A stretch of DNA of 62,384 nucleotides, the filler included, from Sphacelaria rigidula (Eukaryota): assembly GCA_964200075.2 (NCBI GenBank). It is 8 parts of 8 records of this genome, joined end to end, with 100 filler letters (N's around TTAATTAATTAA, not from the genome) between each part and the next. Parts side by side here need not be neighbours in the genome. Positions count along the whole stretch, not along the records: positions 1 to 7,711 come from CAXNAA020013711.1; 7 more parts are not named here. The stretch is one strand, 5' to 3'. Both the position numbers and the translations under genes were made by a program. The notes beneath the pieces were generated by a model. It did not search any database. It was not told the origin of the DNA and worked only from the letters and a program-made list of their open reading frames with translations. Of this stretch, positions 1 through 62,384 are shown in pieces. Every line of letters begins with the position of its first letter. Position 1 is the stretch's first letter.

Positions 1-284
1 GGGATGGTCTGCGCCGTCTCGCTCTTTACGTCCGTATACGTGTTGCAAAAAAAAAAACAGAGACCATTGACTGCTCACCACGCCGCTGGAAGCGGGCGGT
101 CCTCTCCGCTCCGAAATCCCCGAGCTCCGGCAAGCTCTCGGCATTCAATTCCTCCTCACTGTCTGACGCGCTACTATCTGGTTACCCCGACAATTGTGGG
201 GGAATTGGGGGCAGGCGTCGGCTGGCGATGAAGACCATGTCAGCGGCCATGCACCGTGTTATCGGGCGCCAATGGAAATCTGTA

Positions 285-552
285 CACGATTGAAAGTGAA
301 AAGTGATCAATCAGTCACTGAATCGTATCAGTTCCAAAATGCCACTCCACGAGGCCCGATGTTATTTCGGTGGTGGTTCGCCACTGAGGCCCTTGATATC
401 CCTGAGTAGGATATCGACATGCAGCTGCAAGCACACGCTAGTGATGGAGGCAGAAAAAAGGACACACAAAATGAAAAAATTGCCAAGTTTAAGCGTATGG
501 CCAAAGAAGGCACTCTCGATTCGCGCTCTCTTCTCAATCTCGCGAAAACATT
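285..552. mobile_element. Degraded copy of the ~300-bp TA-flanked MITE (same family as 16797-17096)
   Basis: Aligns by eye along its length with 16830-17091 (e.g. cgccactgaggcccttgatat.cctgagtaggat, cacacgctagtgatggaggca). The left TIR is truncated. Confidence 0.75.
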
Positions 553-619
553 CTTGGCCCCAATCGAACAGACAGGGTAAATCGGTAACTACCGTTGGAG
601 TTGCACACCCGTATAGCCG

Positions 620-3600
620 CACACCCTCCCCACGTAACCTGCACGCCACCAACCTACCCTACTTGCGACACATGCCCTGCACCTGAGTCCGATTCCTCTT
701 CGTCCGATCGCCAGTCAGTCGCTTGCCGATTCCAACCCCCTGAGTCGCTGCTGCCACCTGCGAAACGCACGCATTGGCATATTTGCTGCTCAGTCAATGT
801 CTCCGACATTTCGGCGCGATTGCAGTCCTACTTCACATTTGTAACCGGTGACGGCGAACAGACACTGATCCTCAACTTCAATACTTTCGCCGGGTTTTGT
901 CGTCGTGCCCACATTCCTCTACTCCACGTTCAAATGTTGCACATAGTACTGGCATGGCGATAGTCCTTCGCACGTGACGCAGCATGGTCTTGAAGCCCAT
1001 GTTGTACATCGCCGGCAGGAAATCGCATCCGGCCAGGAAGTACAAACCACGAATAACACCCCTTTCGCCGCGTCCGACAGCCACGCTGGCGCCACGCCCA
1101 CCGCTGCGGCAGCACCCGCTGCCCATTCCTCGCTATTGCATACGGCCTCGTACACTTTATTCACGAGGGTGAACTCCTCCGCTCCCTGTATTTTCTTATT
1201 CCTAACCTGAACATCCACCTTGTTGGTTTCCCTCCACGGTATTGCACCGATCGCCATAGCCAACAATACATGCATTACTTGATCCGTGTCTATGGACGTA
1301 ACTATCCACTTGCGCAGGCCACGAACGGTCGCGTACTTCTCGTGGTGCGCAATCATGTGAGTCGTGGCCAGCTCCCCCTCACCGATGTGGGCGCCAGGCA
1401 TACGCCTCAGGCCCTCATGCCCCCAAACCAGCGTATCAGGTGCATCGCCGGGGTGACTGGCGGCAGTTCCCCCCTGCCCCACTCCTGTGGATTCTGCGCC
1501 GCTGCCACCACCAGAGACGCTGCTGCCGCCCGCTGCATGTCGCGGAAGTGCCATATCGGCGGCGCTCCTCCAACCCCGTCCGGCCATCCCCGGCTCGGTA
1601 CGGCCGAAAACCGCTGCTCCAGGTAGGACGCAGGAGGCCAGGCCGGGCCGCACGCCGGTGGCCTCGCCGTTTGAATACCGCCGCCCGGGACAACCTGCCG
1701 AAAGGCCTAAAGGCACGTTCACGCTACGCCCGCGGAGCACTTGGGGCGTGGGGGCCAGGGCGGCGCCGTCATAAGCCAGCCCATGTATCAGAGTGGTTCC
1801 CACGATGCCCCCGCAGATGGGGGGGCGGAGGGGGGTTACACCCTTCGCAGGTGTAGCCCCTCTCATATCACCATAGCCTGGCGGGATGTTTTCCGAGTCG
1901 GGCGCTGCAATCATGACAGGATGTCTATATGCTAGCGACGGTTGTTGTGGGTCCGCTGGTGCAGCTGTCGGCGGAGTTGCTTCTGGCGTTGGGAGGACAG
2001 GGTGCACCGGACGAGGCCAAGGTATACCGGTGAAGATGAATGTCGCGTCCCCTCTCCGGCCTTTGCCGTCCCTGTGCCCGACGAAGTAGTCGTGGATGGC
2101 GCGGCAATATCGTCCCTGTTATTGTGCGCCCGGAGATATGCCTGAAAGTCACCACCGGTCGGGATTTCATCGGAAGAGGCGGGTCGAACACACCATGTGA
2201 ACTGGCGAGGCCTGCCTTTCCGCCGGCTTGTTCTGCAGCTTTAATCGGCGGCACGAGCAGCGAGTAGTCGTAGCACAAACCGACGAAAGTGGCCCCCGAA
2301 CGCCGAATACTCGGTAAGGATTTTATCCCTGAACTCCGGCAGCAGCGCCACCGCACCGGCATCGAGGATGCTTGATGGGGGTGTACGATGGAGTTCCGTC
2401 GCCAAGTCGACAACAGAAGCGTGGACCGAGTCATGCGGCGACGGTTGGACGGCATCCGCGCACTCGCCGAGCATAAATTGTCGTATTCCCTTTGACTTGT
2501 TCGCTTTGCGGCCGCCCCCGTCGCCGGCGTGCGCCATCGCCAGAGGTAACACCGCACCGAGGCTGTGCTTGAGTATCGCCAGTTCCTCCGCCGTTCGCAC
2601 GCGCGCACTGCTCGGGATATCGACCAGGATAGCGTAATATCCCTTGCTCGGGGAAAATGGTCTTCTTCAGCCGTCCTCCATGCGGACCCCCCTTTGGCAC
2701 CACCTTGAGAACCTCGTCCCACCTTTCTGACGATATTTTCTTCGCCGCCAACACTTTCTTCTGGTCCTCCGCGCTCGCCACCCTTAGGTTGAAGGAATTC
2801 AAGTTGTCTGCTCCATCCTCGGAGAAGACGGTGCACTTTCGCACGAATGGCAAGACCTTCTCTACCGCCTCCGCCCTGTCCCTGATTACTTCCGCCGTGG
2901 TGGCGCGCTCCTTCGGAGTTGGATACAGCTGGTCGTCCACTGCGTCCACGGCTGCTTGCAGGCTCTTGCAGATCGGAGCCAGCTTCCTTATAAAGCCGGG
3001 GGTGATTCTGCCGATCGCTGATTTCACCACCTTATTGGTCATCTCCTGGTACTCGTCGAGGGCGACGTTGTGATGTTCTCGCCCACCGAAACTGACAGAG
3101 AATAATGTCCCCGCCGCGCGAAAGTCCCCGTCCGTCATCCTTGTGACATAGGAGATGCGAGTTGCGCACAGACTCTGGTATCGCAGTTTCTGCGTGAGGG
3201 TGAAGATGGGCGCCGCCTCTCTCAGTGCGCAGTCCTCAGGGCGTAATCCCTAACCCATGTCCCCATCCGGAACCCCAGATATGCCGGGTAGTGATCCAGG
3301 AGGAACGGCAGCCAAAATATCAGGGTCACATGGTTGCAGGCCCGTTCCCGGAGCCACGGCACCACGTCTTCTCCCTCACGGCTGGCATCAACACCCTTCT
3401 ACGCCTCGTGTATCTCGATGATCACACATCACATGGCTTCGAACGTGACAGTGAGGAAGCGATGACTCCTCCGGTGTTTCTTCCCCGCCCCCGCGTGCCT
3501 GTCATCGCCACCGAGCAATTTCGCAATGCTCTCGATCCCTGCCCCCCAATACAACTCCAGCAGAGCCTGCCACAGATGGAGCATAAGATGTCACCCGCCA

Positions 3601-4628
3601 GAGTGGGGCAGAATGTTGCGCCATCTGGTGGGGTTCGAAGCCATGGCGTTCACCATGAAACTGTACGTCTCCTCATCCCCCTCGATCAAAACCACCCGGC
3701 CCTTCTCGCCCTCGGTGTGGAAAATCCACAGGATCCGTACCAGTGTCTTCTCGTTGTCAGCTTCGCACTTTGTCGAGCCAGACTGGACGAGGAGATTTTT
3801 CGACACGAGGTCGTGCCCCCCGTGATCCAACTTCACCAATTCGGCCTCCAGGCATGATCGCCTAGGGCCATATGTCTTCCGGTATCCAGGGCTCCGCGCT
3901 AACGTAGAAGCTATCAGGGTACTCCACGTCTACATATTTTTTCCGTGTTCGGCACGCTCCCGACCTCGCTTCAGCAAGTCGAGTGTCAGTTCTGCGATTT
4001 TCATCCACGAATCCTTGCTGCCCAAAGTAGCAGGTGCGTCCAGCGGGAGCCGGTGGTGATGCGCGGTGGCCCCTATGAATGAGCAGTGTTCCGCGGAGAT
4101 GTATTTAGCGACGGGGTCGCAGTCGTTGTTGTCGAATGCTGCTGACACGCCGATGTTGCGGTCAGCCGGGATGAGGTCCTCATCCTTCCTAGTCGCCACT
4201 ACATTCTCGTGCGTCCACCTCTGCTTGTCAGACATGCAAATCTTTAGCACCGACAGCAGGCGCGTAATCTTCTCCCCCGCCCCATGCGATTTCAAGGCCT
4301 GGGACAACTGCATGTAGTGCTCGGGCATGAAGGAGTCTCCAATAACCTTCTTCGCCATCATCATACCCAACATATAAGTGAACACGGCGTCATCAGAACA
4401 TTGATCGGCACCCGCATCGGTTTCCCGCGTGGCGGCGTCCAAGTTTATCCTGAACACCGAGGCGATGAACGTCTTGAGCTCAACTGGGAAGGTGTCACGG
4501 ACGTACCTCTTCACATCGGGAGTCCGCATGCCGGCGGCAGAGGCCTCACCTGTACTCAAGGGTGTTTGCGCCCATTTCGCACACAGGTACATGCTCGTGC
4601 GCAACATACCCGCCGCCGTCTTTATCAC
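620..4628 (-). mobile_element. Decayed Academ (AcademX-like) DNA transposon coding region: DDE transposase followed by XPG/PIN-H3TH nuclease
   Basis: Collinear minus-strand ORF pieces (3930-4628, 3591-3839, 2431-3138, 2241-2600, 919-2007, 878-1126) broken by stops and frameshifts. Transposase motifs in order: MPEHYMQLSQAL...LKICMS, AAFDNND, EGDEETY, P..GG*HLM (TGA at 3593-3591), GKKHRRSHRF...EA, PIFTLTQKLRYQSL..RISY..RM, DEYQEMTNKVVK. Nuclease motifs follow: PLAM..GDG..RKANKS, VVD, YDY...PIK..EQ, GEGE, SIDTD, FLAGCDFLP. A degenerate Cys-rich tail lies near 620-680. Termini and TIRs were not identified. Confidence 0.7.
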
Positions 4629-5572
4629 TTGAAATCAGTGTCTGTACTGTGAAAATGAACCCGTACCTATGGACCCACCGCCTTTTCGCCCGCAGCGTTA
4701 TTATTATTATCTATTATCATCATGTCCGTCACATTAGCCCGATCTCTCGAACCTGTGGTCACAGAGAGCAAGGAGCATACCACCCATGCCCATAAATCAA
4801 ACAACCCGCGGAGGAAGGCAAGAAACAAAACATCTACACGAAAAAGGGTACCTACACTACTATAGATCCGTTTAAGACCGATTGAGCCACAGGAGACTTA
4901 CTGGAATCCAAAAGTCCCCGCGTGCGATCTCTCCGACTACCTTGCCACGTACTGGTGTATACACAGTAGTAACAGCCTCACTATTATACTATGAAATAGC
5001 ACAGTATCGCCCCTATTGACTGTATTGACTGCTGGTATTGTTTCATACTCGTCGTGCCCGCCACCGATCGTGAACTCCGTGATATTCTGTGTACCTAGAC
5101 TGTTGCTACCGCACTACTGACTGTCATGTGAGTTTCCTCCGTGCGGTATGGCAGAAACCTTACTGCTGCACACTACACCGCTCAGCTGTTGTGACACTAC
5201 TACTATGTATACCAAGCAGCGGAGGGCTGAAGTAAGGGTTGATACGCCTGTCGTTTCGACCCCTATTATAGCAGTAGCTGCTGCGTGTGTGTGTGTGTGT
5301 TGTGTTGCCATCCCATCTATTCTGTACCTCGACGAGATTACGTGTTGGTTTACCGCAGGTAGCATAGACACAACATTCAAATGATGACCACCACCACCAT
5401 CTCCACGCAGGCTAGATGATGGCCTTGGATGTACAAACCCCCAGGAAATTCTCGTAGAATATATGGTGGGATTTTGAAGAAAAAACTTGTCTGAAAAAAG
5501 TCACCGGGAAAGTCGTCCGCCCGGAAAAAAAAACAGTAATTTTCTTCAGTCTACTAAGAAGCGGCCCAAGGG

Positions 5573-5664
5573 TTGACTCTTTGACCGCAAGGGTAGGTGA
5601 TCTGTTGAATCGGCGTCATTTTCCTTATTCAATAGATCACATACCCTCGCGGTCAAAGAGTTGA
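5573..5664. mobile_element. Short palindromic variant of the piggyBac-like MITE
   Basis: TIRs ctctttgaccgc...gcggtcaaagag, flanked by TTGA on both sides. Internal gtaggtgatctgttgaatcggc is shared with the other copies. Confidence 0.65.
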
Positions 5665-6356
5665 GTGGCGTGCAGTCAGAGCGTCGATTATTCCACTGGC
5701 TGTTTCTCAGATGTATTTTATCGACGCGTGGACCGAGGTGTTTTTGAAGAGCATTTTCTGTTTGACGAACGATTTGCTGTCTCTTCAACCTGCCAGAGTC
5801 ATCTTTGTCCGTCCATCTTTCGGCTTAAAGAATGAAATGTGTGTATCACGAATGGAAATTATTTCTTTTGTCACTGACCACCGTGTCCAAAGCAAGGCGG
5901 TCTTTACCCCCCAGATGGGCGCGAACAAGCGGTGCTTGACGCAAACTTTGTTTTTGTGAGACCATATTGCTGACGCTAACCCTTACTCCAACCAAAACTC
6001 GAGACAGACTGAGAAATCTTCGGGCATGATCCGTGCAAACCGCTCTCCCTAGGCAATGACTCTAAAATCGGCACCTGAGACGCCACTTATTGGACAACAC
6101 AAGTGCCGTGCACTGGGGTTGGAGCTGTGAACCCCGTTAAAAATCCAAATATGATGCTTCACACCAGCACCAAGTACATATTTAACCACGGTTTATTTCC
6201 ACGCAACTGGGATCAACTATATTGGTCCAAGCATTCGTATGTTTCGATTTGTATAGATGAGGGCGGGCGGCCGGGGGTTATTCCCACCTGCAACAGAGTT
6301 GCCCCTCGAAAGATATGTCGTCAGCCCAAAGTATACGTCCAGCACAAAACGGAGTT

Positions 6357-6460
6357 TTAACCTTTTAGACGGCGAGAGTAGGTCTCTGTTGAATCGGCAT
6401 CAATTTCACTTGAGAGAAGTATGCATGATCCAGATGGTCTATATCAGGGGTCCAAGGGTT
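6357..6460 (-). mobile_element. ~100-bp piggyBac-like MITE
   Basis: ttaa-ccttttagacggcg...gtccaagggtt; reverse complement of 6743-6848. Confidence 0.7.
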
Positions 6461-6742
6461 GGAGGATGTGTGTCGGCCACTTGTACACACTGTGCTGAGG
6501 CCGCTTCTTTTAGTCTGAAAAAAGACACTGACAAAAGTCGTTTTGGACAGTGTTCAGAGATTCTATGCAGAACACGACCTGGTAGGGCCGGTTTTCCATG
6601 AAATAACTCTGTAGAAACGGCGCGATTTGTTCGGAGAGCGAATGCTTTTTCAAATCTGTCGAAGAGAAACGGGCTTCTCCGGAAAAAATCACGGAGAAAA
6701 GGCGTCCGCCCCCGAACCTCTTCCAGTAACTTTTTTTCAAAC

Positions 6743-6848
6743 TTAACCCTTGGACCGCGAACGTAGTCCATCTGGACTCTGCCTACTTTTTTCAAGTGAA
6801 ATTGATGCCGACTCAACAGATGACCTGCTCTCGCTGTCCAAGGATTAA
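6743..6848 (+). mobile_element. ~100-bp piggyBac-like MITE
   Basis: TTAA-cccttggaccgcga...tcgctgtccaagga-TTAA: TIRs beginning CCCT with TTAA at both ends. Confidence 0.8.
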
Positions 6849-7644
6849 AGAAGCGGCCTTAAGGCATGTGCGTTATTATCCCGTAACTTGCGTGCACGAC
6901 CCCTTCTGCACGAATGGAGAATAGTTTAGTACTACATGTACAACATTGTGCTAACTTCGTCCTAGGAAAGACTCCTTGCGCAATGTTCTGATAAGGTCTT
7001 GCCCTCGCTGAAGTAGCTTCATTCGCCCTCTTGTGCAGGTTTTTTTTCTTCCCCTGTGCAAAATGAGTCCTGTACAAATGAGTACGCCCCCCCCCCCCCT
7101 GTGCAAAATGTCGGCCCGGTTGGGACATTATGAAGAAGCGAAAATAAGATGCAAAAAAATCCCCGTGCACAGGTGTAGGGTTCTATTATAGTTAAAGTAG
7201 TCCGTGCTGGTTTTGAGTCTCCTTCTTTCGTGTTTTTTTTCTTTTTTGCTTTGTGAAACACCACTCTAGGTTGTGTTAGCGAAAAAGCCAGAACAGGCCG
7301 CCATTAACAGCAACAACGGCAACATAAACGTTGCGCGGCGTCCCAACGTGGCCCAAGGATTGTCGGACGCGGAAGAACAGATACCCGGACGTCGGTGGAA
7401 TTATCAGCAAAAATTCGACCCCCAAATGCTCATCAAGGCGGTGGAGTGGGTGTCCTCCGTGTTCATGCTCCCGGTTGGAGAGTGCGAAAAGTAAGGAGTC
7501 GCTTATATTATCTTCTCTTGTATTGTGTTTCTCCAGTTTGCGATGTGTCATTTTTTTCAAGGGCAGGTCGAATAGAGTGTACTCCATTGCGCGGTATTTT
7601 GAAAGACGTACTTGAGGTACTCAAATTGGGGTAGAGTGTTAAGA

Positions 7645-7711
7645 GTGTGTATGTGTGTGTTGTCGTCCCATCTATTCTGGACGCCGGTTTACGCCTTTCG
7701 GTATATGTAGA
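7645..7711 (-). mobile_element. 3' tail of SINE family 1, cut by the contig end
   Basis: gtgttgtcgtcccatctattctggacgccggtttac matches 18560-18600. A smaller remnant lies at ~5285-5325. Confidence 0.7.
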
Positions 7712-7811
7712 NNNNNNNNNNNNNNNNNNNNNNNNNNNNNNNNNNNNNNNNNNNNTTAATTAATTAANNNNNNNNNNNNNNNNNNNNNNNNNNNNNNNNN
7801 NNNNNNNNNNN
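7712..7811. other. Artificial contig linker N44-TTAATTAATTAA-N44 (also 15523-15622, 23334-23433, 31145-31244, 38955-39054, 46765-46864, 54575-54674)
   Basis: Seven identical 100-nt spacers carrying six-frame stops. The segments between them are 7711, 7711, 7711, 7711, 7710, 7710, 7710 and 7710 bp. Confidence 0.98.
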
Positions 7812-7959
7812 CTCCTGCTAAGAGTGTTCGGCCCGAAGCCTACTGATTATCTTCCATTTGGATGACAGCCAACAATGAGTTGCTTTATTTAGTGGTATCG
7901 CAACTTCCAGAGACGGCCACGGCTTTTACACTGCCTCATGGGTGTCTAACCTAGATAGG

Positions 7960-9840
7960 CAGCAGGGGCAGACTAAAGAGTGAATGGATTTCTCAAGTAT
8001 GGGGGAGAGGGAATGATTGCCACGATGATTATGCTGTATAACTGGATCTGCGAAAATGAGTACACACCCAAGAGGTGGGGAAAAGGAGTAGTTGTCATGC
8101 TTTTAAAAGAAGGAGACAGGGCTGACCCAAGAAACTATAGAGGGATAACGCTACTAAGCACGGCAGGGAAAACATGCTGTAATATTCTGAACGATAGAGT
8201 AGGAACGATGCAAGAAAAGGACGAAGTAATCAGCGAGGAACAAGCAGGATTTAGACCACACTGTAGTTGCGTAAAACATGTGTACGCATGAGGGACGATT
8301 ATTCAGGGTAGGAAAGGCATCAGGCTGACAAGGTACTGTTTCTTTCTGGACGTGAGAAAGGCTCATGGCACAGTATGGAGAAATGGGTTACGGAAAACGT
8401 TGCGGGAATCTGGGATCAGAGGAAAGGTGTGGAGAACGGTGAAGATGACAGAATGTGCCAAAAATGATATGTTGCAAGACGGAGCAATATGGAAATATTT
8501 CGATATTTCACAAGGAGTTGCACAAGGATGTACGTCATCACCCACCGTTTCAAGGTATTTATTAAAGACCTGATAATAGCGATAGAAGCAGCAAATCAAG
8601 AAGTCAAGGTGGGTGGAGATATGGTATCAGGATCGATGTTCGCAAATGATTTTGTGGGGATTTCAGAAACACCAGAAGGACTACAGACACAGATAGACAA
8701 AAGGCTCTACAATACACTAGGAAACGGAGAGTGACAGCAAACGTCAACAAATGTGTGGCACTCGCGTGCAACGAAGGCAAGAAAAATCCGGTAGAGTTCA
8801 AATGGGAGTGGGGAGAAGAGGAACTGCCGATCGTAGACCAGTACACATATACCCTAGCGTAGAGATCTCAAGAAACTGTTCTTGGGATGCACACATGAAC
8901 AAAGTAATAGAAGAAGGTGAAAAGACAGGCAGGTTGAACGTGATTCTCAGAGACCCGCGCCTAGACACTAGAATCAAGAGACGAATCCTGATGAACGTGA
9001 TCGTACCAAAGCTGGAATAAGCAGGAGAAGTATGGGAGGGGAACGCGAAGTTGGTGGAGAGGTTGGAAACAGTAAAGATGGCAGTAGCTGAGAAAATACT
9101 TGGATGCTCGAAAACGACGAAAAATACAGCTTTGAGAGCAGTGTTGGGAATGTACTCACAAGACAAAGAGACATGAGGACAATGAGATGGTAATATAGCG
9201 TAAAGAACGTGCAGAGAAAGAGATTGCCAGCTATAGTGAATAGGGCTGTATGGAGGAAAAGTACGAACGGGCAGGCTTGAATAAGGTAGGATAAAGAAGT
9301 CGAGAAACTGTGGAAGGAGATAGGAGGAAACCAAGACGAAATACTGTCCATAGGTGAAGGCGCGGCATACAAGACGAAGGTAAAAGAAATAAAAATAAAA
9401 AAGGAAAAAGGAGCTCACACGCAAATTAGACGAGGAAGAACGCTTGAAGATATACGGGGGGTTGAGAGAGGGGATCGGGATGAAAACATCTCTGCATGGC
9501 CCAATGGACGCTGCGAAAAGAAAGAGATATACAAGTAGTCGTGTGGCGGAGGAAGTAGATGCATAGAATTGCCCCTGTGGCAGAGCAATAGAGAGCAGAG
9601 CTTATATAGTGGCAGAATGAGAGCTATACAAGGAGGAACGGGACGTGCTAGAGAGGGAAAGGAGGGACGTGGACGAAGGTGGAATTAAATCGCTCGATGC
9701 ATTAGACAATAGGGAGAAAAAAATGGCTATACGAGGAAATAAATGGTGGCCACAGACGGCGAATCAGGGCGGGGATAAGCGATGTAAAAGGTTCTTGTGT
9801 ACTGTAGTGTATGCAAGAAATGTCGTGAAGACCTAAATTT
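7960..9840 (+). mobile_element. Non-LTR retrotransposon (LINE) ORF2 reverse transcriptase, 5'-truncated pseudogene
   Basis: RT motifs NYRGITLLS..GK, ISEEQAGFRP, FLDVRKAHGTVWR, GVAQGCTSSP and MFANDFVG (YADD-like), spread over frameshifted ORFs. A C-terminal CPCG..IES zinc-knuckle remnant lies near 9570-9620. Many stops. Confidence 0.92.
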
Positions 9841-10522
9841 TGGAGGTGTCTCTAATAGGAGCAGGAACGGTGCTCCGTCTTTGGATGTGCCTCTATTAAG
9901 TCTAGGAACGGTGCTCCGTCTCCAGGACTCATCATCTGCCTAGCCCTGTTTCCGGGCATGAAGCGACGGAGAAGAGCCCAGAAGGCAGTTTTTCAACATG
10001 AGTTTTCTCCAAACCCATAAGAACTGGTCTTAGTTCGTGTCACGGCAAGACAGGGAAATATCGAGCAAAAGAAAGGGAGCAAAACAAGCACGTTGATAGA
10101 TCGCTGCGATACCCCTCCCAACTCCCTATCCCACACAAAAAAATGGAGAAAAATCGGCGGCAGGTTAATATGACAGTACGGCCGTAAGCAGTGCACCGGG
10201 GCAGTGTGGATGTCATGTGCGCAACAGGCCTTGTGGGGTTCTCCTCGAACTGATCAGATATATCGTTCGTTTCTGACTGACTACAGTAGATGAGCCGCAT
10301 CTGTTCCCACGACATGCTTCTCGTTTTTCATAATTGTGCATGAGTATGCTTTTCACGCTAGACATTTTCCACCTACTACGCCATCATGTTGCAGAGGCCG
10401 TTTTTTTTTCGTTTTTTCATTCAGTCTACTCTGTCCGTTCCACCTTTGTGTTCCTCTTTACTTTTTTTCAGCTTGTGTTTTGGTTTGTGTTTTATCTCGG
10501 GCACGTCTATCATGTGACTAAT

Positions 10523-10585
10523 GACTAAGGCTGGATCCCTGGAGGGTGAGTTGATGTGCGACAATCAATTAATCACTCAATCAAT
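10523..10585 (+). repeat. Retroposon-like 3' terminus ending in (CAAT)n (related copies at 51661-51720 and 33736-33792)
   Basis: gacta.ggctggatccctggag...gtgcgaca.tcaa followed by caat repeats, recurring in three contigs. This copy lies downstream of the LINE. Confidence 0.55.
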
Positions 10586-10779
10586 CGATGACCTTTGCCG
10601 CCACACCGTGGCGGTCGGCCTTGGCTTGGAGTATGCGTTTCGGACGTTCGTCAACCCCGGTTTCCCCAGGGATCGAACTGTCGAGATCCACTGTCCATGA
10701 CCGCAGCTAGCCTACTATCAGCCGCTCGATTGAGAGACTTGGATGTTTTCCGCGTGATGTGCTCTCGGCCGCTTTGAAG

Positions 10780-13700
10780 GTATTGATCACTTGCTGCCGG
10801 GTGGAAGAGGTGCAGGGGGAAGAGAGGGGGAGGAGGCTGAGGAGCTCAAGGCCGCCTGTTTCATGAGCCTGGTGTCCTACCTCGCCTCTGCCCCTGAGGT
10901 GCTGCGGGTGTCGCCTCTTCACCAACCGAAGCTTCATAACGCTGTCGCAGCGTCGGTGATTCAGGCTGGTACTGACGACACCTCCCAGAAGCCGCTGACG
11001 GCGGCGGGCTTGGATGGCACGGGCGAGGTTATCCAGGTGAAGATTATTAGTAGGAAAGTTTAGGCACAGCTGGGTGGGGTTCAGAGGTGAGGGCCACATC
11101 TGTCAGCAGAGGTATCTGCTCGGTTTTCCGGCGGTGCCGAAGATTTATCCGCCCAGATGAACCGAACTGTGTCGTCGGGCAGTTTTTGCACGATATGCAC
11201 ACATCTTGATTTGTTGGTGTGTTATGTGTTGTCATCCTATCTATTCTGGACGCCAGTTTACACATTCCGGTACACGTGGACGTGTCAGCCGAGGTCACAC
11301 AGGTGAAAGGTCAACACAGGAGTTTTCCTACCTTTCTTGTTTTTTGTTTGTTTAGCAGCCCTACCTGCCTTATGTGGTGTTTGCATTTCTCTTTTTTATC
11401 GAGATATGACTTCAGCGGCCACATTCTCTTGTCGACCATGAAAATCGAACTCTGTGTACCCACGACATAGTTGCTCTCCACTGTTGAGAATGATGTGAGA
11501 GAACCTCCCAGAGGAATCCTCTACGCGTCGCAGTCAACGAAGTACTCCTCTAAGGGCCCTTGTTGACAGGGCTATTTTCTTCGAGAATTTTCCCGACTTT
11601 TTCGTGGAAACCCCCCCCTCCCCCGAAAATGCGACAGCCGATTTCTCAACCAGGTCAAGGGATAGAACTTAAGAGTGATTGCACATTACTCGGAAAACCT
11701 AGCATTGGATTATTTTCGGCGTTTTGGTTTCGGAAAGTCGAAACGTTTCCGGAAGAGTGGAAAACGTCTGGGAAAAAGCTCCTTGAATGAGGACCCTGAT
11801 ATACGCATTCGGGGATTTCTACTCCACTGGCATTATTGGACACGTCACAATCTAGTTTAATTCGTGTGCAATAACGAGATACTCTACTGGTGAAGATACG
11901 GTCGGCTATCCTACACCTCTACGTAAAGGTGTTGATGCCCCGCGAAGCTTTTCTTGCTTGTACAACGCTGAACGTGAGGTGATCCTCCCGCAGGCGAACA
12001 TTACAAACTGTGAGATTTGTCATTGTTTCAGTAACACAATGTATATCCTCCTCGGAAAAAAGTTGGCTCTACAAGTGTACCCCTACCGTAGAACCACTGT
12101 TCAGTCCTGTGGCAGGTTAGGGGTTTCCCCGGGTTACGGACACTTTTTCGGTTAAGGACAGCCCTACGGTCTTGACTAAATGTATGCAGTATTACGGTGT
12201 ATTACGACAGTATTTAACTGCGCTGTTTATTTCACTGCGCAACATATTTCCAGCGGTATCTACATTTGATCAAGCAACAAGGGACAAACTGAAACTATAT
12301 TTTCGTTTGTTGTGGATTACCTGGCCGCTCAAGGCTTGGGGTTGTCGTGGACGTGACTGTACGGTGGTGCGCCACTCTGTGCCGAGTACCTCTAGGCGAA
12401 TTAGCATGTTACACGTTGCTTCACCCGCCGACAGATCGTTGATGCCGGGCTTGACGCAGCAAAACTATACTCTCTCGATGAGAGCGGCAGAGAAGCTCAA
12501 CGCGGCCACTTAACTTTTGTCTAACGTACGCCGCCGCACCCGCCGACAGATCGTGGACTCCGGGCTCGACGAAACACATTGTTACTTTGTCGATGAGGGC
12601 GGAGAAGAAGTTGAACACGGCTACTTGTTTGACGAAATCGGCGGCTATGGACCAAGTTCAAGCGAGATTGTTGCGATACAGTCCGGTGGCTACTTTCCAT
12701 CTGATCTCAGTCGCCGCAAGGTGAGGTATAGAGAGGACGCTGTTCGTATTCTCACAAATGCTACAAACTTTTCATACCACGCCAGCTGTACACGATGGGC
12801 AAACCTGCTCGAGATCATGGTGTAAAATATTCCCTGACACATGGAATTTAGCGAGGGACGCGACCTTCCGTTGTCGGATGGCCAGTATCTTCGTTTCGTT
12901 GTCGTACTATTGCCAGAGTCACTTCTGCACTTTGCTCCCCCACCTTTGGACGTGGGGTCGCTGTAGAGCGCGCTCTTCTCTAGATTTGCATAGTTGATTT
13001 TTTTCCATATGGGCGCTCAAAGTCAAACGGAAGCGAAGCACACGGGACTGGAATACCACCAGTACGTTGTCTAGGAAATGGGAGGAAGCGCCGTGTACGT
13101 TGAGTGTAGCTGGCACTTGAACTTTGGTTGATCAACCGAGCACGGGTTTGTCACTGGACATCGTGCCCCCCACCGCAGCTCCTCATCTGCTCTCCCCTCT
13201 CATGTACCGCCCTTCGGTGTTCGGCTCATATAGATCGTCCAGTACATCCGCTTACTCGCACCGGACTCCCCAGGAGATGCCTCCTACTTTTTCACGGGTA
13301 ACGGTGGGGGCCCTTACCCGTTGCTGCCGTCTTATGGTTTCGGCGAGGACACGGAGGACGGCCATGGTACACACACGGCTGGATCGGCAGCGGGCGCTCC
13401 CTTGAGTGACCCCGTTGTACCGGACACGTGCACGGGCACGGACGTTCTTGGTTGCATCGGAGGTTGTCTCGACTTAACCTATGCGGCAAGCCTCGTTGGG
13501 AACCTGCTGCCCGATTTCGACACATGGTGTCCGCAGTACGAGTGCGATGGTTACGGTGCCGATACCGAGCCGTGTCTCGACGCGGATGTCTCTGCTACGC
13601 TCACCGAGAATGCGGGGATGGCCCCGGGAGCAAAGTTGACCATTTTTGACGCGTCCAACGATGGCGAAAGTGTTTTGGCAACGCTTGCGTTAAACGGATT

Positions 13701-15368
13701 GTGGGAAGCAACCGAGGACACGGGTTGCATGCTGCATTCCAACTCTTGGGGAAGTGACAGCTATTGCACAATGACATTCGAGGGGACGCAGTATGACCAA
13801 TACATGTACGAGGTGAGTGATTTGTGTACGGCTGGACTAAAGCTCGCCCGTCCGAGGAAGTACCCGCCGTAGATTGTGCTCTCACTTCACCGCACAAAAT
13901 GTTACCGACAGTGTATCGAGTCATGTGTCTTGTTGTCTCTGGCAGAGTCGATAGTGACTACAGTAGCCGAGATGTGGTGGACCCCCAAAAGACTGGAATG
14001 TTTGTGATCGCCAATCAATTGGGCGTGACCAACTTCTAACATTGAGTCCAGATCGCTGTATTCAGCACCCACCGCTTCTTGAGACTCCCTTAAGACCATC
14101 CTCTCATGCGATATAGCGAGATCTCCAGGTGGGAAGTATGTGTATCACGGGGTAGGCAAGCATGCCTCCTGCAATCCGCGGTGCGCTTCGTGTGACCGGC
14201 CTTGCGACATGCCACCTTTTGTAATCGCCCTCTTGCTACACCGTCCACGCGTACTCCTGATTTTCTGTGACGGGCCCTCGCTTTTCTCACGGCAGAACCC
14301 CGAGCATCTACTGTTCTTTTCAGCTGGAAACGACGGCGAACAAAAATACAATACCAGTCGCAACAGCATATGCACCATTGGCAGCGTGGGACTCCCCAAA
14401 AACGTTTTGACGGTCGGGGCGTCCTCGTCGGGTACAACACGTCTCACCGGGACAGACCTGAACGGGGAGCCCTATGGATATGGCAGCACCACAGATGCCG
14501 CTGACATCGACACCGTAACTTATTTCAGTTCCTACGGTCTCACTGCAGACGACCGCGTCAAGCCTGACGTCGTGGCCCCTGGAGATCAAGTAAGTTGCTC
14601 ACCCTCCCCACTTTTCCCGTGCTAAGAATACGCATATTGCTCTTTCCACTCATTGAGATACGACTTGCATGTGTCAGCGTTTCCCACATGTCGAGTTGTG
14701 GAGTTCGCTTCGACAGTTTCATCAAATGTTGAGTATCTGCCCGAGTCTGCTGAACTCGCGGCACCCAGGGGTAAGGCGAATAGTTTCTCTACCGAGCTAT
14801 CGGGCACCGTCTGCGCTGAATCCGCCTAAAACGTAGGGGACCACCTCACCCCAGCAGCATTTCCTTATGCGTGCGCTCCATTTCGCCCATACAGGTGCTA
14901 TCTGCTGGAAGTGATGGAACCGACGACCAATCCTGCCAACTGTATGCTACTCAGGGCACGTCCATGTCCTGCCCCGTCGTGGCCGGAGCCGCAGCAATGG
15001 TAACATTTGTCACTTTGACGTGCTCGTTCTCTCTTGTGAAGGTCACGTCTTGCTGACGAGCACAGCGGAGCACTCGATATGCTGTGTGTCGCCCTGTCTC
15101 AGTAGTGCAATCAGCGTTATGCGAATACAGTCTACGGTAGCCGAAAGGCTGCGGCAATGCATGTGCCCGGAGCTCGTCAGCCGCTTCGTTTCGAAAACGT
15201 CCCACCTCCCTTTCGGCGCACGGCTTGAATCCAAACCCCGACGAACAGATAAGGCAGTACTTCAAGGACGAGACCTTCTACGTGAACGATTTGAATTCTC
15301 GGGGGCTCTGCGGTGCCTCGACTGCTTTCGCTTGTGAAGCGTTTGCACCCTATGCAGCCACGGTCAAG
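10780..15368 (+). CDS. Subtilisin-like serine peptidase (S8, Kp43/TagC-like), partial; exons 10780-11036, 12550-12720, 13234-13812, 14296-14589, 14895-14999, 15249-15368
   Basis: GT-AG splice sites join in frame. Catalytic motifs are intact: GLDGTGEVIQ|IVDSGLD (Asp), GHGTHTAGSAAG (His), HSNSWG, FSAGN (oxyanion Asn), KNVLTVGA, RVKPDVVAPG, GTSMSCPVVAGAAAM|IRQYF (Ser). The 5' and 3' exons are missing. Confidence 0.93.
11215..11510 (-). mobile_element. SINE family 1 copy in a subtilase intron
   Basis: Collinear similarity to 18555-18840 (tattctggacgcc, ggtcacacagg, gtcgaccat, gtacccacgaca, tgtgagag). Confidence 0.7.
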
Positions 15369-15622
15369 GTCAGAGGAATATTCCATATGTAGAACAGAAC
15401 ATTTTGTGATTTTGTTTTATTTGGTTGTCGCACTTCAACTGCCCCCCCCCCCGGGGATCCAATAAAATATAAGCAACTCATTGTAGGCTGTCATCCGAAT
15501 GCAAGATAATCAGCAGGCTTTGNNNNNNNNNNNNNNNNNNNNNNNNNNNNNNNNNNNNNNNNNNNNTTAATTAATTAANNNNNNNNNNNNNNNNNNNNNN
15601 NNNNNNNNNNNNNNNNNNNNNN

Positions 15623-15688
15623 CTTAAAGCGAATGATCAAAGCCACTCTCAATCGTATCATCTACTCTCAATCTCACGAAAACACTGT
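15623..15688. mobile_element. Right end/TIR of the TA-flanked MITE, cut by the contig start
   Basis: aagcgaatgatcaaagc.cactctcaatcgtatcatctactctcaatctcacgaaaacactgt matches 17036-17096. Confidence 0.8.
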
Positions 15689-15696
15689 TGTTGTAG

Positions 15697-15849
15697 GTGC
15701 TGAACACGGTCGTGAACCTTCATGTGGGTTCGCCTGACGCCCACTACGATGTCTCCAGACAGAACATCGTGTACCGATTGGTGGAGATCGACGGCCAGGA
15801 CTATCCGCGGGCGTTCCTGATCGACTTCGGAAGCGCCAAACTCCGCAAC
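15697..15849 (+). CDS. Protein-kinase-fold exon (catalytic loop and DFG), atypical
   Basis: tgtag| acceptor and |gtgagg donor, 153 bp, phase 0. Encodes HYDVSRQNIV (HxDxxxxN) and AFLIDFGSAK. Confidence 0.72.
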
Positions 15850-16228
15850 GTGAGGCTGCCAAGCACCATCACTCTGTGTGTGCGAGCACTTGAATCGCTT
15901 GTGTTATCATGAAATGGAAATTAGTCCCCATTGATGTTTTCAAAGGCGCTCAAGGTACGGAAAGGTACAAGCTTGGCGTTCTGGGCTATCGATACCCCGG
16001 GTACTTCGAAATACCGAGTTTCTGCTATTCAATAGGCTGGGTACCGTTCAAAAAAGCACTGGGTGTCTTTTTAACACGTGATGCACCGGGAACTTTGCTC
16101 GGCCGTTGGTACCCTGAATACTTGCAGTGGTACAGGTGCGAGACCAGGTGTTTCTCGAGGCGGGTATCCGGGGGTTTTCCCCGAGGTACTCGGTATTTCC
16201 GGCGGGCGGTAGATAAATACCCTATGTA

Positions 16229-16257
16229 CCCTAACCCTAACCCTAACCCTAACCCTA
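16229..16257 (+). repeat. Interstitial telomere-like (CCCTAA)4+
   Basis: Read directly from the sequence. Confidence 0.9.
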
Positions 16258-16796
16258 CCGGTATATCTGGGATGAAACTCGCATCATAGTACTTGGGGGT
16301 ATCCTTTTTGAGCATCAGCGAGATTTTTCAGGACCTGATGCACGATGAAAATACCGCCTGATCGATGTATCGAGCCAGACTAGGTCGATGGATCCACGCG
16401 TGCAAGTTGTTGGGTGATGATGTCACGTTCGTTGGTCCTCTTTCGCGGCTCACCTCGAACCATTTTTTCGCATGTAGCCACTTTCGTTGAGTATTGTCGA
16501 CAAACGCTTGTCGTTTTGTTTCGGCCCTTATTCGCTAAACTAAAGCTTGTTGTGGAGGATGACTCAACACCGCCGTGCCTCCCTCACATAGAAATGTAGT
16601 TCAGTCAATCGCGGCTGCATGGCAGGTACGTTTGGATGAGAGACATCACATATATCGACATCGTATACTATATGCGTTGATATGCAAGACTCACCCATAC
16701 CCCAGACTTGATGCATCTTGTGCGTTATTGTCATACATGGAGATATTTCCATGCACAAAGATATATTACATGAAGCCGACGCTGGCACTTGATATA

Positions 16797-17096
16797 ACAA
16801 TGTTTTCGTGAGATTGAGAGTAGAGGATACGATTGAGAGTGAAGAGCAGTCAGTTAGTGACTGAATAGTTTCAGTTCCGAAATGCACCTCCGTGAGGCCC
16901 GATATGCTTTAGTTAGTAGCTCGCCACTGAGGCCCTTGATATTCCTGAGTAGGATGTCGACGTGTAGCTATGTAATCACACGCTAGTGATGGAGGCAAAG
17001 AAAAGCACACACGGAATGAAAAATTGGCTAAGTTGAAGCGAATGATCAAAGCCACTCTCAATCAGCATTCTACTCCCAATCTCACGAAAACGTTGT
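16797..17096. mobile_element. 300-bp MITE with ~45-bp TIRs and TA duplication (Tc1/mariner-like)
   Basis: TA-acaatgttttcgtgagattgagagtagagg.tacgattgagagtg...cactctcaatcagcattctactcccaatctcacgaaaacgttgt-TA. Homologues at 285-552 and 15623-15688. Confidence 0.85.
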
Positions 17097-17173
17097 TATA
17101 TGTATTCCTCGCGACCTCACAAAACTTCCCTTTTTTGTTGATTTGTTTACCGACCTCGCTGTGTGATTTGTAG

Positions 17174-18482
17174 AGCTGGTGCGAAAGCACGCGCAGCGGC
17201 GACCGCAAGGTCACATCAGAGCGCCTGAGCTCCAGAACGGGCCGGATTGCGGAGGGAAGCGGTGCGGCTGCCGCGCAGGTTGGGTTCGAGATGGGAGCAT
17301 CGAGCAACGGGGTGGTTCCCGCCGCCTCCCCTGAGGTGCTTGGAGGACGCGGAAGCACGGCTGGGTCGGGTGGTGGTGCAGCCGTCTCTCCCGCGGCGGC
17401 GTCTGCTGGTCGCGTTTTTGGGCCTTCGAGAGGTCCCGACGCTGCCCACCCCGACGGTGTCGCTCACAGGCTGTCGGTGCCAAGCGGCGGGGTTGATTCA
17501 GGTGGTGTCGATGCGGCCGAGGCAGGGACAGCCTCAGAGGCTCCTGTGGAGGAGCTGTCCCCGGTCCATGGTAGCAGCGACAACGATACCGCCAGAGGGG
17601 AGACAGTGTCTCAGAGTCGGCCGGAGAAGAGGCGTGTATCGACGGCAGAAGGCCACAATCCCCCCAGCTTGAAGCGGGGAAGAGACAAAGACGGCCCCGT
17701 GCGGAGGCAGGCGAGGAAGGCAACGGTGCTACGGAGGTGGGCAGTGGGACAATGTGGGGCACCGTCACCACCACCACCATCATCATCTTCATCATCGAGG
17801 GAGGGAGTGTCGCGGGCGGGGACGGCCGTAGCGGTTGTACAGACGGGAGCACCAGTAACTGGGAGACAGGTGCGTACTCAACTTGGTCCCGAATGTTGTT
17901 CGTGAGCGCTTGATATTTACGGCGTCGCGTTTTGCGTTGTGCATGTGATCATTTTCTCTCAGTTCCTTCCATCGTCAGGCGTCAGGCGTCGGGCGTCGGG
18001 CGTCGCCTGCCTGCGCGTCATGTTGTTGCGTGTTGGCGTGTCACCGAGGGTATCTGGAGGTTCGGCGAGAATATGAGGCGGATGCAGTACATGGTGCAGC
18101 ACATTGCCTGGGCGATCGATTCCAGAGTCCCCTCTAACTTGTAGTCCCTTGCGATCGAACGGCGTGTTGCCCAGATTCTGCTGCTGTTTTCAGTACCCCT
18201 TACATACCCGTCGCCCACCTGTTCCGTCTATGATCCGCGTTTGTTGTCAGGCAAGCGCTGGGAACCACGCAGATACTGCAGAGGTGCAGACCCGGAGCAA
18301 TGCAGCAGGAGGGGGCGAGGGGGGCGGGAGTGCAGGCAAGGGGCAGGCAGTGGGCAAGAGGACGGACGGCAGGCGAGCCGGGGGTGCGAGGGGCGAAGGA
18401 GGACGGAAGCGGGAGGGGACCGGATGTACAGGTGCCGCCCAGGGCCCTAAGCGAAGCAAGCGCCTGAGGGGTTTGCCGCCAT
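17174..18482 (+). CDS. Two Gly/Ala/Ser/Arg-rich low-complexity exons (17174-17869, 18251-18482), probably the C-terminal part of the kinase gene
   Basis: tttgtag|...cag|gtgcgt is 696 bp, phase 0, open. gtcag|...|gtgagt follows. Phases are compatible with the kinase exon. The second exon ends in the basic stretch KRSKRLRG. Confidence 0.55.
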
Positions 18483-18552
18483 GTGAGTTCCACTGTTCGA
18501 TAGCTTTCTGTTCGTTGACCACCTACGGAAATGTTTCGTAGGGAATAATGCG

Positions 18553-18917
18553 TGGGTGTTGTGTTGTCGTCCCATCTATTCTGGGCGCCGGTTTACCCCT
18601 TTCGGTATATGTGGGCGCACCAGCCGGGGTCACACAGGAGGAAGGCCAACACAGGAGGGCTTTTTTTTATTATTTGTTTCTAGTACCCCACCTTCCTTCT
18701 GCGGTGCTTGCCTTCATTTTTTATTGCGAGAAGGGTTTAGGAGTCCTTAATCCTCGTCGACCATTAAGTTGAATTTTGTGTACGTACCCACGACAGAGTT
18801 GTTATCCACTGTTGGGTATTGTGTGAGAAAAAATCCCTGATCGCTCCGAGAATTGAACCCACGACCCAACCGTCAGAAGGTTTCGAGGTTACCAACTGAG
18901 CCACCGGGGCGACCGGC
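18553..18917 (-). mobile_element. Full-length tRNA-derived SINE (family 1)
   Basis: Minus-strand head gccggtcgccccggTGGCTCAGTTGG (A box)...GGTTCAATTC (B box). Tail gatgggacgacaacacaac. Candidate TSD ggaataatgcg (18542-18552) / ggaatagtgcg (18922-18932). At least five other partial copies in the window. Confidence 0.85.
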
Positions 18918-21900
18918 TGTTGGAATAGTGCGATGGGCTTTCGAGTTGGCGCTTTCAACGTCACTATAAGAGAACTTTGCAAAACCATCTCATCGATGTG
19001 TTTGCTACGTGGTGAGGGTCGTGAGTTGGTGAAGTGTTGACAACGGGTTCCAGGGGTAATTTCCTCATGTGTATTGCCCATGAACGTGTTAAAGCTACAG
19101 GCTAGGCCGGCCAAGACGCGAATCTGTGGTTTGCAGACCCCGTCTCACCTCAATTGTTCGATTCCATCTTTGAAACTTGGTACGGAGTAAGAATAGCGCA
19201 CGGTAAAACGCCGTCGCTCGGGCTACACCGTATGTTTTACCCGTGAGTTAATGGCAATATTCAGTATCTGGATATCAGGAAAAAGTCGTCAATTCGCGAA
19301 TAAAAGGGTACGTCCCGGACGACAACGTTTCAGTATGCCCTATTCTTCCTCTAAACCAAATTTCGGAGTCTAACTCGCAAAATTGAGGTAAGACGGGGCG
19401 TGTAGGAACCCGGCCGGGCGAAATTTGGAGCAATATTTTCCAGGCCGTTTGCCGGCCCAGGTTTGGTACTTGTGCCTTGAATCTTTGTGTGGGACCTCGC
19501 TAGGCCGTAACCGATCAAAACAAATGGGAAAAGGTTCATATATATATATATATATTCACTTGCTTAGGACGCTTTAGTATAGTGAAGACCATATTTTCAC
19601 GAGAAGGCCCGTACCTCTCCATAACAAAATGAAGGGCCCATTTTTTTTTCTTCGGCATGCCTCTGCAAATTCTCCGTCACAAGAGTCAAATTGCAATTAA
19701 TACAATGGAGCTGAAAACCTGAGACGATGTCCGAGAGCATTGCCCATTTTCCCTTCAAACTCCCCTGAAAAAACAAAACAACCGAAGAAAAATGAAGAAA
19801 AACGAAAAACGATGATTTTTTTCTCCATTGTGCACTAGCGATTTTCCAAACGAAATTTCAAAGCACAACTCTCAAACACTGAGACGCAATATCCAGATTT
19901 TAGTGCATTTAGTGCCTCTGCTCGAAATACGTTGGGTTTAGTATAAAAACTCATGTGCGCCGTATTTTGAGACAGATACCGAATTAGGCAAAGTTAGAGG
20001 TATTGATCGTTTCCCTGTGCTCCAGGGAATGCCCACACCAGACATCGTCATCATCCGCTGTAAATATCGTTCGGGGTTCCATTTAGACTTGAGTATGCAC
20101 GCTATCTCTGTACGGTATAGGAGTTACTGGATATGGGATTTGCTCGACGAGAAAGAAAATTGCCCAGACTTCTGAACAAATGGGCACCTTCCCCATGATC
20201 AGACGATTTATACGATGCGCAGATCACGCCCCAACTCGTCCGTGTCAATGCGATATTGCTTTGAGAGCTCAAATCTGCGCCTAGGCCGGCCCAGCTCGTA
20301 TACCTCTGTTTCGTTGGCGGCGAGGACTTAAGGCAGATGTATTTTGTCCCATCATGCCATCATCGGTTTGGATTCTGTCGACATTCAAAACCCTTGAGTT
20401 GTGACCGGCGAGACGTACGTGGACATAGCCACCATTTCCCCATGTGTTCGTTTATTACTTTGGTCCCAGCGTTACGCACATTGTGCAGTGCCAATAGCCA
20501 CAGCCCTCACAGGTGGCGCTATACTTCAACGGTCCTCGAACGTGGTTTCCCGTTGTATTCATCTATTTCCTGTTGTGAAGTCGGCCAAAATGCCAAGACG
20601 TTTGAAAAATATGGCAAACTTTGACATCATGTTGCGAACTTTCCACCACTGCTTGCTATTCACTAAGAGTGCCTCAACCTGTCCTCTCGGCCTTTGAGTA
20701 GCAGTGGACCCATGTTTGTCGCTAGCCTTATGTGCATGCACTATATGGGACGGGCCGTGGCTGTCAAAAGCCGAGATGGCTCCTTCGAGCGAGGATCGGT
20801 GCCCAAACCCACGTTGCCTGCCCGTAACACGGATCAAGATACAAGACACCACACCATGTCCAGCCCACAAACCCACGATAGGCTGACTGCCGAATTCGCT
20901 GACGGCAGTGCGCGTGTAGGGAGCACAGTACACACCTTGTTTGACGGTGCGTGTGATGAGAGACTGCGGCGTGCACAGCAAAATATTTTGGTGGCTCGTG
21001 GCAAACGCGGAGACAGGGAGAGACTTACTGAGTCATCGCTCATTGCTCCCATGCGTCGTGCATAGCACACAAACTCCTACGTGATGTTGCGTTTCATAAT
21101 ATCTTATATATGTCTATATACATAGTGTATGGCTTCGTGGGGCGATGCGACGCGTTGCACTAGAAAGCTTTAAACCCTCAAATCTGACGTGGTTTAATTT
21201 TGTGTTTGCTGGCAGGCAGGCCACTGTCGAATGATGCAATAGCTTTACCCTTTGGACGGAGGAGTTGACTTGTGGCAAGGCTATTTGTTTAGTGTGACAA
21301 TCGTGTATTTTACTGTGCACCCCAAGTGTTGCTTGTGCTCGGGCCTTTTTTGTCGTTTTTTTCTATGGAGCCGTACAAAACGAGGCCACTGTGCAGGGGA
21401 TGGGAAGAGACCCTCCCGAGGGGGTCAACTGTGATCAGCGTCTTACCGCTCGATAACATGCGGCGTCATGCGGCGAGTTAACACACCCTTAATGTATATC
21501 ACGCAGCGTGTGCTTCCGCTTTCGCCGTGGTGGCCGTGCGTCTCATGGACTGGCTTTCGTTCAACATGCAGCTTGAGCAGTCCTGTGCAGGTGCTGACCA
21601 GGCAAAGAGCCCTCCCTGCCTCGTCTTGGATCCACCAAGGAGGAACCAGGCTACACACGCTTGCTCAGCGAACACCCAGAAAGTTACTGCAACGACGAAA
21701 TGAAACTGACGAGGACACACGAGACGTAGATTTACTGGGGCGAGGAAAGAAGAGGCGCTGCTGGCACCTAGGCAAAACAGATAAAAATATCGCGAAAATG
21801 TGAACAGAAACGAGAGAGATATGAGAGACGGGGCACCTTCAAAACGAGCACAACCGATCGAAAGTTATGGGGGGTCACATGAGACGGCGGGGAGGGGAAC

Positions 21901-23214
21901 ATGTTACAACGTGGGCGTAAAGGACCAAACTCGGTTTGTTCCTCGTCGCACGGGGAGACGCAGGTCATGTTGTAAGGGTGGACGGAAGTTTGTTGGGGAG
22001 AAAAATGGTTTGTGTTCAGCGGCTTGTATACCTTTTAGCAGGGCGAGGCGCGGGTGTTGGACTTGCTGCTACACGGCCGGAGAGCTATAGCAGCGTACAG
22101 GTCATGCCAGGAGTGTGCAGGGAGGGGGGCAATCACGGACGGCGGCATGCTGCAGCAGGTATGGCAGGAGAACTGGCTTGCAATCACGAGGCGGCGAAGT
22201 GGGGCGGGAGACGCGAAAGGTTCATTATCATGGCGGGGAACACGGAGGCTAGAGTTCGGAGAAAAGACCGGGATGAGCAGGAGCATTTTCCATGCTTGGC
22301 GACAGGTGCAAGGTGACCATTTCTCGTTGTGACTCTCTCCTTAATCCAGCAGCAGTCGTATTGAGAAAAAAATCAGCCTCGTGTTTCCTTCGATTGATGG
22401 TAGGCTTCGATGTACCGCACAGGATGGCTTCACCAAGAAGTACATGGGCCGTGCACCCCAACTCATCCCTTTCGCTTCAGGGAGGACCCTCAGCTTTGAG
22501 CACATCCGCTTGGAGATGACATCAAGACGGCTGCAGTGCAGCGCTATGACCCTCTTGTGGCTGCGGCGCACTGCTCCATGCCGAAAGGTAACCGTGTGTT
22601 TGGGCCACCATACACAGCTGGTTCACCTCGGCTCATGCCCAAGTAAGTGTTGATTCCAGGGATGGAAATGGTTCAGCTATCAGGCACGCACCTCTATCCA
22701 CCCTGATGCCCTGGATAATGTCCAGCCGCATGGCACACGTTTCCACTATCAAACTCACCTCCACATCATGAGCAACTCCATCCCAGAAAATTCGGAGTGG
22801 TGCGTGTACACGGACATTGATCGTTGTTCTCGGGGGTGATTCTTCCCTCTTGCTTTTTTTCTCGTTCATATTTTGTACCTGAAACTTCACGTCAATGCTC
22901 GAAGGAGTGGTGGAAAAATCTTTCTCAGCGAAATACGCAGCTGACCGAGATTATCTTGTCCAAGTTGGTCGAGATGTAGGGTAGGAGGGTATGCCCGACT
23001 GTGCGTCGGTACCGAGTAACTCCAAGTCAGAGACCCGACCAAGGACGGGGTTCAGCCGGAGTTGTTCCAGCACTTCTGTGGATATGTGTCTGAACTTCCA
23101 CGTCATAACTTGACCGCTATCCAGGGCACTTGGTGTCTGAGAATCAGTTCTGTTTCTGTCACCTTCTGGTGCCGGGTTGAAAAATATCCAGTGTCCCTCC
23201 TGGCGCCGAGGGGG

Positions 23215-23333
23215 GAGGGGCCTACTCATTTGTTGCTTGCCTTAATCGTTTGACCATTGACCCCGCATCCCTTCCGAGACGGAGCAAGGGGGGGGGGGTG
23301 TACTCATGATCATGCATGCCATAGTCATAAGAC
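23215..23333 (-). repeat. Interspersed repeat family with core cgaaagggatgcgtggtcaatggtcaaa...atgagtacgC(n); also 38808-38950, 52760-52815, 56895-56976, 61622-61698
   Basis: Clear pairwise similarity across contigs 3, 5, 7 and 8. Class unknown. Confidence 0.75.
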
Positions 23334-25584
23334 NNNNNNNNNNNNNNNNNNNNNNNNNNNNNNNNNNNNNNNNNNNNTTAATTAATTAANNNNNNNNNNN
23401 NNNNNNNNNNNNNNNNNNNNNNNNNNNNNNNNNCTTTCGTCCAAGACAGATATGCCACTTCAGCCCCATATTTTGTTTGAACCCCAAAATATAAAATCGG
23501 CTGTTATCTGCTTTCCGCGCTGTGTTCTGCATGGTTTTCTTGTGCCCTTCGAGCGTTGTAGTACAGTACCGTTGTTCTTCGCGCTGAGTTCTGCGTGGTT
23601 TTCCTGGGCGTCTCGGCGGACCGTTCGAGTGCATGGCGTGGCTGCGTTTGGAACCGGCCTCATTTTTACTTGATTGTGTCATGAGAAATAATCATGTTCA
23701 TGGCGAGGTACAATTAAAATGAGATAGCGATGTGAGTCGATTTACGTTCCATGTCAACCGAGGGCAGTTCCCTCCTGAGCTCCTCGAGCGTGGTCCCATC
23801 CGCGAGTCGATCTTCGTCCCATCTCGACAGAGCGTAGTTTACTCTCGATGCAGGGGTTCAACACGTCTTTAGAAATTTCCATCGCCCCGATTTCCATATT
23901 TTTGGAATCAGCATCACTTTCACTTGAATCGGGCATCATCGGTCTCGAGATCGTCATCCAGTGTGAGGTTCGTGTCAGCGGTCAGCGATTTTTTTATCAC
24001 GAGGCGCTGAGTACAATGGTTTTTACTCTGTCAAATTTGAGTCGGCATCATTTCGAAATTGAATCTGCATCATATCTCGGAATGTTTGTAATTGAATCCT
24101 GTACCGATTTGTGCGAGGTCGCGCGCAACGTGTGCAGCCGGTGGGATTGTACGGCTTTTCCTTAAAACTATGAATTGCGTCAACACGCAACACACGCAAC
24201 CATGACCGGTTCGCGCGCCTATCGCACAAGTCATCGTTTCTCGTTGAATTGTGAACAGATTTATGCAAGGTCACACACAGTTCAGCTGATGAGCAACTAC
24301 GGCTCGAGCTGTGTGTTTTTGGTTTGCGGGCAGCTCATTGTCAAGTGTCAAGCCTTTGCATGTACCCCTGTCAACGGAAAATCTATACTCCTCTTCGGGC
24401 AAAAATCAAGGGAAACTGTTCATTTTTTCGAATCGGCATCGCGTTTAGTGGATAATCGGAGAAGATACGGAACGGTAGCGCGTCATCGTTTTTAACTGAA
24501 GTCTCCGGGCAGATCTGGTACACCTCAAGCATGTTGTGATCTTGCACGCAGGTCATCGTCCGACTGTACTAATACTGAAGCAGCCGCTGTTACTCTACCG
24601 CACATGCAACATCTTTCTTCATAATGAGGTGTGGCGGCGAAAGCCGCCGAAACGTTTGTATAAGAAGTATGATGTTATGATATCTCATATCACATCATAT
24701 GCTATACTTGGTTTATGGCATGAAGTCACGAGTTTAGCTCTGTGGCGAGTTTGGGGGCGAGGGAGCGTACCATGGTGAGAACCAGGCCTTTGCTCCGCAT
24801 GCTTCAGCCCAAAAGGCTCATCATTTTATTCTTGAAACCAAACCATGACTTCTTTTAGCGTTGTTTTACTCTTTTAGATCTCATGTTTTCCCCCGAGGAG
24901 CTTGATACTTTTGGGGGAGCGCTTTGTGTTTTGAAGCCCATCTCTGCGGGGCCAACTGAAGGCGGGGTGCCGGGCTGCCTTTCTGCCTGTCAGACGACAT
25001 CACATACATCACACGCCATCCCACGAATCAATATTTATTTCGCAACAGGGGTCCGGCTGTCGACTGGTGAGTGAAAGCGGGTTTGGGGCCAAGAAAAGGT
25101 TCCGGAGGCCGAAAACAATTTAGAGGCCAACACAAGAATGAGAAGAAAAAAATAGATGCTTCATTCTCTGGTGTCGCTACTTCCAGAGACATCCACAGGT
25201 TACGCACTGCCTCATGGGTGCTTCACCATTTCAACACCATGCAGTACGAACATCTCCTTTGCGCGGAGTTGAGGTCCTCCACCGCCAAATAAAAAGTAGA
25301 GATCGGAAACAAAAACAAAAATGGGCGCCGAGGAAAAAACAGCCTCAGAAGTATGGTTTTAGAGGCCCAAAAATAATAGCAGAAGAAACCTACGGAGTAA
25401 AGACCTCGTGAAATCAGTAGTTTGTCGCCAGTGCCAAGAACGGATGTAAAGTTGCGCACAGACAGAAGGTTCCAGCTGAATCAGGGATTTTTGTATATAT
25501 AGTTTCGTAGTCTGCGATTTTCATGTTTTTTCCGCGTGCTATCGCGCATGCCAGTGAACGCTTGATCCCGAAGATTAGTGATCG

Positions 25585-26200
25585 TGAGATACCTGGCATC
25601 CGCTCCACATTTCGAAACAGAAATCATCTCTACGCCCAATGTTGAACGGCTTACGGATGGACGTGACAAGGGGACCTATTGAGCGTTTTTGGTCCAGCAC
25701 ATTTATTTTCGAGTCTAGCGCAATGAAGTGGTGAAAGTAAAATGAAGGGCCCGTGCGTTTATTCACGAGAGCGACCGGGATTGATCCTTTCCCCCTGTGC
25801 TATACAGAGCTCGGTTGGGCGAAAGTCTTAGAGTTTATAGATGTTGGGAAAAGAAGCAGGTAGGAGGTGCTCAGGAAACACACCTCAAGTTGGTGTTGTT
25901 GGGGTTGTACGGAGGAAGGATCTCGTCTATCAGGGAGTGCTGCCGATCGTCACTGATTCATGAAGCACAGTTTTTCGACTCTAGCGCAATGAATAGATAT
26001 CATGAAAAAAGCGTTCCTTTACACGTGTCCACGAGAACGATCGGGATTGCTCCAATAGTGCAAAAATACCCCAAGGGTCAGAACCTGGGGCTGGATAGTC
26101 GCAGGGCCCTCGAGGATCGGTCAGCCCGTAAGTCGTTTAATAGAGAGTGCAGAAATGATTTCTGTTTCGGAATGTGGAGCGGATGCCTCGTATCCCCCGA
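25585..26200. repeat. Nested inverted repeat (25589-25640 / 26147-26195) and direct repeat (25706-25787 / 25971-26054)
   Basis: ggcatccgctccacatttcgaaacagaaatcat versus atgatttctgtttcggaatgtggagcggatgcc; ttttcga.tctagcgcaatgaa occurs twice. Confidence 0.75.
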
Positions 26201-26304
26201 TCCCCCAATTTTTGGCAATGAAGAACTCACTAAAATAAGCGGTGGCACGGGGAAACTATCATAATTGCCCAATACGAAGAAATAACGAAAAAAAAACTGA
26301 TAAG

Positions 26305-26748
26305 AACACGGGGTCTTACAAATTGGGGATAGATATTTTATTGGGGATGAGAAATCCGGAGAATTAAAATATTCATGTCCACACCAAATATTCGAAACAT
26401 GGTTCCATTTCTTCACGGACTGATAGCTATTGACAACTGCTACGCGCTATAGAAAATTGGATTTCGATCACCGAAATGTTGGGGTCCTAGTTGAAAACCC
26501 AATTTCGGAACCATTTTGGCGTTCGTTCGGACACCCGGAATTCCCCCAAATTGGTTTTTTACCTAGGACCCCAACATTTCGGTGATCTCAATCCAAATTT
26601 CTATGGCGTGTAGCAGTTGTCAATAGCTGTCAGTAGGTGAATAAGTGGAACCATATTTTGAAGATTTGGTGCGGATACGAATATCTTAATTCTCCGGGTT
26701 TCTCATCCCCAACAAAAGATCCATCCCCAATTCCTAAGATCCCGTGTT
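26305..26748. mobile_element. Foldback element / long-TIR MITE, ~444 bp
   Basis: About 200-bp imperfect inverted arms (aacacggggtcttacaaattggggat...atccccaattcctaagatcccgtgtt) around a ~45-nt loop. Confidence 0.85.
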
Positions 26749-26999
26749 TAAGGCTGGAAACTCCTCTACTCCTCGTGAGCAGGTCTTTCGACAGCTCATA
26801 AATGATGAAGCGTCAGTAACGGGGTCGAACTGTTCTTCTATCCGCCAGGTCGATAGTTTCGGTTGTCGGCGACCCCCGAACTTCATCATCGGACCCGCTC
26901 GAGTGGTTCGCATTTTGTGCTGCTGAACCTGCACCTCCGGGTAGAAGACATTGACGACCGTTCCTTAGAGGGTCACACGTGTCACGTGCCCGTGTATTA

Positions 27000-27830
27000 C
27001 ACACGACCAAAATAGACTGCAGTAGGGGTGCATGGACGACGTATCGCCTTTGTTGTCTACGACCGTCGATAGTGCGAGGAGAATAATGTAACAAGGATAT
27101 GAAACGTGACGTACGACGCGCTCATGTACTTGCGCACGATTTTACTCGCCTGCTCAGACCTGTAGCATTGTATCTCTTCACGCTTTTGGGAAGCCAAGGA
27201 AAGTGCCTTCTCTCAGCTTTTTGAAGCCGTTTGAGGCTTTTGAAATGATTAACCGTTGAATCTATCCAGTGCCGTTCCACATACCTGAACAGTTTCGGAT
27301 ATGCACATCGCTGGGCACAAGTGATGAGGGATTGTATGGGATTTAGAGACGAGAACAGCAGCACTGGGCTGCTGCTGCGCTCTTTGAAAGCTGCCCGAAG
27401 CTATCTCAGAGAAGACTTTCTTGGTCAGCGCTCGACGGTATAGGGCACAAATGAAACGACAAGCAATCCTCATGTTACGGGAACGCCCTTGCGCGTGGTG
27501 GAACCATATCTCGCGTAAGGTAAAAGCTTGAGGTGGCCTCGGCAGAGCAAACGACGTTCGGAAATTGAAGATGTGACCCCTCGCCCTCGTGCGCGTTGAC
27601 TGTACGCCAGGAAGAGCTCGTGTCGCAGCTCGCGGCTTACAGTATACCATCCCCCACGTGGGCCACGCGGGCAGCAGCTAAGCCATTGCCAGAAGTATCT
27701 TGTTTTACAAGGCATTCCAAGGAAGTCTCCATCGTCGGGGGTTTTACACTTCATAGCCTTTACCGCAATTTCTGCCGTTGCCATGTGAGCAAACCCTACA
27801 TAATAGTACTTCGAAGAACACCCCTGACCG
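27000..27830 (-). pseudogene. Possible decayed MULE-type transposase fragment
   Basis: Broken minus-strand frames give REIWFHHAQGRSRNM (resembles CxFHxxQxxxR) followed by YPKLFRYVERHWI (resembles FxxYxxxxW). Recognised by eye only. Confidence 0.33.
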
Positions 27831-28440
27831 CCGGTTGCATCTTGGCGCAACCGTCCTTGCTCGCACACGTGTGTGTGAGAATGGTAGCAGTGACGGGGAC
27901 ATCGCCCTGTTTTTCGACTCTGCAGCAGAGAGGCACGTCCTGTCTGAAGAGAGAGGTAGAAAGGAATCGCGCTTCGCATCGATCAGCACGACAGACGAGA
28001 CACGAGAACATCAGTCACGATGCGGCAGCTGAACCCGCATTTTTGGAGGGGGCTCTGCGACTAACCGCCTGCCGTTGTTGTGCCGACAGATGGGCTACCA
28101 AACGTCTATGCGGTGGTGACGTGATGCCAATCTCTCGACCGATTGACAGTCGTCAAACGAACATTTACAACGGGCATGGGTGAGGAGCTTCCCCTCCTCC
28201 GGTGGCATCGTCACCGAAATACGTATACAATGAATTAATTGGGTGCACCCAGTCACACCTGTTTAGCTTTTGACATGAAAGCTAGCCGAAAGTGCTTTAG
28301 TCGTCCCAACTACTTACACGAGAATGAAGTTCCACAAGCAGATCCGCCCTCACTGCGATGTAGAATCCCATTTTCGAGGAGACCCTCTTGAATTTGGAAG
28401 TCCTTTCGGAATATTTATTGGTGCTTGGTCTACGTATTGC

Positions 28441-28883
28441 AAACAGCCGATCATCGAAATTAAGGATGGAGCTTTTCATTGAGGGTAAGACTCCGGAGGA
28501 TACAAATATTCGTATCCACACCATTTTTTTAAATATGGTTCCATTCCTTCACCTACTGGTAGCTATTGACAACTGCTACACGCCCTACAAATTTGGATCT
28601 CGGTAACCGAAATGATGGGATCCTAGATAAAGAAAAAGACGGGGAACTTCGGTGATCCCATCGGGCCGCCGAAATTCCCCGCAATTGGGTTTTCACCTAG
28701 GACCCCAACATTTCGGTTTTCGAAAATTAAATTCGAATGGCGTGAAGTACTTGCCAATAGCTACCAGTAGGTGAAGGGAGGTAACCATATTTCGAAGATT
28801 CGGTGTGAATACGAAGATTTTAACCCTCCGGGTTCTCATCCTCAATGAAAACCTCCGTCCTCATTTTCGACGATCGGCTGTTT
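28441..28883. mobile_element. Second foldback element of the same family, ~443 bp
   Basis: aaacagccgatc...gatcggctgttt termini. Shares tagctattgacaactgctac and acctaggaccccaacatttcggt with 26305-26748. Confidence 0.85.
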
Positions 28884-29714
28884 TTTGGAAAAAGAAAAGA
28901 CGAGATTGCTTGCTGCGACACCATCTCTTCCAAACATGTGCCAGGATATCACTTTTGCCAAAGTGATTTAGTTACACCTCGAACGGGAACATAAAACCTT
29001 CCGTTTGACCGGGGCGTAACCGTAGGCTTGACAGACAACTCAACACAATCAACCGTGAACCTGAGGATCTCATTGCCCTCACAAACCAAAACACAAGTGC
29101 GATCCAACAAATGACGATTTGCGTGAGACGCGCGCACAGCACACGCTCACAAAGATTCAACAAAGGCACGTTTTGAGTTGCAATTCGCCACGCACGCGGC
29201 CACCTCTCATCCGAAACAGGACGGATTTCCGACTGCCGTGTGTAGATGATTAAGAGCTAGCGCTGGAGCTATTGCGCGTGAGTGGTGGATGTGTACGTGG
29301 GGTTTCCGTGGTTCGGCATGTAGGCGTTGGGTTACCTTGTTGCGTCTTGTCTGCAGCACTTCAGAGATATTGGACTAATGACCACTTCCAGAACCGTCGC
29401 AATTTTGTACATGTTGTGTAGAGATCTGGGCTTCGATCTTCACAGAACTGCTCGTCGATAAGATTCAAGACCGATCGTTGTTGGGGCAATCATCTTTCTT
29501 CGTTAATTTTCGAAAAGTGATGATCACTCACGATAAGAACTCACCTCAACATGGTCAGTTGATTTTATCAAGCAATATTTGAACGATCGTGTTGATGAGA
29601 TAACCTTGTAGCAACAACAGCCCTCTGCTGTGCGCTCAATCAGATTACTGCCCGCTTGCAGTAACTAGGGAAAAGATGACGACGTGTTGTAAGTCATTAT
29701 TATTACTATCCACA

Positions 29715-29940
29715 CGTGGTTAGACATAACGGTCGACGAGGGAAATGGTTTGTTGAACTACTCTCGCGGTAAAAGATAAAGACAAGCGCCGCAGAAGGAA
29801 GGTGAAGAACTCGAACAAACAGAAAAGAAAAAATCCTGTGTTGGCCTTCCTCCTATGTGACCCCGGGTGGTGCGCCCACATATACCAAAAGGTGTAGTCC
29901 GGCGTCAAGAATAGATGGGACGACAACACACAGCACACAC
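29715..29940 (+). mobile_element. SINE family 1, 5'-truncated
   Basis: Reverse complement of 18553-18780; ends agatgggacgacaacacacagcacacac. Confidence 0.8.
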
Positions 29941-31042
29941 GTAGGAAATTGGGTCAAGAGAGGTGAAGGAGACGAGTGAGGGAGTACAGCGTAGAGCACT
30001 ACCCTGTCACGACAGCCTACGATCCAAAATATACAGCGTCGCAAGATCCGCGATACATTTCCCAAAATACAGGAACTCGGAGCAATTTGTCTTTCTCCAA
30101 TCACAAGGAACGTTCTCGGCAACCTTACCAGAATAATCGAATACCCCGCAGTTTTCCCGCTCATGCTTCTGGTTTATTTTTGTAGATCAACTATATTGAA
30201 CACCGTCCCTTGCTTTGTCGACTAACAAGCCCAAGCATGACGTTATTGTCATGGAATAAACTACACTGGATCGAACTCTCTACTATCATCGCTCATCTCA
30301 AATATTGACGTTCACCACAACAAGGGCATGAAAACGGTGAATTCTACATCTTGCCTAGGAGAAAATCACGGTGTCTTTCGAAACTTGTTGGAAATATGCG
30401 TGGCTCGTGGCTTGTTGGTACTGTTCTCGAAACAGACCGACTGGTGTCCTGAAGACACAACTACTGTCCTGAGGACAGTAGTATGGCAGAGAGTGCACAG
30501 TGGTTGTCAGACCACTTGCTTCTGCAGCAGAATAAAACCAGAGAGTCAAAATGGTTGATGGGCTCTTCATCTGGCCAAGAAAAACAGAACGCACAGCCTC
30601 TTCTTAAAGCAGATAGCTGGAGGTAGTGAAGGAGAGCTGTGTAAGCTTGGTATGCTTGGGAAAGTGATTGCAAGGGCGATAGACCACCGATTACAACCAT
30701 GCTCAATCCTGGAAGAATTAAACACTCTACACGTACGTGAGGTCTAATCGTATCGTTCAATTAAACCTCGCTATTGCTGACGCGGTAGCCTTGCTAGCTT
30801 AGATTAACTGCAAAGTTGCAAACAAGATATCCTGTAGCTTACGTGGCCTAAATACTCTGCTAGAGTATCTTTCATTGACAAATCATGGCAACACGCCTAC
30901 TGTATGTAGCAGTGTCCTACCTGAAACGTCATTCACACAGGTAGACCATAAATCAACACAAAAGAGGTACTCTCCGTGAATAGGATACGAAAGAGGAACA
31001 TAGAGCGAAAGTATCTTCCTCCCCAAAATTCCGCAGGAGGAG

Positions 31043-31144
31043 TTAAGCGTTAGACCGCGAGAGTAGGTCACCTGCTGAATCGGCATCAATATTCATCCGA
31101 AAAAAGTACACGTGGTCCAGATGGACTACCGGCACCGCGGTCCA
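31043..31144 (-). mobile_element. piggyBac-like MITE at the contig end
   Basis: ttaa.cgttagaccgcgagagtaggtcacctgctgaatcggcatcaa...ccgcggtcca. Confidence 0.75.
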
Positions 31145-32363
31145 NNNNNNNNNNNNNNNNNNNNNNNNNNNNNNNNNNNNNNNNNNNNTTAATTAATTAA
31201 NNNNNNNNNNNNNNNNNNNNNNNNNNNNNNNNNNNNNNNNNNNNCCGAGATCTACTCCTTTCCCCTCCACGACGCTGTTCCGCTCTATATGATCATAGCA
31301 TCAACAATCATGATCACCCCCCCCCCCCCCCCCCGCCTCCCCTTCGCGCGCGCCGAGAAAAAAGTCAACATTGGTCGTACATGTGGCGGTGACTGCAAGC
31401 AGTAACGGCGGTAGTTGTGGTATTACCAAGCTGTCTGTGCTGGACACGTTATGTTGACCAGCTGTAATGCTTTATTGTTTCTCATATTGACCACTTGCCA
31501 CACATGTAGCGTCTGTGGTCACAAAGTCATTGCACAAAACAACAGAACACAAGGAAAGTGAATGGTTTCCCCTTGAACGCGGCGTACCGAAGAGCGGGGT
31601 TCTGGACACACGTCCGCAAATGGAAATAATATACACAGAAATACACAGATGGTTGCAAATAATAAGCTGAAAATAAGAAGGAATTTTCGGCTACATGGTA
31701 CGTGGGCCATGTAAGACTAAAGAGGCAGAAGCATGGAAATTACATAGTTTAGCATACCGAACAATTCCGGGGGCATAAACATTCTGATTTTGGAGTGTGA
31801 AGAACCGAGAATCAACTAGGGAGAAGATGCTGTCGTCCAGTGGAAATTAGGCAGGTGGGGAAGGGAGGGAGGCGCGGAGCTAGTTGCCTGGGGAAAACAA
31901 CACTACAATCCCCCTGGGAGCACTCGGCGTCATCTCTCGTCTCCTGCGTGTGTTTTGTGCCGTATGGTGTTGACGACTTGCTATGCCCAGGACGAATCCG
32001 TGATGTCGAGGAATCGATACGTTTGTCCCCCGATCCATGACTCCCATTTTGGTGTCGGCGATTGAATCAACACTCCCCTACCGCTACGACTTTCTCCGAA
32101 ATTCCTCCAAAGTTTCTCCACCAGTCACAATCAGATACTCCTCGGGGGAAATAAAAAACTCATCAGTTGCAATTCTAACCCCCAGCTCCGCCCGAACCTG
32201 CTTCCAAGATGAACCAATTATTCTACCGCGGCGTGGCAGGAGAGTATATGCACCCAGTCATGCAGTCTGTCACTTTGTGCACCCCCCCCCCCCGTACCGC
32301 ACTTCTACCACTTTCCCTGAATAAACAGGTCGGCGGAGTAGCGCTCCTAATCCACTTCATCAC

Positions 32364-35300
32364 ATGGCCTGGGCCGTAGCACCCATGACGCTCTACCGCG
32401 TTCCCAGGAAGCGACGGCTATGCCGAGCCACCCGCACGATGTATATACTGCTATTGTTTTCGTCGAGCGCCGTCATATCAAGGGCACAGACAGGATCTCT
32501 GGGGGGGCGCAGCAGCAATGCCGGCGGGCAGGTAGTGCCGTGGTGGTACCCATCTCGAGTATGGGGGGGGGCTGATGGCCATGATGGCGTCCACAGGGGT
32601 GAAGACGGGTGGACGAAAAAGAGTAGTGGTGGTGGTGCGGGCAACAATGGGGGCAAGCATGGTGGTGAGGGGGCGGGGGCGGGGGATGTGTCCAGGCGAC
32701 GGTTTCGCGATGCGGCGTTTTTAGCGATGGAGTTTGTACGGGATTCTGTGGCGTTAGGGGTGGCGGAGGAGCAGGAGAGAACGGGTTTTGAGCCGTGTTG
32801 TTCGGTGCACGAGGCCGGGAATGATACGCTTCGAATGTTGGGAGAAGGCGTCGATCGATGTGAGTTTGTAGGTGTGTGTCGTGCTTCCTGTTTGGTGCTG
32901 CCGTTATCGCTTGTGTAGGGAAAATGGTGATGCAAAGGATATAGGCGAACGGCATGATGAGGTTGGTATTGGGACCGTTTTCCCCCCGTGGAATACGGAT
33001 ACAAGCCCTAGACAAGGGAGTTGGACTACGGCGCTCCACCGACATAGTTGAGCGTGTAGTTAGCGCTTTGCCAACTCAACCGCATGACCTCTGCCAGCAC
33101 AGTTACGTATTCTGCCGGCGCATATCTCTTTGTCTTTTCCACTTTGCATTTTTCTCTTGAGCCAGCCTTTTCGTTTCTGTACCTTGGAATTACTCGTCCT
33201 TGTCGCTGAGGCTGTTCCAGGCCACGTTTGCGTTTTCCGGTGGACGCATTTTGTTTTGGCCAAGCTTGTATTTTCAATGGGAAGATTCAAATGATCAAGA
33301 AACTGGCAGTGTTTTCCCCTGTTTTTAGATGACGTGACCGTTTGTTATTGAAGACCAAATTCGCAAAACAAAAAAAATTGCGCAATGGAGAGTAACGCTA
33401 CAAACTGCGTGCGACCTTACGTGCCGGGCACATCTGGTACACAGCTGCTTTTGGTGGGGTCACAGCAAGTACAGTGGGAGCTCCGCTCTTTTGCGGCGTA
33501 ACACGAACGAAACGTTGACTACCGTAGCATGACACCCAATCTTGACGTGGATTGTGCTCTATGAACCGTAGCGGTGAGGGTGTAAGCTCACGTCCACCGC
33601 GGTAAAGTGCAGCCCCGTCTCGAAACGGACAGCCTTGAAGTCGCGCCACCCGCTGAATACCCATAAGCACATACGACCTGAATAAGCGAGGGGGCTCGGT
33701 ATATTTTTTTCAGAGTGTCCCATCCTACGGCTCATGACCACGGGCTGGATTGTTGCAATCAGCTAATGTGAGATGATCAATCAATCAATCAACCATCCTG
33801 CCCCTCTCCTCTTCTGTTTGATAAAACGTGATGTCTCGAGCCCGTCGTTCCTGAGAAAGATGGTTCCTGGGGCCCTTGCGCGAACGCTAGTGTCCACGTA
33901 TGGCGTCACGCTACTGTAAGAGTCGTGTCCGGAAATTGTATGGACTTAGTTGAGACCCAAAGTTCGGTCTCCATAACCTACATCATACGAACTAAGTGGG
34001 TGCCATCTGCTATCTCATGAAGCCATGCACTGTGTCTGCGCGCGAAGTGGGGCGGTATGTTGGCACAGGAGGTACGGGTTGAGGTGCTAGGACGTTTTTG
34101 TCTTCGTATTTTGCATATTTCAAGCGAGAGTTGCATGCATAGAGCAGGCTGATGCACCAATCGTGCCAATGTAATCCCACTGAGGCACTATGTGCCGTCC
34201 CTCTTGTGTGACCAGACGTCTCGAGAAGCTTGGTGGTCGATGCCGTCAAACGTGTGAACCCGAAGTAGTCATTTTCCATTGAGTCCATGTGGACCAATTC
34301 GAACGTTGCCTACTTGGTTTTTACTGTACGACTTATCCTGCAGTAAATATCCTACTATCTTTCGCAGTCCGAGAGTCAAACAGACGAACTTCCCTGCTTT
34401 TCATCGTAACAGCATTTCCCGCCCCGTGTTTATATATGCAAATGGAACCTGTTCCATTTCTGAATATATCTGCATCGCGTGGAATTCACAGGTGCTTCGC
34501 CGTACTACTCGTTGACGGAGATTTTTCCAAGCCAATTGGTGAGATGCAGATGCATTCGTGTGTACTTTCGGATACGGTCGTGTTTTTCTTGCGCATGCCC
34601 AGGGTCTTGTGCTTTGAAATCGTTTTGTTCGGTAGTGTGATTTCCGGAGGAGTCTGATTGGAAGCGTCAGGAGTGAACCACTCTTTTTTGGACGCGAGAC
34701 CCCCGCGTCCCGGTGGTGAATGTGGTACAACATCGACCAGCCCCAGTTTGGGCGTAGTAGTAGTAATGGGTAAGAATACCCACCGTACAGTAGTCGCTCA
34801 TTCCACTTGTTCATCGTGGAAAGCGAGAGCACCTGACTCAACGAAGAGACGAGAAAAGTCCATAGGCTGAAGAAGCGTTGATTTGAAGGGCGATGATAGC
34901 TTGTCGGATAGGTGATGCCGGTGGAGGGATGAGCTTGTCCCTTGGAACTACAGACGGGTCCCAAAGAACACAGGGGGTTGAAAAGTACGGCAGGAGCACC
35001 TCCAAAAAACGCGAAAATACCGTGAATTTCCGGTGTTGTCAGTTGACGTGACCTCTTCACGATCCCGAAAGTTCGCCTCGAATCCTCGAATCTATTTCTT
35101 TTGTCTTTTTTTGTTAAGGGCATCGCTCTCATCTTGGTTTCATATGTGTTCCCCTCGCATTCTTGGAGTATGACTGCAGCCATGCGTGTCGGCATTTACT
35201 GCTTTGCTACCCACCGTCTCGCTTGGTGTATATGCACTGTCTATATGTACATTGATTCTCGCCTGCGCGTGTTCCTCGTAGGCCACCATGCACCTAATTG

Positions 35301-37305
35301 TCACCTTCGGAAGCGGTACGCTTATGGCGCATTACGATAGCAAGTGGGTCGGAGGCTTTTTGGGATATGAACGCTCCGCGTTGCTCACTCTGTTGGGTGA
35401 AAAAAGCCGGTATTGGACTCAAGTAAAGCGGGTGTATGTATCCTGTTGGAATAGTTTTGTCCCCTACCGGGCGTGTTTGTCGTGATCCAGGCATACTATT
35501 CAGTGTGCCATTGTATGATGGCGTTTTGTGCTTCACAGAAACTTGTGGGATATGCCCGCTCTTGTCTGCTCTTGCCCTAGGTTGTGCCACAGTCTCGTGA
35601 ATGTGTCTAGATTCACAGTGGATCACTCAGCCTGGGACATACAGTCAATCACGACCCAAAGGTATTCTTCACACTACCATGCCCGTCTTTGAAACACAGG
35701 TGTACAGCGAGGTGGATCCTGCCCAAGAAGCCGCTGCGCGTGAAGCAGATGAAGCCAAGCAACGAAAAGCGGAGGAGCGGAGAAAATCGAAGGACGACAA
35801 AGGCAGTATATCAGCAGGGGGCGACGACAGCGAAGAGGGGACGCCCGCGGAGGAAGATTCGTTCCTGGGGATTTTCCTATTTCTCAAGGTATAATTGCCG
35901 TCGGTGGACCACCTAGTCCGTGTGAGGGGCTGGGTGTTGGCACTAGCATGTGCTGTTCTACCAGCAATATGTCGATATGTTGAGGTCGGAATAGTTGGAC
36001 TGAGAACTGGACATGAAATTCACTACTAATAGTGTATCACAACGAGTGCTGCGAATCGGTTTGAGTGCCCATGGATACCTCCTTCCGAGGCCCGCGACTG
36101 GAGCTACGCTTGTGAAATATTTTGCATCGTGTATCGGGGAGAGATTCACGGTAGAGTCGGCCGGCCGAACAATGAAGCCAGTTTCTCCTGTTTCTCCGCT
36201 GTGTACTTCTCGGAGGTCTGGGAAGTGGATCGCCGATTATTGTAGTGCAGTGTTGTCTGTTTTGCGCACTGTCGGTTGTTGAGGCGATGCTGAGCGTCCG
36301 TTGTTGCATATTTTGGTGTACGAGAGGGTGGGATGATGTGATGTGATGTGATGTGAGAGAGACGGCAGCGATCCTGACGATGAAGCGCCGTCAAATATCT
36401 CTTCATTTTGTACGGGAGTGGTGTAGTGGTGGCTGTAGATGGGCTACTGCGTACCCTTGCAGCTTGTCACGTCCCCATTAGGACTAGTGTCGAAGTACAG
36501 CTGTCTGAGAGAATGGGGTGGTTCCGCCACAATGTGTGACGTGAAATCATTCAGTGGTGAGGCACCATTTATTGTCAGTAGTCGCATTGTGTACTGTGTG
36601 CTTCTCCGCCTGTTTCCTCTCCTGATCTTTGCCTTGTCTGCCTGCTTGCCTTGCCTGGCTGCCTGCCCTTCTGTGTGCGTCTTCTGTGGTTGTATGATAC
36701 GGTATCGCAGGGGGATTTTTTCAGCGTGGAGCTGGAGAACGCGCTCACGGCGGTAGCACCTGCATACCCAAGAGCTTGGCTGGTCAAGGCGAACGCTAAG
36801 ACCTTTCTCAGGTAACGTATTGCAGCTTGGTCGTGGCAGGTGACAGGTTGTCGAAACCTCAGGGCGTGTCGTCAGGGATTCCGGGGATTTGAGTGCGATG
36901 GTAGCTGGAAGTAGGGAGCAGGTTATCGCAACCAAGCAAGGGGTCCCCGGGGTTGGCCTTGGCGTCCATGTGTTGTGAAGCGTGCTGCATGGTAGACAGC
37001 CTCACAGGACAAGTGTTGCGTGTCTGTAGGTCAGCAATGAGCGAAATACCATGCTCTTGCTTCGCGACACCCTGTGGTCGATTGTTGTTTTCTGAAATGT
37101 GCTTATTCGGCCACGCATGTTGTGCTAATGCGGCCGTGCATTTCTGCTCTTGTTTCTTTTGCATGGACCATCACCAGTTTCTGCGTGCAGTATCACTTAT
37201 ATACGTTTCCCCAGCTCCTGCTCTTCAAGAACGGTCGGTTCATTTCGAGGTTTCGAGGCCGAAGATTGTCGGAAGAGCTGGCGGCCTGGTTGAGTCTCCA
37301 CACAG
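32364..37305 (+). CDS. Secretory-pathway thioredoxin-fold protein lacking CxxC (TXNDC15/APRL-like), 3'-partial; exons 32364-32859, 34492-34538, 35282-35422, 35619-35888, 36711-36811, 37178-37305
   Basis: GT-AG exons with matching phases (1, 0, 0, 0, 2). N-terminal hydrophobic segment MYILLLFSSSAVISRAQ. Spliced C-terminal part GIFLFLK|GDFFSVELENALTAVAPAYPRAWLVKANAKTFLS|FCVQYHLYTFPQLLLFKNGRFISRFRGRRLSEELAAWLSLHT fits a Trx fold (cis-Pro FP, FxNG, GxR). Confidence 0.72.
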
Positions 37306-37497
37306 GTGAACGCTTGAGACATAGTCTTGTTTCAATGGAGATCACCCAAACGTTTTTTCGTGATTTTGACCCTGCAACACGCCGCCTCGCCCCGGCGGTA
37401 TATCTGCTACAAGAATAAACGGCTAGGCGGAAGGTTGCTGCTTCGAATCCCGACGGTTTGCTTTGTCTCGTTTCCGTCATTGTAAGCGTACGGACGC

Positions 37498-37498
<1 letters not shown>

Positions 37499-37535
<37 letters not shown>

Positions 37536-37690
37536 TGTCATCCCATTTGTTCTGGAAGCCGTTCTACACCTTTCGATATATGTGGGCGCATCAGCCCGGG
37601 TCACACAGGAGGAAAGCCAACACAAAGTTAATTTTCAATACTTGTTTTTTTAGGGTCGACCTTCCTTCTGCGGTGTAGCGAAGAAAATGT
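37499..37690 (-). mobile_element. SINE family 1 3' part with expanded (GT)n/(CA)n tail
   Basis: About (GT)16 followed by gttgtcatcccatttgttctgg...ggtcacacaggaggaaagccaacaca. Confidence 0.8.
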
Positions 37691-39061
37691 CGACAAAAGT
37701 CGACACGGTTCGCAAATGCTGATCCAATCCACTAAACCGAGTATGAGGCAAGCACCAGGGGAGATATGGGTTGATGGCTCGAGTGTACTGATTTTGTGCC
37801 GAGAAAGGGAAATGTTCTGAAAGTACGACGGAAATTAGGAAGTCCGCGGTACCCGGATTGAAGTATCTGTGTACACACAGCTCGGCATGTTTTCTGTGTT
37901 TGTTCCCATGCATCTCGTTAGTGCAGAACACGTCTTGTCTGTTCTGCTTCATAGACAGTTTGGGTGTACCTCTTGATGTGGATATTCAAATCTTATGTTG
38001 ATGTTCACGTTCCGTATGCTGTCAACACCGGGCAGTCGCATCGCTCGCTGTCTCGGCACTCGACTCTGCAGTTCTACTGTGGATGGGGTGTGAGATTGTA
38101 TCCCCTTTTTGGCCGTTTTTGGTTTTGATGTAAGCGAGACAGCGATTGTTTCTGTTTTCATGTGCAGAACATACCGGTCCAATTCCTGTGCGAAGTCATC
38201 GCCGAATTTGTTTCCACCTGTCGGGCCTCGATGACTTTGCCCGCATTACACCCGTGGCATATTGTTTCAGCGTGGATTCATGTGTGCCGCCTATGAGCAA
38301 GAACGTTTACCGTGTTTAAATCTGTTTGGCCTTCCCATGTTCATCATCCGCCAACAATATGCTGCTGATGGTATCTCAAAAATGTGCATGTATGCTGCAA
38401 ACCATGCTACTGATCACGCATCACGCAAGTAACAGGATTATTCAGCTAAGCAAGCTTCCGCCGTGAAGTTTTACAACCCAGGTGATGGACTCGTGCAACG
38501 CATACTCTTCGCTGAAGGAGCCCCATTTTTTTTTTTTTTCCACTTTGTATGTCTGTATCAACTTTTGAGCCCGCGTCTCTGTATCTTGAATTCTACCTTG
38601 TTTTGAGAAAATGAGGCTCGTTGTTGTTGCCAGTCACTCAAGCACACAGCAAGTGGTGCAATTTCCTCTTCCGCTCCTTCCCTCTGCAAGTTTTTACAAT
38701 AGTGTACGTGACTGAGCATGACATGAGTGAAGTTCCTTCTATTGAGTCCTCGGTTCCTGGGTACCGTGACCCCCCCTCCCCCGGCTTTGTAGGGATACGA
38801 AGTCAATGGTCTGATGACTATGGCATGCATGATCATGAGTACTCCTTCCCCCGGTGAGGCAGTGATGCTCCATCTCGAAAGGGATGCGTGGTCAATGGTC
38901 AAATGACTAAGGCAAGCAACGAATGAGTACGCTCCCCCCGCGCCCGGCCCCCTCNNNNNNNNNNNNNNNNNNNNNNNNNNNNNNNNNNNNNNNNNNNNTT
39001 AATTAATTAANNNNNNNNNNNNNNNNNNNNNNNNNNNNNNNNNNNNNNNNNNNNTGCTGGC

Positions 39062-39302
39062 CCTACTCATTTTTTCCACAATGAGCAATGACTCGAGTGC
39101 TCGCCCTTTTTATTTTTTCCACAACCAGCGATGGCTCGAGTGCTCGCCCTATTCATTTTTTCCACAGCGAGCAATGACTCGAGTGCTCGCCCTAGTAATT
39201 TTTCGGCCAACGAGCAGCCCAACGAGTGCGAGTGCCACGAGTGACACTCGTGCTCGTCCGACGTATGGAAAAATGCTTGTGATTGGCTCGCACACTCGAG
39301 TC
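39062..39302. repeat. Short tandem/inverted repeats of ctcgagtgctcgccct
   Basis: Three ~45-bp units ttttccaca..gagcaatgactcgagtgctcgccct plus inverted partial copies; resembles a transposon subterminal array. Confidence 0.7.
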
Positions 39303-40113
39303 ACACCTGTAGTGTACGCCGGGATGGATAGAACAGCAGCAGCGAGTGGTACATTGCTGCCACAGTGCGTCATCGTGATGCTCGTGCATCGGTATATCCC
39401 CATCGTACTATGGCTGAATGTGTCTTTCCGTGACTGCGAGCGCTTGTGCCGATGCCAGCGGCAGCAGCCGCCATGCTGACGGGTGCAATCAGTACCCTGG
39501 CGGTGCAGTATATCTGCACTGTGCTGTGCGTTGCTCTTTTTTTCAGAGCACGGGGCCTGGCCCAGCCGGTCGAGCAGTGTATACCGGCGCTGGTTGTTTG
39601 TCTTTACCCAGCCATGTTTGGTGTCGCGCAAGTGATGGGTCTGGGCAACATGCATTTCTCAACAGTCAATTGCGTATACCGCACTGCGTTCCGGCTGATG
39701 CTATATTTTACAGAGAGACGAACACCACCATATAGCACCTCAAGCAATCTTAGCGGAGACCAAAGTCACAGAACAGTGATGGCTACAGCACGTATGAGAC
39801 CAGATGCGAGTGTGTTTGTGCTGCGGTACAGTGAAACAGGACATGTCCCATGTTTTAGTTCTTCTGCTGTCCTCAGTATTTGCCGGGTGCCGATCTTGAA
39901 CACTCGACCATAATAGCGCTTCGCCCAAGTAATTGAATTCACTGCGAGCTGGGCGAGCGGTAAATCCCGCATCCGCTTTCCACATCACAACTTCTCAACT
40001 TTTTTCAGCGTACCTTGAGCATACCGCTGTGAAATGCAGACCAAGCTGGTAACACACGCCGCCGCCGGTGAAGGAGAAAAAAATGAAGAAAATGTACTGC
40101 ATAATATATCACC

Positions 40114-40219
40114 TTCACCCTTAGACCGCGAACGTAGTCCATCTGGACAATGTATTATTTTTTCAAATGAAATTGATGCCGATTCAACAGATGGCCTACT
40201 CTTGCTGTCCAAGGGTTAA
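40114..40219 (+). mobile_element. piggyBac-like MITE
   Basis: ttca-cccttagaccgcgaacgtagtccatctggac...gctgtccaaggg-ttaa; very similar to 6743-6848. Confidence 0.8.
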
Positions 40220-40351
40220 CGACGGTCGAAAAAAAGAAGAATCTGTCGGGATTCGAACTCATAACCTCCGTAATTGGAGTCTCCTGTATCACTTGAATAA
40301 AACAGCCGCGGTCGTGTCGCACGAAAGGTGCGATGCCGCGCCCAATATGAC

Positions 40352-40516
40352 TTATTTTTGGCCGAAGCGTTACGAGGATGTCGTTGACGCGAGTGCCCGC
40401 ATGAGTTGGAGCGTTGTCGTCGTTTTTATCAATTATATTTGGCCGTTACTTTACCAAAATGACGTTGACGCGAGTGCCCGTATGTGGTGGAGCGTTGTCG
40501 TCGTTTCTATCAATTC
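40352..40516. repeat. ~84-bp tandem duplication
   Basis: cgttgacgcgagtgcccg.atg.g.tggagcgttgtcgtcgttt.tatcaatt occurs twice. Confidence 0.85.
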
Positions 40517-42645
40517 TCAAGGAAGTTTCCTGTTTTTGCTGAAACTTCAACTCGCTGTGACTTCTCATGTTTTTCGTTTTTCCTCTGCACCCCCAGTTGG
40601 GTTGCGCGGGTTGATGATGAAAACGTCGTGTCAAAATTTCAGCGCTCAACTCTTCGAGTCACCAATGGCATCTCCACTCTTCGTTACAAAATCACTGTCA
40701 GCTGGCCCTGCTCGTACAAAATCATCCCCATGTATACGGGTCCTATGCCTTACTTTTGGCGGGTTATTTTTTCCCCGTGTTTCTCCTTGTCGCGTTCACG
40801 TTCATTTGTGAGCACGCACACACCGGTTATGCCGCCAATGTCACGAGAACAGGAGAGCAAAGCAGTGGAAAACAATTGAACATGGTCTTGGCCTTGGTCA
40901 GCAGCAAACACAAGATCGTGCAATGGGCCGTTGGGGCGTTGAACAAGGCCCACAGGACGTCAGCACAAGATTGATTTGGCCGCAAAAACAATTACCCTGT
41001 GTTGAAAAAAGACCCGGTGATGTGGAAGCCACAGTGATGTACAAAGAACACGCCAAGAATGTTCTACGAATTCCGATTTTTCGGGAGTGCCTCCCGCTGT
41101 CATGTCTTTGTGGCACGAGAGCTACTTCGCACCCTGGCACCTCGGAAATACCATACATGAATGTACTACGCCGGCGGTTCCGCCGTCTGCCTCCGTCCGA
41201 ATTCCCATATTTCGGAACGACATCCAATAACATATGCGATGTCTTGTACAGCCACAGTCACGACTGTACATTGAGATACAACAGCCTCTCTTTACCATAT
41301 ATTTGCGACTTGCGTCACCCCTGGGAGGCCCGTACCAACCTCCCGAAGGGGCACCTTGTAATAGTAATAATGTCGCGCGAATATGAATTACGGACGGTGA
41401 CAACTGGTGTACAGCTATACGATGGTACTACGTGACGCTCAATAACACAACTGCACTGTACAGTACTCTGTAGATAGTGCGGGGGATGCGCACGGGACGT
41501 ATCATACGTGGTACACGCAGGACGCCCTTGAACCAATTAAGCACGGCAACACTCACCAACAGGGGTGAGGAAGAGTGATGGATTTACAAATGAAAGGAGA
41601 GTATGAAAGTTCGCTGTTGACCACTTACTCCCAAGGGGGGCGAAAGCCAAGTTTGTGAACTCGCGGCAAAAGCAATATAAATGCGGACTGCACTATTCGG
41701 GTTGTTGCACTGGGCAAGCGCGGAAGGCGGGGTATGAAAAATCAGCAACATACGTTTCGTGTCGCCAGCTTGTTTCGGGTCTTCATGTTGCGGTATGGAT
41801 GTTGATCGCGTGCCGACGGGCTGGATTGATATCGGGTCAGTTGAGGCCTTTGCCTTATCGCCATGACGGAAAAGTCCGTTGAGATTGATATAATCCGTTT
41901 GCGAAGAGATTTGTGCCTATGGTGACCAGTTTAAGTGTCCATAGCCGATGAAAAGCCTCGGCACCACGCACGAGACCATCCAAAGCAATTTTGTTATCTA
42001 GATCCAGGACAGATTTTGTATACAAATCAAGAAATGCGGAAGTTTTTGCAGCAGTCGATGATGCAACATCTCTGCACTGGTACAAGGTACCGGTGCAAGA
42101 AAGACGCGATGGGGACGCAACACGCAGAAATACCCGCCGCACACGCGCTTTAGCCCCCGTGTGAGCCCTTATTCATCTACACACAGCGGTCTGTATTCGT
42201 CGGGGCCGTCCACGATTTGACGGAAGATTTGGAGGAAGCAAGGTCTTCAGCTCATCACCAGCTGCGGCTCGAGCTGCACGCTGGTTGTTCGTGGGAGCAG
42301 TGGGCTCCTCGCTTTCATATGTTGTTGTGCTGAGCGTGTTTGTTGTCCAGCAGACTCAGCGTGTGCCCCCGCGGTGGTTACCTCCATGTTCTCCTTCGAG
42401 AAAACTGGTCGCCTGTCCATGCGAACCATTTTTTGTGCCTCCCTCTTCTTGGGGGGTGTGATCGCACCGACCAATAGCGAGGCGTGCGGAGTAGATGCAT
42501 GAACGTAGAAAAGCATGACATTTGTAAATTGAGAAGATAACGCCTCCAGGTGAGAACTTCAGTCAAGGAATCGAATCAGCTCAACTTTCGAAAATCCTCC
42601 CGCCCGAACTCCCCGTTGTCCGATCGTACACGTCATGCTCCACAG

Positions 42646-45412
42646 GCACTTCGTGCAAGCGAACACGTACTACACAGACCAAGAGCTCGACAAGTAAGTC
42701 CATCAGACTCACTTCAAGCATGCCATTGTAGCGTTAGTTGTTGATGCATCTTATCTCCGAAAAAGTTGTTTTCTCCCAATTCTTACTCCTCCGTAATCCT
42801 GCACATAATATCGTGAATGTTTTTCAGCGTTTTTCACACCGTGACAAACGGCACAATATGTCATCTCCCACAGTTTCAACAACCCCGTGGCGAGCACCCT
42901 CGACGCGTTCCTGGTCAGCCGCGCATAACAGCCAACAATCTGGGTTTTGTCGGATGGGCGGGATCTTGGTACGCTTTAGGTCCAATTATGATGCGGTGGG
43001 TTGCCAGCCTGCCATCACCGTACCTTCCTGGGACACCGGCCTCTGCTGCTGGAGTGTAAATGCTTAACTTTAGCACCGCGAATCGGACTTGTGAAGTGCA
43101 CATTTGACCGCACTGTTACGGGACCTCCATTGCTCGGCAGTGTTGTTGTTTTTTATCAAAATCGAGATTCGGGTTCCATGTATCCCCAATGGTATGCTCT
43201 GTAAATCTGATATGCCTTGGCGCCGTTGATCGTTGTTTCAGTTCCACCCCGGAAATCATTCGACGCGAATCAAAGCGGTGCGGCGTTTGTCATACTTCGC
43301 GAGATCAACAGTTAAGGAGGCGTGTACCTGTGGAGAGATGGATTGATCCCTGGGGGCCACAGACTTGTCTCAAGGAAGGGGGGCGAGTTGACAGTGTAGC
43401 AAGAGAGTTGGAAAACTTCTCCATCCCCTTTTTTTCTGTTGATTCAGCGACTATTGCACTTTGGATGGGCTGTACGAATGTCCCATGTGCTGCAGTGCAT
43501 GAGCGATACGAAACTAGGAAAAAGCCCGCCGATTAAGAGTAACACGGTTCGTTTTGTCTATTATCAACCTTTTGTTCGCGGGGGAGGTGGGAGATGGGGG
43601 GCAGCCTATCTCTTCGTTTTCAGCGACACTTTTCGCCGGAGAGAAGAATGTGTCTTGAACGTCCACGTCATCAATATTCTCAGATAGCTTCAAGTGCTGT
43701 TTACCATGATTCACGCGCAAGCGGAGGCGTAAGAAATGGAAAAATACCAGCTTTTTGTGTAAGGGTGTGAGAACTGGAAGAGCCCAGCTTTCTCCATCGA
43801 AAACATGCGGCGGAAAGGCACGAGGGGGCATCATTGCCACACAAATTATTTTTAGCTACAGCACGATCGCAGCCCTGCAGCGTAGAGCACAAGTTGAGGA
43901 CAGGGACACGTACACGGTAGTTTTTGGAACTAGCACGATCACCCTCTTGGCATCGTGTGTATATTTCTTGTTGGCGAAAACTTTGGCATCTCACATGGTA
44001 TGTAGGGGTCGGCGATGGAATTCGCTTGCTGGAATGACCTAGTCGCGTACACGCTCATGGACAGTACAGACAGAACAACACTGCACCTGGTTCGAATCCT
44101 TTTCACATCGTACTGTATGCAGAGAGTGCAGTCCTCCGGTGGCTGTACTGCACGTTGCCCTGTTCTCTTTCACATGCTTCTGTACGAAAAACGCACACAC
44201 TGCGCCGTGTGCAGACACTGCAGGCCGTGTCGTACTCCCCGTGTTTGCGAGTGATCAAGTCCCGCTTCACGGAGTCCACCGTTATTTTTTGGTCGAGAGC
44301 TTGCAGGTTCGCTCGGATCCCAACCGCGAAGATGAATGAATCTGATCAATCAAATTCCGCCGCACTTCTTTGTTTTGTCGGAATCATATTTGCTAAGACA
44401 CGACGTGAGCTGTACCGTATAGTTCAAGAGTTCGACAATGATACCGCTGAAATATCGCATAACACAGCCATTGAAAAATGATACCGCGAAGTTGTACTGT
44501 ATATCTCAGGCGGTGAAAAATGGTGCCGCTGATTTGTACCGTATATGTCACACACTGGAAGATGATACCTTTGAGTTGTACTGTATGTCCTAGCCAGTGG
44601 AAAATGATACCGCTGAGATGCATCAGGTTACTCAGGCAATGAAGAATGTTACCGCTGAGTTGTACCGTAAAGCTCAAACGGTGGAAAATGACACCACTGA
44701 GTGTGCCATATAGCTCAAACAGTGGAAAATGACACCACCGAGTTGTACCGTATAGCTCAGACTAAAAAGGCACCACTGAGTTGTACCGTCTAGCTCAGAC
44801 GATGTAAAATTGAACCAGAGTTGTAACGTATAACTCAGCCCTGAGTGCTCCTAAAGTGCGTTAACCCCTAGACCGCGGTACGGGAAGTCCATCTAGATGG
44901 CGTATATTGTTTTCAAGTGAGTGTTGATGCCCATTCTGCAGGTGACCTATATCCTCGCGGTCAAGGGGTTAATTCAAAAGTTAAGGTAAGCTGAGTTGTT
45001 CTACATGTGAAAGATTGCACTCCTACATGGTTGGGAAAGTATTGGATTTGGCCACAGGATGTAAAACGACCTACCGGCCGCCGGTTTTAAGCTTAGCGGG
45101 GAAATGATGTGCTTCGATTCCGTGTTGTGCCCGTTTTGCGCAATAGGCATTTTCTGTCGTCGAATCCCGCAAGATTTCAACAAACTCATTTGCTTTCCTT
45201 CGCACTGTAGAACGTCCTCGTGGAACATGATTCGTTCCTATCCTGCACTCCCGACCCCCCTCCTCCGCTCTCTCTCCTCTCTTTGGTGCCTATGGTGCGT
45301 TTAGAGCCGTTAAGGAGTACAAGACAGCTCTGAAGTATGATCCCTTGCATGCGGACACCATGTGCAACCTGGGCAGTGTGTTGCAAGACTTGGGAGAATT
45401 TGACGAATCGAG
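42646..45412 (+). CDS. TPR-repeat protein, partial; exons 42646-42693 and 45305-45412
   Basis: cacag|...|gtaagt and tttag|...|gtgagg, both phase 2. The spliced product HFVQANTYYTDQELDKAVKEYKTALKYDPLHADTMCNLGSVLQDLGEFDES is a typical TPR. Not visible in the ORF track. Confidence 0.8.
44407..44840. repeat. 42-bp minisatellite, ~10 diverged copies, in the TPR intron
   Basis: Consensus approximately ggaaaatgataccgctgagttgtaccgtatagctcaaacagt, head-to-tail with no spacers. Confidence 0.9.
44861..44972 (+). mobile_element. piggyBac-like MITE
   Basis: TTAA-cccctagaccgcg...cgcggtcaagggg-TTAA. Confidence 0.85.
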
Positions 45413-46516
45413 GTGAGGAACGGCAACAAATGCCTTGTAAAAATCAGCGTAATCGATCAATGAACGGCGGTAATGCATTTGTGACTAAACTATCCTTAGG
45501 TTCTTCGTGTATAGATGCGTATCGAACCCTAGGGTGCGTCTGAAATTATTTTTTGCGGGCACCAGAATGGAGTATGTATATCTAAGGTATCCGACGTTAA
45601 CAATGGTACATCAGTGTTTTTCTAATATTCATAGCGTTGTAAGCGCCATGCTTCCGTGGTCCAATGGCACAAGAAACACCTTTCGGTGGGGAAAATGCCA
45701 GTTCAATTCGAAACGAACGTGTTTGGTTCTTTTCTTGAGGTATTTAATTTCCGTCATGAAAACCTCAAAACGTGAGAGAGCAGTCAAATACTTTGTGTGA
45801 CTGGAGTCCACGCTGTGCGGCAATGCTGATCCAATTCACGATGTCAAAATGCGGGTGTGCACTGGGCGAGAGGCGAGTGAAGCCCTCAAGACAACGGAGT
45901 AGTCCCGAGGAAGGAGGGAGGTTGACCGTGTGCCAAAGAAATGTTGAAGAAAAAAACCGGGAGATTTTGTACAGTAACGCAGTCAAATCACTGACTGTTT
46001 ATACCGGTATTTTCATCTGCGTAGTGGGCGGGCGAAATGTTCTGGACATTTTTCGCTTTTTCGCTTTTCCGTAGTCCGTTTGCTGTGGTATGCCTTCACA
46101 GAGAGATCCCAGATTGAAATATAATCCGTGTTTGACTCGGAAGCGATTAGTGTAAAACCTGTTCAAGTCCCAGCGAATCAGCGGGGACGCGCGGGTATGT
46201 CTCTTTGAAGAAATATCGTGAGCCTCCTTGTTTTAGGATGCATGTAGAGTATACTGTACCCTTCAGATTCTACCAGCATCCTGGAAATCTGCAAGACTCC
46301 ACCTTGCCAGATGTGAATATTTCTCAAAGTGTCAGGGTGGTCATGTTGGAGCTTCTCAGTAACTTGTGTTGGGAATAGGGGTGAGTTTGGGGTCATGGAT
46401 AGGGTTGGTGGTGAAGGAAGGACACGAAGTCGGGCTGTGGCTATGGCTACGGCTAGGGTAAATGACCAGCTTCGATGCAAAGGCTTCATTGGCGCTTCTG
46501 ATACACCTCGGGATAT

Positions 46517-46665
46517 TTCGTGTGCGCGTCCGGTATCGAAAATCATCATATATAAGTCCCGCTGTATCGATGATTACCCCGTGCTTTCTCGCGCAAGCGA
46601 ACTAGGTTTTCGTGTGCGTGCCCGGTATCAAAAATCATTATATGTAAGTCCCGCTGTAGTGATGG
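46517..46665. repeat. ~55-bp direct repeat, two copies
   Basis: ttcgtgtgcg.g.ccggtatc.aaaatcat.atat.taagtcccgctgta occurs twice, ~92 bp apart. Confidence 0.8.
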
Positions 46666-46667
46666 AT

Positions 46668-46764
46668 TTCTTTTTTTTTCCCCACACTTTAAACCCCTCC
46701 CCTTCCTCGGGGACGAATCCGTGGTCTCAAGGGATCAACCCATCTCTCCCCCGATACGTGCCTT
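46668..46764 (-). mobile_element. 3' end of SINE family 2 with A-rich tail, cut by the contig end
   Basis: Reverse complement matches 52408-52490 (gagatggg.tgatccc.tgagaccacgga.tcgtcc). Confidence 0.75.
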
Positions 46765-47049
46765 NNNNNNNNNNNNNNNNNNNNNNNNNNNNNNNNNNNN
46801 NNNNNNNNTTAATTAATTAANNNNNNNNNNNNNNNNNNNNNNNNNNNNNNNNNNNNNNNNNNNNTCGCACTCAATCACCAAGCGCGAAGCGCCGTGGTGT
46901 GTTCGGCGAGTCGCATGAGGGGGTGGGTGTTCTGGACCATTTTCTCCCACGAAATTATACTTGAAATATTCGTTAATAGCAGCAACGGGTATTCAAACGT
47001 GCTTGTTTCCGATATACAACGCCCCTTCATACTGCTTGACACCGCATTT

Positions 47050-47160
47050 ACTCAAATACAAGCGCACCGCAAGTGTGGTAGGTCGCTGAAGCATTCATGA
47101 GTCCATTTTCTCGTGGAATCAGACGCCCATCCCCCTATCGTAGCATGACTCCTGAACAAC
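47050..47160 (+). repeat. Interspersed repeat shared with 61528-61725
   Basis: ctcaaatacaagcgcaccgc...gcattcatgag.ccatttt...gcatgactcc is present in both contigs. Confidence 0.7.
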
Positions 47161-48580
47161 TGGCATTCGGATTCGCCCCTCGGCTTTGTTGGCATATACA
47201 AACGTGTCGTCGACAGACGGGTGGTGACGATTCAGATGAATATAAATGGAAGCTGGTGAAGACACACCTTCGTTGCCCATGCAAGGTGGGTTTCTATATC
47301 TACCGGATTCGGTAGTGTCTGTAATTCGAGGCAGCAGAGAAACAAATATCGCATATATTTCAAGTGACAGGATGCGCAACTGAACCCCGGGTATTGCGAC
47401 CTGAGCTAGGCGGGGCGATGTATCCCGGTCCCATGCTCTCGACATCGCCGCACCTGCCGTCGACGTTGCAGGACTTGCCGTGCCGTAAACAAATGCACGG
47501 GGGGGACATTTCAACCATGATAGAGTGTGATTTTCCTCAAGCGGTCGACCGGAGCACTAATGTGAAGGGGGTTCACGGCCGAAAATAGATTATTCAGGTA
47601 ATTGAGACTGCGAGGCTTAGAGGTAGGCGAGGGATACGCTGTTGTACGTGTTCGCAGAGGCATTCTTTTGTTTATAACTTGAATCGATCGGGGAATATTC
47701 TCGCGAAGTGTTCGCTTTAACGATTTGAATTTAGTGGTGATACAGGAACAGTTGTTGAGAATGTGGCACTAGTTTGCACTTCCAACGATTCACGATTACT
47801 TTATGAATGGGGTGAATCACGATCGTCCGGTCACAGGTGTACACATTTCCATAGGGGGGGGGGGCGTACTCACATTTCCACAGGGGAGGGGGGAGGGAAA
47901 GGTGACAAATTTGAGCGTCCGGAGTGAAATTATCCTGTTTTCCTGCGTAATACATGGACTGCGATGTGTCTAGTACAAACTTCATGGTGTTTGGTGCTCT
48001 CCTGGATAACCGCCCTGAAACGGAGAAAAGGACTGACTCTACGGCTACGGTGCGTTTACTCGCCGGAAGCAATGTATCCGTGGCTTACAACAATTGTATT
48101 TTCTGGTCCCTAGGTATTGTTGTTTTAAAACACTTTCATATGCCCCCAATTTTACAACTCTCGTATTGACATAGCCATACTCTACGAGAGTCTGGGAGAT
48201 CCACAAATCTATCCGCAGCAAAGCAACGAAAAGTCGGGTTCCTCGTGTCTGAAAGGTCGAGGCAGAGACGGGTTTTGCACTAACACTCTTTGTTGCTCAC
48301 GTCATGGAGGCAAGCATATTCAACGGCATCATGCAAGAAGGTTTTCACAGGCTTGTTCGATAGTTTCATTCTCCCTCCACAGGGCAACAGTGCCTGCCGC
48401 CATGAATTTAAAGCGGACGCTTGCTATGAGTCATGAGACGGAGTACTGAGGACTTGGTCAACGCTGTAATGCGTGAGAGGACCGCGTGCTTGGAGAACCG
48501 CGCCGTAGTTCAAAATACCTCAGGATCGACGTTTTTCGAAATCAATCGGGTCAGTCCCTGCAGGTACCATGCCCCTGAAG

Positions 48581-48618
48581 CTAACCCCAACACTAACCCT
48601 AACCCTAACCCTAACCCT
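48581..48618 (+). repeat. Interstitial telomere-like (CCCTAA)n, degenerate
   Basis: Read directly from the sequence. Confidence 0.85.
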
Positions 48619-50284
48619 TACCATAGGGGTGTTCAAATTCCGATGCGGTCCTCTAAACACGCGGTCCTCTCACGCATTACAAACGCTCTGCGTAGCAGAC
48701 TGGAACCGCGTCTTTTGGTTGTACGAAAACGTGTCACACAAAGGCCTAGTCTTCGTCTACTATTGTCGCAAGGGCTTGTCATTTTTCGCTACAGGGAGTG
48801 CATAGATTTACCAAGGTAGCGACCAGTTCAAGTTCGCGGGCGGTTTGTACGTTCGTGTGTCTCTGGCACAGCTTCTAAGCTGCACTTATGTTCAGACCAA
48901 TCAAAATACCACCAATTATTTATTGATGAAAAAGGGTGCACAATCTTGGCAAATGATGGCGAATAGATGAGGGCACGAACTCATCGCGGCATTTTTCGTG
49001 CTGAATCCGAATCTCAACCAATGTAGGTTACTACTGCGTGAGCGTAGCGCGTACTTTTGCGTTGCCACCGACGTTAGTAACCAGCCTCGGCATCCATTTC
49101 AGATTATTTGGAGTGATGGCAACAGGTGAGTGTGAGAGTGCACAACGTGACAAAGCGTGTGAATATGTCCTGACACGCGAAAGTCACCACTATTGTGACC
49201 ATCCGAGTCTTTCTACGACAGCCTCCCCCCCCGAAGAAGTGGCTGGTTTGGAGAGACAAGATCTACACGTGAATCGAGATGAAACAAAAGCCGAGAATAA
49301 CGAGCAGCTGGGAATCGCCACGCTCGGGTTCGTTTTCTCCAATGTCGCCAATATGAGGCGCTTCATGCAGCTTGAAACCAAGCATCAGATGCTGTATGAC
49401 CATTTTCTTCGTTACAGGTTTGGGCTGGTTGTAAAGAGGCGTGGGGAGAGGGCTATTGTAGAAATACGGATCCGTATTACCGTGAGATTCATTACCCGCA
49501 CGCTCAGTCCGACTTCACACAGTATCCGCAGAAGTACTCATCATCATCTGTTTGGCCATCTTCCTTACCCCCGAGGCAAGGCCGGCGCCGGCCTCCAGAA
49601 CAAAGCCTATTTGTCGTGGCACAGATGCATTTATGAGGTCTTCGGGAATCAGGTGTGCAGCTCGATGGGAAGACGGGGAGTTGCGGGCGATATATCCGTA
49701 GATGTACTCGTCGGTCTAGGAGAGGGATCTTATCACTTGGCCGCTGAATGTCGGGAGACACGGTTTTGAGCCAAGGGCCTCGCTATCTTGCGCGATGTTC
49801 CTTCATGTTGATGGCCGTCGACACCCATAGTGTCGGAGACGGGGTTAAAGTACCGAAGTGGTTGCTGCAGTTGCCCGCCGTGCTGAAGCTCACGCCAAGA
49901 TTTGTCTACTATTAACACAGCTTCCCACAGAAGGAATCACCTGGAGGTCAATGTTGCATGACCGTACTACGCGGGAAGAGAGTCGTCGCCTCGCACATCC
50001 GCAGCGAAGCTCAACCCAATGAGAACTCTGCACACCAATCTGGAGATTCACCGATGGTCGCCAAATGTCACGATCGTTTTACACTAAGAGAGAGGTTGTC
50101 TCACAAATCCTCAGCAGACGTCATCGTGACGGCCGTCGACATCCTTGGGCAGATCGCTCTTGCATAATCTTATCCACCCTGCTGATGTCGATGCCGAGAG
50201 GTTTCCACAACGATGTACCATTACCATATTCATTAACCCGTGGTTTGTCAAGATGCTTAATCGTTTTACGCCAGGAGAGACTGC

Positions 50285-50521
50285 TGCCGAGATAGCCCCC
50301 CCCCAAAACCGGCCAAAAACATGCACGGAGGCGATGATCATAACTGCCGTTAAAGCTGGTTTCGTGCTGCACGACGCGATTGATTTGGGCGTTATAGCTG
50401 AATTCGGACTGCTACACGCCTCTCATGCGGGTGACATTGCTGCGAACGAGCCCAATATTGGGATCGCAGCCGGTTCGTTGGATGGTGCCGGTGCACTTTT
50501 TGTGGGGGGGCTATCTCGGCA
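50285..50521. mobile_element. ~240-bp MITE with gatagC(n) TIRs
   Basis: tgccgagatagcccccccccaaaa...ttttgtgggggggctatctcggca. Confidence 0.7.
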
Positions 50522-51388
50522 TTAGTCGAGAGTGAAGTTGTCTCATGAATCCGCAGCGAGCGGACGAGAGGCGGAGCTTCTTTTGGGATAGATGAGGCAT
50601 CGAGCTTCACCCTGTACTATTCCGTGGGTTGTGAACTTAACCGACAGGACGTGAGTAGGGCAATCCGATCCTATAGCCCACGGGGCTCACCGAATCTGTC
50701 CACGTCCGCTGGCCTCAGACCATTGAGATCAGACCATGTCCTGCGTTAGCATAAAACAGGTCATGGGTGGGAAACGCGTGTTGGTGGGTACTGTGGAACA
50801 TGAGAGTACTTGGATGTGTAAAGCATGTGTGATTCATTAACTTCACTTTCCTTACGAGGATGTAATCATAATCCTGCTTCTCGTCAATAGTCTCATACCT
50901 ACCCCTTTTGTGTGAGCGCGCAGAGAATTCATGCTCGCACCAAATTCTAGTGGCGGCATGCGTCTATCGGTGCTGCGAATCGCGCACAGGTGACAACGGT
51001 TCTGTTTTGGGTGAGGCTGGGCATTTTGATCGTGCTGCAGCGCCCCATTCGAACTGTCGGCGTATGTTTCCTGACAAGAGAAAGGCGAATGAGTTGGCAC
51101 CCCCAGAGAGCACGTCTATCACAGCCAGGAAGCTCTATCGATGCCGACTGACATTCGCTGGTCTGCGATATAGGTCTCTTTGGTGTAACAGCTGTCCAAG
51201 GGCAGTTTTTGGCGGCGGCATTGCGGTGATCTCATGTCTTCATTCGCCTTCAGTAAAGCTTCAGAGCATCCACTCATATGACAGTTACTCCGTATTTCGT
51301 TGAGGCATCGAGCACACGCTACCCAGGGGAAGCTTGCTCACTCGTACGATATCCACCCAAGATAGTCATGATGAACATGTTGCTGCCG

Positions 51389-51641
51389 ACACTTTCTACG
51401 ATAGCCCTCCCCAAAAACCAGCTAAAAGTGTCACCAAAAAAATGGCCATACTGTATACAGCGCCTGATGTTCGGGTTCAGGCTGCATGAAGCGCCTAATA
51501 TTGGCGACATCGGCTAGAACGAATCCAAGCGTGGGAATTCCCAGCTTCTCGTTGTGCTCGGCTTTTCCCATTTAGATTTACGTGATCATTTTGCCTCCCA
51601 AAACCATGCACTTTTCTGGGGGGGGCTATCGTAGAAAGTGT
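51389..51641. mobile_element. Related ~250-bp MITE
   Basis: acactttctacgatagccc...gggctatcgtagaaagtgt. Shares cc.aatattgg and tgcactttt.tggggggg with 50285-50521. Confidence 0.7.
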
Positions 51642-52193
51642 TTGCCCACGTCCATTATGTGACTACGGCTGGATCCCTGGAGAGTCAATAAAAGTGCGAC
51701 AGTCAACCAACCAATCAATCGAATCATCACGGATGTTCATGGTTCACGGGTATCCATCTCGGATATCCATGGGGCATATGGACTGCACCCATCTTTGATG
51801 TGGATATACACCTGGTATATCCCCAACGGATCCGCCATTATGTGTATCCCTATCCCTCACCATAAACCTAACTCTAACTGCACAACAAACCCTGATCGCA
51901 AAAGGTGGATATTTCACGAGAGCAATGCTACGGTAGGGGTGCACTTTTTCGCGAAATTCTGTCCAGTTCAGGGGCTCCTAACGATTCCAGATGCACGAAA
52001 ATATGGATCAGGATACCCTGTTTACAACTTTATTCGGGATATCTCCAGCACATCGGAAAAGTCATCCTGGCGTACTTTCACATATTTTCATATATGTCGT
52101 GTTTTGCATGAGGTAAAGGGCTCCTAACATTTCTAACCTCAGGAAATACTTCTACATCCCTACCGTAGCACCACTCACCATAATGCGAGGCAC

Positions 52194-52512
52194 GCCGCTG
52201 TCCCCGGTGGTGTAATGGTTCAACTGTCGCCATTTCGGTGGAAAGAACGAGGGTTTGATTCCCGATGCGTTGGGGTTTTCTTCGTAGTAGCCAATTTGCA
52301 CGGTGGAAAGCGTGAAAACGTGAGTAAAAAAAGTAGTCGACTGAGTTTGTTTGACGTGAGTTGGCGCGGGGTGGGACTGCTGACCCATTCCGCGAGACCA
52401 AAAGGCAAAGGCGTGTATCGGGAAGAGATGGGCTGATCCCCTGAGACCACGGACTCGTCCCGAGCAAGGGGAGGGGTTCAAAGTGCCACAAAACAATGAA
52501 TACAATAAAGCA
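52194..52512 (+). mobile_element. tRNA-derived SINE (family 2)
   Basis: Head gccgctgtccccggTGGTGTAATGG (A box)...GGTTTGATTCCC (B box), with an A-rich end. The 3' part recurs at 46668-46764. Confidence 0.75.
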
Positions 52513-52974
52513 AACGGTCACCCAGTACAATTTATCCACCGGCGCGAAAGTCTTGTGATGCCATGATTTTTTACGGACAGCGGTTAAACAGACGTTGATC
52601 TCAAATAATCATAAATGCGCAACCCTCGCCCAACACTTGCATTCCTCCCGATCCACAATACCCAGATTGTTCACCACTTAATGGCATATCGTATTAGCTG
52701 CGGTGCAGTAACTCTGGGCGACATTCCGGACGACGAAGTTCGAATCGATTTTTACTGGAGGGGGGGCGTAATCATTTGCTGCTTGCCTCGGTCGTTTGAC
52801 CATTTGTTGGGGGGGGGCATCAATGTTCTACCTATTCTTATACTTGGGACCGTTAAAGCTGATGATTGCAGCTCTCTGCTTAGAGCTGACAGCTGGGAGA
52901 ACGTTTTGGACGAAAACCCTTACTCCACACGTGGCCAACGGGGGCTCTGGAGGGTGGAATGTCGGACCCTCCAG

Positions 52975-53245
52975 ACCCTCTGCAAGGTACCTTGCCGTGG
53001 AGGGTCAGAAAGTTGACCTTGCCAGGGTATAGGTTGGAATCAATCTCAGGTCGCAGGCACCTTCAAGGCAATTGTACCATCGTAGTGGCCACTAGGGTGC
53101 CTGGCACATGCCTGAATCCATGTTCCAGACGTTTTGCGAGGTACCTTGTCTGACCTTGTGTGGCAAGGTCAGGAACGTGACGTTGCCGGACCTTGCCCGT
53201 CACGTTCCCGAACCTTGCCGGACCTAGCCGGACCTTGCGAGGGTT
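52975..53245. repeat. Cluster of accttgcc / ggcaaggt motifs
   Basis: About 10 copies of the motif in both orientations. Confidence 0.6.
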
Positions 53246-53549
53246 TACGTTGGGGCTCAACACGGGTTGCACGCGCACGGTGAAGGCAGGTGTAGAAGTT
53301 ACGGGCGCGACTGATTAACGACCATGCATCATGCATGTAACTCATCCGAAACGGGTCCGTTTGCTCCGTGCGATGGCTTCAACGATAGGTAGAGACTTGT
53401 GAGTGTTTTCCATGTGTTGCTGTGTCCATGCGGGGCTTGTGGGAGGGATGCTGAACGTTGACGGATGTAACAGATTACGTCAACGTTGACGTAAAGAGTA
53501 AGACCCTGAATAAAATAAAGCACATGATGCGTCCTGGTGTGGTCCAAGG

Positions 53550-54372
53550 AACACATGTACGAAGTTTGGTGGAGAAACTCAAAAATCTCATACAATATTT
53601 CCTGCCTTGGCGTGAAATTCCCCCTGAAACATGTTTTCATACTCAAAGCAAGTAGTAAGGAGTTTGCACGTTTTAAGCTCACATCCTCGCACAAACGCGC
53701 AAATCTTCACGCACTTATTACGAGTTTTAGACCCTGAAATTTTGCACGAATGTGCTATCAGTTATTACGCAAGTTTTGATAAACGAGGTTTTTTCTAACT
53801 GTTGATTTATTACCGTTTTCCGGGGGTCCGAGGGGATCCCAGTCGTTAGCTCGCAGTCGTCCATTGTGGGACCCCGGAAAGCCGGCACTATGGTATTGTT
53901 TGCATATTTATTGCGAACGCTGTGTTGCCGCGAAACCCAACGAAGAACCCCACAAAGTTTGGTGGCCAAACTCAATGAAGTGGTGCTCGAATTTTCATGT
54001 CCACGTGAAAGAAGGCCGAAAAACGCCATTATCATACTAAAATCTTGTTTGCTGTTTCACCATGGCAGGGCAACGCTAATCGCACGAACACGACGAACTT
54101 CACGCCGTTTGAAGGAGATTAGACCCTGAAGTTGTGAACAATTGTGCTATGGTTCATTACGTAACTTTGTATGGTCGGCTTTGTTTTTCTTCATTTCTTC
54201 CGTCTTACGGGGTCGGACTGGATCGAAGTTTCCCCTAAAAAAAGTGGGACCCCGGAAAACCGGGGGAAAAGTCTGGAAGTGAGAAGACGTCGACGTTCAC
54301 AAGTTGCGTAGTGACCCATCGAACATCTGCGCAAAATTTGAGGGTCGAAGTCCTTGAAACGGCGTGAAATTT
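53550..54372. repeat. Diverged ~390-bp tandem repeat (~2 units)
   Basis: ttagaccctgaa.tt.tg.ac.a.tgtgctat at 53727 and 54119; gtgggaccccggaaa.ccgg at 53866 and 54244; aagtttggtgg at 53562 and 53956. Confidence 0.7.
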
Positions 54373-55699
54373 TGCCGATGAGTATTTTTGTTTCGTTTTT
54401 TCCGTGAACCAGCCGGTAAAACAAAAGGATATGTTTTGTTTTCTTCCTTATTTCCCCCCTATTTTCCCCCCTATTTTCATGCGAATTTTGAGGGCGAACG
54501 AGCATGGATCTTGTATCCCACATCATTTTTCAGCAATTTTCATTAAAATTGTGATTTGAAATGTAGCATGGAGANNNNNNNNNNNNNNNNNNNNNNNNNN
54601 NNNNNNNNNNNNNNNNNNTTAATTAATTAANNNNNNNNNNNNNNNNNNNNNNNNNNNNNNNNNNNNNNNNNNNNCCCCCGCCCCGTGGAGAAACCGGGCC
54701 CCCCCCCGCCCCCCCCGCCCGGGGGTTCTTGTGGGTGTGTGTGTGGGTGTGGGGGGGGGGGGGGGGGGGGTTCGGGGGGGTGTCAGGGCACTAGTCTTTC
54801 AGTCAGAGGCACCCGAAGAACATACGGTGATCCTAAGAATTCTTTGGGGGCACTTTAAAACGTTACGTTTGTGACGTGCAACGTACTTGAAATGAGTACG
54901 TAGAAAAGAAAATTATGTACGGTTCTAGATTTTTCAAGAATGAAAGAGTTGAAATGACTGGTAGTTCACGGTCATCTGCCAAGACTCTTTTATCCGCCTA
55001 TGCTTGTGTTGATTCTCAATTCTTGAAGTTACATGATAAAATTTTGCACCCAAGATATGGAACAACGTGCTTTTTCAGGGGAACGGTGTTCATCAGAGCT
55101 TGCCGGTCATTGCGGGTCCCAGGGTCCTGGGGATCCATATCATCTCAACATGCTCTTTCGGGACCCTCAATAACCGGCGGAATCAAGAATGAAGGAACAC
55201 CAGTCTTGATATTTTTTGTACTGCTTCATCGTGGACGTGGATAACGTTCCGGAGACAGTTCAATAATCAGCGTGTGCATTTGCGCTCTCGTGCGATGAAG
55301 TGAGCTTGGAAGGTACAAAAGTCATGAACACTTAAATATTCATCCAAGAATCGAAACCTATTTTTGGGTATGAGTGAATGAAGGGTTGAACCACCCCATC
55401 ACATCAGTTTATCGAGTTACGCAACGAACCTTGATTCAAATATCCCTTGCGGTACCCCAGGATGATGCTACATTTATTGGTGCTCATTCAGGGTGTTCCA
55501 CATCCGCTTCAGGCGCTTCTCACGCACAGATCTTCAGATGTCGGTAGAGGGCGAAAAGCTTCACATCTTCTCCATGTTTTTTTCGTTTTCGTTTGGAGTA
55601 CGACCACCTACAAAAAAGCCAAATTCGAGGGCGGTCCGAGCTCTCCCGCGACATACATCAAGAAAACTGTCGGGCATCTTCTTGGGTCTCCGATACATA

Positions 55700-56430
55700 T
55701 CATCGGAGGAAATCAGAAGACGCCAAAACCCCACACCCCCAAAATTACGCGGTTTGTGGTACAGTTCGTTTTTATCGTAACCATTGTTGCATCTGTTTTA
55801 CACAGTTTTCCCGAGCTGATTGCGGGTACGACGACTTGAAGAACGTTGAGATCAGATGAAAATGGGGTAGGGATTTGAATGGTCAAACACTTTACGCAAT
55901 GAACCAGTGAGCGCTCACTGAGCAAAAGATATGCTGCGTGGTCCGTCCCTTCATGACACTTCAGTGATATCCGGAGTCTCGTGCCCCTCGCAAGCCTGAC
56001 TGTCCACATCTCAAATTATTTCCTTCCACAATCGATCATGATGGGTCTCGAATCCCATGTCATCTGTGCAGGAAGCGAACACTCGACCATTGAGCCACCA
56101 TTGAGCGCTCACTGGTTCAATGGGTCGACTGTTCGCTTCCTGAACGAAATTGCAGGACATTCTCAACGTCGCTGTTTGGTCGAGATATATTTCGCCCTTG
56201 GCGCTACCCTCATTGGTTGGGACAAGAATCTGGCTACATCATCCTCTTCAATTGTCGCAGTGGTCAACATAATTTTCCCCGTTGAGCTTTCAGGTCTCAG
56301 AAGTTGCAAATTATTGGTGATGAAATCAGCGATGATTTCTCTGATTCCGAGTTTTTGGGTCAAAACCGTGAACAAAGTCTGTACGACTACAAGAACACCA
56401 ACCTCCCAAATTAGCAGCTTTGAATTAAAT
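55700..56430 (-). pseudogene. Possible decayed hAT-type transposase fragment
   Basis: Stop-ridden, coding-like frames with HAAYLL and, in a shifted frame, QRSSSRRTRNQLG, reminiscent of the hAT C-terminus. Weak evidence. Confidence 0.25.
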
Positions 56431-58072
56431 TAATCCGGTTCCTACGGTCGAACGCAGAGAAAACTTATTGCGCGTGCAAGATATTCGCTAGACTACCCCT
56501 GGTGGACAAGCAGGGGTAAAAATGATCGTGTTGTTTTTTGTCTTCACAGAGACAAGCGGGCTCGGCGGAACCGAGCAAATGCCGCGCTGTGCGTTGGCTT
56601 GAATGAGCCAGAAACGTTCACGAAAATATTGCGATAAAAATGGCGGCGAGAGAAAAAAAGAAACGACCCATTCCGGTTAGTATGTGTATCAACCACCCTC
56701 GAAGAAGACCCTGCTACCCTCAAGTGTGGTGAAGTTCTCCATTCTTATTTTGTTTCACCTTCACTTGGACCACGTTGGTGAGCACCTCGCACACGTCATC
56801 CGGGATAAAATCATCCACCAGGAAGATCTTGGCGGCCGGTTGGTCAAGAAACACCTGTTATTTTCAGGCGGAGTTATGTGGTGGGTGGTGGGGTGAGGGG
56901 GGGGCGGGGCGTACTCATTTGTTACTTGCCTTAGTCGTTCGACTATTGACCACGCATCCCTTTCGAGATGGAGCATATCTCGGTGGTGGGGTAGTGGGGA
57001 GGGGGCATTTTTGTCAGCTTTTACGGACAAAGCGAAAAGGAGGGGAAACGGAAAAGAACAACGTAAAATCCTTTCGACACGTCGACATGTCTAGCGTGAT
57101 CCAGTCATTGACAACCGCATGAAACAACGCCATGTTTGCCGAGTCCTCGTGTGTGTGTGTCGAGAGGGCGATCACGCACGGAGCAGAAGGGCCAAATTCT
57201 GGCTATTCCTCACGAATAAGTAGCAGCGAACGTCGACGTTGTGAAGAACAGGGACGCGCGCCCTTCCTAGGTGCCTGCGAGGGATCAACGCACGATTCCG
57301 ACACTTCCCACAGCTGTCGCACCAGTAAGAAAGGGTCGATGCACTATTTGTAGCTCTTGCACCAACCTCAACTGTCAAGTATTCCATCAGAACGCGGACA
57401 TTAGTCATCATTGCAGATGCAAACACAAGCATAACCCCGTCATCCTAGGTCACCCCCCCCCACCCTACACGACGTCAAAGCCTGACTAATGCAGTATTGC
57501 AGTGTAAATTCCGAGAAGCTCTGCATTGGTACACCCGCACGCGCGCGCATATAGGTATACTATATGTGCGTGTGCGCCTTGAACGCTTTTTGCTGTGTGA
57601 CTCAAAGCTCAAACGAGTTCCTGTAAAGAGCATACGAGGCTCATACAAGGGATAATCCATCTTCTGTATCAAAACAGGTATGTGTGTTCAAGAGGGGGGA
57701 AGGATGATAACGACGTCACGCGGCGCACACGAGAGCCAGCCGAGGAGGACCATGAGCACCATATACAATGCATGAATATGAGTTTATACATCCAGCAACC
57801 ATGCACAACCCCAAACACAGCACGCATGTTTCATTTTCCCGCTCCCTTAACAAGGCGGAAGCGCCATCCACTGTAGCCGCACACCACGGATGCATCTCTC
57901 ACCATCACATTTCCTAAGAAAAAAAGCGGGGAAAAGGGTACCGTGTGAGCAAACGAAGCTCAACTTGTCGCTATGATATTGTTGACGCGCGTGTTACCGA
58001 ACCATCAGCGGTCTACAGCACCTGTTCCGCGCTCTCACAGATTCACCCTGCCCCCCCCCACAAAAAACGGAC

Positions 58073-61000
58073 CTTTGTGTTGTACGATTTACCCTCCTCA
58101 GCGTCTAGCCAAGCAAACTCCCTCAAGGTGTTCTTCGTGGTTTCCATGGAGGGATCGTTGCAGGTGTAGTTTCTCGCGCGGTCTCCCACCTGCCGCAATA
58201 CCCGAATGTTGAAGGTTGCCTCCGCTTCTTTTTTGGCCACATCTTCGGCGATCGCGTCGCTCAGGCACTCTACGAACTCGGGCGACGTCCCGCCCGCCTC
58301 CACCCCCAGGTCTTCCTCTTCCGCGGGGCATGAGTCGTTGTGAGCCGCGAGGAGCGCGTCCTGTCGCAAGAGAGATTCTTGCACGAGCGGGTCCTCCATG
58401 CAGTCCTCCGCCACGTCCTCGACGAGGTCGGCGGTACGAGTCAGGACGTCCTCGACCTCCACCTCGAGTTCATCGTGCTTGGAGCGACGAATAGTGGTCT
58501 GTGTGGCCGGGCCGCGGTCGTTTGTTTTCGGTGCGTGTAAACAGGATAATGATATCGGTGGTCGGAGATGCGACTGAAGCGAAAAGTGAGGGTGGGACAG
58601 ACAACAGTTCCTTCACTCGAGGATCCTCACGCGCGACCCATTCCTACAAGAATTAAAATAAAAACGCCATTCCTCGACAGTACTTCGTTTTCATTTTTCT
58701 TGTTTTTCTTCAGAGGTATATTTGGAGATCGATTTCATCACCTCTCGTGATCATCCGTATCGCAGCATTTGCATTTGCAGTGTAACGACCGTGTGACGAT
58801 TGGTTCAACCAGTTGACCTTCGAAATAAAAAGAACAGAAAATAAGTTCACCATGTTTCTTAGCACCAGCTTGGGAAAATTTAGGCGCCTGGTACACTAAA
58901 TTCCGTGTATATACATCCGGTGATAATAACTCGTGTCGAAATCAAGCAGCATTCCGAGCGCTCTGTGTTCAGACGGTTTTATCATGACCACTAGGCTGTC
59001 GGCGTGTTGCAGATACTTTCCCCCGAAAACAAATCATCGAGCTGGGCCCCTCAACTTCACCGGTCTTGGGAAAAATCACCACGATTTCACGTGCAGTGTC
59101 GTTTGCCCGTGTCTTCAACAGTATCGAAAGGCGATCACGGTTCGCCCGTTGGTGTTTTTGCGATCTTGCCTTCCTCCTTTTTCCTCAACCGCTCCCTTCG
59201 ATACCTTGCACACAAACATACCTTGATCATCGTTCCCAGAGCATAGGTGTAATCACAGGCGAGGATCCAGCCCCGAGTGTTTCATTGATCAGGTTTTCAC
59301 GAGATCGTGACGGGGAAAAAACGGAACAAGAGGGGAGGAAACAGCATGTCCTACCATCACTTCGTGCCGAAGGGAACTGAACGCACAAATGTACCCTACA
59401 ATACCGCCCCCCTTCCCCCACCACCTCCGTGAGTGATGATCGCATCGCCTCCTCTGAACGCACCTCCATGTCATACTCGCCCATAGTGATGAAGGCCATG
59501 ATCTCGGGGTCCCATACATCCGCGTCGTAGCGGGTGAATTCGTCGGCAAACTGTTTTAATTCGTAAGCCGATTGTGCAACACAACAGCAGAAGCACACGA
59601 AGAATAGCCAGCAAGGTCACCGGAGTATGATCGGACTAGTCAACAACCGTCGGAGCGGGTGGAAACAAAGAGGTATGTCGGAGGAACAACTGAAGAAGAG
59701 AAGAGAAAAGAGAAGAGCTAACGGCCGAACGGAACACAAGAATGGCGCGATCGTACGTCCTGCAATGTGTGTGGCAAATGTACGCGCTCATACGATTGCT
59801 GTTCGTGTTTACAAGTCTCGAGCAGTGAGTAATCGCGCGTACTGATTTCACACAACGAGCTCAATCCCGTGTTGCTTGTACCTTGATTGTCCTCTTTGGA
59901 TGCCCTCTCTCGCCCTCGTCAGATGGTAATTAGCAATCCGAAGCCGAAGGACGTCGGGCTCCATGAGTGAGTGATATGGGCCAGGGTACACACTCAGTAT
60001 CACTTCCGTAGTTGAAGAACGCGTCATGACCTTGGAGCTACGAGGCTGTTTTTCATGGGAACAAACCCACACTTGCACAAATCTGAGGGCTCGAGGCCGT
60101 CCACGAGCGATTTTTCCTAATCGAAGGACTTCACGGACGTCAGTCCGTCGAGCGGTGTCTTTCGGCTAGAAGCGATAAAACCAGTTTCGTCGTACGGATT
60201 TTTCGCCGTAAAATGGCCCAAGGGTCGGAGATCGAAGAATCCCAGACAACAATCAACCGATCGATCACACCGAATATCTCAGGATCCGGGACCACCACCG
60301 GTCTACGGGTCTGAGAATGATGTGCGGCAAACGCCTGAAAAGAGGTACATGAACGAAAAACACACGCTGAAGGTATAAAAGTTCATTTGTGCGGACGTGA
60401 TGTATGGAGGTGAATTCGTACAGCACAAAGTAGCATCATACAGTAATGGAGGACAATGTGGGCGAAACATGTTGTCATATCTCATGAGCGAAACCTTTGC
60501 GGACGTCGAACAACACCACACGTACTCGGGGCAACTTCGGATACCGTTATTCTCCTCCATGAAGTCTCAGAAAAACCAAGTCATAACCCCGAGGGGAAAA
60601 AAAGCGGCCGAGACGGTCTACTACATGTGCATGGTAAGATCTTGACACTGACGTGTTTCCGTGCGTTCCACCTCAATCGTAACGGTCGAACCACCTTTAT
60701 ATGATGATAGCGTCATCTTCCATCAGTAGCGTGCCTCAGTGCCGTGTTACCACGTGTTACCGCAGGCGTGCGGAGAGCAAGTAGGTATGACACGTCGTGC
60801 ATTTCTCACACACAAATAATGAGGTTTAAGGGGATTACGGATGGACAAGAGAAATGCACATACAAATCGAGGCTAGTTCACCGGCGGTGGGCTACAAATT
60901 TCCATGATTGACACAATTCTGGAAGTATCACTACCCCTATTTCTAACCCCAAACCAACGCGAACCGGGAACTCTCGGGCAAGGGCGGTACACACAATCCC

Positions 61001-61396
61001 TAGGGGAACCGCGGCCTTCGTAAAGCCCAAATCGGCGGCACAGGCGCCGATTTCAACAACAGCGCGCTATGCGCACGCCAGGAGAACACGGGACTGTCAG
61101 CCCTACGGAAATGTTGATCTTCGTTGGACACTCAGAAATCGAGTAGTATTAACCATGAACATTTGTAGCCTAACGCCGGTTAACTCCACTTGACGGATGA
61201 AATCGACGGCGAGTCTTGAACAAAAGCCATGCAACTCGTGGCGAGTACTTGCCTCCTCGTCCACGATGAGAAAGTTGTGGCCGACGTAAGAATCGAGGTT
61301 GAGGGCGCCCTTGGCCGCGATGGGTGCCGCAGTTTGTCTCACCAGGGCCCCGTTTGCCGCAGTGTCAATCCAGAACACGCCGAGCTCTTCCTCGAC
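58073..61396 (-). CDS. Protein with a VHL-beta-like segment, resembling the N-terminal region of algal prolyl-4-hydroxylase-like proteins, partial; exons 61396-61253, 59550-59464, 58498-58073
   Basis: Three phase-0 exons (144, 87 and 426 bp) splice in frame. Motifs LGVFWID...LNLDSYVGHNFLI and RNYTCNDPSMETT. No catalytic 2OG-Fe(II) motif is seen here, so the function is inferred. Confidence 0.6.
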
Positions 61397-62384
61397 CTGT
61401 CATTAGCATCACCGCAATAAAACAAAAACCAGGTACGAGCGCAGTTAGCGTCTACATGATGGCATTCATCTTCATCCGCTTGGTTCCGATAAGTAACGCT
61501 CATCTATTCTGCTTGACACCTCTTTTTCTCAAATACAAGCGCACCGCGAGTGTGTCGAGTAGTCTGACGCATTCATGAGCCCATTTTTTCGCGGAATTGA
61601 CCCCCCTACCCTCCCCTCCCTTTTGCTCTGTCTCGAAAGGGATGCGTGGTCAGGGGTCAAACGACGAAGGTGAGCAACAAATGAGTACGCCCCCCCCCAT
61701 CACTATCGGAGCATGACTCCCGACAAGTGGATCAGTTCATAACTTGGTCAAAAGCGTGTTTTCCGCAAGCTAGCAGCCCTTGGAGCTGTCAGCCCCGCCA
61801 ACGACACAAATATTGCCGTCCACACTCGGAATCGAGTATTCGGACTCCGGAAATTACTAATCCATCAAGTGGTGAGCTATGATGAAAATAATATGAGGGC
61901 ATGTCTTACTAAAGCAGACCCTCGTGTTCCAACTGCGGAGGTGCACTGAGAAATGAAAAATGTCCGAAGGGTCGCCGCTAATGGCCACGTCACTTTTGTT
62001 GACATGACGACTCATCATATCGAAATTTCTCTAAAGCTCAAAAATGGTACCAGTTGTCGATGGCCGTCATCCTTCTAGTGTTGATAGTTGAATAAAAAAC
62101 TGTATGATGGCTTCAACCATTATTTACCACCATCTGCTCGATGACCCGTTACGGACTACGCATGCTACTTACAGCCCTTGAAAACTGACCCAAATTTAGG
62201 GCGTGTCTCAGCACTTTTTTGTCCAATCGAAAAAACGAGCATTGAGCCAAGTGAAAATTTCTCGTCTTCATGCATTAGGGTACGGATGGATTTTCAAGCT
62301 TTTCATCCAAAAAAGACAGGGAAATTCGTGAAACGGTACATGATCTGTACCGTTTAGACTGCTTGCAAGTAGGGTATCTTGAGT

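Follow-up and report, generated by a model that had tools for sequence, protein, structure and literature searches.

A truncated, decayed transposon fragment of probable Academ type, with transposase and 5′-nuclease modules, in the brown alga Sphacelaria rigidula

Positions 935–4652 (minus strand) of the window, the 62,384-nucleotide stretch of Sphacelaria rigidula DNA analysed here, most probably hold a dead fragment, truncated at both ends, of a multi-copy DNA transposon of the Academ superfamily with an AcademX-like make-up (a rough probability of 0.78). We place it in the AcademX lineage on the domain set of its family, namely a DNA-binding front, a DDE transposase, a 5′-nuclease and a Cys cluster. 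Academ is among the least studied of the DNA transposon superfamilies. In the available portions of PMC10045372 and PMC5751038, through which we cite the superfamily (Kapitonov & Jurka 2010) and AcademX (Kojima 2020), AcademX is described as combining a transposase with an XPG-type 5′-nuclease and as having TSDs of 3 or 4 bp (both PMC10045372), and the hosts named are animals and fungi (Table 1 of PMC5751038; title of the Kojima paper). For brown algae or stramenopiles, the literature searched, supplementary tables of genome papers excluded, contained no report of Academ; the two candidate papers name it just in passing.

Results

A decayed internal fragment on the minus strand

The first-pass annotation had proposed a decayed reading frame at 620–4628, carrying the motifs AFDNND / GDEETY / GG*H / DEYQEMTNK in this order. 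All four motifs lie on the minus strand in just that order, and the frame is not a chance reading, given the tblastn E values against intact relatives (1e-83 to 0.0 across 4652–2674; 1e-22 to 1e-35 across 1476–944, with P0054–P0059). Its bounds have to be redrawn: homology runs from 935/944 to 4652, and tblastn with the relatives detected none in 620–935. The features are as follows (asterisk, stop).

935–4652, minus: decayed transposon-gene fragment (transposase plus 5′-nuclease), internal; tblastn colinearity with P0049, P0040, P0001, P0003 and P0054–P0059
3228–4652, minus: transposase part 1, frame −1, with AFDNND, GDEETY, HSGG*H and GAGIES; tblastn and Academ profile
4122–4139, minus: AFDNND, candidate first catalytic Asp; motif reading
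3663–3680, minus: GDEETY, second Asp; motif reading
3588–3605, minus: HSGG*H, with a stop inside; motif reading
3528–3545, minus: GAGIES; motif reading
2674–3228, minus: transposase part 2, frame −3, with LDEYQEMTNK as the D-x3-E block; tblastn to P0001
3031–3060, minus: LDEYQEMTNK; motif reading
2100–2594, minus: linker and N-terminal part of the nuclease module, with more frame changes; tblastn, frames −2, −1, −3
2385–2414, minus: VVDLATELHR, nuclease-like motif; motif reading
2112–2120, minus: NRD motif; motif reading
1477–2099, minus: spacer within the nuclease module, G/P/A-rich, poorly conserved; single short tblastn match
944–1476, minus: nuclease catalytic core with acidic motifs, frameshift at 1044/1045; tblastn to P0054–P0059
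1357–1386, minus: IGEGELATTH, nuclease-like motif; motif reading
1273–1296, minus: SIDTDQVM, nuclease-like motif; motif reading
1004–1033, minus: AGCDFLPAMY, nuclease-like motif; motif reading
3930–3932, 3591–3593, 3429–3431, 3399–3401 and 2241–2243, minus: five in-frame stops; translation
3591–3593, minus: in-frame TGA where relatives have Trp (GGWH); alignment with P0003 and P0001
~3228, between 2674 and 2594, ~2293/2177/2099, and 1045, minus: at least five frame changes; tblastn

With five in-frame stops and at least five frameshifts, the copy is dead, as had been supposed from the start: it is unable to move or to make protein and has no function of its own. Introns at the frame changes were rejected, because the relatives read straight through and single-base differences separate the other copies from this one at these sites. 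The fragment lacks both ends of the gene, as tblastn found no homology anywhere in the window to the family's N-terminal ~400 and C-terminal ~210 residues; the Cys-rich C-terminal end, present in relatives, is thus missing here. No inverted repeats bracket 935–4652, an absence that is uninformative in a truncated copy, and the sole nearby pair (1019–1040 / 4272–4293; 22 nt, 77%) falls within coding sequence. Since the window copy is without both ends, TIRs and TSDs are not seen. The copy is ordinary genomic debris, of value because it points to the family.

Intact relatives in brown algae

The best relative by phmmer is CAM9747415.1 of S. rigidula itself (84% identity, 379 aa by tblastn). Against the window part 3228–4652, tblastn gave 84% identity over 379 aa for P0003 and 52% over 468 aa for P0001, the latter also matching 2674–3228 at 55% over 168 aa; residues 125–1185 of Ectocarpus siliculosus CBJ31386.1 (1480 aa) are colinear with the window. 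Further along, residues 773–945 of P0049 match 2100–2594, as do P0054–P0059, and the lone tblastn match within the spacer 1477–2099 is that of P0055 residues 92–109 to 2076–2023; at the spacer position, the alignment of relatives holds a variable low-complexity insert. A phmmer search with a 234-aa piece of the window returned 37 matches at E ≤ 1e-3 among 1.84 billion representative proteins. A named member was present in four of the ten clusters looked up, and all four are brown algae; likewise, the three named among 13 matches of the nuclease region are all brown algae. Every named relative comes from Sphacelaria, Ectocarpus or Pylaiella, in support of the stramenopile lineage suspected in the first-pass annotation, and several brown algae have intact ORFs annotated as proteins.

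Intact relatives encode a single long protein, which we estimate from overlapping partial proteins at roughly 1,700–1,800 aa. Its order is a Cys-rich and winged-helix DNA-binding front, the DDE transposase (an all-helical insertion separates its second Asp from its Glu), the 5′-nuclease and a terminal nine-Cys cluster; both the front module and the terminal cluster are absent from the window.

Two catalytic blocks match the Academ profile

We compared the family with the profile ‘RNase_H_Academ’ (PMC5751038, Supplementary File 1), of which 170 of 465 nodes were scored (nodes 15–39, 92–116, 168–244 and 423–465). E-values from this profile are rough, because transcription by hand kept only two decimals of its node values and the calibration came from elsewhere; the controls were 5,117 shuffled or reversed sequences, with no other DDE superfamilies among them. 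Nodes 168–244 scored 11.2–27.6 bits on 17 of 66 proteins (next best, 2.5; control maximum, 8.8), and the read-through of window part 3228–4652, with X at stops, reached 12.8 bits on the same nodes, above all 5,117 controls, aligning at GDEETY / PHSGGXH / GAGIE. Nodes 423–465 alone were marginal (family proteins 8–14.8 bits, window part 2674–3228 at 9.5; null tops 11.0 and 8.6); joined colinearly with nodes 168–244, they gave 15.4–40.0 bits on the same 17 proteins, against a control maximum of 10.2. In the profile alignment, GDEETY falls on GDQplY, PHPGGWH on pflGfFH, and LDExQEM on the invariant D450/E454. The N-terminal nodes, which include the profile's candidate first-Asp regions, are unmatched: real proteins scored at most 1.4 bits on nodes 15–39 and at most 0.5 bits on nodes 92–116, less than the 4.3 and 5.9 bits, respectively, that shuffled controls reached, and the latter nodes did not align at AFDNND. 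Likeness to Academ, as proposed earlier, is visible in two of the four scored blocks, the second-Asp/His block and the D-x3-E block, and not in the two N-terminal ones.

Members of the hAT / P / MuDR / Kolobok / Dada group carry a C/DxxH motif after the second Asp and before the Glu (PMC9587614). In the family alignment the only invariant His motif in this interval is P-H-x-G-G-W-H-x-x-L-H, with Gly three before the His; in lacking C/DxxH the family resembles Academ, its G-G-W-H standing against G-f-F-H in the profile.

Transposase fold and a distant DUF6589 branch

For the front half, structural models predict the RNase-H-like fold of a DDE transposase, in line with the transposase first proposed. 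Residues 338–714 of the P0001 model align with the P element transposase (6p5a_A; Z 6.3, 246 aligned), with Hermes (8edg_A; Z 4.9, 254 aligned) and with lentiviral integrase cores (Z 5.0 and 4.7); Hermes is also the top Foldseek row for the transposase model, at a non-significant E of 0.08. The models are mediocre (mean pLDDT 57 and 60), with best Z values of 8.3 and 6.3 that fall in the range graded common, and Foldseek against the PDB gave no match at E ≤ 1e-3 for either the transposase or the nuclease model. By sequence, a phmmer search of the PDB with P0049 returned neither a nuclease nor a transposase at E ≤ 10. The family thus appears to share with the P element and Hermes (hAT) a core of RNase-H type interrupted by a large helical insertion, whereas Pfam matches it to neither; P element and hAT transposases are not known to carry a fused 5′-nuclease.

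The Pfam family that does match is DUF6589 (PF20231), found at E ≤ 0.02 in 10 of the 15 family proteins scanned and absent from the other five. Its curated cut-off (27 bits) is reached by three of the 15 (P0003, 28.5; P0009, 27.7; P0011, 27.1), and because most members score below it, we regard the brown-algal group as a distant DUF6589 branch. The stretch spanning GDEETY, GGWH and the residues after them aligns with profile positions ~80–225, and the DEYQEM region with ~341–401; window part 2674–3228 itself matches weakly and below the cut-off (11.6 bits, E = 0.11). DUF6589 clusters, from fungi and animals, make up 24 of the 30 named Atlas neighbours, and no link between DUF6589 and Academ was found in the literature searched, where the single paper naming DUF6589 draws none. 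A sub-threshold match of a window piece to Pfam CxC7 (E = 0.086) was judged to be chance.

A 5′-nuclease module closest in fold to XRN1

Downstream in the same decayed gene, the back half is predicted to fold as a FEN/XPG/XRN-type (PIN-like) 5′-nuclease, its acidic cluster providing candidate metal ligands. In a structure search with the P0056 model, 5′-nucleases of the FEN/XRN superfamily took 13 of the 16 top rows, led by XRN1 (Z 8.3–7.5), Rat1 (6.6) and EXO1 (5.6), with XPG, FEN1, GEN1 and T5 exonuclease at 4.2–3.6 (XPG 6tus_A, 4.1). The module shares with XRN1/Rat1 and FEN1/EXO1/XPG/GEN1 both this fold and seven acidic residues grouped D, D, ExE, DxD, D, which are invariant in 6/6 and 8/8 aligned sequences (D24, D76, E164, E166, D194, D196 and D295 in P0056); the window's IGEGELATTH, SIDTDQVM and AGCDFLPAMY correspond to E164/E166, D194/D196 and D295. 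The family's GEGE, DTD and CDFLP are reminiscent of PGEGEHK, LDADLI and GNDFLP in XRN enzymes. In contrast to the fold, no likeness to XRN/FEN nucleases registers at the sequence level: the Pfam models XPG_N, XPG_I and XRN_N matched neither P0049 (E ≤ 10) nor any of seven nuclease proteins (E ≤ 1), and a nuclease-family profile run against PDB sequences retrieved no nuclease at E ≤ 10. The module also differs from these enzymes in being fused to a transposase and in carrying the variable low-complexity insert and the nine-Cys C-terminal cluster.

The nuclease foreseen downstream of the transposase is thus present, as expected of an AcademX-like element, in that a 5′-nuclease is encoded together with the transposase. 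The first-pass annotation gave an XPG domain and a Cys-rich finger as Academ features. Here the fold is of the FEN/XPG/XRN type, the XPG models of Pfam miss the module, and its nearest structural neighbours are XRN1/Rat1; the finger exists in relatives and is missing from the window copy.

A multi-copy family

Within the source organism the family exists in multiple copies. Contigs of at least 80% likeness sum to a depth of 334–969 in run X1 and 295–762 in run X3 over 703–4680, compared with 28–41 (28–33 in X1) over the unique stretch 5851–6318; depth over the fragment is 10–30 times that of the unique flank, a ratio of summed contig depths that is not a copy number. The flanks of the fragment are short, very-high-copy repeats, and most contigs aligned on the 7-kb stretch, these flanks included, are 80–95% alike. 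One cluster at 90% identity has 11 members on at least nine contigs. Other copies are free of four of the window's frameshifts: they have one extra base (+C) behind 3227 (five contigs in X1, four in X3, one in X6 and two in X7), +G at 1044 and +C at 2099, and are without one base at 2293. These copies, with the multi-copy state of the family, bear out the earlier guess of younger copies.

Contigs of runs X6 and X7 (X6–X9 are guessed to be RNA) cover relatives of the element, which we do not count as expression. In JGI metagenome contigs, pattern scans with two family alignments gave 249 and 503 matches, of which none was confirmed.

Discussion

Rather than a member of Academ, the family could represent a separate transposon lineage with a DDE transposase of DUF6589 type, a sister of Academ in which the likeness is limited to the catalytic blocks and the XRN-like nuclease was acquired independently. 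Only two of the four scored profile blocks match, XRN1/Rat1 are nearest to the nuclease (Z 8.3–6.6, against 4.1 for XPG) with no XPG Pfam match, and the literature searched does not connect DUF6589 to Academ, all of which would suit such a lineage. We nevertheless consider it unlikely, as the matched blocks are catalytic and colinear and score as high as 40 bits where no control exceeds 10.2, a transposase with a 5′-nuclease is the AcademX domain set (available portion of PMC10045372), and the neighbours carrying DUF6589 belong to fungi and animals, the groups in which the cited sources report Academ.

Two further readings would detach the fragment from a transposon family of its own. Intact ORFs annotated as proteins in several brown algae, together with the unseen TIRs and TSDs (in a copy without ends), are what one might expect of a pseudogene from a host gene family domesticated from such a transposon; the many diverged copies in one organism, the depth of 10–30 times the unique flank, the 11-member cluster at 90% identity on at least nine contigs, and the end-truncated, stop-filled state of the window copy amid very-high-copy repeats make this very improbable. 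Least probable of all, by a little, is an origin from an integrated, phaeovirus-like giant virus or other large mobile element carrying the transposase and a FEN-like nuclease as passengers. That idea draws on the nearest named Atlas nuclease clusters, XPG_I and Pox_G5 of Nucleocytoviricota, a lead only at 0.80–0.81, whereas the best Atlas neighbours (0.93–0.95) are unnamed eukaryotic clusters; in 2.9 million viral contigs, none of 189 candidates from the transposase alignment and none of 49 from the nuclease alignment was confirmed, and no virus-like gene adjoins the fragment, its flanks being short high-copy repeats.

Under the preferred reading, a fragment of an AcademX-like transposon, we envision that the intact element would transpose by a cut-and-paste route. 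Cleavage and joining of its ends would fall to the DDE domain, acting through the Asp residues of AFDNND and GDEETY and the Glu of LDEYQEM, while the front domain and the Cys cluster may recognise the element ends, and the fused, putatively metal-dependent 5′-nuclease may process the non-transferred strand or flaps at the donor or target site. More speculatively, brown algae might harbour a still-active Academ lineage whose accessory is like an XRN-type 5′-3′ exonuclease rather than a classical XPG; we hold this to be possible but rather doubtful. Recent activity would fit the intact long ORFs in several genera, the near-identical copies in one data set and the contigs in runs guessed to be RNA. 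An XRN-type accessory, if real, would differ from the enzyme described for AcademX, and an active element would offer a native DNA transposon for insertional mutagenesis in brown algae.

The intact genes in Sphacelaria, Ectocarpus and Pylaiella would extend the hosts of Academ, animals and fungi in the literature searched and as far as its available portions go, to stramenopiles. They also give Pfam DUF6589 a likely role, probably that of an Academ-type transposase core, and a nuclease closer to XRN1 than to XPG raises the question of the accessory nuclease's role in transposition. At least one brown-algal gene model can be flagged as mis-named: CBJ31386.1 is entered by its source as ‘similar to solute carrier family 35’.

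A decayed transposase–nuclease frame truncated at both ends

Stop-to-stop open reading frames and the raw sequence reveal a chain of open pieces with shifting frames on the minus strand at about 900–4650. All four transposase motifs listed in the first-pass annotation were recovered there in the order claimed, followed by nuclease-like motifs, and tblastn places the family proteins along a single colinear path.

Motifs and tblastn path of the decayed frame
4122–4139, minus strand: AFDNND, transposase motif
3663–3680, minus strand: GDEETY, transposase motif
3588–3605, minus strand: HSGG*H, transposase motif with a stop
3031–3060, minus strand: LDEYQEMTNK, transposase motif
2385–2414, minus strand: VVDLATELHR, nuclease-like motif
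1357–1386, minus strand: IGEGELATTH, nuclease-like motif
1273–1296, minus strand: SIDTDQVM, nuclease-like motif
1004–1033, minus strand: AGCDFLPAMY, nuclease-like motif
4652 to 3228: tblastn path, frame -1
3228 to 2674: tblastn path, frame -3
2594 to 2023: tblastn path, frames -1, -2 and -3
1476 to 1045: tblastn path, frame -3
1045 to 944: tblastn path, frame -2

Five in-frame stops (3930–3932, 3591–3593, 3429–3431, 3399–3401 and 2241–2243) and the changes of frame along this one homology path bear out the earlier description of the frame as decayed; in an alignment covering four of the stops, relatives read Trp or Glu at these positions. Introns in place of frameshifts are ruled out, because relatives have an uninterrupted frame and further copies from this organism vary by single bases at the frameshift sites. 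The first ~400 residues of two relatives, P0040 and P0007 (Cys-rich, winged helix), found no tblastn match across the 62-kb window, nor did the C-terminal ~210 residues of the nuclease-module proteins, whose sequences close with a nine-Cys cluster. Since both protein ends are unmatched and homology stops at 4652 and at 935–944, the window holds an internal fragment without termini. The feature had been started at 620, but no homology was found in 620–935. The GEGE, DTD and CDF motifs are still present in broken frames, the Cys cluster is gone, and what the window holds is a dead copy cut short at either end. GC content is higher over 1–4000 (58%) than over 4001–10000 (45–50%).

Relatives in brown algae

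A phmmer search with the 234-aa piece at 3930–4634 against 1.84 billion representative proteins returned 37 at E ≤ 1e-3, with 16 at ≤1e-10 and 3 at ≤1e-30. Word-index searches added further relatives, including the intact P0001 (836 aa) and P0002 from Ectocarpus (896 aa), as well as 13 more proteins covering the C-terminal module. By tblastn, the window is 84% identical over 379 aa to P0003 of Sphacelaria rigidula, 52–55% identical to P0001 and ~40% identical to residues 125–1185 of P0049, a 1480-aa protein of Ectocarpus siliculosus. Contamination from an animal or fungus, raised as a possibility in the first pass, is not indicated: the named relatives are all brown algae (4 of the 10 clusters looked up and 3 of the 13 nuclease-region matches carry a name), with Sphacelaria rigidula, three Ectocarpus species and Ectocarpus sp. 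12 on the transposase side, and two Ectocarpus entries plus Pylaiella littoralis on the nuclease side. The sequencing runs containing the window bear the labels of one coded organism and of an 'algae metagenome', and intron-split subtilase frames occur elsewhere in the window.

P0049 (CBJ31386.1) is named 'similar to solute carrier family 35, member F4' in its source; judging from its sequence, this name is probably wrong, since the protein is colinear with the transposase–nuclease family over the matched residues. It carries LGEIQEM in place of the relatives' LDExQEM, with loss of the conserved Asp.

Comparison with a published Academ profile

According to Muszewska et al. 2017, Academ RNase-H domains had no Pfam match, and their own profile was derived from the Yuan & Wessler alignment and Repbase sequences (PMC5751038). 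Nodes 15–142, 168–244 and 423–465 of the RNase_H_Academ HMM in Supplementary File 1 (465 nodes, 44 sequences; PMC5751038) were read, and four blocks transcribed from them (170 of the 465 nodes, two-decimal values, renormalised) were scored as partial HMMs, calibrated from a rebuild on sequences emitted by the block.

Block 168–244 gave 11.2–27.6 bits on 17 of 66 proteins, with the next best at 2.5; shuffling or reversing those 17 sequences produced 5,117 controls that peaked at 8.8 bits, a null that represents such rearranged sequences and not other DDE superfamilies. In our reading the 17 are the proteins containing the GDEETY-to-GGWH region; the nuclease-module proteins served as internal negatives. 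The window's own frame, with X at stops, reached 12.8 bits on this block, while two other frames gave nothing. Block 423–465 ends in a nearly invariant D450-x3-E454, to which LDExQEM is aligned, and is marginal alone (family 8–14.8 bits, window piece 9.5, top of the null 11.0); joined colinearly, the two blocks lifted these 17 proteins to 15.4–40.0 bits, where the null went no higher than 10.2. Within these transcribed blocks, GDEETY is aligned to the profile's GDQplY, W-x-v-P-H-P-G-G-W-H to W-L-V-P-f-l-G-f-F-H, GAGIE to GsGLe and LDEyQEM to lDEalEq, the brown-algal family reading GGWH at the conserved His motif. Blocks 15–39 and 92–116, which hold candidate first-Asp positions, did not match, peaking at 1.4 and 0.5 bits and so staying under their nulls.

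Fold and Pfam matches of the transposase half

The AlphaFold model of P0001, built with 19 aligned relatives, is mediocre (mean pLDDT 59.6). We read its strand-strand-strand-helix-strand-helix order as a putative RNase-H-like core around AFDND, EGDEETY and LDESQEM, with a long helical stretch ahead of the Glu. An all-against-all structure search likened residues 39–166 to winged-helix domains (TFIIIC tauB, Z 7.2) and residues 338–714 to the P element transposase 6p5a_A (Z 6.3, rmsd 5.0, 246 aligned), Hermes 8edg_A (Z 4.9) and two lentiviral integrase cores (Z 5.0 and 4.7), Z values within the range that the search tool calls common; Foldseek placed Hermes at the top with E = 0.08. As far as the model goes, the fold appears supportive of a transposase, not decisive. 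The sole Pfam family matched was DUF6589 (PF20231), by 10 of 15 family proteins at E ≤ 0.02 and by 3 of 15 at the 27-bit cut-off. Of the 30 closest ESM Atlas clusters that carry a name, 24 are DUF6589 clusters, from Basidiomycota, Mollusca, Cnidaria and Mucoromycota, and the comparison offers, as a modest extra, a likely function for DUF6589.

A possibly XRN-like nuclease half

Seven nuclease-module proteins had no Pfam match at E ≤ 1 save a weak metallothionein-like one to the Cys cluster of one protein; no XPG or XRN family was found in P0049 at E ≤ 10, and the nuclease family profile found no nuclease among PDB sequences. The model of the nuclease-module relative P0056 has a mean pLDDT of 57, residues 190–450 lying mostly at 60–90. 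In a structure search independent of Foldseek, 13 of its 16 best rows are 5'-nucleases of one superfamily; Foldseek itself gave weak rows for XRN1, XRN2 and Rat1 (E 0.2–0.8).

5'-Nucleases in the P0056 structure search
XRN1: Z 8.3, 7.9, 7.5 and 7.5
Rat1: Z 6.6
EXO1: Z 5.6
T5 exonuclease: Z 4.2
XPG: Z 4.1
FEN1, three organisms: Z 4.0, 4.0 and 3.8
PLEX1: Z 4.0
GEN1: Z 3.6

The family shares seven invariant acidic residues (D24, D76, E164, E166, D194, D196 and D295 in P0056 numbering), located in the motifs YDD, NRD, GEGE, DTD and CDF. GEGE, DxD and (N/C)DFLP appear closer to the XRN signature motifs than to those of XPG/FEN1, and on the modelled fold the family nuclease looks more XRN-like than XPG-like.

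Nine invariant Cys residues follow at P0056 residues 473–509 (C-x-C-x9-C-x3-C-x-C-x6-C-x4-C-x-C-x3-C), in the relatives only and not in the window. Pfam recognised nothing in the P0056 cluster at E ≤ 1, and a single lead from the Atlas pointed to a tesmin/TSO1-like CXC domain (TCR; score 0.83, 14% share).

Copies, flanks and classification

Contigs aligned to the window at ≥80% likeness, mostly 80–95% alike, have summed depths over 703–4680 of 334–969 in sequencing run X1 and 295–762 in X3, both presumed DNA runs, and of 28–41 over the unique stretch 5851–6318. Contig variants (an extra G behind 1044, an extra C behind 2099 and another behind 3227, and one base fewer at 2293) coincide exactly with the window's frameshift sites, and other copies are therefore intact at these four sites, in line with the earlier suggestion that younger copies may exist. 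The 11 proteins in one cluster at 90% identity come from at least 9 contigs. We infer roughly ten or more copies, depth not being a copy number. Very-high-copy short repeats flank the fragment at 235–468 and 4681–5148. No terminal inverted repeat was found around it, which is uninformative because the copy is truncated, and viral and JGI metagenome contigs yielded no relatives.

According to a citing paper (PMC10045372), target-site duplications measure 9–10 bp in AcademH elements and 3–4 bp in AcademX elements, a difference tied to the encoded helicase and nuclease. The brown-algal family has its domain set in common with AcademX, and matches the catalytic blocks of the Academ superfamily but not the N-terminal profile blocks; it is a probable member of that superfamily. 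The first-pass observation is borne out, and its reading as an Academ-like DDE transposase plus 5'-nuclease is supported by the two catalytic profile blocks and the 5'-nuclease fold; the first-Asp blocks and the XPG models of Pfam gave no match. We consider the window copy, with a probability of roughly 0.78, to be a dead internal fragment of a multi-copy Academ-superfamily (AcademX-like) DNA transposon. Whole-word searches of a paper library turned up no report of Academ in brown algae or stramenopiles; earlier annotation in Repbase, Dfam or the supplementary TE tables of algal genome papers may exist.

Other features of the window

Depth in the flanking repeats is ~2e5 (235–468) and 1.4e5 / 3.9e4 (4681–5148), with unique sequence at ~30; hundreds of contig starts pile up at position 380, within the first repeat. 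Over 3662–4551, a 1410-nt contig is found in each of X6 and X7, runs guessed to be RNA; it spans 3662–3808 and 4002–4551 with a 195-letter replaced stretch between. Its depth, 336 in X6 and 280 in X7, is ~20 times that of the remaining family contigs of these runs, and it could be a transcript or a variant copy that is strongly represented.

Two foldback or MITE-like inverted repeats, at 5576–5661 (35-nt arms, 91%, 16 nt apart) and 6385–6820 (76-nt arms, 83%, 284 nt apart), are both covered to very high depth, and the contigs aligned there contain numerous 'opposite strands' joints. The N run at 7712–7811 has the palindromic TTAATTAAT at its borders. Strand asymmetry is strong over 8001–10000 (GC skew 0.316, AT skew 0.298), unlike the remaining window, and a 267-aa open frame at 8798–9601 (minus strand) has no Pfam match. 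Consecutive parts of the Peptidase_S8 (subtilase) family match 13234–13872 (E 5e-7) and 14083–14625 (E 4e-10) on the plus strand, presumably an intron-split host protease gene.
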